This document shows, one piece after another, positions 1 through 52,947 of a stretch of DNA of 52,947 bases. Numbering within the stretch: position 1 is the first letter of the stretch; each line of letters opens with the position of its first letter. The stretch comes from a virus (taxonomy: Duplodnaviria; Caudoviricetes): IMG/VR virus record IMGVR_UViG_3300025759_000132, positions 1-52,947 of that record; one strand, given 5' to 3'. The notes under the pieces were generated by a model. It saw only the letters and a program-made list of their open reading frames with translations, did not search any database and was not told the DNA's origin. A program made the position numbers and the translations under genes.

Positions 1-3000
1 TGCCTTGATACTCAGCTTCTTGTATTTCTGATTCTAAAAGATTTTCTTCAGAACACCAACAACCCCAATCGTCTTCTTCACAAGTTTGACCTGGAGTATC
101 GTCTTGATATTTCTTCTTCAGTTTAGTAGTACCTTCTTCACCAGCACCACCAGCTTCAGTGACTGATGGATGATAAGCAAATGAACCTTGTACTTGATTC
201 TGAGCAAACTCAGTAGCAAACATTGTGTCAGAAATACCTGCAGTAAATCCCTCGGTTAGTGATTCGGAAACTGTGTTAGCAGTTGGGCATTGACCACAAC
301 AATCCGGTGTACCACAGTTTTCATGTTCATCTTCTAAAAAAATTTCAAATGATTCGTTGATTCCTCTTTTTTTCTTCTCCTGTTCAATCCATTTCTTTGC
401 TTTTGGATTTATGATTGATTTTTTTGCAAACTTGCTCATCATTTTAAAAGCAGATTGAATTTCGATTTTAAAATTAGAATCAATGGAGTTATCAACAATC
501 TGGAAGTTTTGACCGAAGAATCGTTGGAACTTACCCATATTCTTTTGTACGTCTTTCCACATCTTTTCTACTGTATCATCAGGCAATGTTCTTTCTCTTT
601 GACGATTTCTTTCAAGAGCAGTTTCCATGTTTGTGTTGACAAAAATCATTCCAACATCATAACCAATGTCTTTAAGAATTTGCGCTTGCTTTTGAATCTT
701 ATCGTAGTCACGCCCTGTGCCGTCAACAACAACACCAAGTCTGCCCTTGAGAACAGTTTCTTGTCTCTTTGCAGTAAGTGTCTTTGCACCGCCACGAATT
801 TCTTGACCTTGTACAGAGAATATATCTTCTGGTGTTGTAGAAAGACCAGCCTTCTTCAATGCTCTTTCAAATGCGTCATCAGAGTTAATAACGACAAATC
901 CCATCGAAGCAAGACCTGTTTTTTTCACTACGAATGATTTACCAGAACCTGGTCCACCAGCAAGAAACACTGCTTTGAAAATAGCAGGGTCATTAACACC
1001 CTCTTCTAAAACTTCTTCATATTGAATTATTTTATCCGGAGATTTGAAATCTTTCTTACGCATAATTGTTTTATTAACAACTTCAAACTTACCGTTTTTG
1101 TAATTAATAACGACGGGTAGATTAAGATTGGTAGTCAAGTCTTTCAATACTACTTCTGTATCAGCATTTTGTTTGATGCTTTTACCCTTCTTGCGTTCAA
1201 TCTTCTTAAAAAACTTCTGAAGTTCAGCGACTTTTATTTCAGGATTGTTTCGTGGGTCATTGAGTCTATCTACAAAATGTTTTGTAAACTCAATATCGAT
1301 ATCATACTTTTGTAGGATACGGTCAGCAAATTTTTCTAATTGATCAATCTGTGTCTGATTGACCTTTTCTACTAAAAAACTTTCAAACGTCTTGTCAATC
1401 GATTCTTTTCTCATTGACTGTCTGTTCTTTGTTTGTGTATCGCGAGTACGAGCCATATCTAACATACGATCATGCTTTGCTTTATCGGCTTCTTTCTCTC
1501 TTGCGATACGAGCCTTTGCTGCTTTTTCAGCTTGTTGTTCTTTAACCTCTGGTTTCTTCTTTTCATTATCTTTGAAGATTGGTTTCTTACCAACCGCAGC
1601 ACGAGTCTTATCAAAATCTTTTAGTCTCTGTAATGGAGACTTTGCTTCGTTTGTTTCAACTTCTTCTTTTGGCACACAGTTAGGAACCGTCTTGCCGTTT
1701 TTCTTTTTGGTACCGACAGCAGTATATCCTGCCCAACAAGCATCTTTGAGTTTACCTGTTGGTTCTTTTACCTTTTCTGCTAGATCAGAATCAAGTTCCC
1801 ATGCCTTACCACCATTGATAAATGAGTTGACACGATTGAATCCAAGATCAGGATTATCCTCTCTTTCAAACACTTCAAGAATAACATCAAGAGGAATACC
1901 TGTCATATCAGATTTCTTTTTGAGACTCGTAAATGCCTTGAAAGACTCGTTGGTTTCTTTCTCATCAGCCTGCGACATGCGACGAAGTTTATCCCGCATC
2001 TTAGCAAACATAGATGGATCATCTTGTGTCGCATCAAGAAGACGATTCAATAGTTTAAGAATAAATGGTCGTAGTTTTGGATTCTGAAGTGACTTAGACC
2101 CACCCTTCAATGCACGAATGACAAGCATACGTTCTACAGGATCACGGAATGCTTGACGCAACATTGTAACGAGTTTGCTATTTGTACCTTCGTCCTCCTC
2201 TTCTTCCCAAATCCTTTGAATCGGTGCTTGTGTAGACTCAGAAAGCATAGATTCAAACCGAGCATCAATCGATTCTTTTTGTGGACCACTCCTTGCTTTC
2301 TTCAATCTTTCCATCTCAGCTTTACGAATCTTTGGCAACAGTCTCTTACTAATCTTTCCAACCATTGCCATTTTCTTTTGAATGATACGATCAACCGACA
2401 TTTTAGCGCCAGGAGATAAAGAAGCGTAGTTCTGACCTTGCTTTCCAGCAAACCGTTTGCGTAGAAGTTTAATCGCTGCTTTTCTCGATCTCTTCTCAAG
2501 ACGTGGTTTATCAGCCATTCTTTTCTTACGAATCTCTCTTTGACGTTTCATCCGTGGAGCAAGTCTCTTCATACGCCGACCAATAGCCATACGTTGAGAG
2601 ATATTCAATGGTCCTCTTTCATCTAACTGATCGAATACTTCTTCAAACTCTTCATTGATATCGATATCTTCATCAAGAGATTCTAAGTCTGTCATTTGAA
2701 TAAATGCGTCGAGTTCCTGATCTGTAAACTCAAATTCTTCATCATCGATTTCAATTGATTCTGATACACCCATAACTTTTCGTATCCTATTGTAAATGAT
2801 TGTCTTATCTCTTTTACTTAGTGTCCCCGGCAATCCACCTTCAAATGCAGACTGTTCTCCAGCCTGTGCTGCTGCTCTCATCTTTGATGCAGACATACCA
2901 GAAACATCATCCGAATCCGGATCCCTGTCGCCCGCTGAGACGACATCGATTTTATCGAATGTAAATTCTTTACCGTTGTATTTGTTGAGGAGAGTCTTGA

Positions 3001-3307
3001 ACTCTTGAACACGATCTGAACCGACTACAAGCACAACTTCAGAGTGCTTCATAGTCTCAAGTTCTTTCATCACTTCAATGATTGTACGTGCTGTAGATTT
3101 AGTAACACTTGGTCCGAATGCTTTTCGAGCATAACGAATTTTTGTGTTATAATCGAGAGGATTCTTTTTGGCGTCTTGCGAATGCGAAAGATAGACATGT
3201 GGTGTTGCACCACGTTTCTTCGCTTCTGCTTTGACCTTGTCAACCAACTTTTGGTGACCGATTGTGAGGGGATTCAATCTTCCCCACGTAACGACTGCTT
3301 TTGTCAT
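1..3307 (-). CDS. Large multidomain protein (>1100 aa, 3' end outside window): N-terminal cytidyltransferase-like (HxGH) domain, basic helical domain, DUF5824-like segment, CWxGY..VPNCVP motif, FTKHFxDR domain, P-loop kinase (zeta toxin/AAA_33-like), Cys-rich motif
   Basis: Own translation from ATG at 3307: MTKAVVTWGRLNPLTIGHQKLV..VVGSDRV..GMSASKMR; later FLAGGPGSGKS..VINSDD..VVDGTG; frame stays open to position 2 (..EAEYQG). Absent from the ORF track because no stop lies in the window. Late promoter upstream. Confidence 0.88.
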   Translation of the reverse strand, partial: MTKAVVTWGRLNPLTIGHQKLVDKVKAEAKKRGATPHVYLSHSQDAKKNPLDYNTKIRYARKAFGPSVTKSTARTIIEVMKELETMKHSEVVLVVGSDRVQEFKTLLNKYNGKEFTFDKIDVVSAGDRDPDSDDVSGMSASKMRAAAQAGEQSAFEGGLPGTLSKRDKTIIYNRIRKVMGVSESIEIDDEEFEFTDQELDAFIQMTDLESLDEDIDINEEFEEVFDQLDERGPLNISQRMAIGRRMKRLAPRMKRQREIRKKRMADKPRLEKRSRKAAIKLLRKRFAGKQGQNYASLSPGAKMSVDRIIQKKMAMVGKISKRLLPKIRKAEMERLKKARSGPQKESIDARFESMLSESTQAPIQRIWEEEEDEGTNSKLVTMLRQAFRDPVERMLVIRALKGGSKSLQNPKLRPFILKLLNRLLDATQDDPSMFAKMRDKLRRMSQADEKETNESFKAFTSLKKKSDMTGIPLDVILEVFEREDNPDLGFNRVNSFINGGKAWELDSDLAEKVKEPTGKLKDACWAGYTAVGTKKKNGKTVPNCVPKEEVETNEAKSPLQRLKDFDKTRAAVGKKPIFKDNEKKKPEVKEQQAEKAAKARIAREKEADKAKHDRMLDMARTRDTQTKNRQSMRKESIDKTFESFLVEKVNQTQIDQLEKFADRILQKYDIDIEFTKHFVDRLNDPRNNPEIKVAELQKFFKKIERKKGKSIKQNADTEVVLKDLTTNLNLPVVINYKNGKFEVVNKTIMRKKDFKSPDKIIQYEEVLEEGVNDPAIFKAVFLAGGPGSGKSFVVKKTGLASMGFVVINSDDAFERALKKAGLSTTPEDIFSVQGQEIRGGAKTLTAKRQETVLKGRLGVVVDGTGRDYDKIQKQAQILKDIGYDVGMIFVNTNMETALERNRQRERTLPDDTVEKMWKDVQKNMGKFQRFFGQNFQIVDNSIDSNFKIEIQSAFKMMSKFAKKSIINPKAKKWIEQEKKKRGINESFEIFLEDEHENCGTPDCCGQCPTANTVSESLTEGFTAGISDTMFATEFAQNQVQGSFAYHPSVTEAGGAGEEGTTKLKKKYQDDTPGQTCEEDDWGCWCSEENLLESEIQEAEYQG

Positions 3308-3348
3308 ACCGTGTTTTCCTTGGACTTAACGGATTGAACTATTTTTAT

Positions 3349-3356
3349 TATTTATA
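3349..3356 (-). promoter_or_regulatory. T4-type late promoter TATAAATA
   Basis: Exact TATAAATA in the intergenic gap ~40 nt upstream of the ATG at 3307. Confidence 0.8.
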
Positions 3357-3363
3357 AAAAACT

Positions 3364-4593
3364 TTATTTTTGCCAACCTTTGATAATTTCTGGACTGAAG
3401 TTAGCGCGACTGAACTCAAGACGGTCAACCAACTTAACTGCACCACCTGCTAACTTATCTATTGCAACGAAACCTTCCTGGCGTGTAACCTGGAATCCCT
3501 TTGCTGTTCTTAGCAACGTATCGATCTCTTGTGTCTTATCAAACTGAGCGATTACCATACCCTTGAGTTCAACAAGAATCTTCATAAGACCAAACATTGC
3601 CTCTAACTGATCCTTATGCATAGCAACTTTATTGACCATATCATTACGCTTGGTAGTCCATTCGGCTTTGCCCTTTTCGGATTTTTTCTTATCGATTTCT
3701 TTTTGATACCAATCGTTGAGATACATCACAAGTTCTTTTGCCATCTTATCAGATGCAGGAAACTGCTTGCTTCCACGAACATAGGTATTGACAAACGTCA
3801 TTACTTTTTGGCGTAGGTCTGTGTCTCCAGTGATTGCACGGAATGCATCACCATCCATCTTTTGAAATAGTTTACCAGCACCTGATAACATCGTATCAAA
3901 CTGGTCTGACTCTTTCGGTGAGAATAGAGCCTTACCAGAGATATCACGATATGTAGCATCATCCATCCAGATTGTAGGAGACTTCTTAAACTTACCGACA
4001 ATACCCTTACCAAACGAAGCAGACATGTTCTGAATCGTTTTGCCTGTATATGTCGTATGCCAGACAACACCAATCTTCGCTTTTGCAATCTGTTTACCAA
4101 GAGCTGTATTGACAGGAATCGCATAAACGATTGTGTTGGGTTGGAACGTGTAATACTTCTGCCCCTGAATCGTCTCAACCTTCACGTCACCCTTCGTGAA
4201 CATCATATCGCCTTGATACACACCAGATTTGATACCGAGTTTAGAGAACTCAGCAAGAGCGATTGTAAACTTCTTAGCAAGTTCACCAGATAGTTCTGCT
4301 TTGATATCAGCATTCGTCTTATACATCTTAGGCGTCTTGGCAAACAAACCTTTCTTTGCAACAAAGAACTTACCGTCTGCAGGATCAACACCAGCGAAGA
4401 TAGCAGGAGCACCATCCCACTTGACTGTAATATCAACAGCAGAAGTGGCATTGCCCTTGAGCATGTCACGAAGGTCACGCAGAAAGTTAATCGCTTGACG
4501 TGTACCATCGACACCACCAAGGAACATTAATTCTTCCACATGCTGCATGTGGGTGTTCTTTTCTTCGACGATGAATGATTTGAGAGTTATCAT
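3364..4593 (-). CDS. DUF6267-like conserved T4-like phage protein with ATP-dependent ligase/nucleotidyltransferase motifs
   Basis: 409 aa; KNTHMQHVEE N-terminus, TVKWDGAP (KxDG), YQGDMMF, QEGFVA, VKLVDRLEFS. Confidence 0.7.
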   Translation of the reverse strand: MITLKSFIVEEKNTHMQHVEELMFLGGVDGTRQAINFLRDLRDMLKGNATSAVDITVKWDGAPAIFAGVDPADGKFFVAKKGLFAKTPKMYKTNADIKAELSGELAKKFTIALAEFSKLGIKSGVYQGDMMFTKGDVKVETIQGQKYYTFQPNTIVYAIPVNTALGKQIAKAKIGVVWHTTYTGKTIQNMSASFGKGIVGKFKKSPTIWMDDATYRDISGKALFSPKESDQFDTMLSGAGKLFQKMDGDAFRAITGDTDLRQKVMTFVNTYVRGSKQFPASDKMAKELVMYLNDWYQKEIDKKKSEKGKAEWTTKRNDMVNKVAMHKDQLEAMFGLMKILVELKGMVIAQFDKTQEIDTLLRTAKGFQVTRQEGFVAIDKLAGGAVKLVDRLEFSRANFSPEIIKGWQK

Positions 4594-5648
4594 TATTTAA
4601 ATTTTTCTGCTAATAATGTTGTTGCCATTTTACCTTTTTCTACATAATTTCTTACTGTAAGACCTATTTTTTGCCCTTTACTGTTGACTCGATTCCCCTC
4701 TAACTTTACTCTTAATTCTAATAAAGCATTTTTTTTATTTGACGTAGTTTCTATTATTTGTATTTTTGGTATTTTTGCACCAGAAATAACATTCGTAGAA
4801 CCTTCAGTATATACTGTTCCTAATTTCACCCCAGTTAATTTATTCTTTATATTTTCAAACTTATATATAGTGCTTTCGCTTTTGTTAAGTTGTACTAATG
4901 CAACATCTGGTTCATTTCTTGTAGCATGATACTTCATAAAATTAGCAATATTTTTTTTTAAAGTTTCTTGCGGCAAAGACGATATTTGTTTGTTTGCTTC
5001 TTTATAAGCAACAATTAATGCGCCAGCTACGTTTTTTTCTTCGCTTAATAACTTATTATATTTTGTCTCAATATTATTTGAAAATTTTACACCTAATGGT
5101 TCAAAAAGAGATTTCATAGAAGCAAAAGAACTTCCACCCACTTGGCCAAATTGTTTCACGTCCTGAGCTTTTAAACTAATTCCAACACCTGCTTGTTTCC
5201 CATCAATTATAAGATACAAATCAACTTTTGTTCCAGTTTGGTCTAAAAGACCTTCTGATTTAATTTCTATAACATTTTTTTGATTGTTGTTGTACATCAT
5301 ATCTGCCCATTCCATAACATTTACGCTATTTGAATATGCAATAGATGCATTAACTAGTTCTACAACATCTCTTTGAGAGTAAATTGAAGTATCTAAGAAT
5401 GCTCGGATATTAACTTCTGCTAAATTTACTTTACATATAACCGTATCTAATATTTTTGGATTTGCGTTTGGCGAATCAAACTCAGTTAAAGAAGTTAACC
5501 CACTGGTTTCTTTGACCGGCGGTTTTAATTTTTTAACAACATTAATTACATCATTAAACTGTATTCTTTTTGTTTTTGATAAAAATCTAGCAGTCATTGC
5601 CGCTGCTAAAATGCCTTCAGAAACATCGCCTCTATTAAATTTGGCCAT
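4593..5648 (-). CDS. Putative PD-(D/E)xK-fold endonuclease (possible free-standing homing endonuclease)
   Basis: 351 aa; TKVDL..GISLK motif; visibly more AT-rich than flanks; own late promoter. Confidence 0.5.
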   Translation of the reverse strand: MAKFNRGDVSEGILAAAMTARFLSKTKRIQFNDVINVVKKLKPPVKETSGLTSLTEFDSPNANPKILDTVICKVNLAEVNIRAFLDTSIYSQRDVVELVNASIAYSNSVNVMEWADMMYNNNQKNVIEIKSEGLLDQTGTKVDLYLIIDGKQAGVGISLKAQDVKQFGQVGGSSFASMKSLFEPLGVKFSNNIETKYNKLLSEEKNVAGALIVAYKEANKQISSLPQETLKKNIANFMKYHATRNEPDVALVQLNKSESTIYKFENIKNKLTGVKLGTVYTEGSTNVISGAKIPKIQIIETTSNKKNALLELRVKLEGNRVNSKGQKIGLTVRNYVEKGKMATTLLAEKFK

Positions 5649-5668
5649 TAGAATTCCCCATCTCCGCT

Positions 5669-6088
5669 TTACATATATTTATAATCTCCATCGTCTGTTG
5701 TGTAAACCACTTTTTCAATACCGAATGTAGCGATAGCACGAGCACAACCAGGGCATGGTTTAGAAAGACCATATATCCATTTTTTCGTCTCCACATGCAT
5801 TTTTGCACGAGCGATATACAACGTAGAACGAGCTATGTCATCTTGACTGACTCGCTTCAGTGCGTTCTTAATAGCATCGGTCTCGGCATGAAGGTATATC
5901 GCATCCTCGTTCTTAGCAAACTCTGCTTGAAACGGATGCGACTTCATCTGACTGAAACCAAATCCAATAATATTATTTTTTAAAACAAGACAAGCCGCAA
6001 GTCTCGAAGACTTGATCGGCTCTATGTCTTGAGCTAAACGAAACAGATTATTAATGATACGACGGTCGCGGTGATACGTCAAAGCCAT
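5669..6088 (-). CDS. Zinc-dependent cytidine/deoxycytidylate deaminase-family protein
   Basis: HAE and PCPGC zinc-binding motifs. Confidence 0.8.
   Translation of the reverse strand: MALTYHRDRRIINNLFRLAQDIEPIKSSRLAACLVLKNNIIGFGFSQMKSHPFQAEFAKNEDAIYLHAETDAIKNALKRVSQDDIARSTLYIARAKMHVETKKWIYGLSKPCPGCARAIATFGIEKVVYTTDDGDYKYM
5676..5683 (-). promoter_or_regulatory. Late promoter TATAAATA
   Basis: Exact motif in the last codons of the deaminase gene, upstream of the ORF starting at 5648. Confidence 0.7.
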
Positions 6089-6212
6089 TTATACCCTCAA
6101 AATACCATGCCCAAAAATTCTCTATGATCTCTTGCTCAGTCTTAGGAGCAAAGGTATTGTCACCCCACCACAGTAAGGCACGTTCACGGATTGCTTCTTC
6201 AAACTCGGTCAT
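6051..6212 (-). CDS. Small hypothetical protein (53 aa)
   Basis: Own translation MTEFEEAIRERALLWWGDN..; fills the gap between neighbours, GGAG upstream. Confidence 0.5.
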   Translation of the reverse strand: MTEFEEAIRERALLWWGDNTFAPKTEQEIIENFWAWYFEGINGFDVSPRPSYH

Positions 6213-6654
6213 TTTCAATAAACTCCTTTGCTAGTTTCCATGAGTCACGATAGGCTTCTACTTCCCAAGGTTTAGATTCATAGGGAAGACCATCATACGC
6301 ACGATACTTACCATCGCGGCATAACCACTTATGACGATATGGATCGAACTGATCGATTAGCTCTCGGCGAACGATCTGCTTACAGTGTATCATCTCATGA
6401 CAGATCGTGTCAATCAAATCGTCAGTTTTTTTGCTCCTGAGCATCTTACGGTTGAGTGAGATATAGATATCATGGTCGTCCTCACCCTCGTGGCAATTGC
6501 CCCAATCAGGCATTTTCTCAAACTCAACCCAGATGTTGATAGTACGATGGCGAGGAAGCATCTTCTTTAGACAGAACTCAATCACTCGTTCTGTCAGATC
6601 ACGATACTTCTTCGGTCCATTCTCAATATAGATTTCGTTCATCCTAACCTCCAA
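6199..6654 (-). CDS. HExxH zinc metallopeptidase-like protein
   Basis: HEMIH and PWEVEAY motifs; true start probably MNEI (6642) after GGAGG. Confidence 0.7.
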   Translation of the reverse strand: MEVRMNEIYIENGPKKYRDLTERVIEFCLKKMLPRHRTINIWVEFEKMPDWGNCHEGEDDHDIYISLNRKMLRSKKTDDLIDTICHEMIHCKQIVRRELIDQFDPYRHKWLCRDGKYRAYDGLPYESKPWEVEAYRDSWKLAKEFIENDRV

Positions 6655-6759
6655 TCTGTCCGATGTGTTTCAGTGCTTTCATTTAGAACATCAGCAATGC
6701 GAAGTAGCCAGCGGCGAACATGGAAAGCAAGGAAAAGAATTCTATTACACGAGTCATCA

Positions 6760-7011
6760 TTATTCGTCATCCCAATCATAGAGTCCAGAGTCTAAAAGAT
6801 GTTTAGTCATCTTCTTAGTTAGTAGAGAATAATCTACGCTATCGATACCCCAGTATCCAGCGTCTATATGACCACATCGCCATGATTCATTCATCATCGT
6901 GCCAGAACGATACGGCGATTTTGACCCGGTACCATGATCACACAACATATCATAGACACCTTTTGAATATGCAGTACGCAGTCTAACACTCATCGCGATT
7001 TCATCTCTCAT
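6760..7011 (-). CDS. Hypothetical protein (83 aa)
   Basis: Start trimmed to MRDEIA, directly after the stop of the upstream ORF. Confidence 0.55.
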   Translation of the reverse strand: MRDEIAMSVRLRTAYSKGVYDMLCDHGTGSKSPYRSGTMMNESWRCGHIDAGYWGIDSVDYSLLTKKMTKHLLDSGLYDWDDE

Positions 7012-7015
7012 TATC

Positions 7016-7294
7016 TTACGCTCCAATCGTTTCATAGTAACCAGGAGACGAAACCGCAGCACGATTTCCTTGAATGTACTCAACGGTGAGAGGAGCACCA
7101 GTGAAGAAGATACATGCTTCGTTGTGAACATCCAGTTCATCCAATTTGACGATAGCAGTAATCGGCATCTTCCAGTTCGAAGGATCGGCGATAGTATCAA
7201 AAGCATCGCTCAACTGCTTGCGGGTATAACCCTGAGTGGAAACCACCATGTCATCCATGTCCAGGATCTCCGCTACTGAAACTTCTTTAGTCAT
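7016..7294 (-). CDS. Hypothetical early protein
   Basis: MTKEVS start preceded by AAGGAG and an early promoter. Confidence 0.65.
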   Translation of the reverse strand: MTKEVSVAEILDMDDMVVSTQGYTRKQLSDAFDTIADPSNWKMPITAIVKLDELDVHNEACIFFTGAPLTVEYIQGNRAAVSSPGYYETIGA

Positions 7295-7324
7295 CTCAAT
7301 CTCCTTATCAATCATCATAAGTAT

Positions 7325-7353
7325 ATAATAACTTATTTTGATAAATAAGTCAA
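7325..7353 (-). promoter_or_regulatory. Sigma70-type early promoter
   Basis: TTGACT-17 nt-TATTAT with upstream A/T tracts. Confidence 0.75.
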
Positions 7354-7394
7354 CAAAAAAACAACATTTTTTTCAAAAAAAGTTTTGTTTGATA

Positions 7395-7592
7395 TCAATA
7401 ACTTACGTCAAAATTGATACCATACCCTTCTCGGTCGAGCATAAAAGAAGGAATTTCACCCTCAAATCCTGCGTTTTGGAGATTGTAAAGAATCTCCTCT
7501 GCTCGTAGACTGTTTCTCGTATAACCTACATACCGTTTTGTATTTCGGTCATAGATGCGGAACTGTTTACCTGCTTTGCGAATCTCGTACAT
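7395..7592 (-). CDS. Hypothetical protein (65 aa)
   Basis: GGAG SD, follows gp41. Confidence 0.6.
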   Translation of the reverse strand: MYEIRKAGKQFRIYDRNTKRYVGYTRNSLRAEEILYNLQNAGFEGEIPSFMLDREGYGINFDVSY

Positions 7593-7603
7593 TATATCGT
7601 CTC

Positions 7604-9016
7604 CTATGTAAATAACTTGTCAAAATCGCGCCGACCAGCCTTTTTGGTCATCCATTTCATCTTCTCTTCCTCATCATGGCGTTCACCGTATGTGGTGTTG
7701 TCCATAACAGGTTTGTCATCCATAATACCATCTTGAGCATCTTGCTCTGTATTATACAGACGCATCTTAGCACGATCAACGCCAATCACAAATCTACGAT
7801 ATTGTGTTGGGTCATTGTAACGATTTTTCAACTGCTTTACCATAATCTGACTACGTGCTTCTAAGTCTTCAGATGATACAAGAGCAATCATGAAGTCTAC
7901 GGTTGCAGGTAGAGCAAATGACTCAGATGTATCTTCAAGACCAGGATCAGAGTTGGAAAACCCAGTACGAGTTGTTTGAGTTGCGCTTACGATAGGAATA
8001 TTTTTTTCAACAGCAAGACCACGAAGTTCTTCAGCAACAGCCTTAATATATGAATAACTGTTTACATTTGCGCCAAACTTTAATCGGCTAGATGTACACA
8101 GATTGATATAATCGATATACACGATATCTGCTTTGAAGTTTTTCTTCTGATACAGTTCACGAATCAGATGGCGGAAATGATTTGACCCGACAGTAGCAGT
8201 AGGATATTCCTTGATGATTAACTTGCCACTCGTCTTCATCTTCAGGCGATTGATCTTATCATCATATAGTTTCTTCGGAAATCCTACGATCTCCTCAAGA
8301 GGTATATTCAGTAGATTCGAATCGATACGTTCAGCGATTCTTTCTTCTGCCATCTCAAGAGTGATATACAAAACGTTCTTACCATCAAGAAGATTTGCTG
8401 CTGCCATATGACACATTGCAAGAGATTTTCCGACACCAGTGCCAGCAAGAATCACGTTGAGAGTCTTCTTCGGTAATCCACCCTTTGTAATCTTATTCAT
8501 ATAATCAAGATCAAAAGGAATCTTATCTTCTTTCTTATTATAAAACTCATATCGCTCTTCAAAGTTTTCTAAGAAATCATGCCCGATATATGAGTCAAAC
8601 GATACAGCAAGTGCATCTGAAAGTAGTTGAGGTATTGAACCAAGATCATTCTTTGACTTACCATCAATGATCTGAATAGAATCCATGATAGCATTGTAGA
8701 CGGCACGATCAGAACAGAACTTCTCAGTATTATCAAGCAACCATTGAGGTTCTTTCTTTTCAAAAAGAATACCATCAACATACTCAACGATATCAGCATA
8801 TACCTTTTCGGGTATATGTGTTCTCTTATCAAGTTCGATAAGTAGAGTTTCTTTGGTCGGTAGATTATTATATTTGTTTAGAAACTCTTGAATTTCGGTA
8901 AACAGATACTTTTCTGTCTGATCTTCAAAATACTCAGTCTTTAGAAACGGAATTACTTGTCTTGTGTAATCCTCGTTGTAGATCAGATTTGTCAGTATCG
9001 TTTGTTCGATTCTCAT
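7604..9016 (-). CDS. gp41: Replicative DNA helicase (T4 gp41-like, DnaB family)
   Basis: Walker A AGTGVGKS, YITLEMAEE, IDYIN, SATQTTR, KQLKNRY. Confidence 0.96.
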   Translation of the reverse strand: MRIEQTILTNLIYNEDYTRQVIPFLKTEYFEDQTEKYLFTEIQEFLNKYNNLPTKETLLIELDKRTHIPEKVYADIVEYVDGILFEKKEPQWLLDNTEKFCSDRAVYNAIMDSIQIIDGKSKNDLGSIPQLLSDALAVSFDSYIGHDFLENFEERYEFYNKKEDKIPFDLDYMNKITKGGLPKKTLNVILAGTGVGKSLAMCHMAAANLLDGKNVLYITLEMAEERIAERIDSNLLNIPLEEIVGFPKKLYDDKINRLKMKTSGKLIIKEYPTATVGSNHFRHLIRELYQKKNFKADIVYIDYINLCTSSRLKFGANVNSYSYIKAVAEELRGLAVEKNIPIVSATQTTRTGFSNSDPGLEDTSESFALPATVDFMIALVSSEDLEARSQIMVKQLKNRYNDPTQYRRFVIGVDRAKMRLYNTEQDAQDGIMDDKPVMDNTTYGERHDEEEKMKWMTKKAGRRDFDKLFT

Positions 9017-9296
9017 TATAGTCAGCAGCCTCCGTAATCAATTCAGTAAGAATGTCGCCAAGAGTATTTTCAAAATCTTTTTGATCTTGTTCAGATAAAT
9101 TATCAGTATCTAATCCACCAGGAGTTTCTACAATATCATAATCAAATTGTAGAATAGCATCATCGCCATCGTCTTCAAGAAAACGAACAGCGCCATACTT
9201 ATAGATTATATCTTTAAACTTACCTTTTGTCAATCTAATTTTGGCAACTTCACTAGTATTACCTTCATCGAATAGAACTTCATACATCTTGTTCAT
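8934..9296 (-). CDS. Conserved hypothetical protein between uvsX and gp41
   Basis: Acidic ORF overlapping both neighbours; start trimmed to MNKMYEV; occupies the position of T4 gp40 but homology not evident. Confidence 0.6.
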   Translation of the reverse strand: MNKMYEVLFDEGNTSEVAKIRLTKGKFKDIIYKYGAVRFLEDDGDDAILQFDYDIVETPGGLDTDNLSEQDQKDFENTLGDILTELITEAADYNENRTNDTDKSDLQRGLHKTSNSVSKD

Positions 9297-10326
9297 CCTG
9301 TAAGATTGAACCATTTGCCATACTATACTTTTGATGGATATGATCTTGAAGGTTTGTTTTTTCAAACATCATCATCCAGAAATCTTTATTGTCTATGATC
9401 TCTTTTGCTCTATACATTTTTTCAGATAGAACTTCACCAGTTTCTGGATCAACTGCTTCATACCAACCCATTTTAGGTTTACGAACATATCCACCCTGTT
9501 CTGCTACATCAAGTAGACCAGACCATTTACTGATACCACCTTCAAATGTGACAGTGATTGGAATCTTGGACTTCTCACGAACATGGCGAGACTTTTCAAT
9601 ATTGATTACGAAGTGATAACCTTTAATCTCTTGCCCGTCTTTTTCTTGTTGACGACCAACGATCCAAATAGCATCACTGGAATAATATGCGCCTGTACCA
9701 CCAGACACAATATCTTTTGGAAACATACCAATCTCTTTATATGTATGATTGACAACAACCATAGGAATGTCCTTGAGATTGAGATGTGGTGTTACGATAC
9801 GGAACAGAGACTTCATCTGTTTCGCACGAGACATATCAGCGACCGATTTCTCATTCAAAGCATCTTCAACTTCTTTCTTTGAAGCAAGATTACCAACAGA
9901 GTCGATAACGATACAAACGTGGTCGCCTTTCTCAAGTTCTTTTAACTGATTAGTGATATCAAACTTGAGTTCTTCAATATCAGTAATCGGTGTATGAATA
10001 ACACGTTCCATATCGATGCCAAATGACTCGAAGTATTCTTGAGGAGTACCGAACTCAGAGTCATAGAACAGAATTACAGCATCTTCATATTTCTTTTGAT
10101 AGGCTGCTGCCATGAGTAGAGCAAATGCTGACTTGAAATGTTTTGATGGACCAGCAAGCATAAGCATTCCTGGAACTAATCCACCATCAATGCGACCAGA
10201 CAATGCCACATTAATCATTGGCACAGGAGTTGGTGCCATATCTTTTTTACCGAACACTTTTGATTCAGTAATCACATCGGTCATTTTAATTGTAGAATTC
10301 TTTTTCAATTTCTCAAGTACAGACAT
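9280..10326 (-). CDS. uvsX: RecA-like recombinase UvsX
   Basis: AGPSKHFKS, FYDSEFG, IDSVGNLASKKE, VSGGTG. Confidence 0.96.
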   Translation of the reverse strand: MSVLEKLKKNSTIKMTDVITESKVFGKKDMAPTPVPMINVALSGRIDGGLVPGMLMLAGPSKHFKSAFALLMAAAYQKKYEDAVILFYDSEFGTPQEYFESFGIDMERVIHTPITDIEELKFDITNQLKELEKGDHVCIVIDSVGNLASKKEVEDALNEKSVADMSRAKQMKSLFRIVTPHLNLKDIPMVVVNHTYKEIGMFPKDIVSGGTGAYYSSDAIWIVGRQQEKDGQEIKGYHFVINIEKSRHVREKSKIPITVTFEGGISKWSGLLDVAEQGGYVRKPKMGWYEAVDPETGEVLSEKMYRAKEIIDNKDFWMMMFEKTNLQDHIHQKYSMANGSILQDEQDV

Positions 10327-10339
10327 ATATTCACCTCAG

Positions 10340-10510
10340 TTAAAAAATAAAAGCAATACCAATATACAAAGACACAATGAATATCATCATTGTTATTTTT
10401 GATCTTTTAATCATACCAACAATCCAAAATAAACCATATATAAAAATTGGTATACAGAAGATAAGTATAATACCGAGAACAGACCCGATAATTGTATGAA
10501 TATCTAACAT
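10340..10510 (-). CDS. Small membrane protein (56 aa)
   Basis: Own translation MLDIHTIIGSVLGIILIFCIPIFIYGLFWIVG..; two hydrophobic stretches; directly behind a promoter. Confidence 0.55.
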   Translation of the reverse strand: MLDIHTIIGSVLGIILIFCIPIFIYGLFWIVGMIKRSKITMMIFIVSLYIGIAFIF

Positions 10511-10517
10511 AGAAATT

Positions 10518-10546
10518 ATTATACTTCAAATCCATTCAAATGTAAA
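10518..10546 (-). promoter_or_regulatory. Sigma70-type promoter for the uvsX/gp41 unit
   Basis: TTTACA-17 nt-TATAAT. Confidence 0.7.
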
Positions 10547-10553
10547 TAGATTT

Positions 10554-11480
10554 TTACGTATTTTTCCTATAACGACGACCTTCTGGACCGCCGCTGTTTT
10601 TTAGTTTATCGATGATCTCAACAGTATTTTCTGGCTGTTGAACTATCTCATCTGGAATCTCAAATGTAAATTCTTCTTTCTCTTCTACAAAAACATCGTT
10701 CCAGTTATCATCGACGTTGACTGCTTTCTGTAAAGGTTTTGGTTTATGTAGTCCGATATTAGCGGCAATAAGAAGGAGCACGGCAAGAGGATCAAATACG
10801 AACACGATGGTAATAATTACCCATCTCACCGCATCTTCTAAAATTGTTTTTGGATCATCTACGAACAGAGCAGCGATATATTTAATTGGCCCAACTTCCG
10901 CTTCAAATGCTAGTTGGATTTTTTCCAATCTAACTTTTTCCATTCTGAATTTGGATATATTCTCTGATGATGTATCAATGATTCCTCGTAGTTCATCTCG
11001 TTCAACTTTTTGCGACTTTCGTACGGCAATTGCTCCATCTTCTCCACGGATACGGTCATACTCTGTAAGCGTTTGGACCGCCGTATCGAGTTGCGAGATA
11101 ACTTTGTTGGCATCATCTATTACCCTTTGTTCTCTTTGAATACGAGATTCGATAATTGAAATTTCCAAGGAGTTGTCGCCTGTGACAACCATTTGATCGA
11201 TATGTGCCTTTGATAAGAATCCATAGATTCCCATCGATGTAATGAACATCAATACAATAACTGATGCTGTAAGATAACCACTAAGTATTTTGGGTGCTGT
11301 TCGCCAGTTACGATATAACCAAGATGCGGTAACAAGTTTTCCTATTTCAAGAACACCACCCATAATAGCAATCGATACTGCTGCTGCAGAAAAGATTGCC
11401 ATCAATCCAACGATGCTGTACCAAGCAGCAACACCAGATATTGCAAGAGCAACTATAAGAGTAAGAATCGAAAAGAACAT
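10554..11480 (-). CDS. Membrane protein with coiled coil
   Basis: N-terminal TM helices, central coiled coil, further TM segment (IVFVFDPLAVLLL). Confidence 0.7.
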   Translation of the reverse strand: MFFSILTLIVALAISGVAAWYSIVGLMAIFSAAAVSIAIMGGVLEIGKLVTASWLYRNWRTAPKILSGYLTASVIVLMFITSMGIYGFLSKAHIDQMVVTGDNSLEISIIESRIQREQRVIDDANKVISQLDTAVQTLTEYDRIRGEDGAIAVRKSQKVERDELRGIIDTSSENISKFRMEKVRLEKIQLAFEAEVGPIKYIAALFVDDPKTILEDAVRWVIITIVFVFDPLAVLLLIAANIGLHKPKPLQKAVNVDDNWNDVFVEEKEEFTFEIPDEIVQQPENTVEIIDKLKNSGGPEGRRYRKNT

Positions 11481-11482
11481 TG

Positions 11483-11881
11483 TTATGCTCGTGTGATAGC
11501 CAAAACTTTATCAATCGTTGACTGCACTTGTGTTTGACGGTTTGGCCAATAGATATATTCTTTCTCAGCCGTCTTCAATAAGTTTACAAGCAATGGCATA
11601 ACAAGTTTTTCTAACTCAGTTACTTTACCGCGCACCTCTTCTTGTGCTTGTGCGATAGCATATTGAACGTCATCAGATTCCTCGACTTGTTTTCTTTGTA
11701 AAACTAAATCGAGTTTGTCTTCGAGTGGAACAAGAGCGTTAAGTACAACTCTTGTTAGATCGTTTTCGTCGATAGCAGGTGGTGTGCTTTCAGCAGTATC
11801 TTGATTCGCAAGAAATGTTGCTTCATCTACAGCACTAAATCCGTAATCTATCGATGCGTATTCTGCAGGTATCTCAGCCAA
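11483..11881 (-). CDS. Conserved hypothetical protein
   Basis: 132 aa, DYGFSAVDE and YIYWPNR motifs; overlaps gp43 stop. Confidence 0.7.
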   Translation of the reverse strand: MAEIPAEYASIDYGFSAVDEATFLANQDTAESTPPAIDENDLTRVVLNALVPLEDKLDLVLQRKQVEESDDVQYAIAQAQEEVRGKVTELEKLVMPLLVNLLKTAEKEYIYWPNRQTQVQSTIDKVLAITRA

Positions 11882-14375
11882 AGAAGGACTCCAATGTATT
11901 CTGTTTCTCTACGTTCCAACCAATCGCCTCAAGAATATTTTTCATCGGTTCAACATATGATTTATCGAACTGCATATCGTAATCTATATATCTTTTCAAA
12001 TCCAACTCAGGAGGTAAAATATCAGGAAACGCAAAAACATTTTCCTTGATTGGATTTGGCATTTTCAAATAGGAGAACTTGATCTTATCACCGTCTCCTA
12101 TCTGGCGATATCTTTCTAGTTTATTATTTATTATAGTTTGATTATAAAGAATCGATGCTCGGACGTGAATCGGTGTACCCTTAGCATATCCACCATCTTC
12201 AGCGTATTTTGATATATCAGAAACACCACGAGGAAATGCAACGTCTTCAGGTGGTAAATTGCAAAACGCATTCCGAGCATCGGCAATAAACTTTTGAACT
12301 GCTGCTTCGTCTTGATTGATAATCACATCAAGTGTTTTCTCAATCAACTTACGACAAACCTGTGGAGTAGATGAACGAACCGACTCGATGCCAGTAATCT
12401 TCATCTTTGGCTTTGCGTACTGAACACCTTCACTGTTGAGCACATTCGCAATGTATCGTTTCTTACCAGTGATAATCATTTTACTGGCAATAATCTCTCG
12501 CTTCATAAACATACGCTGTTCAAACGCATTTGTATACTTACGCAGTTCTTCATATGATTTTTCAAGCAACGGTTCAATCTTTGTTGCTGCGACTTTATCT
12601 AAGAAAGAACATATCTTGTTGTTATCACCATCAACGACTTTTTTTACAAACGGTCCAAGATTAACATAGATACTGTCGGTATCAATCATCAGAATGTAGT
12701 CGTCTTTTGTTTTCATAAGATTTTGAATATATTGATTGACTGTTCGTTCCGCCCAGCGAATAGAGAGTTGACCAGATATCGTAATGGCTTCAGCAATACG
12801 AATATCATAGTAGCGGAAGTGTTTATTTGACAGTGCACCGTAAAGAGAGTTCATAAGAATCTTGATTGCCATCTGTTCGTTATCAGCCTGAACGATTTGT
12901 TTCTCTAACTGATACTTAGCAAACTTATCTGACTTATCGCTATCTTCAAGTTGCTGTTTTAACGCCAGCATATTTTTCTTTGTCTTGGCACGACCAGCAT
13001 ACATCTCATGAACGATGCGTGGAAACAATCCTTGTTTCTGATTTGAGAACACTTGACCAGTTGGAGTTACACAACAACCATTCGGGATATCTAGTTTAGA
13101 TTTTCTAAGCATGCTATCAACATTTGCACCAGGGACAACATGATTGACGATTGTCTCAGGCGACATATTATATTGCATAATCAAATGAGGATACAGAGAG
13201 TTGAGGTCAAACGAAACAACCCAGTCATTCATGCCCTTCTTAGGTTCTTTTACATATGCGCCTTCAATGCTTCTATCATTCACAACAGGTTTCTGTGGTG
13301 TAAGAACGATATTATCTTTGACAAGAAGATTGTAGATAAACGTATCCCAAATCTGTGTTGAACCGAATGCTACCTCATAGTTAACATTTGCTTTATGCGC
13401 CAGAGTCATACAAAGAGAAATCAAACCCAACTTATCGTCTAGACGTTCAACGAGTTGTGTATCTTTGATATTGTAGTCAATAAACTTCTGGTGATCTTTT
13501 TCATACAAGTCAAACAGAGAAGAATATTCAGAGTAGTCGAGTTTCTTCTCACCAAGAATCACATTCGCAATATGATTCAATGAATATGACTCTTGACTTA
13601 CATACGTAAACTTCTTGAACAATCGCATGTAATCGAGATGAGACATACCAGCAATCTCAAAAAAGATTTGATTGGTATACTTATCTGTTCTCATACTTGG
13701 TGTAAGACGATGAATAGAAAAACGTTTCGTATCTTCTTCGCCGAATAATCTTGTAACACGATTGATTAGATATGGAATATCGAATCCTTCAGAGTTCCAA
13801 CCTGTAATGATATCAGGATAGTTCTTCTGCCAGTATGTAAGAAACTTATGTAGCAGATTATGCTCGTCTTTACACTGAACGTAATCTACCTTGATATCAT
13901 CTACAATACACTTAGACGAATCATATTCGCCTGTACCCCAAGTATGATAAATATCGTCTACATTATTCTTGAGTGTGATTGCTGTGACAGGATAATGTGC
14001 GTCTTCAGGTTTTGGGAATCCCTGATCAGATTGAACTTCGATATCAATGAATGTAACATTGAGTGCATCACGATCAAACTCACACCCATTCGGAAACATC
14101 TGATTGATAAACTGTGCTACGTAGTTCGTGTTGCCATACACCTGAAAGTTATCAGCCTTGTTACGTTCGATATATTTTTTACATTCAGACATCGTGCCAG
14201 GATTTACTGGCGACATGTTGAGACCATCCAGAGTTTTGTATGGTGACTCCTCGCGCACGGGCACGAACAGAGTTGGTTCGAACTTATTTGATGTTACGAC
14301 ACGTCTACCGTTCTCATATCCAACATAGAGGATAGAGTTACCATAACGCATTACGTTTGTATAAAATGAAGTCAT
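11874..14375 (-). CDS. gp43: Family B DNA polymerase (T4 gp43-like)
   Basis: DIEV exonuclease motif, SFDLNSLYP, KILMNSLYG, IDTDSIY, KKRY. Confidence 0.97.
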   Translation of the reverse strand: MTSFYTNVMRYGNSILYVGYENGRRVVTSNKFEPTLFVPVREESPYKTLDGLNMSPVNPGTMSECKKYIERNKADNFQVYGNTNYVAQFINQMFPNGCEFDRDALNVTFIDIEVQSDQGFPKPEDAHYPVTAITLKNNVDDIYHTWGTGEYDSSKCIVDDIKVDYVQCKDEHNLLHKFLTYWQKNYPDIITGWNSEGFDIPYLINRVTRLFGEEDTKRFSIHRLTPSMRTDKYTNQIFFEIAGMSHLDYMRLFKKFTYVSQESYSLNHIANVILGEKKLDYSEYSSLFDLYEKDHQKFIDYNIKDTQLVERLDDKLGLISLCMTLAHKANVNYEVAFGSTQIWDTFIYNLLVKDNIVLTPQKPVVNDRSIEGAYVKEPKKGMNDWVVSFDLNSLYPHLIMQYNMSPETIVNHVVPGANVDSMLRKSKLDIPNGCCVTPTGQVFSNQKQGLFPRIVHEMYAGRAKTKKNMLALKQQLEDSDKSDKFAKYQLEKQIVQADNEQMAIKILMNSLYGALSNKHFRYYDIRIAEAITISGQLSIRWAERTVNQYIQNLMKTKDDYILMIDTDSIYVNLGPFVKKVVDGDNNKICSFLDKVAATKIEPLLEKSYEELRKYTNAFEQRMFMKREIIASKMIITGKKRYIANVLNSEGVQYAKPKMKITGIESVRSSTPQVCRKLIEKTLDVIINQDEAAVQKFIADARNAFCNLPPEDVAFPRGVSDISKYAEDGGYAKGTPIHVRASILYNQTIINNKLERYRQIGDGDKIKFSYLKMPNPIKENVFAFPDILPPELDLKRYIDYDMQFDKSYVEPMKNILEAIGWNVEKQNTLESFFG

Positions 14376-14380
14376 ACTGT

Positions 14381-14409
14381 ATTATATATTCGCCAATGAT
14401 AAAAGTCAA
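14381..14409 (-). promoter_or_regulatory. Sigma70-type promoter of gp43 (probably leaderless transcript)
   Basis: TTGACT-17 nt-TATAAT, 5 nt before the ATG, no SD. Confidence 0.75.
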
Positions 14410-14412
14410 TAG

Positions 14413-14440
14413 AAAAAAAGGGGAGACCGAAGTCTCCCCT
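14413..14440 (-). terminator. Rho-independent terminator after hsp20
   Basis: GGGGAGAC-TTCG-GTCTCCCC followed by T7. Confidence 0.9.
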
Positions 14441-14451
14441 CTCAAGTTTAC

Positions 14452-14931
14452 CTACTCGGTTAGGAGTTGGGGTTCTTTGTGGTCAATGAGTGTACCTCCG
14501 GTCGTAACCTCAATTTTCTTAGGCTTCTTGTGATCGGGGACGACGTTCTTGAGTGCGATTGTGAGCATGCCGTGTTCGAGGTTTGCCCCAGCGATTTCAA
14601 TAGTGTCCGCAAGGGTGAACTCTCTTTTGAACGAGCGGTTAGCAATTCCTTTATGAAGGATTTTCCTATCATCTGTTTCCTGTTCGATGTTACCTACTAC
14701 TGTGAGTTTTCCATCTTCTAGTGTCAGGTCAAGATCCTTTTCAGTGAACCCAGCCACAGCCATTTCAACCGTGTAATGTTCATCATCAATCTTACAGATA
14801 TTATAGGGTGGGTAATTTGTTACTGGCGTTTCAGCCATACGATGAAGATCATCAATATGCCTCCATAGACGATCTGCGCCTACAAAGAATGGATCAAATT
14901 TACGGATGTCGGATGTATTAAAAGTAACCAT
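14452..14931 (-). CDS. hsp20: Small heat shock protein (Hsp20/IbpA family)
   Basis: NYPPYNI, AVAGF, LHKGIANRSFKREFTL, GMLTI. Confidence 0.95.
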   Translation of the reverse strand: MVTFNTSDIRKFDPFFVGADRLWRHIDDLHRMAETPVTNYPPYNICKIDDEHYTVEMAVAGFTEKDLDLTLEDGKLTVVGNIEQETDDRKILHKGIANRSFKREFTLADTIEIAGANLEHGMLTIALKNVVPDHKKPKKIEVTTGGTLIDHKEPQLLTE

Positions 14932-14990
14932 TGTTAACTCCTTTAAAGCAAGTTAAGATTTTAAAGAGAACCCATTATGGCATTCTCATT
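14932..14990 (-). promoter_or_regulatory. ROSE-like RNA thermometer in hsp20 5' UTR
   Basis: UUAAC-UUGCU-uuaa-AGGA-GUUAA hairpin pairs UUGCU with the SD; second hairpin upstream. Confidence 0.6.
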
Positions 14991-14992
14991 TT

Positions 14993-15000
14993 TATTTATA
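14993..15000 (-). promoter_or_regulatory. Late promoter TATAAATA (hsp20)
   Basis: Exact motif. Confidence 0.75.
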
Positions 15001-15022
15001 ATCCTTACATCATTTTCAATAG

Positions 15023-15081
15023 AAAAAAATGGGGCAGGGAAAGGAGATGTAAGGAGAATGATGAAAACCCTGCCCCATTTT
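15023..15081 (-). terminator. Terminator hairpin with 14-bp stem and 28-nt pyrimidine-rich loop
   Basis: AAAATGGGGCAGGG / CCCTGCCCCATTTT plus T run directly after the HTH gene stop. Confidence 0.7.
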
Positions 15082-15084
15082 ATC

Positions 15085-15342
15085 TTAGGCGGCTGCTAGA
15101 GCACGATAACCAGCAGCAACCACAGCACGAGAGGGACTACCGAGACGATAGAAGTTTCGAGTCTCACCCTTGCTGTTCGTCGAAGGATTAGTATAGATTG
15201 CATAACCCTGCATACGAAGAGCAGATACGGTCGCACGAGCATTACCAACGCCAAAACGAGCCTGAATCTGCTTACTAGTTAGTTCCTCGCCATTCTTAAA
15301 GGCTTCGAGGAGTCGTTCAGTCTTAGTCATAGTATATTTCAC
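15085..15342 (-). CDS. Small winged helix-turn-helix DNA-binding protein
   Basis: LTSKQIQARFGVGNARATVSALRMQGY..YRLG. Confidence 0.75.
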   Translation of the reverse strand: MKYTMTKTERLLEAFKNGEELTSKQIQARFGVGNARATVSALRMQGYAIYTNPSTNSKGETRNFYRLGSPSRAVVAAGYRALAAA

Positions 15343-15389
15343 CTTAGTTGTTTAAACATTGAACCTTTTGAAATCATGTTCAGGATATC

Positions 15390-15465
15390 TGGTGCCGAAA
15401 GAAGGACTTGAACCCTCAACCTATCGATTACAAATCGATTGCTCTACCAATTGAGCTATTTCGGC
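15390..15465 (-). tRNA. tRNA-Thr(UGU)
   Basis: GCCGAAATAGCTCAATTGGTAGAGC..TTTGTAA..GGTTCAAGTCC..CGGCACCA cloverleaf with encoded CCA. Confidence 0.95.
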
Positions 15466-15471
15466 ATAAAT

Positions 15472-15546
15472 TGGCTCCTCAGGATGGATTCGAACCACCG
15501 ACCGGACGGTTAACAGCCGTCAGCTCTACCGCTGAGCTACTGAGGA
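15472..15546 (-). tRNA. tRNA-Asn(GUU)
   Basis: TCCTCAGTAGCTCAGCGGTAGAGC..CTGTTAA..GGTTCGAATCC..GAGGAGCCA. Confidence 0.95.
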
Positions 15547-15585
15547 TTAAACTCGTTAACAAAACTCTTTAATCACTATATTTAC

Positions 15586-15614
15586 ATTCTAACCTATTTT
15601 GATAAAAAAGTCAA
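15586..15614 (-). promoter_or_regulatory. Sigma70-type promoter of the tRNA pair
   Basis: TTGACT-17 nt-TAGAAT. Confidence 0.75.
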
Positions 15615-15632
15615 GTGTTTTTTTAAGTTTGT

Positions 15633-15758
15633 TTATTTTTCCTTTAACTTCTCAAACAACGAAATAGGCATAACACTAAGACCAAAGTCTTTTCGAGACT
15701 TGACGTACTCCTTGTACGTCTCGTACTCTCGGGCTTCTTTTAGATCAGTCCATTTCAT
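15633..15758 (-). CDS. Small early protein (41 aa)
   Basis: Own translation MKWTDLKEAREYETYKEYVKSRKDFGLSVMPISLFEKLKEK; AAGGAG SD and dedicated promoter. Confidence 0.65.
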   Translation of the reverse strand: MKWTDLKEAREYETYKEYVKSRKDFGLSVMPISLFEKLKEK

Positions 15759-15769
15759 TATTCAATCTC

Positions 15770-15819
15770 CTTATTTCTCATCATATATAGATTATAACCT
15801 ACAATGAGAAATAAGTCAA
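15770..15819 (-). promoter_or_regulatory. Early promoter with overlapping 12-bp inverted repeat
   Basis: TTGACT-17 nt-TATAAT; CTTATTTCTCAT / ATGAGAAATAAG inverted repeat reaches the SD. Confidence 0.75.
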
Positions 15820-15868
15820 CTGTTTTTTTTTAAAAAAATGAAAAAAAGATTTGTTTGAAATCAATAGG

Positions 15869-16279
15869 TTAGGAGATCGGTGTTCTTTTTTTACCGATAT
15901 TGTATTTGGCAACCAGTTCCCACTCGTCTTTTTCCTTGAAGGGAAGCACCTTAATCTGACTGATAGGTGATACTGGATTGCTAGTCTGTTCTTTATTGAG
16001 AATCTCAACGAGATCCCATTCAGCTAACAGATTTGTAATGGTATTGCGCCTTGCAACATCTGTATCAGACATGTTAGATGGTTTACCATCTAATGCGAAG
16101 AGTTCTTTGAAATGGACAATATAGTAACGACCTTGTTTGTGAAGGATGTGGCACGATTGATAGAGAGTGTGTTCTTTTTTGGATGCTACACCGATACGTG
16201 TTAAGGTTTCTCGTACTTTGAGGAAGTCATCATCTTGCTTTAACCTTACTTCCACTAATGTATTAATATCAAAACTCAT
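15869..16279 (-). CDS. regA: Translational repressor RegA
   Basis: DDFLKVRETLTRIGVAS, LYQSCHILHKQGRYYIVHFKELFALDG. Confidence 0.96.
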   Translation of the reverse strand: MSFDINTLVEVRLKQDDDFLKVRETLTRIGVASKKEHTLYQSCHILHKQGRYYIVHFKELFALDGKPSNMSDTDVARRNTITNLLAEWDLVEILNKEQTSNPVSPISQIKVLPFKEKDEWELVAKYNIGKKRTPIS

Positions 16280-16665
16280 TTTCTTCCACCTTTTTCTATT
16301 CTGCTTTTTATTGTTTTCAAGTCTTCTTCAGACAGAATATTCATGACCATATTTGCTTTTTCATAACTATAATCAAAATATTGTACGACTGCCTCCAGGT
16401 CATCGGAATGCTCGGTCTTAGACCACTTGGTAAATCTCTTTCGTGGTCTAATAATATTTATAAAAAAATCAAACTGAAGACGATTATCCAAATGAGCATA
16501 TTGGTTCATCACGTTCGCTGCTTGAACCGTATCCTGGAAGTATGAGAACTGCCGATTAGTGATATATGGATTGTATCCTTTCTCAGCTAGTTCATCATTA
16601 TCAGTCCCTGACATAATATTCTTGCCAGAGTTTATCGCATTTACATAATCAAAAATATTTGACAT
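16276..16665 (-). CDS. gp62: Clamp loader small subunit
   Basis: YNPYITNRQFS, QFDFFINIIRPRKRF; position before regA. Confidence 0.9.
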   Translation of the reverse strand: MSNIFDYVNAINSGKNIMSGTDNDELAEKGYNPYITNRQFSYFQDTVQAANVMNQYAHLDNRLQFDFFINIIRPRKRFTKWSKTEHSDDLEAVVQYFDYSYEKANMVMNILSEEDLKTIKSRIEKGGRK

Positions 16666-16961
16666 TATTCGTCTTCAGATTTTTTTTGTTGTGGTGGAAG
16701 TTTTCCATACACATGAACATAGAAATCGTTATTCCATTGAGCAACCATGTTTCTTAGTTCAATGTATCTTTTCTTTAAATCAACGTGATTGTCTTGTAAC
16801 TCTTTATGGTCTTGACGAAACATTGCAAGGTTTTTCTGCATGTTTTTTAATGAGTTGATTGCAGCATCAACAAACATGAGTTCATCATCCCAGTTACCTG
16901 TATTGTGACCAAGTTCTTTAGTCACAAAATCTTTTAGTTTATCCATTGGTTCTTCAGACAT
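16665..16961 (-). CDS. Hypothetical coiled-coil protein
   Basis: 98 aa, GGAG SD, stop coupled to gp62 start. Confidence 0.6.
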   Translation of the reverse strand: MSEEPMDKLKDFVTKELGHNTGNWDDELMFVDAAINSLKNMQKNLAMFRQDHKELQDNHVDLKKRYIELRNMVAQWNNDFYVHVYGKLPPQQKKSEDE

Positions 16962-16970
16962 ATTATTCTC

Positions 16971-17153
16971 CTACTTAAATTCACAGTCTGTCATAATTTC
17001 AGTCAGACATGCATCTATTTCATTTTTAGTCAATAATCCTATATTGACAATTCTACCATATAATTCTTGTTTTGTCAATCTTTCCCAATCAGTAAGATGA
17101 TGTACAAAATCCTCATTATTCTCAAAGGTCTTTCCACACTCAGGACATATCAT
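16971..17153 (-). CDS. Zn-finger-like mini-protein ending in a copy of the gp44 C-terminus
   Basis: CPECGKTF..HH then ACLTEIMTDCEFK, identical to the last 13 aa of gp44. Confidence 0.6.
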   Translation of the reverse strand: MICPECGKTFENNEDFVHHLTDWERLTKQELYGRIVNIGLLTKNEIDACLTEIMTDCEFK

Positions 17154-17781
17154 TTTTCTTACCTTTAGAAAGATTATCTCTCCAGAACAACATCTGTAGA
17201 TTTTCCTTTGAACCTATGACCTCTGGGGGTATATTATTTTCCCAACCATAATAGCATGATATTTTATGATCTAACTGATACCCATCATTTCCAGCTACTA
17301 CACGTTCATAGTTTTCTGAATTAATTTCTTCCTTATATTTTTTGTAGTTTCTTTCAGTTATCACCCTAACTCTTTGTCTATATCTTTGATACTCTGGAGT
17401 ATCCTCTCTCCAACTATGGTGTTTTTGCCCTTTAGAATAATTTCCTGTTCTGATTTGTCCCTTTTGTTTCACACTTGCTTTTTTTATGCTTGAATGTGAT
17501 TGAGCAGTTTTACCTTTATTCCAAGGATCTTTGCCAGTATTGTCAATATGATCCATTCCTCTTTCTTTTGCTTTCAGAGACATCTTTGATAATGTTTCTT
17601 CACTATAGACATCTGACTTTCCTTTATTCCAAGGCTCCTTTCCTTTAAGCTTATCAGATATCTTTTTCCTCGTCTCATTGCTTGTTGGTTTTCTCGAGAA
17701 AGGTAATCTACCAGAAACCCATTCTTCACCAGGACATGTATTTGCTCTTTTGTTAATCTTGCCGTTGTTCCAGAATCTCAT
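17140..17781 (-). mobile_element. Free-standing HNH homing endonuclease with NUMOD3-like repeats
   Basis: ETRKKISDKLKGKEPWNKG repeats; YQLDHKIS..ENLQML..DNLSK. Confidence 0.8.
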
Positions 17782-17784
17782 ATC

Positions 17785-17825
17785 AAATGCCTCCTTGTTT
17801 TATCTATTTATACAAGATTGCATTT
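17785..17825 (-). promoter_or_regulatory. Late promoter inside an RBS-sequestering hairpin
   Basis: AAATGC..CTTG-TATAAATA..-CAAGGAG-GCATTT; promoter at 17805-17812. Confidence 0.7.
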
Positions 17826-17840
17826 GTCGCAGATATTTTT

Positions 17841-18779
17841 TTATTTAAACTCACAGTCTGTCATAATTTCTGTTAAACAGGCTACTAGATTGATCTCAGC
17901 GTCGCTGACGAAAGCAGACTTGTATGAATAGTCAGCAATATATAGTACAAGTCTCGGAACCGAACTACCTACTAGATATTCGCTGGCTGTATCATATAAC
18001 CGACGATAAAGAGCAGTAGGTTCAGTGTCGCCATTTGAACCAACCCACTTTCGCATTTCTTTGAAGTTACGCTCTTTTAGATAATTTATAAGAACACGAA
18101 AGTTATCTTCATTCATATTGACAAGAATACCAGAGTCGATAACACCAGATGATGCATATCGTTGTAACTCATTCAACACTCGCCGCCAATCAGGAAAGTG
18201 TTTCATAATTAACTCACCAACAACTTTGATATCGTATTCTACATTCTCTTGTTTGAGAATATTTTTTACACGAACCATAAATTGTTTGGCAAGTTCTGGT
18301 TTCTGTTTGTTTGGAATATTGAACTCAATTACCGAGCATCGAGAATGTAGTGGTTCAATGATACGATTCTTGAAGTTACAAGTCAGAACAAATCCACAGT
18401 TCTTTGAGTACTCTTCCATAAAGTTACGAAGAGCAGGTTGAGTCGATTGTGGATTGAGATAGTCTGCTTCGTCAAGGATTACGTACTTACGATTACCTGT
18501 CAATGAAACAGTTGAAGCAAAGTTCTTAATCTCAACTCGAAGTGTGTCGATGTTACCATTCAACGAACCGTTGATTACGATATAATCAAACCCACACTCC
18601 TCTAGCATAGCCCTGGCGACAGTAGTTTTACCGACGCCAGGACCACCAGCTAACAAAAGATTAGGAACGTAGTTTTTCTCTACCATAGCAGAGAACGTAG
18701 TTTTCAAATCAGATGGAAGAATACAATCTTCAATCTTACTTGGTCGATGGGATTCGACCCATAATAAATTATCACTCAT
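17841..18779 (-). CDS. gp44: Clamp loader AAA+ subunit
   Basis: GGPGVGKTT, ILDEADYL, QPALRNFME, LHSRC. Confidence 0.96.
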   Translation of the reverse strand: MSDNLLWVESHRPSKIEDCILPSDLKTTFSAMVEKNYVPNLLLAGGPGVGKTTVARAMLEECGFDYIVINGSLNGNIDTLRVEIKNFASTVSLTGNRKYVILDEADYLNPQSTQPALRNFMEEYSKNCGFVLTCNFKNRIIEPLHSRCSVIEFNIPNKQKPELAKQFMVRVKNILKQENVEYDIKVVGELIMKHFPDWRRVLNELQRYASSGVIDSGILVNMNEDNFRVLINYLKERNFKEMRKWVGSNGDTEPTALYRRLYDTASEYLVGSSVPRLVLYIADYSYKSAFVSDAEINLVACLTEIMTDCEFK

Positions 18780-18834
18780 GATAAAGTAACCTTCCTGTTA
18801 CGTTAAACCAATATAAAGTAATACGAAGGTTGCG

Positions 18835-19485
18835 TTATTTGCTCTCCGTTGCAATGTAGTACTGTAACTTACCTTCATTAGCAGAGAAGTGACTGATACC
18901 CTTCGAAGAAATGCGAACAGTATAATCTGCTGGCATGAAGCGAAGATTTTCAATCTTGAACGATAGATCAAACTCTTTATCAGTCTCACCAACAACATAA
19001 CGGAATACGTTACCACTAGCATTCTTGATATCACCAACAACGATAGTGATCTGACCATCAGCACCTACAACCGACCAGTTTGGCAGTTGAAGAACATTCG
19101 CAGCCTGTGTTGTTTTTTGTAGAACACTCTGAGTAAGTTCAAACTCGACAACAACGTCGGGTAGATCAATAGACTTTTCAGGTGGTTGAATAATCATACT
19201 CGGATCAGCGAATCGATATTCAACATGTGAAACACCATTCTTAATCGTAACACTCTGATCTGTAAATTCAAAATCTGGTTTCTCAAAAAGACTCACAGTG
19301 CCGAGAAATTGATTTAGATCATAGATACCAAAAGAAGATTCAAAAGAATCATCGATCTCAGCCATCGCTAAGATTGTCTTTTGTGGTGAGATAGTTCTAA
19401 CTGTATTACCAGACTTCACATAGATGCTGGGATTGATAGTAGTAAAACTCTTGAGAACACCAAGAGTATTTTCTGTAATTTGCAT
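18835..19485 (-). CDS. gp45: Sliding clamp
   Basis: LKSFTTINPSI, FGIYDLNQFL, FKIENL, YYIATE. Confidence 0.93.
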   Translation of the reverse strand: MQITENTLGVLKSFTTINPSIYVKSGNTVRTISPQKTILAMAEIDDSFESSFGIYDLNQFLGTVSLFEKPDFEFTDQSVTIKNGVSHVEYRFADPSMIIQPPEKSIDLPDVVVEFELTQSVLQKTTQAANVLQLPNWSVVGADGQITIVVGDIKNASGNVFRYVVGETDKEFDLSFKIENLRFMPADYTVRISSKGISHFSANEGKLQYYIATESK

Positions 19486-19542
19486 AATACACTAACCTTT
19501 CAAAAGTATCGAAAAACGTTTCTTAACTCAACAATAATATCT

Positions 19543-19571
19543 AATATACTATATTTCACTCCTTATGTCAA
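19543..19571 (-). promoter_or_regulatory. Sigma70-type promoter upstream of gp45
   Basis: TTGACA-17 nt-TATATT. Confidence 0.65.
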
Positions 19572-19577
19572 TAAAAA

Positions 19578-20420
19578 TTACTTCAATCTTTCTGTTGGAT
19601 CTGCGGTGCCAGAAACACCAGCGGCTGCTAACGCTTCAAGACTACCACCAAATACATATGATCCCATATGAGTTAGGCGCATCCATGGGCACAACCAAAC
19701 TTTGATTCCTGCTTTTCTTGCCCACTGACAGAACATATAATCTTCAGAAAGATATCGTTTAGATTCAGGATCGATCACACAATCAAAGTATGCCATAATT
19801 TCACGAGAACCATCAAATTCTTTCGTTCGAATATGATCAGGTAAATATTTAAATTCAGGATATGCTTCTTCGTATTTCTCAAATGCTTTACGCTGAATCA
19901 TCATAAATCCAGTGCCGCCTTCAAGCACTTCAACTGGTTTATCTAATTCAATCTCATTTGCTCCATCGGCTGGATTGAAAACATAATCGCCAACAAATTC
20001 ATTCAATGCATTAGGATTTTCATCAGCAAATCCTTTATCAACTGCTCGTTTAATTTTTTCCCAAGCAATCGTTTTCTTAGGATATGGACCACAAACAATG
20101 TCTTTATCAGAATCTGGATCAGCAATTGCTGCAAGAGCCAAAACATCGTTTGGATCAAATCCAATATCTGAATCAATAAACATTAAATGTGTAAAATGTT
20201 CATTACGAAGAAACTCATCTACACAATAATTTCTTGCACGAGTAATTAACGACTCATTAAACAGATAATAGAAATCGACATTAACACCATACTGTGTTGA
20301 CAGTTTACAAAGATCAGCTGTTGATTTAGTATAGTATCCAGTACAATTACCACCATACATTGGTGTTGCAACAAGAATGTTTCTTTTTCTTAGATCATCA
20401 ATATCAATTTCAATTTGCAT
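19578..20420 (-). CDS. GT-A fold glycosyltransferase-like protein
   Basis: VATPMYGG, ESLITRARN, FIDSDI (DxD), GTGFMMI, YLSEDY. Confidence 0.8.
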   Translation of the reverse strand: MQIEIDIDDLRKRNILVATPMYGGNCTGYYTKSTADLCKLSTQYGVNVDFYYLFNESLITRARNYCVDEFLRNEHFTHLMFIDSDIGFDPNDVLALAAIADPDSDKDIVCGPYPKKTIAWEKIKRAVDKGFADENPNALNEFVGDYVFNPADGANEIELDKPVEVLEGGTGFMMIQRKAFEKYEEAYPEFKYLPDHIRTKEFDGSREIMAYFDCVIDPESKRYLSEDYMFCQWARKAGIKVWLCPWMRLTHMGSYVFGGSLEALAAAGVSGTADPTERLK

Positions 20421-20699
20421 TTATTCTTTTTCTCCATGTTGTAGATCATGGTTATACATCGCAATGATTGCATAATGAATGATCTTCATAAGGTCTGCAC
20501 GATTATACCCATTCTTCTTGCCATATCGTTGAGCATACTTCATAATGTTACCAATACAAAATCCCTCACCATGACCGCCGTCAATGATGAATTCTGTTGC
20601 TTGATAGTTGTTTGTGGAATAATGCTCACCGTAAGTTCCATTAATATAATCTTGCACTTGCTGAAGGATTTCACCTTCATTGTATTTATACTCTGTCAT
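20421..20699 (-). CDS. DUF3310/SaV-like small protein
   Basis: HY, GFCIGNIMKYAQRYGKK, DLMKIIHY. Confidence 0.7.
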   Translation of the reverse strand: MTEYKYNEGEILQQVQDYINGTYGEHYSTNNYQATEFIIDGGHGEGFCIGNIMKYAQRYGKKNGYNRADLMKIIHYAIIAMYNHDLQHGEKE

Positions 20700-21607
20700 T
20701 TAGGATCTTCCCAATTCGTAATCAATTTCATTCCATAATTATTCACACCTTTTGGTATTTCAATATCAGATTTATATATCAAAGCATTTTTCTTAAATGG
20801 CAAATAATCAACGTAATGATGCCATCTACCATAACGCCATACAACACGAGCAACATCAGGATGCATCTTCGCTAACATCTCAGATTTGTTTACAGTGCCA
20901 AGAGCATTGTAATTCATATCTTCTACTTTGTCAAGCACTTTATCACCAATTTCTTTATGATAAAATTCTTCTGTGTTACCACCCTTTACAGTTTGAGTTG
21001 CTGCTTTGCCTTGAAGAAAGGCATTGAATTGAATCGTACAGTCACCATCTTTCAGGACACGGAGAGACAAATCAGTATCTTCATTATATCGACCACGCCA
21101 ACGATGTTTACAATTGTTATCAATCAACAAACAAGAATAGATTCGAGTGTTCGTTACAAATGGTGGATAGTGTTGATCCGGTGCAATAAAGAACCGATAC
21201 TGAAAACCAGATACTGGCACATTTTCAAAACGATCTATAAAATCTTCTGCTGCTTTAAAGATAGCACCACTACCAACACGAATACGTTTGTTCTTATGAA
21301 GGCGATAGAAGTCTGAAATGTTATCGTCCATTACCCAGTGCTTTTCAGCACCAATAGAGATTGAGTGGTCCCAACACCAGTTTCTTGCACGACCAGGACC
21401 ATCACCATGATTAGAGAATGGAGCAACAAGAAGAGTTACCCACTCACGAATATTAAATTCATCAAGTGCTTTTTCATAATTATCTAGGTCTTGTGGCTCA
21501 ATCGCAATGTAATGAGGCACACCGATCTTACTTAAAGACCTAGATGTAATCATAGAGTCGTGTCGACCCTTTGAAACAATATATACTGGTTGATTTGGAT
21601 TAGTCAT
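20696..21607 (-). CDS. TET-associated/GREB1-like glycosyltransferase (putative DNA modification)
   Basis: PVYIVSKGR, ARN, WVMDDNI, YNEDTDLSLR, KGGN. Confidence 0.7.
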   Translation of the reverse strand: MTNPNQPVYIVSKGRHDSMITSRSLSKIGVPHYIAIEPQDLDNYEKALDEFNIREWVTLLVAPFSNHGDGPGRARNWCWDHSISIGAEKHWVMDDNISDFYRLHKNKRIRVGSGAIFKAAEDFIDRFENVPVSGFQYRFFIAPDQHYPPFVTNTRIYSCLLIDNNCKHRWRGRYNEDTDLSLRVLKDGDCTIQFNAFLQGKAATQTVKGGNTEEFYHKEIGDKVLDKVEDMNYNALGTVNKSEMLAKMHPDVARVVWRYGRWHHYVDYLPFKKNALIYKSDIEIPKGVNNYGMKLITNWEDPK

Positions 21608-22475
21608 TAAAAAAGTTCTCCAAGGTATTATCGAAATATTTGTACGCTTTGCTCCATTTTATAATACTCTTACCTTGATTTCTATATCCACCTTCTTGTC
21701 GTGTATTACCACCACTTTTTTGATATAATATATTATATATGCCAGGAAACATTCTTGCAAGTGTTTTATGATCTTTTTGTGTCTGTTCTATTCGTTGACT
21801 ATCCCAAAGAACAGAGTTGAAAGTTTTACTAGCAACACTTTGATTGGCTATAACGTATTCATTTGAAACTCTATTACCAAAACCATTCACTAGCAACGAT
21901 AATAGAAAGCAAACATCTTCACCCACTCGAACTGATGTTAAATCAAGCATAGGCAACAAATCTTTAAAGTCAGATCCGTTTATCCAATACGTTGAAGTCA
22001 GAGAAGAGTTGTTAGTATAAAGTGTTGGAAAAGGAGGATTTTGAACTTGAGCACACCCGCAAACAGTTACTTCTGATTCATCTAACCATTCATCGAATAA
22101 TTTAAACATGTCTTCGACTTCAGAATGAGAAGCTACTTTTTTTGATTTTTCCATATTAGAATCTTCACCAAAATACTTTGTGTTTCTTTTATAGAAAGTA
22201 ATATCATCGTCTAATATAGAATACTTTATCTCTTTACCAGCCTCATAAATGAGTTTTCGAGTTTTAGGAAGACAATAATAATCCAAGTAATGATACTCGG
22301 AAGTGTCTGGTAATACTAAGTACTCACAATCATATTTGTATTCTGGTCTTTCCCATGCTTGCACGACCATAACAACTCGCTCTCTCAATGATGGAGAAAG
22401 ATTCTCATATGTGATTTGATTGTCAACTCTTTTTACGGTAGGTATAAAAATCTTTTCAATCATTCTTCGATCCAA
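21600..22475 (-). CDS. Second TET-associated-like glycosyltransferase
   Basis: IFIPTVKR, ILDDDI, GEDV; C-terminal NTLENFF. Confidence 0.6.
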   Translation of the reverse strand: MDRRMIEKIFIPTVKRVDNQITYENLSPSLRERVVMVVQAWERPEYKYDCEYLVLPDTSEYHYLDYYCLPKTRKLIYEAGKEIKYSILDDDITFYKRNTKYFGEDSNMEKSKKVASHSEVEDMFKLFDEWLDESEVTVCGCAQVQNPPFPTLYTNNSSLTSTYWINGSDFKDLLPMLDLTSVRVGEDVCFLLSLLVNGFGNRVSNEYVIANQSVASKTFNSVLWDSQRIEQTQKDHKTLARMFPGIYNILYQKSGGNTRQEGGYRNQGKSIIKWSKAYKYFDNTLENFFND

Positions 22476-22813
22476 CGTAATAAAGAATTCGCTGTACGAT
22501 CTAATTTAGGATGCCAGATTGCTGGATTGTTTTTAGATTTAGAAGAAGGAAACTGTCCAATCATTTCACAGAATTCGTTATAATCTTCTTCTGTCCGAAA
22601 ATGAACATATATTGTTTTAAATTTAGCATCTGTATTATTTTCGTTTTTAAATTCTGGCATACCTTGCCAATGTTTCTTCCAGTAATTTGGATGAGAAGAT
22701 TCTACATCAGGTATTTTACCTAAAAAGTCTTCGAGTGTATTATGTTTAGACTCGTCACTCTCATTCATTTCTTTCATAAAGTTGTCATATTTACCACTTT
22801 CTTCAACACTCAT
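22460..22813 (-). CDS. Hypothetical protein of the glycosyltransferase cluster
   Basis: WQGMPEF, VHFRTEEDY, IWHP. Confidence 0.65.
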   Translation of the reverse strand: MSVEESGKYDNFMKEMNESDESKHNTLEDFLGKIPDVESSHPNYWKKHWQGMPEFKNENNTDAKFKTIYVHFRTEEDYNEFCEMIGQFPSSKSKNNPAIWHPKLDRTANSLLRWIEE

Positions 22814-23433
22814 TATTCATTCTCCGCAATAATTAATTTTTGTAATCGCATAACATCGATGGCAACATCATGAATAGAATTATGCGTTTCAAACTTTTCT
22901 TGCCATTCTTCTAAAATGAAACTGGTCATCTTAGGAGCAAAGTTGAATTTAGCATCAATATATGTCCGAGTATCTCTCACATTCCAATGCTTCAGTCGAT
23001 TTGATAACTCGTCCATTCTATTCACATCAGTTGCCATTCTATATAGGATAATTGGATCGAAGGTATTAGACCTTGACCACCAATATTGTGCATTTGGATT
23101 AGAATATAAGAGTTTCATTACATTGTCAATGAATTCTTCAACAGAAATATCACGCTTACTAGGCTTGACAATTTCGTTTACTAGTTTTGGATCTTGACTC
23201 TTCCACCACGCAAGAGTATTTGGATCAATCTTGTATCCAAAATCTTCTACCTGAGGAGCAACTTTTAATTTGTCTTTGACGATGACAGATTCTACCAACT
23301 CTTCAAATGTATAGGGGTCAGTAAGAAATCTGTCAGCATCAAAGATACCATAAGAGCATTCGAGCACTGGGAATCCTTTTAGAATGTTAACTCCCAGTGT
23401 CTCGAAATCTAGTATGAAGTGTTTACCTTTCAT
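22813..23433 (-). CDS. dexA: DexA-like DEDDh 3'-5' exonuclease
   Basis: ILDFETLG, WSRSNTFDP, RDTRT, HNSIHDVAID. Confidence 0.75.
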   Translation of the reverse strand: MKGKHFILDFETLGVNILKGFPVLECSYGIFDADRFLTDPYTFEELVESVIVKDKLKVAPQVEDFGYKIDPNTLAWWKSQDPKLVNEIVKPSKRDISVEEFIDNVMKLLYSNPNAQYWWSRSNTFDPIILYRMATDVNRMDELSNRLKHWNVRDTRTYIDAKFNFAPKMTSFILEEWQEKFETHNSIHDVAIDVMRLQKLIIAENE

Positions 23434-24740
23434 AGAAAGTCCGATGAATTAGCAAATGTTATTTGAGGCTTACCTTTTTGACCTTCGTAAATATCTCCAG
23501 CAATGAATGTGTATTTGCTTGGATCATTAAAGTACTTTTTGAACCAAGATGAAAGTGATAGTGTAAATGATCCACTGTCAGTTTTCCAATCATCTTTACT
23601 CAATTCAGTCAACATTGCAAATATCTTTTTTGCATTGGCATCATAAACAACAAGTAAGAAATCGTGCTCATTGATTTCAACATTTCCTTTGCCGCCATAA
23701 AAGTAAGTTTGAGCACAAGTGTCTCCATATTGTGCAGCTTTTACTTCTATGAATTCTTTTTCAAATCCTTTTTTGCAAAGATCAGGAAATTGAACATCAG
23801 GATGTCCCATGTGATGTCTGGGAGTACGAGAATATATGCCAGAATCATTAAACGACTTTGCAGTGGCAGACATAAAAAAGTTAGATATCATTCCTGTAAA
23901 ATGATTCTGCTCTATTCCGAATTGAGAATCTAATATGGGATTGATACCGCCATAGTTTATCTCTACTGTCTGTTTGGTCCAATTCATTGCCAGATTCATT
24001 ATCTGCTTTTTAATTTCTGGTTTCTTTTCCATATAATCGTAGAAATTAAATCTGTTTGGATCTGGCTTATACTCTGGCTGCTTTTGCATAACCTTTCTAT
24101 ATGCGTTTTGTAAAGTAATTTCTCCTGCAGAAACTTTCTTTAATAACTCTTTGTCACGAGCATAGATATTAAGAGCCTTATTAAGGCTATTAACATCAAT
24201 TCGCCTATCAAAAGCAAATTGCTTCTTTATTTTAGGAGGTATGTTTTTTCCAAACTCTTCAAAATATGCTTCATTGTTAACTGTGTAAGCTCTTGCCGCC
24301 GTATAAAGATCAGACTCGTTCCTCTTGCCATCTAAATTGTATTTTTCAAGTGTTTTAATTTCAACAAATTTGCTAGTCGATGGATCATATTGAGTTGAAG
24401 ACACCGTAGCATACAAAAACGTCTGACCGTTTTCTAGTGCCGCATAATATCGTGTGTTACCAGAATATATAATACCGGTGTATTTACATACAACGATTGG
24501 CTGATGATTTGGCACACCAGTTTCGCTTTCATGCTCTTTTAAATACTTAGCTAATTCAGTTATGTTATGAGCATATTCTGCTTTAGGATAAAGTTCTTCG
24601 TTTAGTGGATGAACTTTCAAGTCTTTGAGATAAACTACATTAATCTCATTACCTTGATTATCGTTCACTGTATGAAAAAGATTAGTGAGTGGCTTGTCAG
24701 TATTGAGAACAGTCATAGACATCGTTTTCTCCGTTTTCAT
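23430..24740 (-). CDS. ParB/Srx-like N-terminal domain fused to a PD-(D/E)xK nuclease-like domain
   Basis: LKVHPLN..PIVV..IYSGNTRY (ParB-like); HPDV..IEVK (PD..ExK). Confidence 0.6.
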   Translation of the reverse strand: MKTEKTMSMTVLNTDKPLTNLFHTVNDNQGNEINVVYLKDLKVHPLNEELYPKAEYAHNITELAKYLKEHESETGVPNHQPIVVCKYTGIIYSGNTRYYAALENGQTFLYATVSSTQYDPSTSKFVEIKTLEKYNLDGKRNESDLYTAARAYTVNNEAYFEEFGKNIPPKIKKQFAFDRRIDVNSLNKALNIYARDKELLKKVSAGEITLQNAYRKVMQKQPEYKPDPNRFNFYDYMEKKPEIKKQIMNLAMNWTKQTVEINYGGINPILDSQFGIEQNHFTGMISNFFMSATAKSFNDSGIYSRTPRHHMGHPDVQFPDLCKKGFEKEFIEVKAAQYGDTCAQTYFYGGKGNVEINEHDFLLVVYDANAKKIFAMLTELSKDDWKTDSGSFTLSLSSWFKKYFNDPSKYTFIAGDIYEGQKGKPQITFANSSDFL

Positions 24741-24756
24741 AATAAATTAGATTCAC

Positions 24757-24785
24757 AATCTAACATACGATTCGTATCAAGTCAA
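24757..24785 (-). promoter_or_regulatory. Sigma70-type promoter with palindromic spacer
   Basis: TTGACT-17 nt-TAGATT; spacer contains ATACGA-A-TCGTAT palindrome. Confidence 0.55.
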
Positions 24786-25307
24786 CCTATTTTCAAAACT
24801 TTCTTTGAAACAATCATATTCTTTTGAGAACCAATCTTGAACTTCTTCCCAAAAATTAGGGCGATCATCGCCACCATCGTTGAACTCTTCAGATACTTCA
24901 TCATATGGAAGCATACCGAGAGTATCTTCGTAGTACTCTTCATCGAGATGTTCTTCGTAATTTGTATCTTTACCAAGACCATATACGCCAATAAAGTTAG
25001 GCATTTCGTCTTCGTAAGTTACCCAAACTACAGCATCTGGTGAATTGAGTTCGACAAGTTTTTCGTAAAGTTTATCATAAAACTGAACAGGCGGTGACCA
25101 AGCAGATGTGCATGAGATATTGGCAGAATCAATATCATCAAAGGTCAACCACTTTGCACCGACATTATCAATATACCAATCATAAGTATCATCATAATCT
25201 GAATAGAGTTCTTGAAGAAAAGTTTCCTCATTCATGTTTTCTAGAAATTCTTCTGCTTCGTCGGATAAATTTTCAAACGTAATATAAGAAGTTACATGAT
25301 TAGCCAT
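24777..25307 (-). CDS. DUF1281/YubB ferredoxin-like domain protein
   Basis: MANHV, WYIDNVGAKW, TSAWSPP, YEDE. Confidence 0.6.
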   Translation of the reverse strand: MANHVTSYITFENLSDEAEEFLENMNEETFLQELYSDYDDTYDWYIDNVGAKWLTFDDIDSANISCTSAWSPPVQFYDKLYEKLVELNSPDAVVWVTYEDEMPNFIGVYGLGKDTNYEEHLDEEYYEDTLGMLPYDEVSEEFNDGGDDRPNFWEEVQDWFSKEYDCFKESFENRLT

Positions 25308-25671
25308 TATATAATACCTTTTTCAAGTTAGGAGACCAGTAATTGGGACCTTTCAATACTTTCCCATCTTCACGGTGAATTGGTTTACCATCTTCACCAA
25401 GTTTACTCATGTTGCTATTATGCACCTCTTCAAAGCATTTGTCAAGATTAATTCCGAAAGAATGCCCTGCTCCATAGACAACATATAACAAATCAGTAAG
25501 AGCATCGGCAACTTCAATTAGATTGCGTTCATTCAATGCTTCACGAAGTTCATTCAGTTCTTCATCAATTAGATTATAACGAAGTTCAGATACAGAAGTC
25601 CACTGTGGTTCAGTCTCTACGTCTTGACCGAAGGAATTCATGAACTCTGCCACTTTTTCAAAATTTGTCAT
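25300..25671 (-). CDS. MazG-like NTP pyrophosphohydrolase
   Basis: LIDEELNEL, EVADALTDLLYVVYG, EVHNSNMSK, GKVLKGPNY. Confidence 0.88.
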   Translation of the reverse strand: MTNFEKVAEFMNSFGQDVETEPQWTSVSELRYNLIDEELNELREALNERNLIEVADALTDLLYVVYGAGHSFGINLDKCFEEVHNSNMSKLGEDGKPIHREDGKVLKGPNYWSPNLKKVLYNG

Positions 25672-26180
25672 GCTACTTTTTTCTTCAACCTTTGAATTTT
25701 CTTTTGATGGCGTTTAGCTTGCTCAAGATGATAACGCGTAGCTTTACGCGTAAATACAATACCTGAAAGGTGATCATATTCATGTTGAATAACACGAGCA
25801 GTGAATCCTGTATATTTCGTAGTCGTCGTTTCACCGTTGACATCTGTAAACCTCAATCGTATTTGTTGTGGTCGTTTTACTTTTACAAATAAACCAGGAT
25901 AAGTCAAACAACCTTCTTCATAATAAACATCTTCACCCATCGTGTCAATAATTTTTGGATTAAAAAATGCCATGATGGATTCTTTGTTGCTAGGATCTCC
26001 AACAACAAAAACGGAGTAAGGAATACCAACCTGTGGTGCAGCAAGACCTACACCATTCTTTTCGATCATTTTATTTGCCAAATCTTCGGCAAGTTTTCCT
26101 GGATCTCGATGAGGATTTTCAAAGTCGAATGGAATAGTTTGTGATTTAAGTATTGGATCATTTGGTTTAATCAGTTCCAT
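25668..26180 (-). CDS. def: Peptide deformylase
   Basis: GVGLAAPQVG, EGCL, QHEYDHL. Confidence 0.95.
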   Translation of the reverse strand: MELIKPNDPILKSQTIPFDFENPHRDPGKLAEDLANKMIEKNGVGLAAPQVGIPYSVFVVGDPSNKESIMAFFNPKIIDTMGEDVYYEEGCLTYPGLFVKVKRPQQIRLRFTDVNGETTTTKYTGFTARVIQHEYDHLSGIVFTRKATRYHLEQAKRHQKKIQRLKKKVA

Positions 26181-26377
26181 GTATACTCCTCAATTTTGTA
26201 ATTGGTAAATTTCGCTTGTTTTGCATATTCATCTGCAAGTTCTTCAGTTTCAAATAATCTTGGTGCTGCGTTTTCATAATATACACCTGGGTCAAAATGT
26301 ATTACCCAAAAATAGTGTTGTGCTTCATCAGTTTTGTATGTTTTTTCAAATGATACTTTAATTCCATATTTTTTCAT
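26171..26377 (-). CDS. Hypothetical protein (68 aa)
   Basis: Overlaps stop/start of both neighbours. Confidence 0.6.
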   Translation of the reverse strand: MKKYGIKVSFEKTYKTDEAQHYFWVIHFDPGVYYENAAPRLFETEELADEYAKQAKFTNYKIEEYTWN

Positions 26378-28089
26378 GCTGCAATCCTTGAAAAATTCTT
26401 TACCTTCTCAAATCGAATTACTGATCTAAATTTATCTTGCAATACGTCGCCACGATGACTAATGATGAATAGATTGGTACCATCATTAAACTCATGGAAG
26501 ATTTTAGTCAATGACTCAACGCCTACTTCATCAAGCGAACTATCAAATACCTCATCGAGTATAAGTAAGTTAGTGTGAACAGAGTTTTTCATTTTTGCGA
26601 TTGCCCGCCAAGTCAGAAGAAGAGCAATATTCAATCTTGCTTTCTCACCTTCGCTGAATGATGCGTAACTAAACTCATCACGATGGCGAGACTTGATTAC
26701 TTCTTCAAAATTTTCGTTCAATTCGAAGTTAACAAAGAACTCCATTGATGCAAGATATTTATTGATCAAAGTGTTCATTACTGGAATATATTGACGAACA
26801 ATTTGTGTTTTAATACCTTTATCCTTTAGTAATTCTGCAGCTACATCAAGGATTGATTTTTCGTTTATAAGTTCTTCTCTTTTCTTTCCATGACTCTCAA
26901 TTAATTTTTTCAGTTCACGAATCTTTTTATTCTCTTCTTTGAGATTGCCAGACTCGTTATCCTCAATCTGTAAATCTGAATTAAGTTTTTGAATGTATCG
27001 ATTAATAGAAGATACCTGATTGTTCTTATCGGTAACTGCTTCATTGATTGTATTGATGTGTCTATTGACTTCAAATATATCTAAGAGTCGTTCATTGTAC
27101 TTACGGAGTTCACTGTCAAGTTTCTCCATTGCATTTTCAATTTCAGTAATTTTAGATTTATCTTTATCAACGTTTTTACATTTATGATCTTCAGTGATTA
27201 CCTGTTCACATGTTGGGCAACTATCGTTGTTCTCATAAAATTCAATAGACTTTTTAAACTTTCGAATCTTATCTTCAAATGTTGATTCTATTCTTTTAAT
27301 CTCATTGAGTTTAACCTTAACATCGCCTTCGTCAGTGATTGTTGATTCTAACTCTTTGATCTTGGTATTATGTTTTTGAATCATTTCACTCAAATCAGAA
27401 ATAGACTTCTCAGATTTTTCAATCTCAGATTTTAAAGATTTGAGCCTTTCTTTATTCTTAGATTTAATCTCTTCAATGTACTGTAGATGGACTCCAAGTT
27501 TCTCTTCATCAACATCCATACTATTCTTACAGTCACGAATATCAATTTTGTTTTGTTGAACTTTCTCTTTTAAAAGAAGATTCATAACAGTAAAGATTTT
27601 AATATCAAGAAGGTCTTCAATGATTTCACGCCGTTGATGAGCTGGTAACTGCATAAACGGAACAAATGTCGATGAACCAAGAATCACAATCTGTGTAAAT
27701 GAAGTATAGTTAAGTTTGAGAATATTCTTTTCTAGATGTTCTTGATAGTCTTTTACCGATGCTGTTTGATCGATCAATTGATCATTAATATAGATTTCAA
27801 ACTTATGTGGTTTCAATCCACGAATCACTTTGTATGAAAGTTTTCCAATCGAGAACTCAATCTCAACCAGAGCACCTTTCTCGTTTACAGAGTTGATCAG
27901 TTGTGGTTTATTAATCTTGCGAAATGGTTTACCGAATAGACAAAAACACAGAGCATCAAGCACCGTGGATTTACCTGCTCCATTCTCACCAATGATAAGT
28001 GTATTTGGACTTCGATTTAAATCGATCTCAGTCCATACATTACCTGTTGATAAGAAGTTTTGCCATTTTACTTTATGAAACTGAATCAA
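26374..28089 (-). CDS. gp46: Recombination nuclease ATPase subunit (Rad50/SbcC-like)
   Basis: NFLSTGN, GENGAGKST, CPTC hook, FSEGEK, LILDEVFD; likely TTG start at 28089. Confidence 0.95.
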   Translation of the reverse strand: MIQFHKVKWQNFLSTGNVWTEIDLNRSPNTLIIGENGAGKSTVLDALCFCLFGKPFRKINKPQLINSVNEKGALVEIEFSIGKLSYKVIRGLKPHKFEIYINDQLIDQTASVKDYQEHLEKNILKLNYTSFTQIVILGSSTFVPFMQLPAHQRREIIEDLLDIKIFTVMNLLLKEKVQQNKIDIRDCKNSMDVDEEKLGVHLQYIEEIKSKNKERLKSLKSEIEKSEKSISDLSEMIQKHNTKIKELESTITDEGDVKVKLNEIKRIESTFEDKIRKFKKSIEFYENNDSCPTCEQVITEDHKCKNVDKDKSKITEIENAMEKLDSELRKYNERLLDIFEVNRHINTINEAVTDKNNQVSSINRYIQKLNSDLQIEDNESGNLKEENKKIRELKKLIESHGKKREELINEKSILDVAAELLKDKGIKTQIVRQYIPVMNTLINKYLASMEFFVNFELNENFEEVIKSRHRDEFSYASFSEGEKARLNIALLLTWRAIAKMKNSVHTNLLILDEVFDSSLDEVGVESLTKIFHEFNDGTNLFIISHRGDVLQDKFRSVIRFEKVKNFSRIAA

Positions 28090-29147
28090 ATGTCTGAGCC
28101 TCAATATACAGATTAGAGAATAATGAATTAAGTTTTTTCTTATCAATATCTGTATTCATAGTATTAACATAATTCTGTAGAGTCGTTAGCGTATCCTCTA
28201 CTTCACTAATAATATCTTCTTCTTGTAATGCATCCATGTGTTTATTATCTTCAACGATGGACACATTAGCAGGATTCTCTTTATAGAGATTATCCATCAT
28301 AATATCAAACCAATATGGATTTGTCTTATTCTGAACAATTACTTTTACATAACAGTCATTATATACCGAGAAATCATATTTGTCAAGCATTTTTTCTAAA
28401 GTAGTATCAACATCATCATACCAAACTTTGTGAAACATACGATACGGATTTTGAATAAAATCTAATTCTCTCGTTTCCGAATCAAAGATATGAAATCCTC
28501 GATTATCATTATAATCATTCCAAGTAAGCTCATAGGGATTACCCAGATAATGAATGTTACCATTGCTAGACTTATGGTGAAAATGACCAGAACATACCAT
28601 ATCAAACTTATTAAAAATTCCAGGATCCATACCATCATGTGATTCCAATCCTCGATACATCGCAAATCCTGCAAGTTCAAGATGACCAAACAAGATTTGT
28701 GATTTTGTTTTCTTTACAAACTCCATTGAACTCGTATAGTTTTCATTATTAATCCATGGTAGCATAACAATACTAACACCATCAAACTCAACATCTTTCG
28801 GATCTGCATACGTAATGATATTAGGCGAACGAAACAACTCCATCATTGCGTTAATAGAGTTTGTATTCCTGTAGGGAATGTCATGGTTTCCGACGATGAC
28901 ATGCATCGTAATTCCAAGTTCTTCCAATCGATTGATAAAGATGTTCTTGAAGCGGTGCAAGGTAACGTAGTTAATAAACTTACGACGATCAACAATGTCG
29001 CCAAGATGAAAAATGGTCGTGATGCCTTCTTCAACCAACTTTGGAAAAAATACATTGTTATAAAACTTTTCAAAAAAATCTAAGAACTGCTTGCTATCAC
29101 CACGAACGCCGAAAGTGTGTGTCGGTCAAAATAGCTGCTTTAGTCAT
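28073..29147 (-). CDS. gp47: Recombination nuclease subunit (Mre11/SbcD-like), with a +1 frameshift at codon 12
   Basis: MTKAAILTDTHF in one frame, GVRGDS..HLGD..GNHD..GHFH in the +1 frame; span is 3n+1. Confidence 0.9.
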
Positions 29148-29298
29148 TTACCGAATCTCCTTTCCTTAAAAAATTAAACTCGTAAATATCAATACTACCT
29201 GTATTATATGCTCTTTGGATCAACGAATCAATAGATTTTTGATCTAATTTTTCTATATCTTCATCAATAGATTTACAAAAAAATCTAAACGACATCAT
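29140..29298 (-). CDS. Small passenger ORF of HNH cassette; supplies SD for gp47
   Basis: MMSFRFFCK..; its end contains AAGGAG and overlaps the gp47 ATG. Confidence 0.5.
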   Translation of the reverse strand: MMSFRFFCKSIDEDIEKLDQKSIDSLIQRAYNTGSIDIYEFNFLRKGDSVND

Positions 29299-29995
29299 TG
29301 CTTTTTGGTACTGGTCCATTCTTACCAATCCTTGATTCTGGGTCAATACCATTCAAGTAGTATTTTTTATATAAACCTTTTGATACACCAGTGGCTTTTT
29401 GTAATTCACTCCATCCAATATAAACAGCGCCTTTGTATTCTAATCTTTTGGAATGTTTTAACTTGAATGCTTGACCGCCTTTACTTGCTCTCTTTATTTG
29501 TTCATCATAATACTTATTTGGGTCTTCTTTTTTTCTTTTTGATTGAGATTCACTAAAGATTTTACTTGTTTTTTTTCTACGTTCATCGTTATCTTCCCAA
29601 TGCCCAGTAACAATATCGCTTAATTTTTGCCGATATTTTAAATCTTTATTTCTTTCTGGATGGAACACGTTTTTAAGAAACTTTGAGTGTTTTTTTCTAT
29701 TATGTTCATACGCTCTTGAAGTTGAAGTTCTACTAAACACCATACGATGTAATGCCCAAGACATTTTAATCAAATCATTTTTTGATTGTACCATTTTTGT
29801 TAAAAGAAGGTGGACAATATAATGTTCCTTTGAGGTTAACAATACAAGGTTTTCAACATCATTAGATCCACCCAAACTTTTAGGTATGATATGGTGTGAT
29901 TCAAAGTATCCATCTTTTTTACTACGATTTAATTTTTTTGCATTTTCTATAATAGCATAGTACCAATTGGTATACTTGTTTTTCTTATAAGTCAT
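29285..29995 (-). mobile_element. Free-standing HNH homing endonuclease (Mob-like)
   Basis: ESHHIIPKSLGGSNDVENLVLLTSKEHYIVH; AT-rich; late promoter at 30028-30035. Confidence 0.88.
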
Positions 29996-30060
29996 TACTT
30001 ACTCCAATGTTACTTTGGTCTCAGTATTATTTATAAGAAATGGGTTTTACATCGCTGCTT

Positions 30061-30615
30061 TCATTTAATTTCTTCCATAAAAACATCTACTGGTTTAATA
30101 CCAATCTTTTTCTGTTTTAGTTTTTCTTCAAAGTCTTCAATAAAGGTATCAATGTGATCTCTTGACCATTCGTTAGATTTAGAATTTTTAATAGGCGGTG
30201 AGTCATGGTTTTGTATATCAAATCCTCCTTCACCTACCAATAAATGATCACCATATTTGTACTTAGTGTATAGATGCTTCTTCTCTTTCGCAATCCTACG
30301 TAAATATGCGTAGTAAATAATCTGTGTAAAATATGCAAATGGATTTTGTGACTTCTCTGGATTAAAATTATGCATATATGTCAAACTATTTTCAATACCA
30401 TCCGAAATCATTTCTTCTTTAAATGGATAGTTAATAAAGTTTGGTTTATGTGATAGATTAACAGCAATCTTCATAATACACTCACCAATATAAATTGACA
30501 CTTGTGGTTTTTCTTTTCCTTCTTTCTCAGCCTGTTCATATTGTTTTTTATATTCACACATTGCTTCAAAAAAATCTTTATTATTCACATAGTGTTTACT
30601 TTTTTTCTTTGCCAT
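30061..30615 (-). CDS. gp55: Late-transcription sigma factor
   Basis: HYVNNKDF, IGECIMKIA, EMISDGIEN, NPFAYFTQIIYYAYLRRI. Confidence 0.96.
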   Translation of the reverse strand: MAKKKSKHYVNNKDFFEAMCEYKKQYEQAEKEGKEKPQVSIYIGECIMKIAVNLSHKPNFINYPFKEEMISDGIENSLTYMHNFNPEKSQNPFAYFTQIIYYAYLRRIAKEKKHLYTKYKYGDHLLVGEGGFDIQNHDSPPIKNSKSNEWSRDHIDTFIEDFEEKLKQKKIGIKPVDVFMEEIK

Positions 30616-30618
30616 ATT

Positions 30619-30972
30619 TTAATGCACCTTTATAGAATTATTCGCATATTTTTCATACATCGCATCAATCACTTTGTGGTTTTCTTCATTATCACCATGA
30701 TAATCTTTGAGTGATTCTGTTGCCTCGATATAGTAATCAATAACATCCTGTTCAACTTCACAAGACAAAAGAACAGTACTCATATCAATTATAAAATCTT
30801 CTTTTTGAGTATATGGAATCCACTTTGCAAGTTTGATACTCGCACCTTTATATGTGTTGTAAATAAAAATTTGCATTGGATCGCTGAGAATCAAACTTTC
30901 CATATTATTCTCAACATAGGAAATAATATTATCACCATTAACTAATTTTAAGTATAATACATTGTTATTCAT
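30619..30972 (-). CDS. Conserved hypothetical protein (Sm-like fold likely)
   Basis: LKLVNGDNII, KWIPY; position between uvsW and gp55. Confidence 0.65.
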   Translation of the reverse strand: MNNNVLYLKLVNGDNIISYVENNMESLILSDPMQIFIYNTYKGASIKLAKWIPYTQKEDFIIDMSTVLLSCEVEQDVIDYYIEATESLKDYHGDNEENHKVIDAMYEKYANNSIKVH

Positions 30973-30985
30973 TTGTCAATACTTT

Positions 30986-32473
30986 TTATAGTTTTATATT
31001 GTACAGTTTATATTCAAACTCTTCTTCATTATATATTTTAACTCTTTCACTGAAATGAGTCAATGTATAATTCACTTTTGTTTTGTATCGGAGATCGTCG
31101 GCGATGTCGAAGAGAGTCGCCCTATCTTTTGCATCACCCTTACGTAGCCCTCTACCAATAGACTGCAGATTACGTATACGAGACTTAGAGGGAGAAGCAA
31201 AAATAATATTATGAAGATTGCGTATATTAATCCCAGTACTGAAGGTACCGTACGACGCAATGATAATGGCGTTGCTTTCATTCTCAGTAATTTCCCTGAT
31301 TTTTTCGCGAGTCGATGCATCGGTTCCTCCATAAACGAAAAAAACCTTTCTATCATCTTCAACTGCTTTTGAAATAGATTCATATAATATTTTCCCATGT
31401 TTTTCTACAAATTGAAATAACAAAAGAGTATTACCATTAAGTGATAATGTAAGATTTTGAATGAACTTATTACGTTTTGGATTGCTTACGATGAAGTCCA
31501 TCTCATCCTGATACTTCATCTTACTTACAAGTTTCTTATCTTCATCAGAGTGTTTCAGTACAAGGCACTTGATTCTAAAGTTAGCAAGATGGTCCTGCTC
31601 AATCAACTCTTTTGTTTTGACAAACTGTTTAACCTTACCAAACAATCCTTCAAGAACTAACTTGTGAGTTTGTGTACCATCAAGTGTACCAGTAAATCCA
31701 AATCGATACTTACATCCAATCAATTTTGTCATAATAGAAGTAAGTGACTTTGCTTTAAATAGATGGCACTCATCACCAATGACAACTTCATATTGAGCAA
31801 AATAATCTTTGCGAAGTTTATACAGTGACTGCCATGTAGAAATAACAATCGGACAATCTGATTGTTTTTCTTGACCAGACATAACAATGTGAATATCATC
31901 TTCGTGCATTCCGTATTCAATAAAATCAGAACGCATTTGATAGACAAGTGATGTAGTTGGTACAATGATTAGAGTTTTTGATTTATAGTATTGAACAAGA
32001 AGCCAGATAATAAATGACTTACCAGAAGCCGTAGGTGATACAAGTAGACCACGATTATTACGAACGAGATGAGTGAAACTATCAACCTGATAATCTCTTG
32101 CCTCAAACTTTGTATTGAGACTATCGATGAATTCATTTGCTTCTTTTAAAGAAAAACTATTCTGTACTTCTACATTTTCAGCAAGTTCAATTTCATAGTC
32201 ACGTTCATTTGCAAAATGTTCAACATAAGGTAATAGACCAAGATATAGTTCTTTTTTACCAGAGTCGAATAAATATATTTTGCCTGACCACATACGATTA
32301 CGATACGTTGGCATAAACTTATAACCAGGTACGTAAAATGAAAAGAATTCCGATAATTCCTGACGAATGGAATTATCAGATTCAATTTTCATATAGACTT
32401 CGTTCACTTTAGTAATAATCAATTTATCCGACTCTATATTATTTTCTGGCAGAAACTGTGGTGGGAATGTCAT
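30986..32473 (-). CDS. uvsW: SF2 helicase UvsW
   Basis: SPTASGKS, DECH, GFTGT, QSIGRGLR. Confidence 0.96.
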   Translation of the reverse strand: MTFPPQFLPENNIESDKLIITKVNEVYMKIESDNSIRQELSEFFSFYVPGYKFMPTYRNRMWSGKIYLFDSGKKELYLGLLPYVEHFANERDYEIELAENVEVQNSFSLKEANEFIDSLNTKFEARDYQVDSFTHLVRNNRGLLVSPTASGKSFIIWLLVQYYKSKTLIIVPTTSLVYQMRSDFIEYGMHEDDIHIVMSGQEKQSDCPIVISTWQSLYKLRKDYFAQYEVVIGDECHLFKAKSLTSIMTKLIGCKYRFGFTGTLDGTQTHKLVLEGLFGKVKQFVKTKELIEQDHLANFRIKCLVLKHSDEDKKLVSKMKYQDEMDFIVSNPKRNKFIQNLTLSLNGNTLLLFQFVEKHGKILYESISKAVEDDRKVFFVYGGTDASTREKIREITENESNAIIIASYGTFSTGINIRNLHNIIFASPSKSRIRNLQSIGRGLRKGDAKDRATLFDIADDLRYKTKVNYTLTHFSERVKIYNEEEFEYKLYNIKL

Positions 32474-32990
32474 TTTTTCTCATTCTTGTTCTTCCCCATC
32501 CTCTATCACTACTCAACCAAGGCTTTACTCGTTTAACTCTCTCTGATCTATTTTTCGAATCTCGTAAAGCTGCTTGACGTATTTTTTCTTTCACTTCAGG
32601 GCGTTTTGTTGGATTCTTATCACCTAGCATGCCTCCTCCGGCATGATTTCTATGATCCATCCTACCTTCATCCCAAGCCTTTTTTATTGCTAGTCCTCTT
32701 TTTTCACGATCAGCTCTGGAACCAAACTCTTTTTGTTTTTCTGGATCATTAAAAACACAATTACTTCTACCTTTCCTCCATCCTTCTGGTATTGGATCTT
32801 CTCTTTCGACAAATCTATTTATTTCGCCATTTGTGATCCATTTTTTTGGACCAGCATTGTGGACCGGAGCAATTCCTGGTACTCCGATTTGGATATTCTC
32901 GGATAATTTTTGATCGGAAATTTCTGGAATGCGACATTCTTCTAAGTCGAATATACGTTCCATATTCTCTTGTAATATATAAGTATACAT
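32439..32990 (-). CDS. Homing-endonuclease-related DNA-binding protein without a recognisable nuclease domain
   Basis: WITNG..IPEGWRKGR and NPTKRPEVKEKIRQAALR modules; no HNH or GIY-YIG motif seen. Confidence 0.6.
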   Translation of the reverse strand: MYTYILQENMERIFDLEECRIPEISDQKLSENIQIGVPGIAPVHNAGPKKWITNGEINRFVEREDPIPEGWRKGRSNCVFNDPEKQKEFGSRADREKRGLAIKKAWDEGRMDHRNHAGGGMLGDKNPTKRPEVKEKIRQAALRDSKNRSERVKRVKPWLSSDRGWGRTRMRKNDIPTTVSARK

Positions 32991-33060
32991 GCTGATACCT
33001 CCGTATTAGGTGTTAGAGTCAGTGGATGCGCCAACATCGCGACTGACATTATTATTTATA
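32991..33060 (-). ncRNA. Late promoter plus conserved structured 5' leader (copy 1)
   Basis: TATAAATA-N5-GTCAGT-CGC-GATG..CATC-C-ACTGAC-TCTAA..GGAG..CAGC-ATG. Confidence 0.6.
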
Positions 33061-33153
33061 ATGTCCTGAACTTTACGATGAATAATATTTTCATCATAAA
33101 TTCCATGAGAAGATAATATCTCCTTTACTGTTTCATATATTTCCCAATAACGT

Positions 33154-33624
33154 TTATTGTCCATTCGTAAACTGTAAAAATTTTATAGAATTTGAAATCA
33201 CAAACCCACGAGTGTTAATACTTTTTAGAATCTCTTCAAGCACATCTACCATTTCTTGTTGATATGCTATCTTTGTATTTATTTGTACCATATCCTCGTC
33301 ACTTTCAACGTAATATGATACCTCTTGTTTTAATCTTTTATGGGGATATGGTTCACGACCAATCTCTGCTAAATCTTCAGGATTGTTTAGATCACCACGA
33401 TAGTAATCCATTAGCCGTTGATGCAAATGTTTCTGCTTCATCTTCAAAGCACGGAGTTTTAATCTCTCTTCTGAGAAATATCGTAAATACTTACTATGAA
33501 GAAGTGGAATGTTTAAACTTTCACGAGATAGTTCAGTTTCATCAATCTTACTATCTTCTTGCCACATAGATATAATACCATCAATCTTCATTAATATACC
33601 TTTCAAATGATTAAAACTATTCAT
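33154..33624 (-). CDS. uvsY: Recombination mediator UvsY
   Basis: WQEDSKID, IPLLHSKY, YYRG, INTRGFVISNSI; start possibly 33591; sigma70-type promoter at 33643-33670. Confidence 0.9.
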   Translation of the reverse strand: MNSFNHLKGILMKIDGIISMWQEDSKIDETELSRESLNIPLLHSKYLRYFSEERLKLRALKMKQKHLHQRLMDYYRGDLNNPEDLAEIGREPYPHKRLKQEVSYYVESDEDMVQINTKIAYQQEMVDVLEEILKSINTRGFVISNSIKFLQFTNGQ

Positions 33625-33676
33625 AAAAGCGCTACAAGCACTATTATAACGTAGTTTTTAAAAATGTCAATAGATT

Positions 33677-34213
33677 TTATAGATTTTCTACAGTGAACTG
33701 ACGATATCGGAAAACCACTTCGGCTTCTAGATATTCAACATCAGATTGTGTAACATCAAACGAAAGTGGTGATAATGATAGAGGGAACATATCTTCAAAA
33801 GCGATACGAATCTTTGGATTGTTATTAGAAGAAAGAATCAAAATCGATCCATCAGAATAAACACCAGTACCCTGTTTTAGATCACGATATTGTTTTAGAT
33901 CGTTTGGATGACCAATACCAACAAGCCAGTCATGAATCTCAAGATAGTTAGTCATATTCTCATCAACACGAAATCTTAACATAAATGGTTCGTATGTGAT
34001 TCTATCACCTGGTCGTGGAATCTGTGCTAATGGATTTGGTTGTAAAATCTCTTGAACAGAGATAGTTGGCAGTGTAGCAGACTGACAAAAGTATTCTACA
34101 TTAGGAGCACGATTTAACTGAAATCGAAATCCTAATGGTGATAAGAAATTGATATTCTGTGTAAGAGGTGACTCTTCTAAAATATTCACACCAGTTTTTG
34201 GAATCAATGCCAT
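33677..34213 (-). CDS. gp3: Tail completion/sheath stabiliser (gp3-like)
   Basis: NFLSPLGFRF, YFCQSATLP, FRVDENMTNYLEIHDW, FEDMFPLSLS. Confidence 0.8.
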   Translation of the reverse strand: MALIPKTGVNILEESPLTQNINFLSPLGFRFQLNRAPNVEYFCQSATLPTISVQEILQPNPLAQIPRPGDRITYEPFMLRFRVDENMTNYLEIHDWLVGIGHPNDLKQYRDLKQGTGVYSDGSILILSSNNNPKIRIAFEDMFPLSLSPLSFDVTQSDVEYLEAEVVFRYRQFTVENL

Positions 34214-34452
34214 GTCGTATCCTTTATCAAATCTGCAAATCTATAATCATTCTTCTCGCCATAACTTACATTAACTTCTTTGATTACTGCTTCAATATTA
34301 TTTTTCCAATAATTTAAAAAGTTATGAACCTTTGGCAACTCAGGCGTAATATCTTTCGTCTGCCAAACGAACTCCTGAATGATGTCAGAATAATCTGGCA
34401 TGTAATATAATACATCAACGGTGACTATGTGTTTACGTATCCATATTCCCAT
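34204..34452 (-). CDS. Usg-like protein
   Basis: VLYYMPDY..IQEFVWQTKDITPELP..FLNYW; late promoter at 34458-34465. Confidence 0.75.
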   Translation of the reverse strand: MGIWIRKHIVTVDVLYYMPDYSDIIQEFVWQTKDITPELPKVHNFLNYWKNNIEAVIKEVNVSYGEKNDYRFADLIKDTTWH

Positions 34453-34581
34453 AACATTATTTATAAAACTTCATGTAATGACTGATAAGATTAGTCATCA
34501 AACCACTACAAAGACATTTATAAGAGTATTTCTAAAAACGACTAATCTTCGCCAAAAAAAATCAAAAAAACTGTCTGTTAT

Positions 34582-34658
34582 TATAAATAAAAGTGTCGGT
34601 CACGAGATGTGGCGTCTCTACCGACTCTAAGGAATAAAAACAGGGAGTATCCTCAGCT
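34582..34658 (+). ncRNA. Late promoter plus conserved structured 5' leader (copy 2)
   Basis: TATAAATA-N5-GTCGGT-CAC-GAGATG..CGTCTC-T-ACCGAC-TCTAA..GGAG..CAGC-T-ATG. Confidence 0.6.
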
Positions 34659-35219
34659 ATGGATATTTATTTACACAAACATCATATAGTTCCACGTCAT
34701 GCAGGTGGAACAGATGAACCAGAAAATCTCGTAGAACTTACTATTCTTGACCATGCAATTGCTCACCGTGCATTATGGAAGATGTATGGTCGATGGCAGG
34801 ATAAGATTGCTTGGCAGATGCTGAGTGGTCAAATTGATAACTATGAAGCACAACAAGAAGCAAGACGGTTGGCTAACTTGGGTAAAAAACTTTCCGAAGA
34901 ACACAAACAAAAAATTAGTAAAAGTAAGAAGAACCCAACAAAAAAAACTCGTGAAAAAATGAGCAAATCGAAAATGGGAAATCAACACCGTGTTGGACAT
35001 AAACATTCATATGAAACTAAAGAAATATGTCGACAAGCTGCGTTAAACCAGACTAATCATAATAGTGGTGGTTATACATTATCTGATGAATTTAAAGATA
35101 AATGTCGTCAAAGAATGCTGACAGATAATCCTGCCAAGAGACCTGAAGTGCGTGAAAAACTTCGTCAGGCAGCATTACGCAGAGAACAAAAAAAGAGGGG
35201 AGCCGAAGCTCCCCTCTAA
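34659..35219 (+). mobile_element. Free-standing HNH homing endonuclease with NUMOD3 repeats, antisense to all neighbours
   Basis: HKHHIVPRHAGGTDEPENLVELTILDHAIAH; KKLSEEHKQKIS. Confidence 0.88.
35188..35217 (-). terminator. Terminator after gp23
   Basis: AGAGGGGAGC-TTCG-GCTCCCCTCT followed by T run. Confidence 0.9.
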
Positions 35220-35242
35220 GTCTAACAACTTTATTGTTATTC

Positions 35243-36616
35243 TTACATTAAGTTGTCGATTTTGATTAGACGATAATATATATTTTTCTTAGCGAAAGCA
35301 ATCGCACCGTCTGCAGCAGTTGTAGCGAATGGGTTAGCAACCATCCCATAACGCGTCTTAAATCCGATTTTGGGTTGGAAGGTATTCTCACCAACTGCAC
35401 GAACCATCTGTAGTGGAACGTATGGGCAATAGAAGAGACCGGCGTCAAATGCGCTTGAACCCTTATAACCCATTGTGGCATACTGTGAACCAGAACCACT
35501 GGCGAAGTATGGATCAACATAAACCTTGATGCGACCATTCATGACACCAGCGAAGGTGTTGCCTGTATCGTCAACGTTTAGGTTGTTGCTGAGAGCAGGT
35601 GTGTAATCTAGAACACCAGCCATCTGAAGTGCGGAAGCAACATCAGAGGAAGTGATTAGAACGTTACCCTTGCCGCGACGAGTTGCTTTGGCAATGGCGT
35701 TTGCTTCACGCTCTAGTTGGAAGATTAGACCCTTGAAGCGTTCAACACTCCAACGACCGTTGGCGTCAACGTCTAGGTCGAAGGTACCGGAAACAGCAGT
35801 GTTTTCTGTTGCACCAGCGGTAGCAGTGTAGTTGATTGTACGAACAACTTCGCGGTTGATTTCAGCAAGAATCTCAGCGGAGAGAATATTGCTGAGTTCT
35901 GTTTCAGCGTCAAGACCATGGATTGCTTTAAGGTCTTGTGCTAGTTCCATTGTGTACTCAGCTTTGAGTGCACGTGACTTAGCAGTAACAGAAACCTTCT
36001 CGATTGAGAAAGCCATTTCTGAGAAGCTGTTGTTATCGGTATCACCAAGAGCTTCAGCAGTGCTTGTTGACATACCCTGGGAAACTGTATAACCAGAACC
36101 AGAAGCACGAGCAGTTGGATCAGCACCAGCTGTTGGTACACCAGCAGAATCAACACCAGTTGAAGCAACACCACCAACAGAGTTGTTAGCAGTTGCTGAG
36201 AAGCTGGATACTGCTTCGTTGTATAGAGCTTCGTCGCCACCCTGTGTAGCGTACTGAGGACGCATCGCAAAGATGAGACCAGTTGGACCAGTCATTGGCT
36301 GGACGCCGGCAACATCATAAGCGATTAGGTTTGGCATGGAACGACGGACGAGAGAGATAAGGACTGGATCGAAGATTTCGATTGGACCTGTACCCTGTGA
36401 GTCAGAAGCGCCAAATGCGTTTGTTGGAGCAGCTTCGCCGAGTAGGCTTGGCGCTTGATAACCACCAGAACCGTAAGCAGCTTCACGTGAAGCCTTCTCT
36501 TGGTTTTCTAGTAGAGTTGCTGTGACGGCACGACGATGAGGATCCTTAATACCTTCTAGGTCTGGATGCTCAAGGACTGGCTGCCACTTCTTGTTTAGTT
36601 CTTCAGATAGAAACAT
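35243..36616 (-). CDS. gp23: Major capsid protein
   Basis: FDPVLISLVRR, GVQPMTGPTGLIFAMR, SRALKAEYTMELAQDLKAIHGLDAE, FYCPYVPLQMVR; late promoter 36656-36663. Confidence 0.98.
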   Translation of the reverse strand: MFLSEELNKKWQPVLEHPDLEGIKDPHRRAVTATLLENQEKASREAAYGSGGYQAPSLLGEAAPTNAFGASDSQGTGPIEIFDPVLISLVRRSMPNLIAYDVAGVQPMTGPTGLIFAMRPQYATQGGDEALYNEAVSSFSATANNSVGGVASTGVDSAGVPTAGADPTARASGSGYTVSQGMSTSTAEALGDTDNNSFSEMAFSIEKVSVTAKSRALKAEYTMELAQDLKAIHGLDAETELSNILSAEILAEINREVVRTINYTATAGATENTAVSGTFDLDVDANGRWSVERFKGLIFQLEREANAIAKATRRGKGNVLITSSDVASALQMAGVLDYTPALSNNLNVDDTGNTFAGVMNGRIKVYVDPYFASGSGSQYATMGYKGSSAFDAGLFYCPYVPLQMVRAVGENTFQPKIGFKTRYGMVANPFATTAADGAIAFAKKNIYYRLIKIDNLM

Positions 36617-36669
36617 TTGAGTTTTCTCCTTACTGTAAAATATCAGCCTTCATATTATTTATAATAATG

Positions 36670-37803
36670 TTACTTTTTAGCAGACTTTGAAATGGCATTC
36701 ATGTATACTGCCATAGCACCTGTTGGACCCGAAACCTCTTCTTCAAGAGAAATAGGATCGTTCTCATCATCGACAACAACCGAAACGGTTTCTTCATCAA
36801 TATCAAAATATTGCGACTTTAACATATCAATTTTCTTTGAAAAGTCTTCTTCGGAAACGAAGTCGATGCCTTCAGCAAGGCCACGAAGTTTTTCAACTTG
36901 TGTATCTGAAAGATCGCCTGTCTTTTCTGCGAAGACAGTTTCTTTTTCAAAATCTTTAACTTTGCCGAGTAGTTCAACGTTCTTGTCAGTCTCTTCATTG
37001 AGTTTACCTTCAAGTTCGTCAACTTTGGCGATTAGTTCTTCAACTACGTCAACTTTTTCTTCTGGGATGTCAACATAGTGCTCTTCGAATAGACCCTTCA
37101 TACCTTTGAGGAAGGACTCAACCATATCGGCTTTAACACCGTTTTCGATGGCGAGTTTGTTTTCTTGGACCCATTCTTGAACAACGTAATCGAGATACTC
37201 ATCAACCTTTTCTGTAAGTTCTTCTGTTAATTGTGTAGAAGTAACTTCTAGATCAGATTCGCTTTCGATAGCAAATTTCTCGACAATTTCGTTAACTTTT
37301 GAAACAACTGCAGCTTCAAAAACTGTTTGAATCTTTTCTTGTGCTTCTTCAGTTAGATCGGCACCCTTGAACATTGCTGTCATATCTTCTGAAAGATCAA
37401 TGTCTTCTGCAGAAATTTTAGCAAGTGGTTTGTACTCGATGGCATCTTCTTCGATGACTTCATCATCAAACTCAACTTCTTCACCATGCATCTTTTTGTA
37501 CATAGCTTGAAGATCAGTTTTTTTCATCTTAGCCATCTCGCCATACATTGCATTGATCATACCAGCTTTTGTTTTCATTTCTGCTGGTTTTGGTTGCTTG
37601 CGTTTAACAGCAGTTGTAGCACTGTCTTCTACATCATGACCAGCTTTGGCACCTTTAGTAACTGCACCTTTGCCAGATTTTGCAACAGGCTCTGGAACTT
37701 CAGAAGGATCACCCATTGAAGCCTTGAACTCTAAAAGATCCTCATCTTCAGGAGTCTCAATGACATCAACGTCCTCCATTACTTCTAAGTCTTGTTCGGA
37801 CAT
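36670..37803 (-). CDS. gp22: Prohead core scaffold protein
   Basis: Acidic coiled coil; YLDYVVQEWVQENKLAIENG, LFEEHYVDIPEEK; late promoter 37844-37851. Confidence 0.92.
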   Translation of the reverse strand: MSEQDLEVMEDVDVIETPEDEDLLEFKASMGDPSEVPEPVAKSGKGAVTKGAKAGHDVEDSATTAVKRKQPKPAEMKTKAGMINAMYGEMAKMKKTDLQAMYKKMHGEEVEFDDEVIEEDAIEYKPLAKISAEDIDLSEDMTAMFKGADLTEEAQEKIQTVFEAAVVSKVNEIVEKFAIESESDLEVTSTQLTEELTEKVDEYLDYVVQEWVQENKLAIENGVKADMVESFLKGMKGLFEEHYVDIPEEKVDVVEELIAKVDELEGKLNEETDKNVELLGKVKDFEKETVFAEKTGDLSDTQVEKLRGLAEGIDFVSEEDFSKKIDMLKSQYFDIDEETVSVVVDDENDPISLEEEVSGPTGAMAVYMNAISKSAKK

Positions 37804-37864
37804 CTGTTTTTCTCCTTATTAAAAAACATTCAGTTTCTATTATTATTTATAAAATCATAATCTT

Positions 37865-38524
37865 TTAGAGTTGTTTCAAGAACTTCAAGAAAGCATTTAC
37901 CTTTGCTTCTTCAAGTTCAGTTTTTGAAACTTTTCGAATCTCTTTTTGAGTTTCTTCGATATACTGAGAAACCCAATTTCCATTAATATCTTGAATCCAG
38001 TCCACACCTTCCATCACACCCTCAACGAAAGCATTAGGAGCAGATGGATCTGCCACAATATCGGCAGCAGTTGCTAACTGAAAATCTGATTGAACTAAAT
38101 TGACACCCTTCTTATCTTTTTTGAGTGTGCCCATGCCACGGGAAGATACACCAAGTTTAGCACCTTCATCCATAAGATTTTTAACGATCTTACCATATGG
38201 AGTTTCGGTCATAATCTTAGCTTTACCCATAATATTATCACCATTACGATTTAATTCTTTAATCATGTGTGATACACGCTCAAGATTAATCGTGGGACCT
38301 TGGGGATGACCTAACTCACCATATGCACGGTTCTGTTCAACGTATTCTTTATTATAACGATTGACTTCTTTTTCTAATGTTTCCATAGGATACATCCGAC
38401 CATTACGGTTCTTGACGTTACCCTGCATGAAAATACCTTCAATGAAATAATTCTTACCACCGTCTTCTTTTGCTTCGGTGACAAATTCTACATCAGATTC
38501 TACCATTTCGGTGATAAGTTTCAT
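37865..38524 (-). CDS. gp21: Prohead protease
   Basis: IEGIFMQ, NRNGRMYP, GELGHP, GVSSRGMG, DIVADPSAP. Confidence 0.96.
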   Translation of the reverse strand: MKLITEMVESDVEFVTEAKEDGGKNYFIEGIFMQGNVKNRNGRMYPMETLEKEVNRYNKEYVEQNRAYGELGHPQGPTINLERVSHMIKELNRNGDNIMGKAKIMTETPYGKIVKNLMDEGAKLGVSSRGMGTLKKDKKGVNLVQSDFQLATAADIVADPSAPNAFVEGVMEGVDWIQDINGNWVSQYIEETQKEIRKVSKTELEEAKVNAFLKFLKQL

Positions 38525-38527
38525 CGA

Positions 38528-38917
38528 TTATTCTCCAGAATTCTTATGCATTTTAAGAATGATATTACCCGCGCCACCAGCAAGAGTAAATACTACATTA
38601 GCAGAAGCAGATGTGTTTGGCGCTTCAAGACGCATTTGGTTTGCTTGGAAATCGTGATAACCACTAAGACCATGTGTGACCCAAACAGTATTTGCGCCAA
38701 CACCATTACCACGAGATAATGTCCAAGTAGCACCAGACACACAGTTCCAGGCTACTTCAGCGATATGCATTGTACTGATTGTTTCACCAGCTGTGTTTGC
38801 TTTACTTACTCCAACAACACCGTTTGAACTTAGAAACCCTGTTGCATCTGAACGAACGACGACAACACCTGTTCCTCTACTGCCTTTATTTTGATTGACT
38901 GTGATTACTTGTGCCAT
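38528..38917 (-). CDS. Conserved hypothetical head-region protein
   Basis: 129 aa beta-rich ORF in the head operon. Confidence 0.65.
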   Translation of the reverse strand: MAQVITVNQNKGSRGTGVVVVRSDATGFLSSNGVVGVSKANTAGETISTMHIAEVAWNCVSGATWTLSRGNGVGANTVWVTHGLSGYHDFQANQMRLEAPNTSASANVVFTLAGGAGNIILKMHKNSGE

Positions 38918-38927
38918 GATTTACCCC

Positions 38928-39494
38928 TCAAACACTCTTAGCGAATTTTACCATCGCTTCAAAAGACTGCTTGTCTTTCATTGCTTCGGCTTCCATTCGT
39001 TTTTTATTAGAAGGATTTAGTTGATCGAAAGCATCATTCAATGCACGAGCATCTGATTCATTTACTTTTACTGTTTCACCAGACTTGAGTTTTAATGAAC
39101 CTTTTTTGAACGCTTCATCAACAAACTCAACTTCTTCTTTAATCTTTGGCATTTTAGTGTCGCCATCAGACTTATCAGCAGCACGTTTAGATGAACCACC
39201 ATAACCACCCATCTTCATAAACTTAGCGTATGTCTTATCGACTTTCTGCCCTGCTTTTTCATGACCGTCATGGTCTTCGCCAGAGTCACTCTTTGGACCT
39301 TTGCGGTCGCCAGTGTGTTGATGTGGTTCAGCAACGGGATGTTCTTTCTTATCGACTGTATGAGAATTAGCGAAATCTTCTTCGCCTTTTGAACGAGGTT
39401 TATACCCCTTCACTTCTTTCTCATCGTCTTTCTTTTGTTTCTGGTCGCTAGCAGGAGAGCCAACAGACTCAACTAAGTTTTTAAACCTCTTCAT
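38928..39494 (-). CDS. Putative prohead core/internal protein
   Basis: Highly charged; N-terminus MKRFKNLVES resembles a capsid-targeting sequence. Confidence 0.6.
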   Translation of the reverse strand: MKRFKNLVESVGSPASDQKQKKDDEKEVKGYKPRSKGEEDFANSHTVDKKEHPVAEPHQHTGDRKGPKSDSGEDHDGHEKAGQKVDKTYAKFMKMGGYGGSSKRAADKSDGDTKMPKIKEEVEFVDEAFKKGSLKLKSGETVKVNESDARALNDAFDQLNPSNKKRMEAEAMKDKQSFEAMVKFAKSV

Positions 39495-39708
39495 CGGCTA
39501 CTTCCTCTGGTTCTAAATCAAAATCTTCTTCTGGAGTAACTTCAATCTCTGGTTCGGCAAAAACAGATTGACCTGCACCAATTTTTTGAACTTCAATAGC
39601 ATCCATTGCTTTATTCATTAATACAGAATTAATCGCATCTTTGAAAGAGTGTGATTCACCATTCTGTAGATTAGTAATAGCATCTCTAATTGTATCAGTA
39701 TCTGACAT
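39481..39708 (-). CDS. Small acidic prohead core protein (gp67-like by position)
   Basis: 75 aa acidic; late promoter 39736-39743. Confidence 0.6.
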   Translation of the reverse strand: MSDTDTIRDAITNLQNGESHSFKDAINSVLMNKAMDAIEVQKIGAGQSVFAEPEIEVTPEEDFDLEPEEVADEEV

Positions 39709-39754
39709 AATATATCCTCCAATATTTATTTCTATTATTTATAAAATTAAATTC

Positions 39755-40396
39755 TTACGAAAAAGCGATATCTTGAGTTTTTGTTGCAATCTTTTTGAGT
39801 TTATCACCAGCGGATTGATTTCTACTTGTATCAATAATATATTGCCAAACATCTTGTGGTACATTAATTAGCCTTGAAGATGCTGCTGTGCCTGACAATT
39901 CTTCCGACCATACACTGTTTACGATTTGATCAATAGCAGCAGGACCAAGAGCAATAGCAGCGGTTTCAACCAAGGTAGACGTATTTAAGTTAATCGTGAT
40001 TGCCCACTTATCTACAGGTGAAACAAAAATAGGACTACCTTCACGAGTGAAGATGTTTCCCGTAACGGTAATAGTATGGTCGCCTTCCCAGGGTCTCATC
40101 CGCCAACCATTTTCTAGGAAGAACGTAGTACCAAGAGTTCTATCGCCAGGAAGAGGGTCACCACCAACTCCTGATATTGCTTCTGGCCATTTAGCATTAG
40201 TTTGATTTGGATCTTGTACCCATTCTTTCCATGCAGAATAAACATCAACCTCAAAATTTAATTCAGTCACCCCTTCATTTACAAGAATTAACTTTTCTTC
40301 ACCCCAAAAAGTTACTTTCTGTTGACCAAAATATAATGGTGGCGCATAGTTTTCCCAAAATTGCCAGTTATTATAATTGAAGAGTAGATTAGGCAT
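39755..40396 (-). CDS. Putative virion structural protein
   Basis: Start trimmed to MPNLLF; VYSAWKEW..GGDPL..FFLENGWR. Confidence 0.65.
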   Translation of the reverse strand: MPNLLFNYNNWQFWENYAPPLYFGQQKVTFWGEEKLILVNEGVTELNFEVDVYSAWKEWVQDPNQTNAKWPEAISGVGGDPLPGDRTLGTTFFLENGWRMRPWEGDHTITVTGNIFTREGSPIFVSPVDKWAITINLNTSTLVETAAIALGPAAIDQIVNSVWSEELSGTAASSRLINVPQDVWQYIIDTSRNQSAGDKLKKIATKTQDIAFS

Positions 40397-40397
40397 C

Positions 40398-42920
40398 TTA
40401 CTGTGTTCTTTCTCTCCAAACCACAGTAGTACGAACATTAACGTTATTCAGAGCAGGTCCAGCATCACCATCATCATCAGGAACGGTATTTGTAAGATTT
40501 CTTGCCATAAATGTCCATGCTTGTCTTGGAGGTGGATTTCCATATAATGCTAGATTTGGACTTGTAAGAATTTCATCAACAGTAAATCCAAGGTCTGAAG
40601 ATTTAAGAGCTAACAACGATGTCCAATAGTCTCTTGTAACTCCAGTATCTAAAGCAACAACAGAAACGTTACCAACACCTGCACCACCTGTTGTTGTATC
40701 AAAGTTTCCAGTAGTGCCTACATCAATAGAAGAACTACCAGGACCACCTTCATCTCTTGCTATAATCCATATTTCTGTTGTTCCAACAATTTTTGCCACA
40801 ATACCGGTAGCACCATTTTGAGAACCACTTGTCATTGTAAGTGTATCACCTAAAGCAGTAGTACCAACTGCGGAAACAGTAAGTTTACGAATTGTACGAT
40901 CATCGTCAATATCTGCTTGTGAACTATATAACCATGCTTCATCTCTATCAATAAGTGATAGATAATACCACAGTGTTTCATTTCCTGAAGTGATATAATC
41001 TACAGAAGCGTAACCGCTTGGTGCTGATGTTTTCAATGTATTACTACCAGCAAAGATTCCAGCAAAATTAAAACCACCGGTACCATTACTAATTACAACT
41101 GGTTGTCTGTCATCAAAATAATGAATACTACTACCAAATAATGGATGAGCTCCAATTTTTATTTTTACTCTATCATAACCCAATGTATACTTATCCGCAT
41201 CTGTGTCAAGTTCTGCAATCGATTGAAAATCGCGAGAAAAGGGTTGGTCAGATAAGTTACGAACCGTATTATACTGAAATGCATTAGTAGAAGAACTGAA
41301 TGAGATTTCTTTGTCACCATCCACAATAAAACGAGCAATCTCTGGACCATGTGCAAGATGGTCTCCAGAATCATCAACATCTACTGTTGGCGCACTTACT
41401 CCACCAGAACTCCAATCGACACCACGCATTATACATTTTGCAAAAACTCTTAATTCAACTGGTCGAGCTGAACCAGTTGTCACATCATAACTACTAACAT
41501 AAAATGTTAATGGTTGATAGACGCTGTGGTTTTCTCTCGTTGATCCTGTATATAATTGTTTTGGAGAAATTGAAAATAAGTATTGTGTCGATGTTTGACT
41601 GGAAAATGCACTATTTGCAGCTGCAATGGCTGGAGTAGTTCCATTACTATAGTAAGTTTTCCAGAATGGTTGTTTTTGAGGTTCTGCCCAAACTTTTCTT
41701 GTAACTTGTTCAGAATACTGTTGCGCTGTAACCAATGGATCTGATTCAGCCTCTGACCAAACTGAACCACCTAATGCCCAAAATTCAGATACGCTACCAG
41801 GATTAGTTCCTTGTGTTGCTTGTGCCCAACACATTGGTCTGTTTGGATTTCTCAATCCATTTGTGTTTGAAATATTTCCACTACCATTTTCACTATCAAT
41901 TTCATGACAAGCAATTCTTTGCCCTTTATAATAAACACCATATCGTGTTCTGCCACCAGCAACGAACTGATAATCAATCCAGTAGATATTAGATTTGGTA
42001 ACATCTAGATTCATACCAGATGGATTAGATTCACCACCGGTACCATCTAATGTATCTAAATTCCAGTCAGATTGGTCAACGCCGTGGTTCACTGTTGGAT
42101 TACCTTCTAGTGTATATCTATGAACAACTCTCAGAGTCGTTCCATTCATTTGAAAGAAATAACCATCAGTAGCATCAAATGCGCCCCAAAGACGAACAAC
42201 ATTTGCTTTACCAGCATCCCCTAGACGAGCACCCAGAACGAATAAATTACCACCACCAATTGTGTGTGCATGGAATAGATTTGATGTGTGTGTTACACGA
42301 GTATTTGTAACATCTGGGCAATACAAACGAACTTGACCATCATCTTCTTGCCATTCTAACAAAACACCATCGCCTTCACGAGAATTTGCAAATTGAGGTT
42401 TTAGTTCACTATGAGTAAAATCATAATTTGCTAGTAGTCTTGGTGCGGAACTACGCAGATTACCAAAAGATGTTACTTCAGGAGGACCGTCTTGGAAAGT
42501 AACTTGTGCTGAACCAAATCGGTCAACGTTTAAACCATAAGATGAGTTATCATATCCAACAATATTATATGCTGGTGTGTATAAATCTTGTGCGTTTGTA
42601 TTTACTGTAGCGATTGTTTCTAAAATATCGTCGTTGTTAGTATCATATTGAATTGATTGATTATCAGAAGCAATATATCCTTCTTCTATTGCTTGGTCAT
42701 TATAACGCCCATATAAAACACCAGTAGTAGAATTTGTTTCATATACACTATGAAGGTTAAATTTAAATGTATTTCCACCGTTACCAGTAATTGTATATTC
42801 TTCATTAATTTGCCAGGTGTGAGATATCTTAGCATCATAGAATATAATAGCATTAGGTACTACTTGTATTCTATCACCAGTACTTTCTGGTGGAATGCGA
42901 GTATAATTTCTAGTTGACAT
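40398..42920 (-). CDS. Large putative virion protein (840 aa, beta-rich, lectin-like region)
   Basis: TRIPPESTG N-terminus; DGYFFQ..QSDWNLDTLDGTG..NIYWIDYQ; late promoter 42952-42959. Confidence 0.65.
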   Translation of the reverse strand: MSTRNYTRIPPESTGDRIQVVPNAIIFYDAKISHTWQINEEYTITGNGGNTFKFNLHSVYETNSTTGVLYGRYNDQAIEEGYIASDNQSIQYDTNNDDILETIATVNTNAQDLYTPAYNIVGYDNSSYGLNVDRFGSAQVTFQDGPPEVTSFGNLRSSAPRLLANYDFTHSELKPQFANSREGDGVLLEWQEDDGQVRLYCPDVTNTRVTHTSNLFHAHTIGGGNLFVLGARLGDAGKANVVRLWGAFDATDGYFFQMNGTTLRVVHRYTLEGNPTVNHGVDQSDWNLDTLDGTGGESNPSGMNLDVTKSNIYWIDYQFVAGGRTRYGVYYKGQRIACHEIDSENGSGNISNTNGLRNPNRPMCWAQATQGTNPGSVSEFWALGGSVWSEAESDPLVTAQQYSEQVTRKVWAEPQKQPFWKTYYSNGTTPAIAAANSAFSSQTSTQYLFSISPKQLYTGSTRENHSVYQPLTFYVSSYDVTTGSARPVELRVFAKCIMRGVDWSSGGVSAPTVDVDDSGDHLAHGPEIARFIVDGDKEISFSSSTNAFQYNTVRNLSDQPFSRDFQSIAELDTDADKYTLGYDRVKIKIGAHPLFGSSIHYFDDRQPVVISNGTGGFNFAGIFAGSNTLKTSAPSGYASVDYITSGNETLWYYLSLIDRDEAWLYSSQADIDDDRTIRKLTVSAVGTTALGDTLTMTSGSQNGATGIVAKIVGTTEIWIIARDEGGPGSSSIDVGTTGNFDTTTGGAGVGNVSVVALDTGVTRDYWTSLLALKSSDLGFTVDEILTSPNLALYGNPPPRQAWTFMARNLTNTVPDDDGDAGPALNNVNVRTTVVWRERTQ

Positions 42921-42960
42921 TAATTGCTCCTAAATGCTTTTTTATTTCATATATTTATAA

Positions 42961-44652
42961 TTATGGATTCGAATACACACGATCAATTGACTGATCAACA
43001 CGTCTTGATGCTCCAGCTGTGCCAGAATTAATGATAAATCTTTCAAGATTGTATTCTACTTTTAATACTTTAACCAAGAAATCATTACTTGGTGAAACAC
43101 TAAATGTAACTGAACCACGATCAAGAGATACGTTGTTTGCTGACAACTCAACACCACCGCCAATCTCAGCGCCAATAGATCCACCTGTAAAATCATACAT
43201 TCTAACTTCACTGTTTACTAACACGTTTTCAATCGTAACGTTTACAGTTGCTGTAATTTCTGTATCAGCACCTGTTCCGTTACGAACTGTTGGTACTGTA
43301 CCGCCTGTAATATTTAATGTAATTGCACGTTCTGAATTATTGAATAATGTAGAATCATTATTGTTATTTGCAGTGCTGTAACCAGAAAATGTGTTATCTG
43401 TAAATGTAAAGTTATTTGTAGAAGCTGTAAATCCTTTTAATGAAGTAATCTCTATTGCATGACCATTTGAGAAAGTAAATGTACTAGATGAAATTTCTGT
43501 TGGTGTCACTGTTTTTACAAACGCTTGATTATCTCTTGTATTGGCATTAACAACACCAATTTTTAACAGTCTTGCTTCATTACCTGTATTGATATGATAT
43601 GATGTATTTGAACTCTGAACTAATTCAGTACAATCAAGAAACGTTGTGGATACAACTTCTGAATTATTATTTGCATTATTAAATGTGATTAAATCACCAT
43701 GGCTAAATGAACTACCATAATGCAAAACAGTGGAAAGATTGTTGTTGGCATTTAAACTCCATCTATAAGCATCAGGTGCCGCTTGAATAGTCCATCCCTG
43801 AGAACCTGTATCATCTGCTGCAGTTGCCCCTGCAGTTTTTATACCTGCTGTAACCGTTAATGAAGAACCGGACACATTAATATGATCAAATTTATATGAA
43901 GTTGTGTTTGCTTTTGGTTGATCATCCCAAAGAAGTGTTCTATTAGTATCTGTAAAAGTATGTGTACTGCTTGTTGTTGTGTTTCCAAATTGAATTGGTG
44001 TAGACAACACAATAGAACCACCAGGACCAGGAATACAGGTAGCAATTTGATTTGTTGAAGTATAACTTAAAACATCATCCCATGTATAAGGAGATCCAGC
44101 GTTTTCTCCTTCGATGATGATACCAGGACTTGTATATGGACGGCGATATATAGCATCAATCCAGTGATTATCTGCTTTTGCCATAGCACCAATCTCTGAA
44201 ACATAACCAACTCTTTGAATTGCTGTAGTTGCAGGTGGAGTACCACCAGTTCTTGTTGGCGTACCTTCAATATCGACGACAAATTGATACCAACCCTTAC
44301 CAGCAGATGTTGCTGGCCAATCAGCATTACCAGTAGCAACTTGAAATTCTATAAAGTCAGTTGCAGTAGCACCAGTGAATCTAAATGCAAGCGCATTATT
44401 AGTTAACTGCCCGATGACACCAACTTGCATTAAAAAATAAAATTCGTTATTTGACCAATCTTGTGTTGTAACCGCATCATAAAAAACAAACGCTTCAGCG
44501 TTTTGTATAGGAGAAGTGATACTGTTTGTTCCTTGATAAACAGTAGCAGAATCTAATGATATGCCACCAAAACCACCACCGCCACCAGAAGTACCCCAGT
44601 TCGTCAATGCTTCAGCGGCGTCTACTAATATTCTACCGTCTTTAATTGCCAT
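42961..44652 (-). CDS. Putative virion protein (563 aa, beta-helix-like, Thr/Asn-rich)
   Basis: Composition; C-terminus DRVYSNP. Confidence 0.65.
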   Translation of the reverse strand: MAIKDGRILVDAAEALTNWGTSGGGGGFGGISLDSATVYQGTNSITSPIQNAEAFVFYDAVTTQDWSNNEFYFLMQVGVIGQLTNNALAFRFTGATATDFIEFQVATGNADWPATSAGKGWYQFVVDIEGTPTRTGGTPPATTAIQRVGYVSEIGAMAKADNHWIDAIYRRPYTSPGIIIEGENAGSPYTWDDVLSYTSTNQIATCIPGPGGSIVLSTPIQFGNTTTSSTHTFTDTNRTLLWDDQPKANTTSYKFDHINVSGSSLTVTAGIKTAGATAADDTGSQGWTIQAAPDAYRWSLNANNNLSTVLHYGSSFSHGDLITFNNANNNSEVVSTTFLDCTELVQSSNTSYHINTGNEARLLKIGVVNANTRDNQAFVKTVTPTEISSSTFTFSNGHAIEITSLKGFTASTNNFTFTDNTFSGYSTANNNNDSTLFNNSERAITLNITGGTVPTVRNGTGADTEITATVNVTIENVLVNSEVRMYDFTGGSIGAEIGGGVELSANNVSLDRGSVTFSVSPSNDFLVKVLKVEYNLERFIINSGTAGASRRVDQSIDRVYSNP

Positions 44653-45076
44653 TTTTTGTTACTCTATCATAAAGAACAATACCAGCAGAAGTCCATGAAA
44701 ACAATTCTCCTACTGTGTCAATATAAATTTTATTTTGTATTGTAGTATCGGTATCAATCTGTAAAAAACCATCGTTATTACCAAAACAATAACAACAATC
44801 ATTCGGGTGTGTATATGTGGAAAGAGAAGTTTCACCTGGCAAATATTTTGCTTCTTTTGGTGATACAACAATTAAAGGTTCTAAAATTTTAGAATAAGAA
44901 GAAATAAATTCAAGTGTTTTATTTTTTACGGCAAAATGTAATGCCCATTCATTACTTTCTGGATATATGTTTTCTCCAATAAAATATATTTTATCAATTG
45001 ACCAATTGTTAAAAATATAATTCCATTGAAGTCGATACTCAGATTGGTTTGAGTATGGAATACACACCGAAAGCAT
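44642..45076 (-). CDS. SPOUT (SpoU/TrmH-like) methyltransferase-like protein
   Basis: YTHP..YCFGNNDG..IYI..LFSWTSAGIVLYDR resembles the SPOUT knot region. Confidence 0.45.
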   Translation of the reverse strand: MLSVCIPYSNQSEYRLQWNYIFNNWSIDKIYFIGENIYPESNEWALHFAVKNKTLEFISSYSKILEPLIVVSPKEAKYLPGETSLSTYTHPNDCCYCFGNNDGFLQIDTDTTIQNKIYIDTVGELFSWTSAGIVLYDRVTKNGN

Positions 45077-45082
45077 TATGAA

Positions 45083-45286
45083 TTACTCCGCTAAGAATTG
45101 TTTCTCTTCTTGAAGAGATTCCTCCTCCAAAGTTTTCTTTAAAGTTAAAACATCTTCGAGTTGAAAAGTCCAAACGAGGGTGTCTTGGTCCACCCCCGCT
45201 TGGATACGATTCAATTGTACAAGAAACATCAACTCATCTGAAGTTTTACCAAGAACTTCTGCGGCTTGTGCTAATGATATATTCAT
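45083..45286 (-). CDS. Excisionase/MerR-like HTH protein
   Basis: ISLAQAAEVLG..IQA..WTF..DV. Confidence 0.55.
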   Translation of the reverse strand: MNISLAQAAEVLGKTSDELMFLVQLNRIQAGVDQDTLVWTFQLEDVLTLKKTLEEESLQEEKQFLAE

Positions 45287-45301
45287 AATTTACCTTTTTT
45301 A

Positions 45302-48013
45302 TTATACTGGGTTAGAGTAGTTACGTTCTAGACCGGCAACAACAGAGATTGGTGTTGCTTGGTTTGTGATTGTTGCGGCAACTTCCACAAACTGTCCACT
45401 ATCAAACCCAATTGCTCGAACAACAACGTCAGCGTTACCATCGCCAGCGTCACGAGCACCCTGAGCGTTAGTATCATAAGCGTAGTTGAATGTGACTTCA
45501 CTTGGTGATGCGTTTGGAATATTTCCAGTAACATCGGTGTTACTATCATCCTGAACCAATAGAGCACTTGGCGTGTCGATTGGTTGTTGATCAACGTTAA
45601 CTGTTGCACCAGCAGATTCGTTAACTGGTGGCAAGCCGTCAACCTTGACAACCTGTAAGTTAGCAGGAGCACTTCCATTACCAGTAATACGATAAATACC
45701 GTTATTTTCTGGATTGGTAAATCCAGAAACTCTGAGGTATTCACCAACGTTATAATCATCACCAGCTTCTAGAGTAAACCCACTACCGCTGTCTGCGATA
45801 GTGATGTTTCTTCCACTAACACCACTGGTTGATATAGTTGTTGCTGTACGTCTAACTGTTCTATCATAGAACATCCAGTACTTAGCATCGTTGGTAGCAG
45901 CATCTGCAATCAAGTTATCGTTAAAGGTTAGTGTTACAAGAACTGATAGTGGGAATCTTCGTTCTGTTCCAGCATTATCAACAGCACGAATATCGTTCAC
46001 GTCAGATGTTTGATAACCAACGATAAACACACCGGATCCACCACCTTCTGGGTTTGTAATGTTTCCAGCTACAGCTGAACCAGCAGTGATAACGTCACCA
46101 GTGAAGCTCAACAACTCATCAGCAGTAGAACCTGTTACTGTGTTACCAGAAGGAACCTTGTTGATGTTTGCATCTTGCCGTAATTGATATTGAATTGCAG
46201 CGTAGACGTTTTCAATTGTTGTTCCTTCTTTAGGATTACCGGCGACGATTGGAATAGAGTTTGCAGTATTGTTTGCAGAACTTCTTTCTAGTGAGAACGA
46301 TAACCCTGTTTCTCCACCAGAACCTCCAAGATTTGAAGTTAGATTAATGGTAGATCCAGAAATACTAGCAACAGTATATTTTTTACTGTCAGACGGTGTA
46401 GTAGATGTATCTACATACACATTAGCATTTTGACCGTTGTAGATAGAGAGTTTACCTCCTTCGAAACCACCAGGAATTGTTACACCCGCATTAAATGTGG
46501 CTGTACCGCCTGTAGCAGATCCTTTAACACCAGAGAATGTACCAGCGTCAACAACAATACCATATTCACGTGGGAATGCGCTACTAGCACTATCGATACG
46601 AACTTTGAATGGAACATCAAAGTATTTAATATTGATAACATCACGACTATCGCCGTCCCATGGTGCTTGTGTGATATCACCATCAGTTTCAAATGGAGCA
46701 CCAGCGCCAGTAATTTTAACATCTGGTGAGTTTGTTAGTGGGAAACGATACACCTGGTTAGCAAGGTTGGTAACACCAATGTCTCCTAATGTAACTTTAC
46801 CGTATGATTTAGACTGAGCAATAGTACTGTTTGCACGAAGGAAGATGTTCAAGACATTTCTGTTGTCCCATGCAGCACTAAAGTCTGTGTCAGTAGCAGT
46901 ATTAGCAATGAATGGATCAGTTGTAACTTCAAGATTAGTAGTGGTTATAGTTTCAATTGTATATGTACCAATTGGTTGTGATACTTCAGAAGAAACAACT
47001 TCAATTTTACCGCCTACTTGATATCCATCTGTTATCCAAGAACCTGTTGTTCTAGCAATTGTATTTGAGTGTGGATAATTAACTGGACCATAATGACCAC
47101 CAGTTGTTGCTGTGTTTGCATAGTATTTAAATGTTAAGACACCTTCATTCACAGCGTCTGTGAATGTGAAGTTTTCACGAGCAGCTGTGTCTGTTGGGTC
47201 ATTGCCCTGCTGATAATAAGCAAGGTCGTTTGTATTATCGAATGTACCAAGTGAGATAACACCAGCATATTGTTCTTGAAGTTGACCAGTAGCATCAAAC
47301 TCTGACCATCCTCCAGTACGAATTAGTTCACGTGAATAACGGCTATCAAGAGCTACAAGACTACCAGCTGTATAATTATATTCATTGTCAATAGGAATCG
47401 GAAGATCGTAGAATCTCCAACCTGCAGCGGTACCTGACCCAATTTCGAACTGTTCTGGCGTAATAGCAGTGAATGGGAAGTCGAACTGAATTAGATATGG
47501 ATCATACTTCCACTGTTCCTTAGTGAACGAATAAATTGTTTGTAATGTAACACCATCATCATCCAAGTTACCTTGACGAATAAGCCAAATTTTCTTGTTG
47601 AATGTATCATAGTAAACTGATTTAGCGGTAGCAGTTAAAACTTGTGAACCTGTTTTAACTGCGCCTGCAATCGTATTCGAACCAAGAATTTTAATCGTTG
47701 TATCACCACCGACAGTAGTATTTGCAAGACTGCCTTGTGAACCGGCTACTTTCTTCACTGTGTATGATGTAGGGCTTGCTACTGCTGTAATCTGATATAA
47801 ACCAACGTTGTTTGCAATATTGGATGCGCCTGTTGTGTTAGCGGTCCGAATTTCAAAGTAATCATACTGTTGGAATGCTGGACCAGAAGTATAAGTCATC
47901 GTTGCGGTATTTGGATTAGCACCAATAACCTTTAACCTTGTAGTTGTCGCTGAAACAGGAAAAGAAACTGTGTTTCCCTGCTTCAGATAATCGGGATCTG
48001 TAATTAGAGCCAT
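45302..48013 (-). CDS. Large putative virion structural protein (903 aa)
   Basis: MALITDPD, GVTLQTIYSFTKEQW, C-terminal ERNYSNPV; late promoter 48069-48076. Confidence 0.7.
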   Translation of the reverse strand: MALITDPDYLKQGNTVSFPVSATTTRLKVIGANPNTATMTYTSGPAFQQYDYFEIRTANTTGASNIANNVGLYQITAVASPTSYTVKKVAGSQGSLANTTVGGDTTIKILGSNTIAGAVKTGSQVLTATAKSVYYDTFNKKIWLIRQGNLDDDGVTLQTIYSFTKEQWKYDPYLIQFDFPFTAITPEQFEIGSGTAAGWRFYDLPIPIDNEYNYTAGSLVALDSRYSRELIRTGGWSEFDATGQLQEQYAGVISLGTFDNTNDLAYYQQGNDPTDTAARENFTFTDAVNEGVLTFKYYANTATTGGHYGPVNYPHSNTIARTTGSWITDGYQVGGKIEVVSSEVSQPIGTYTIETITTTNLEVTTDPFIANTATDTDFSAAWDNRNVLNIFLRANSTIAQSKSYGKVTLGDIGVTNLANQVYRFPLTNSPDVKITGAGAPFETDGDITQAPWDGDSRDVINIKYFDVPFKVRIDSASSAFPREYGIVVDAGTFSGVKGSATGGTATFNAGVTIPGGFEGGKLSIYNGQNANVYVDTSTTPSDSKKYTVASISGSTINLTSNLGGSGGETGLSFSLERSSANNTANSIPIVAGNPKEGTTIENVYAAIQYQLRQDANINKVPSGNTVTGSTADELLSFTGDVITAGSAVAGNITNPEGGGSGVFIVGYQTSDVNDIRAVDNAGTERRFPLSVLVTLTFNDNLIADAATNDAKYWMFYDRTVRRTATTISTSGVSGRNITIADSGSGFTLEAGDDYNVGEYLRVSGFTNPENNGIYRITGNGSAPANLQVVKVDGLPPVNESAGATVNVDQQPIDTPSALLVQDDSNTDVTGNIPNASPSEVTFNYAYDTNAQGARDAGDGNADVVVRAIGFDSGQFVEVAATITNQATPISVVAGLERNYSNPV

Positions 48014-48086
48014 TTTTTTTTAATTCCTTTTGCTAGCTTAGAATTAACGAAATCTTCAATTCTTTGATTATTTATAAAAAATAGAA

Positions 48087-49181
48087 TTACACATCATATA
48101 TGTATGTGTTTCTAGAATCCCAAATTTTATCAAACGATTCTGTGTCGTTTGCCCAAAGAATTGTAGTAACAGTATTACCACTTTGTTCATTAACTCTTTT
48201 AATTCTCCAAGATGCTGTGTTAGCATATGATCCTGGATTTGCTTCACCAACATAAGTATATGTGTTTGCGCCAACTACTACTTCATCTACTAATCTATCG
48301 TATTGCACTTCTAGTTGAACCCTTACTGTATTAATAACATCAACAATATTCATTGATGTAAATTTTGAAATTCTTTTATCAAAAATTAAGATATCATTAT
48401 TAGCCAATTGAGATGGTCTATTAAAGACAACATCATCATTATCTAGAATACGAGTTGAACCACCTCCACCAAGACTAGCTAACTGTTGATTCAATCTCGC
48501 TTTATATGTGTTAAAGTCTTTTTCAAACTTTGTTAAACTCTTTGTAACATCAGCATCAGATCCATCTTTACCATCACGACCATCTTTACCATCTTTACCA
48601 GAATCACCCTTATCGCCTTTTGGACCCTTTGGACCTCTGTCGCCTTTTGGACCACGAGAACCTTTATCGCCTTTTAAACCTTTTGGACCTGCTTTACCCT
48701 GCTTGCCTTCTTTTCCAATATCACCCTTTGAACCCTGTGCACCAATTGGACCTTGTTCGCCTTTTAAACCTTGAGGTCCACTATCACCCCTCTCTCCTTG
48801 TTCTCCTCGTTCACCTTTAAATCCTTGCGGTCCTCGTATTCCTGGGCTGCCTTTTTCACCTTTAGGACCTGTATCTCCCTTTTCTCCTTGCGGTCCTTGT
48901 TGACCAACTGGACCGGGCTCACCGGAGTTACCTTTATCACCTTTGTCTCCCTTCTCACCAAGTTCACCTTGTATACCTTGTGGACCCTGTGGACCGATTG
49001 GACCTTGTTCGCCAATCAATCCAGGTTCGCCACGATCACCTTTCTCACCTTGCGGACCAGTAACAGTCTCAATCGAAGCAAGAATTTCTTCTGTCAACTC
49101 CTCTTTAATGTCAATACCTTGCTTTTTAATTACAGCAAGTATCGTACTGAGGAGTTTCGCATTCTCAATACTTTGTTTCAT
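48087..49181 (-). CDS. Collagen-like (Gly-X-Y) fibre protein
   Basis: About 55 consecutive G-X-Y triplets followed by coiled coil and LGGGGS. Confidence 0.88.
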
Positions 49182-49184
49182 AAT

Positions 49185-50825
49185 CTATTCCTTTTCAGGA
49201 ACCATAGAATCCATAAATTTAGTCATACTCTCTACGAGTTTCTTTTCTTCGTCAGATAACTCTTTGTTTGGAACAAACTCTTCTTCAGGTTGAGATTGAG
49301 GTGGTTGTTCTGATTGTTGTGGTCCTTGATCTTGATCATCATCTTCCATATCTTCGTCAGAACCTTCTTTCTTAATCTGCTTTTCGATATCTTGAATATC
49401 TTCTTCAGACATACGAAGAACATTCTTACGAATCCATTCTTCAGAGAAATACTTACCGACATATTGATCAACATCACCCAGAATACGAAGACGCTCAGTC
49501 ATCATCTCTGATTCTTTAAGTTCTGTAAAGTGATTGTCTTCCATAAAGTTATAATATATATGTTCTTTCATTTCTTTCCACTCTTTACGAGTAGTAATAC
49601 CCTTGAGTGCTAAATGAATCTCAAGTAACTCATCAAAAAGAATAGAAAATCTTACACGAAGTCTTTCAACGAACTTATGAAACTTTAGTTCGTCGCGAGT
49701 GATTTCAGAAGCACGACCAAGATTGAACTGAGACTCAGCCTCCATACGAGTGATGGGAACATTTAATGACTTGTAAAGTTTACGACGAAAATAATCAACA
49801 TCTTCCATTTCGCCAAGATTTTGACCACCAGGAAGTGTTGTGATTTCTGTACCACGACCACCTTCACGTCTTGGAAGCCAGAAGTCTTCAAGCATCGTCA
49901 TAAACTTACGATCATCCCGTACTTCACCTGTACTTGCATCATAGACAAGTTTATTCTTATGCTTTGCCATCATATCACGAAGATATTGTTCAGCTTTCAT
50001 TTTAGGAAGGTTACCAACGTCGATATAAAAGATACGACGTTCAGGCGCACGAGCAAGACGGTAAATGACTACAGCATCTTCAAGCATACGAAGTTGATTG
50101 AGTGGTTTGATTGCTTTATGAAGATGTGAATAAACCATTCCGTTGTTTGGGCTTAACAAACCTGAATGAACGTAACAGATAGAATCTTTTGCAATCTTAA
50201 TACCTTGTGCTTGATTTGTAGCTGACTGTGCACCAACACCAGTTGGACTATAAAGATAGTATTCGTTCATACCTTTATAAAGAGTCGCGCCTGTTCTCTT
50301 ATCTTTTTCTTTAATCGGTTCTTTGATTTTACGAATCTTACGTGGATCGATGTATCGTAAATCTTTAATGCCCTGCCGAGGATTCTTTTCATCGATTACA
50401 ATATTATAATACAACCGACCATCAACATACCACTTGCGGAAAATATCATAACCATTATTATGCATATCAAGCATTCGAATAATGTCTTCAAAACCAGATC
50501 GAATTTTTTTCTTTAAAGATTCTGGATATTTCACTTTGTCAAGATTAATCTCTACTGGACCTTCATGATTATCGATAATAATCGCTTCGTTCACAATATC
50601 TTGAACAGCAGCATCACATTCAGGTTGAGTTGAGATTTCGCGGTACTTAGAAACAAGTTGACCCTCGTTCTTTGCTTTACCTTCTAAATCAACATAAGTT
50701 CCATACGCACCACCTGGAGCAAGTTCGATAGAACCATCTTCTGAAGTAGGAGCAACGATAGAAGGAATCTGTTCTTGATCCTTCTTTTCTTGTTGACGAG
50801 CGATAGTAAATCCAAAAAGTTCCAT
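49185..50825 (-). CDS. gp20: Portal vertex protein
   Basis: [52 protein letters not shown]; late promoter 50860-50867. Confidence 0.98.
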
Positions 50826-50881
50826 ATTAATTTTTATCCTATGTCTAAGTGATTTTGATTATTTATAATAACACATGACAC

Positions 50882-50908
50882 AAAAAAAGGGAGCCGAAGC
50901 TCCCTTTT
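50882..50908 (-). terminator. Terminator after gp19
   Basis: GGGAGC-TTCG-GCTCCC followed by T7. Confidence 0.9.
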
Positions 50909-50927
50909 CTCGATAGAATAACTATTA

Positions 50928-51479
50928 TTATAGATTGATAGCAGCGCCGAAAGAACTTGCAACATCAACTGTGAAATAATCATAAGTTAGTGTTACTTGA
51001 TATTCTTCGATAGCGTCTGTATTTGACCAATCAAGATCAATAGCAGCAATATTTGTTGGGAATAGTCCAACAAACTTATACTCTCGTAAGATGTTACCTT
51101 GTTTACCATAGTGAATGACCTGAGCCTGAGACTTATAGGCTTCAGGATTTGCACCAGTTAAACGTAGGTTTCCTTGAGTACTATTGATGTTCTGTGCCCA
51201 CTCTTCCATACCTGAACGAATTGAAAAGTCTTCATCGTTAATGATGGTGACTGTCCAATCTTCATATGTGCGGTTGCCAGCAAACTTAACTGGGCGACCA
51301 AAGTATGGAACTGCAATCGAAGCAATTGAAGTTGCAGGAATCTGAGCCGCTCGGCACATAAACCTGAACTTTTCATCAGCAGCACTATTAAAAGGATTGG
51401 TCATCGTAACTTCAAAGAGTGAAGGGCGAGCGCCGCCGCCTGTCATCGCTCCTTGAAATTCATTGATATTAAATGCCAT
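50928..51479 (-). CDS. gp19: Tail tube protein
   Basis: GGARPSLFEV, AGNRTYEDWTVTIINDEDF, GLFPT; late promoter 51505-51512. Confidence 0.95.
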   Translation of the reverse strand: MAFNINEFQGAMTGGGARPSLFEVTMTNPFNSAADEKFRFMCRAAQIPATSIASIAVPYFGRPVKFAGNRTYEDWTVTIINDEDFSIRSGMEEWAQNINSTQGNLRLTGANPEAYKSQAQVIHYGKQGNILREYKFVGLFPTNIAAIDLDWSNTDAIEEYQVTLTYDYFTVDVASSFGAAINL

Positions 51480-51512
51480 TTTATTCTCCTAATATCCTTT
51501 TATTTATTTATA

Positions 51513-52947
51513 TTAGAACTGACCGATTACTTCTTCGAAATCGACACCAGTACGAACTGCAACGAAGTTCAACTGAATGAAGTTAATCGAACGAGCAGGT
51601 TTAATGTAGATATCGCCAATAAACTCATTGCGGTCAATAACTTCTCCTGTATTGTTTGTTTCGTCGCAAACAACACGGAAGTCATAGATACCACGACGAC
51701 CCTGGACATCTCTTAGGAATGGTTCAACTAGATTACGGAACTGTGACCGAGTGAACGCATCGTTAAACTCGAACAGACTAAACTTAGCAGCGGTAGAAAT
51801 CGCTTTTTCAAGAACGATGAACAACCGACGAACATTGATACGATCAAATGCGCTTGGTTTAGCAAGTAGAGTTTTGTCGCCGAAGAGAACAGTACCTTGA
51901 CCTGGGAAAGAAACAACTGGGTTGATACCATTCTTATAGAGTTGATCACGATCTGCTTTCTTAGGATTATAAGAAAGTTTTACAACGTTCTTAATGTTAC
52001 CACGATTGAAACCAGCAGGTGAGAACCATGGATCACGAGTCGTATCTGTGCGAACCATGAGACCAGCAACATCACCGTTCATTGGAACATAACGATAAAC
52101 ATCGTTATACTTATCATATTGATACTTCCATGAACCATCAAGGGTAGCATAAGAAGTTGATGGTAGTGTGTTACGATATGCGATTGCATCTTCTGCTTCT
52201 TTACCAGCGTATGAAGAGTTGTTTACAACATCAGCAGACTCTGGTGAAATAACAGCGATACAGTCAAGACGTGTTTCGCAGATGTTATTGATGAGGTGTG
52301 TAGCAATCGTTTGATTTGCATCAGCACCTAGAATGAAGGAAACATCAACATCTTCAGCGGATTGGAATAGATTGTAACCATCAATCAACTGAGCATTAGT
52401 TGGTGTTGTACCATCATCACCACCAGATAGTGAAGCAGTTGTTGGTTTATCATCAGTATTATTAAATGTCGATGATAGAGCACCACCAGCAGATGCCATG
52501 TTATCTACATGAGAAGCCCACCACAACCAAGAAGATTGATTGTTAATGACTTCTTTGTAGTAGTTAGAAGCACCGTCTGTGGTACGAGCACCAACAGCAC
52601 GTGATAGACCAGACCAACGTTCTACAACTTGACCCTTGACGCCTGTGACATCGCCGTCTTCATCGACAACAGCGATATGAAGTTCGTCACCAGAACCACC
52701 AACACGAGTAGCGTCAGCAGATGTACCTGGAGCTGAATCAAATAGATTGTAGTATTCCCAACGACGCTCGGCTGATTTTACTTCTGTATTAGCAAAAGCG
52801 TATGTGGTATTATCTGTTGTGCCGAGTTGTGTTTGTGTTGGAGCAGTAGCAAGAGTAATTGATGTTCCATTTACAGAAGCAACTTTAATACCATCACCTA
52901 AATTTACACCAGATGACTGAAGGAATAGAACGTCGCCAGGAACAACA
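51513..52947 (-). CDS. gp18: Tail sheath protein (5' part outside window)
   Basis: PWFSPAGFNRG, LFGDKT, FDRINVRRLF, FEFND, IKPARSINFI; the frame continues upstream of the listed ORF to the window edge. Confidence 0.96.
   Translation of the reverse strand, partial: VVPGDVLFLQSSGVNLGDGIKVASVNGTSITLATAPTQTQLGTTDNTTYAFANTEVKSAERRWEYYNLFDSAPGTSADATRVGGSGDELHIAVVDEDGDVTGVKGQVVERWSGLSRAVGARTTDGASNYYKEVINNQSSWLWWASHVDNMASAGGALSSTFNNTDDKPTTASLSGGDDGTTPTNAQLIDGYNLFQSAEDVDVSFILGADANQTIATHLINNICETRLDCIAVISPESADVVNNSSYAGKEAEDAIAYRNTLPSTSYATLDGSWKYQYDKYNDVYRYVPMNGDVAGLMVRTDTTRDPWFSPAGFNRGNIKNVVKLSYNPKKADRDQLYKNGINPVVSFPGQGTVLFGDKTLLAKPSAFDRINVRRLFIVLEKAISTAAKFSLFEFNDAFTRSQFRNLVEPFLRDVQGRRGIYDFRVVCDETNNTGEVIDRNEFIGDIYIKPARSINFIQLNFVAVRTGVDFEEVIGQF

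Follow-up and report, generated by a model that had tools for sequence, protein, structure and literature searches.

The window analysed here is an entire viral record of 52,947 nt (IMG/VR IMGVR_UViG_3300025759_000132; Duplodnaviria, Caudoviricetes). It contains two genes, gene A and gene B, that are each preceded by a leader of the same layout, in which a forward late promoter box is followed by a bulged hairpin (P1), the sequence UCUAA, a linker holding the Shine–Dalgarno sequence, and CAGC (Table 1). At site A, P1 consists of a 6-bp outer stem and a 4-bp inner stem, between which an R:Y pair is flanked by two single bulged C; in P1', its antisense counterpart, the bulges are G. A preliminary description of this DNA had listed the sequence features of both leaders, and all are present. 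It had also placed both genes in the homing-endonuclease family, which holds for gene B, with its HNH and NUMOD3 domains, but not in full for gene A, which has no Pfam or PHROG match and no recognisable nuclease domain. A NUMOD3-like stretch at the C terminus of gene A is the sole part that the two have in common. Gene B lies on the strand opposite to the adjoining late genes.

Table 1. Positions of the two leaders, their parts and the genes they precede in the window
Feature	Positions	Strand	Details
Site A, forward T4-type late promoter box	33053–33060	−	TATAAATA; then 5-nt spacer to the first G of the leader
Site A, P1 (mRNA) / P1' (antisense)	33018–33047	−	GUCAGU CGC GAUG-UUGGCG-CAUC C ACUGAC
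Site A, UCUAA, linker with GGAG, CAGC	32991–33017	−	UCUAA 33017–33013; CAGC 32994–32991
Site A, P2'	within 32991–33017	antisense strand	9-bp hairpin; includes pairing of CUG (complement of CAG) to UAG (complement of CUA)
Site A, reverse late-promoter-like box	32978–32985	+	TATAAGTA; in gene A codons 2–4 (AUG UAU ACU UAU)
Site A, predicted cis-antisense RNA	32991–33060	+	~57-nt structure and U-rich tail AUUAUUAUUUAUA; putative transcript and ends
Gene A	32439–32990	−	183 aa; AUG at 32990; N-terminal motif MYTY
Site B, forward late promoter box	34582–34589	+	TATAAATA; 5 nt ahead of G 34595
Site B, P1 / P1'	34595–34625	+	GUCGGU CAC GAGAUG-UGG-CGUCUC U ACCGAC
Site B, UCUAA, linker with GGGAG, CAGC, U	34626–34658	+	UCUAA 34626–34630; CAGC 34654–34657; antisense strand is P2'
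Site B, reverse late-promoter-like box	34664–34671	−	AATAAATA; in gene B codons 2–4 (GAU AUU UAU U)
Site B, predicted cis-antisense RNA	34582–34658	−	tail ACUUUUAUUUAUA; putative transcript
Gene B	34659–35219	+	186 aa; HNH + NUMOD3 homing endonuclease

The window contains 17 copies of the box TATAAATA where 4.5 would be expected, and late promoter boxes occupy positions −13 to −6 according to PMC1524935. The remaining late leaders of the window are plain and A/U-rich. Taken alone, the hairpins of sites A and B are more stable than shuffles (z = −2.6 and −2.5, respectively). A search for −35/−10 elements at the two sites found none at either. Contigs from two RNA runs, which reveal neither transcript ends nor strand, span 33253–34443 (core genes) and 32541–32710 (inside gene A), both outside the leaders.

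A covariance model built from relatives recovers sites A and B with 71.8 and 57.8 bits (E = 5e-22 and 2.5e-17). Its third-best match in the window (6835–6894, E = 0.15) lies within a minus-strand ORF with no plus-strand gene, and was therefore regarded as noise and rejected as a further copy. Three scans of viral contigs and the covariance model together yield at least about 190 distinct versions of the cassette. The first pattern scan matched at least 108 viral stretches, with the full P1 signature in 101 of the 117 matches therein, and the covariance model has 112 matches in L005–L104 and at least 114 in L127–L226. Among the matches listed, the cassette comprises about 80 bases and is invariably located at the 5' end of free-standing homing-endonuclease-type genes in T4-like phages.

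The cultured carrier is Caulobacter phage Cr30, with its copy in the region 136.9–137.05 kb of KF301602.1, and the other carriers are many uncultured phages. When cultured phages were searched by blastn with both window leaders, the late-promoter octamer was the sole match, and a high-scoring natural leader (L030) matched Cr30 alone. The covariance model has no matches in Stenotrophomonas DLP_6, Pelagibacter Mosig, Melnitz-1 or S-SCSM1, and only sub-threshold matches in T4 (E = 0.04–0.1). In prokaryote genomes, one of 77 pattern matches is genuine (L308, a 16-kb MAG contig) and the others arise by chance, a result that doubles as a specificity control. The leader was thought not to belong to a named family, and Rfam 15 agrees: nothing overlaps either leader at E ≤ 10 (window positions 32000–36000), and the leaders of five other loci (L030, L053, L172, L113 and L025) have no match at E ≤ 1. 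A search of the main texts of published papers found no description of the leader. The cassette is widespread and previously undescribed.

As had been proposed, the leader travels with homing-endonuclease genes (HEGs). Among 132 distinct downstream proteins surveyed against PHROG and Pfam, 79 match phrog_314 and 53 match phrog_655, both annotated as 'homing endonuclease', and the Pfam matches are NUMOD3 (53), HNH (18), HNH_3 (13), SegE_GIY-YIG (11), HNH_5 (8), GIY-YIG (3) and TnsA-like (2). The further suggestion that it is tied to one endonuclease family does not hold, because the cassette is common to unrelated nuclease families (HNH, HNH_3, HNH_5, GIY-YIG/SegE and TnsA-like). The gene A protein is one of a family of at least 11, every one of them behind a cassette leader, and their alignment comprises a short conserved N terminus and NUMOD3-like repeats but lacks a nuclease motif. 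The M-x-I/T-Y tag sits ahead of the real catalytic motifs in unrelated families, showing that it is part of the cassette and not of the enzyme.

Sixteen pairs of leaders that are identical or at least 93% identical precede unrelated proteins, with a protein identity below 30% in nine of the pairs. The loci L008 (GIY-like) and L053 (HNH), for example, have a leader identity of 1.00 and a protein identity of 0.05. Comparison of L008 with L059 by blastn reveals an ORF swapped behind a common leader, and solo leaders with no ORF are remnants after ORF loss. The occurrence of identical leaders before unrelated proteins makes protein-specific autoregulation through the variable parts unlikely.

The leader had been proposed to be a conserved, covarying structured RNA, and this is borne out by the same layout, which recurs across hundreds of viral contigs while every helix undergoes compensatory change. 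In alignment A4 (110 distinct rows), compensatory changes occur at 15 of 15 pairs, and 92.9% of the cells are paired as against 67.5% in shuffles and 27–56% with slid partners. The column pairs with the highest mutual information are exactly the modelled pairs, and neither a pseudoknot nor any additional covarying pair of columns turned up when these were searched for, leaving two simple hairpins only. The bulged C8 and C10 are each present in 109 of the 110 rows and CUA in all 110, at positions that the search pattern had left free. The sequence of the P1 loop varies across the family, so that the UGG-containing loop first taken as a shared element is not a family feature. An alternative pairing of ACUCU with GGAG, also suggested at the outset, is possible but would be only 3–4 pairs long and would compete with the covarying helix.

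The two strands of the cassette are not equivalent. On the mRNA strand the non-Watson–Crick cells comprise 98 A·C or C·A against 8 G·U in A4 (53 against 1 in alignment A2), and these A·C mismatches are G·U on the opposite strand. At pair 51–77, the mRNA strand has CA (43), UA (33), CG (15) or AU (9), corresponding to U·G, U-A, C-G and A-U on the opposite strand, while A49·C79 is mismatched in every case on the mRNA strand. Valid pairs make up 91.8% of the sense and 98.6% of the antisense cells in A4 (91.9% and 98.8% in A2), an excess that is mostly base composition (observed difference 117; shuffles 101.7 ± 7.8). When 150 distinct sequences of the antisense strand were aligned with MAFFT, without fitting to any structure, the alignment contained a 19-pair structure that is 97.2% paired, compared with 77.2% in shuffles and 30–49% with slid partners. 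Sixteen of its 19 pairs are compensatory, one is an invariant G·U, and G·U pairs are frequent.

Folding energies show the same asymmetry. The MFE is lower on the antisense strand in 189 of 192 unique leaders (mean −18.0 against −13.2), and the mean gain over shuffles is −5.0 kcal/mol for the antisense and −2.9 kcal/mol for the sense strand. At site A the antisense strand (32991–33047, plus strand) has an MFE of −20.0 (z = −2.84) against −15.0 (z = −1.28) for the mRNA strand, and at site B the values are −18.4 (z = −1.97) and −17.1 (z = −1.39). Exactly two hairpins form in 146 of 148 antisense folds, and CUG pairs with UAG in 143 of 148, which accounts for the CUA and CAG that appear as 'invariant single-stranded' elements. 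As far as sequence can tell, the non-Watson–Crick pattern, the energies and the promoter-like box in codons 2–4 (described below) point to the antisense strand as the main carrier of the selected fold. Since P1 also reaches 95–97% pairing as mRNA and begins right at the predicted +1, it may act in the mRNA too.

Sequence conservation stops exactly at the forward and reverse boxes. Family-wide, the forward box is TATAAATA or CTAAATA, 4–5 nt ahead of G. At the other end the conserved block extends into codons 2–4 (nnU AYU UAU), where synonymous sites are fixed in such a way that the opposite strand reads (N)ATAA(A/G)TA, a late-promoter-like box facing the forward TATAAATA. Of 74 genes, 65 have T as the final base of codon 2 (background 0.33); where codon 3 specifies Ile, 43 of 49 genes use ATT (background 0.39), and where codon 4 specifies Tyr, 64 of 64 use TAT (background 0.71). 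A scan with neither end constrained gave 85 unique sequences among the matches listed; from −12 to −6 on the bottom strand, the reverse boxes of these matches have A (70), T (68), A (68), A (71), A (61) or G (20), T (65) and A (73) of 83. Position −13 is unconserved (T 29, G 29, A 19, C 6), and −8 is G (TACTTAT) in about one-fifth of copies.

The spacing of the reverse box resembles that of the forward one. At site A, the 5-nt spacer TACAT separates the reverse box from G 32991, and at site B the 5-nt spacer TCCAT is followed by A 34658 and GCUG. Among the matches listed, the forward spacing is 5 nt (42) or 4 nt (10) and is mirrored by the CAGC–AUG spacer, which in those matches is 0 nt (41), 1 nt (27) or 2 nt (14). 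The reverse-box sequence TATAAGTA serves as the forward box in three loci (L172, L341 and L369). The reverse box retains A at −12 even where the forward box of the phage is CTAAATA, and TAYTTAT is retained despite a different-looking forward box both in copies of the AGTCAAYA type and in Cr30. A k-mer enrichment search for the late promoter of Cr30 yielded nothing, and TATAAATA occurs just 2 times in the 156 kb of this phage.

We propose that the RNA of the cassette is a 65–75-nt cis-antisense RNA that is transcribed from face-to-face late promoters and covers the whole 5' UTR of the HEG, a reading that in our judgement has an even chance of being right. Two late promoter boxes set face to face about 55–60 bp apart would then form a portable sense/antisense control cassette for HEGs. 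The forward box would give the HEG mRNA, whose 5' UTR opens directly with P1 and holds GGAG and the AUG, and from the reverse box in codons 2–4 transcription of the antisense RNA would begin at the G that faces the invariant CAGC. This RNA would fold into P2' (8–9 bp with a 7-nt loop starting CCU), one linker A and P1' (bulged, 11–12 bp), after which the U-rich complement of the forward promoter would act as terminator. At least five U are present in nucleotides 3–10 past P1' in 127 of 148 sequences, and on the mRNA strand P1 has no U-run after the stem. The P1' stem is bulged and the U-run begins 2–3 nt beyond it; a simple terminator scan made no call at P1 on either strand of either site.

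By position, the predicted antisense RNA spans the mRNA from +1 to CAGC, 0–2 nt before the AUG, and includes GGAG. Being fully complementary to the mRNA from +1 to just short of the AUG, Shine–Dalgarno sequence included, it would block translation and/or trigger decay, and convergent transcription would add interference. A potentially self-damaging nuclease would in this way be held low, as with IS10 RNA-OUT/RNA-IN or type I toxin–antitoxin systems. We infer the firing of the reverse box, the ends of the antisense RNA and this regulatory outcome.

It is possible, though somewhat unlikely, that the element acts only as part of the sense 5' UTR, with P1 as a stabiliser or insulator hairpin at the +1 of the late mRNA, P2 half-occluding the Shine–Dalgarno sequence and thereby tuning translation, CAGC and nnU-AUU-UAU as an optimised, portable initiation region, and the likeness of the reverse box incidental. 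P1 does start 4–5 nt past the late box, which is the predicted +1 by the geometry in the accessible part of PMC1524935, and it is 95–97% paired on the mRNA strand, but the commonest state of pair 51–77 on that strand is a C·A mismatch, A49·C79 is mismatched throughout, P2 has just 3 bp in many sense copies, and the gain over shuffles is the smaller of the two. GGAG and the AUG spacing are obvious mRNA features, and RNA structure at the ribosome-binding site is known to govern HEGs of T4 (PMC3014915, available text); predicted accessibility of the Shine–Dalgarno sequence and AUG is, however, modest (0.34 and 0.41) and near-equal in late and read-through transcripts. TAYTTAT is kept alongside non-canonical forward boxes, as a sense role would allow, yet an unstructured A/U-rich start would tolerate A at the synonymous sites, where T is strongly favoured.

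Improbable in our view is a cassette that works at the level of DNA, as a late-promoter analogue of PeSLs, with the roughly 80 bp providing a homology patch or single-strand DNA hairpin for swaps of HEG ORFs and the RNA fold being secondary. The near-identical leaders before unrelated proteins (nine of the 16 pairs below 30% protein identity), the ORF replaced behind a common leader (L008 and L059, blastn), the persistence of solo leaders after ORF loss and the precedent of PeSLs (PMC2839356, in the text available) are all as expected of such a patch. A homology patch needs identity, however, whereas every helix covaries through all four pair types, and the tight register with promoter, Shine–Dalgarno sequence and AUG speaks for expression control. 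Recombination is probably an extra property of the cassette and not the reason for its fold.

We think it very improbable that the leader is a T4-style lock on read-through, in which transcripts started upstream would pair UAUAAAUA with UAUUUAU of codons 2–4 (helix P0), forming a three-way junction around the Shine–Dalgarno sequence and AUG that silences translation, and late transcripts, starting inside P0, would escape. The leader is indeed bracketed by the inverted repeat of the promoter, and the same logic is documented for T4 gene e, I-TevI, mobE and segB (accessible text of PMC3014915). But P0 would have no more than 7–8 pairs, all A-U, one of which is replaced by a mismatched A·C in the roughly 20% of copies that read TACTTAT, the addition of 60 nt of upstream sequence lowers the accessibility of the Shine–Dalgarno sequence and AUG from 0.34/0.41 to only 0.27/0.32, and the G·U asymmetry of P1 and P2 is left unexplained. 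Least probable is that the mRNA leader houses a ligand switch, a ribozyme or an operator for a specific protein, as envisaged in the preliminary description: the bulged C8 and C10 as well as (U)CUA hardly vary, but CUA is explained as a helix strand of the antisense RNA, the two simple hairpins have no junction, pseudoknot or extra covarying pair, and no ribozyme or riboswitch of Rfam 15 matches the leaders compared.

The antisense reading can be taken further, although we regard the extension as unlikely. Joined with the convergent late promoters in one self-contained unit for selfish nucleases, the structured antisense RNA might act in trans on all HEG copies with a similar leader, giving a copy-number-dependent, genome-wide control of dosage in late replication and perhaps cross-silencing the HEGs of co-infecting phages, with the same 80 bp serving as the exchange joint for unrelated nuclease ORFs. 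Were such a trans-acting plug-in real, one RNA-encoding module would couple the regulation and the mobility of phage HEGs.

Free-standing homing endonucleases are plentiful in T4-like phages, and the way they are kept harmless has been worked out in only a few genes, all of which have separate hairpins. If the antisense model is true, the cassette would be the first family-wide antisense control of phage HEGs and a clear case in which synonymous sites of the first codons spell out a promoter. It is in any case a new RNA family for annotation and a marker of HEGs, including the domain-less 'MYTY' family, and Cr30 with its harmless host Caulobacter crescentus offers a tractable test system.

In IS10/Tn10, RNA-OUT and RNA-IN are transcribed from the face-to-face promoters pOUT and pIN. 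As there, the nuclease-type gene of a mobile element would be opposed in the cassette by a small, stable stem-loop antisense RNA from a putative promoter placed shortly after the start of the gene and directed against the promoter of the gene itself, and the overlap takes in the ribosome-binding region. Unlike in IS10, the two promoters are phage late (gp55-type) boxes, with the putative reverse one in codons 2–4; the predicted RNA has two hairpins, covers the whole 5' UTR and ends just before the AUG; and the cassette is common to many unrelated homing endonucleases. In the type I toxin–antitoxin system SymE/SymR, a small cis-antisense RNA lies over the 5' UTR and initiation region of the gene for a potentially toxic, nuclease-like protein. 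SymE/SymR are host chromosomal loci, whereas the cassette is found in phages and is likened to them by its predicted antisense layout.

An antisense RNA of about 225 nt, CfrI, overlaps an HEG in the T4-like cyanophage S-PM2 and links it to psbA (Millard et al. 2010, as reported in the available text of PMC2984593), and is thus an earlier case in which a phage HEG may be controlled by antisense RNA. The cassette model finds nothing in S-PM2 (best E = 0.11), so CfrI is a separate family.

The hairpins of T4 gene e, I-TevI, Aeh1 mobE and T4 segB resemble the cassette, in its proposed role, in restraining an endonuclease post-transcriptionally next to a late promoter that adjoins the ribosome-binding site (PMC3014915, here and below as far as its accessible text goes). 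In those hairpins late transcripts escape because they start past the 5' arm, whereas P1 and P2 are each contained, with both arms, in the sequence after the predicted +1, in line with the earlier remark that, unlike the I-TevI hairpin, the leader falls wholly within the late transcript. No arm upstream of the late start was found in the cassette, in which just a weak, all-A-U helix between the promoter and codons 2–4 is conceivable. The T4-type hairpins are also gene-specific (PMC3014915), whereas the cassette is a common covarying family.

PeSLs, as described in the available portions of PMC2839356 and PMC4122927, are likewise conserved modules of about 100 bp with promoter, stem-loop, Shine–Dalgarno sequence and ATG that are repeated in a genome, are associated with variable genes and undergo ORF replacement. 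They carry sigma-70 early promoters and GGGG/CCCC terminator stems and flank ORFans (same sources), whereas the cassette, which is specific to HEGs, combines a late-type box on each strand with four fixed codons and a covarying fold of two hairpins. In place of a sigma-70 −35/−10 promoter with an adjacent terminator stem-loop, its upstream box is the late TATAAATA or CTAAATA. These findings suggest that HEGs are exchanged by way of regulatory cassettes, so that the idea behind PeSLs would apply to late genes too.

The leader layout that the preliminary description reported upstream of two homing-endonuclease-type genes (HEGs), at site A before gene A and at site B before gene B, is present exactly as described when the sequence is checked at each site, and both hairpins fold better than shuffled sequences (z −2.6 and −2.5). 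A covariance model based on 61 distinct sequences identifies these two copies of the cassette in the window and no others. The same approach, with pattern scans of viral contigs, recovered a large family of homologues with compensatory changes. The leaders have no match in Rfam 15, in keeping with the earlier view that they form no named family, and a full-text literature search of main texts found no description of a cassette leader.

A pattern drawn from both window copies, TATAAATA-N4-6-GTC-N20-34-GACTCTAA, identifies 108 stretches in viral sequences, with the full hairpin signature in 101 of 117 matches, and 77 stretches in prokaryote genomes (596 Gb), one of which is genuine. Across the first 100 loci the covariance model gives 112 matches, some missed by the pattern. 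Long contigs carry one to five copies and a complete 160.8-kb genome has three; the 5.75-kb contig L025 (L-numbers denote fetched viral contigs or loci) holds four, an unusually dense endonuclease-gene cluster. Caulobacter phage Cr30 is a cultured carrier, with one copy (44.4 bits) upstream of a gene annotated as a homing endonuclease; no cassette was detected in S-PM2 or in the five further cultured T4-like phages scanned. Each conserved feature was tested in a sample not selected for that feature. A scan with the 3′ part only (GGAG-N3-CAGC-N0-3-ATG-NNT-AYT-TAT) shows, among the matches listed, the strict mRNA-strand hairpin P1 in 116 of at least 155 unique sequences and, judged by eye, a variant P1 in all the others except L136, L201 and L208. 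CAGC is kept in 60/61 sequences of the first sample and, among the matches listed in the second, the bulged P1 residues C8 and C10 are each kept in 109/110 and CUA in 110/110.

Leader alignment A4 (110 distinct rows, among the matches listed) has compensatory changes in 15/15 modelled pairs and 92.9% paired cells, compared with 67.5% when shuffled and 27–56% with slid partners. The top-ranked column pairs by mutual information are exactly the modelled pairs, and the same measure yields no further long-range covarying pair and thus no sign of a pseudoknot. The proposed 3-nt CRC bulge needs redrawing: two single bulged C remain, and covariation shows that the middle R is paired with the opposite Y (G-C 66, A-U 16, A·C 27).

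Non-Watson–Crick helix cells on the mRNA strand are A·C or C·A in 98 cases versus G·U in 8 (A4, among the matches listed), or 53 versus 1 in alignment A2, and at these A·C/C·A cells the opposite strand has G·U. The mRNA-strand states of pair 51–77 (C·A 43, the commonest; U-A 33; C-G 15; A-U 9) appear odd for an mRNA helix and normal as U·G, U-A and C-G on the other strand. Valid pairs account for 91.8% of helix cells on the sense and 98.6% on the antisense strand, an excess (117 observed versus 101.7 ± 7.8 from composition alone) much of which composition predicts. The antisense strand is the more stable in 189/192 unique leaders and gains −5.0 kcal/mol over shuffles versus −2.9 for the sense strand. 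Two adjacent hairpins, P1′ and P2′, form in 146/148 antisense folds. CUA and CAG, both invariant and 'single-stranded' in the mRNA, pair (C-G, U-A, G·U) in 143/148 of these folds, lengthening P2′ to 8–9 bp; the window copies behave likewise. When 150 distinct antisense-strand sequences are aligned with MAFFT, independently of any structure, 97.2% of cells pair in a 19-pair structure, 16 of whose pairs show compensatory changes.

Conservation is bounded by the late promoter before the leader (forward box) and a promoter-like sequence opposite codons 2–4 (reverse box). These codons read nnT-AYT-TAT, or (N)ATAA(A/G)TA on the opposite strand, and their synonymous sites are fixed far past codon usage (NNT 65/74 versus 0.33; Ile ATT 43/49 versus 0.39; Tyr TAT 64/64 versus 0.71), with p-values that overstate independence because the sequences are related. 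In a third scan, constraining neither end of the cassette, the reverse box is roughly as conserved as the forward box among the matches listed. It lies 5–7 nt before the G opposite CAGC, mirroring the forward spacing of 4–5 nt. T4 late promoters are placed at −13 to −6, with T at −13 poorly conserved in relatives, in the account of PMC1524935. TATAAGTA doubles as forward box in three loci, and position −8 of the reverse box is G in about 20% of copies. Where the forward box differs, TAYTTAT is kept all the same, including in Cr30, which has hardly any TATAAATA. A minority of leaders (L141, L143, L354, L370, L379 and others) have AGTCAAYA-N5-G ahead of them, not TATAAATA, on contigs that keep many NATAAATA boxes, and the Cr30 leader has CTAATTAAT ahead of P1; these upstream sequences may be different promoter classes. 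Past P1′ the antisense strand enters the complement of the forward promoter and is U-rich in 127/148 sequences; a simple terminator scan called no terminator at P1.

Judging from sequence, we give about an even chance to the cassette being an antisense control module of HEGs. Two late promoters face to face would produce the HEG mRNA and a predicted 65–75 nt antisense RNA spanning the whole 5′ UTR, GGAG included. Complementary 7-nt loops could nucleate sense/antisense pairing (the P2′ loop has 7 nt in 110/150 sequences and starts with CCU in 115/150), and the expected translational block, decay and transcriptional interference would limit a potentially harmful nuclease. Two RNA runs were found, as contigs, and the leaders fall outside both. 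A leader element acting in the sense strand only is a less probable, tentative reading. P1 starts precisely at mRNA +1, so a sense role as 5′ stabiliser may coexist with the antisense role. A recombination cassette acting at the DNA level is improbable. The little probability left is shared by a lock on read-through transcripts and an element of the protein-binding, ligand or ribozyme type.

Among 132 distinct complete downstream proteins, PHROG homing-endonuclease family 314 is assigned to 79 and family 655 to 53, and Pfam detects NUMOD3 (53), HNH (18), HNH_3 (13), SegE-type GIY-YIG (11), HNH_5 (8), GIY-YIG (3) and TnsA-like (2) domains. The association with endonuclease genes is thus upheld; that with a single endonuclease family is not, as several unrelated nuclease families occur. 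M-x-I/T-Y opens every downstream protein and stands ahead of true catalytic motifs (MAIY-SKPAFRF-YVYAF..., MSIY-HTHHIVP...), which makes this tag part of the cassette. Of 16 leader pairs at least 93% identical, 9 precede unrelated proteins (L008 versus L053: leader identity 1.00, protein identity 0.05), and pairwise comparison shows the ORF swapped out behind a common leader.

Some leaders stand solo, their ORF gone. In one group (L009, L019 8806-8872 (-), L024, L051, L088) the leader is intact, and the 4-codon ORF behind it, MSTI*, abuts a convergent gene; in another (L017, L064, L083) P1 alone is left, SD and ATG being absent. The two groups have the look of scars from the loss of a HEG. L008 (3656-3721, 5323-5390, 5872-5939) and L059 contain a repeated element of ~67 nt, with TTGACA-N17-TATGAT then SD and start on the opposite strand, that by its sequence appears to be a PeSL-like early-promoter cassette; one copy lies directly upstream of a HEG cassette. 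L053, a related phage contig, has a tmRNA-like gene and a tRNA (5129-5470 (+), 9031-9101 (+)), the former scoring 88 bits with Rfam alpha_tmRNA and 99.6 bits with permuted tmRNA.

The window derives from an uncultured T4-like phage (52.9-kb fragment, IMG/VR completeness estimate 29%) whose capsid protein shares 64–67% identity with its counterparts in Stenotrophomonas phage DLP_6, Pelagibacter phage Mosig and Methylophilales phage Melnitz. It contains 17 T4 late-promoter octamers TATAAATA versus 4.5 expected. The third HNH gene has such a promoter and a plain, unstructured leader without cassette, and the remaining late leaders are short, A/U-rich and without structure; the cassette leader is therefore special yet not universal among endonuclease genes. 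Gene A, searched against Pfam and PHROG, has no match. Its relatives (L005, L034, L047, L050, L056, L070, L079, L099, L101) share ~30 conserved N-terminal residues, M(S)IYTYxxSKxLCEILNTEF..PSxSDQEL, then NUMOD3-like repeats, and lack a recognisable nuclease domain; every member lies behind a cassette leader. The family would be a HEG type that is either new or degenerate.

Features of the window and the basis for their assignment
Position	Strand	Feature	Basis or remark
29285-29995	-	Third HEG-type gene (HNH)	...ESHHIIPKSLGGSNDVENLVLL...
30028-30035	-	TATAAATA promoter of third HNH gene	
30061-30615		Presumed gp55-like sigma factor	Named by recall from its sequence
30986-32473		Large helicase-like ORF	Presumably at T4 uvsW position
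32439-32990	-	Gene A	Common to A and B: only a NUMOD3-like C-terminal stretch
33006-33164	-	52-aa ORF downstream of uvsY	Runs through site A forward promoter and P1; cassette insertion may have remodelled its C-terminus
33154-33624		UvsY	Pfam
33643-33670	-	Probable early promoter just upstream of uvsY	Perfect sigma-70 consensus, TTGACA-16-TATAAT, 12/12
33677-34213		Tail-tube-like gene	PHROG
34659-35219	+	Gene B	HNH + NUMOD3 endonuclease
35178-35296	-	Several weak sub-threshold Rfam matches (CrcZ, L20 leader, others)	Consistent with strong terminator hairpin between capsid gene and convergent HNH gene
35243-36616		Major capsid protein	
36670-37803		Scaffold-like gene	

The proposed antisense module would work in like manner to IS10 RNA-OUT/RNA-IN. 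CfrI, an antisense RNA over a cyanophage HEG (PMC2984593) that is unrelated to the cassette, is a precedent for antisense RNA on a phage HEG. T4 hairpins are described in PMC3014915 as masking the ribosome-binding sites of HEGs when transcripts read through, a mode from which our model differs. The likeness to PeSL cassettes, as presented in PMC2839356, lies in a shuffling-prone promoter–stem-loop–SD module.
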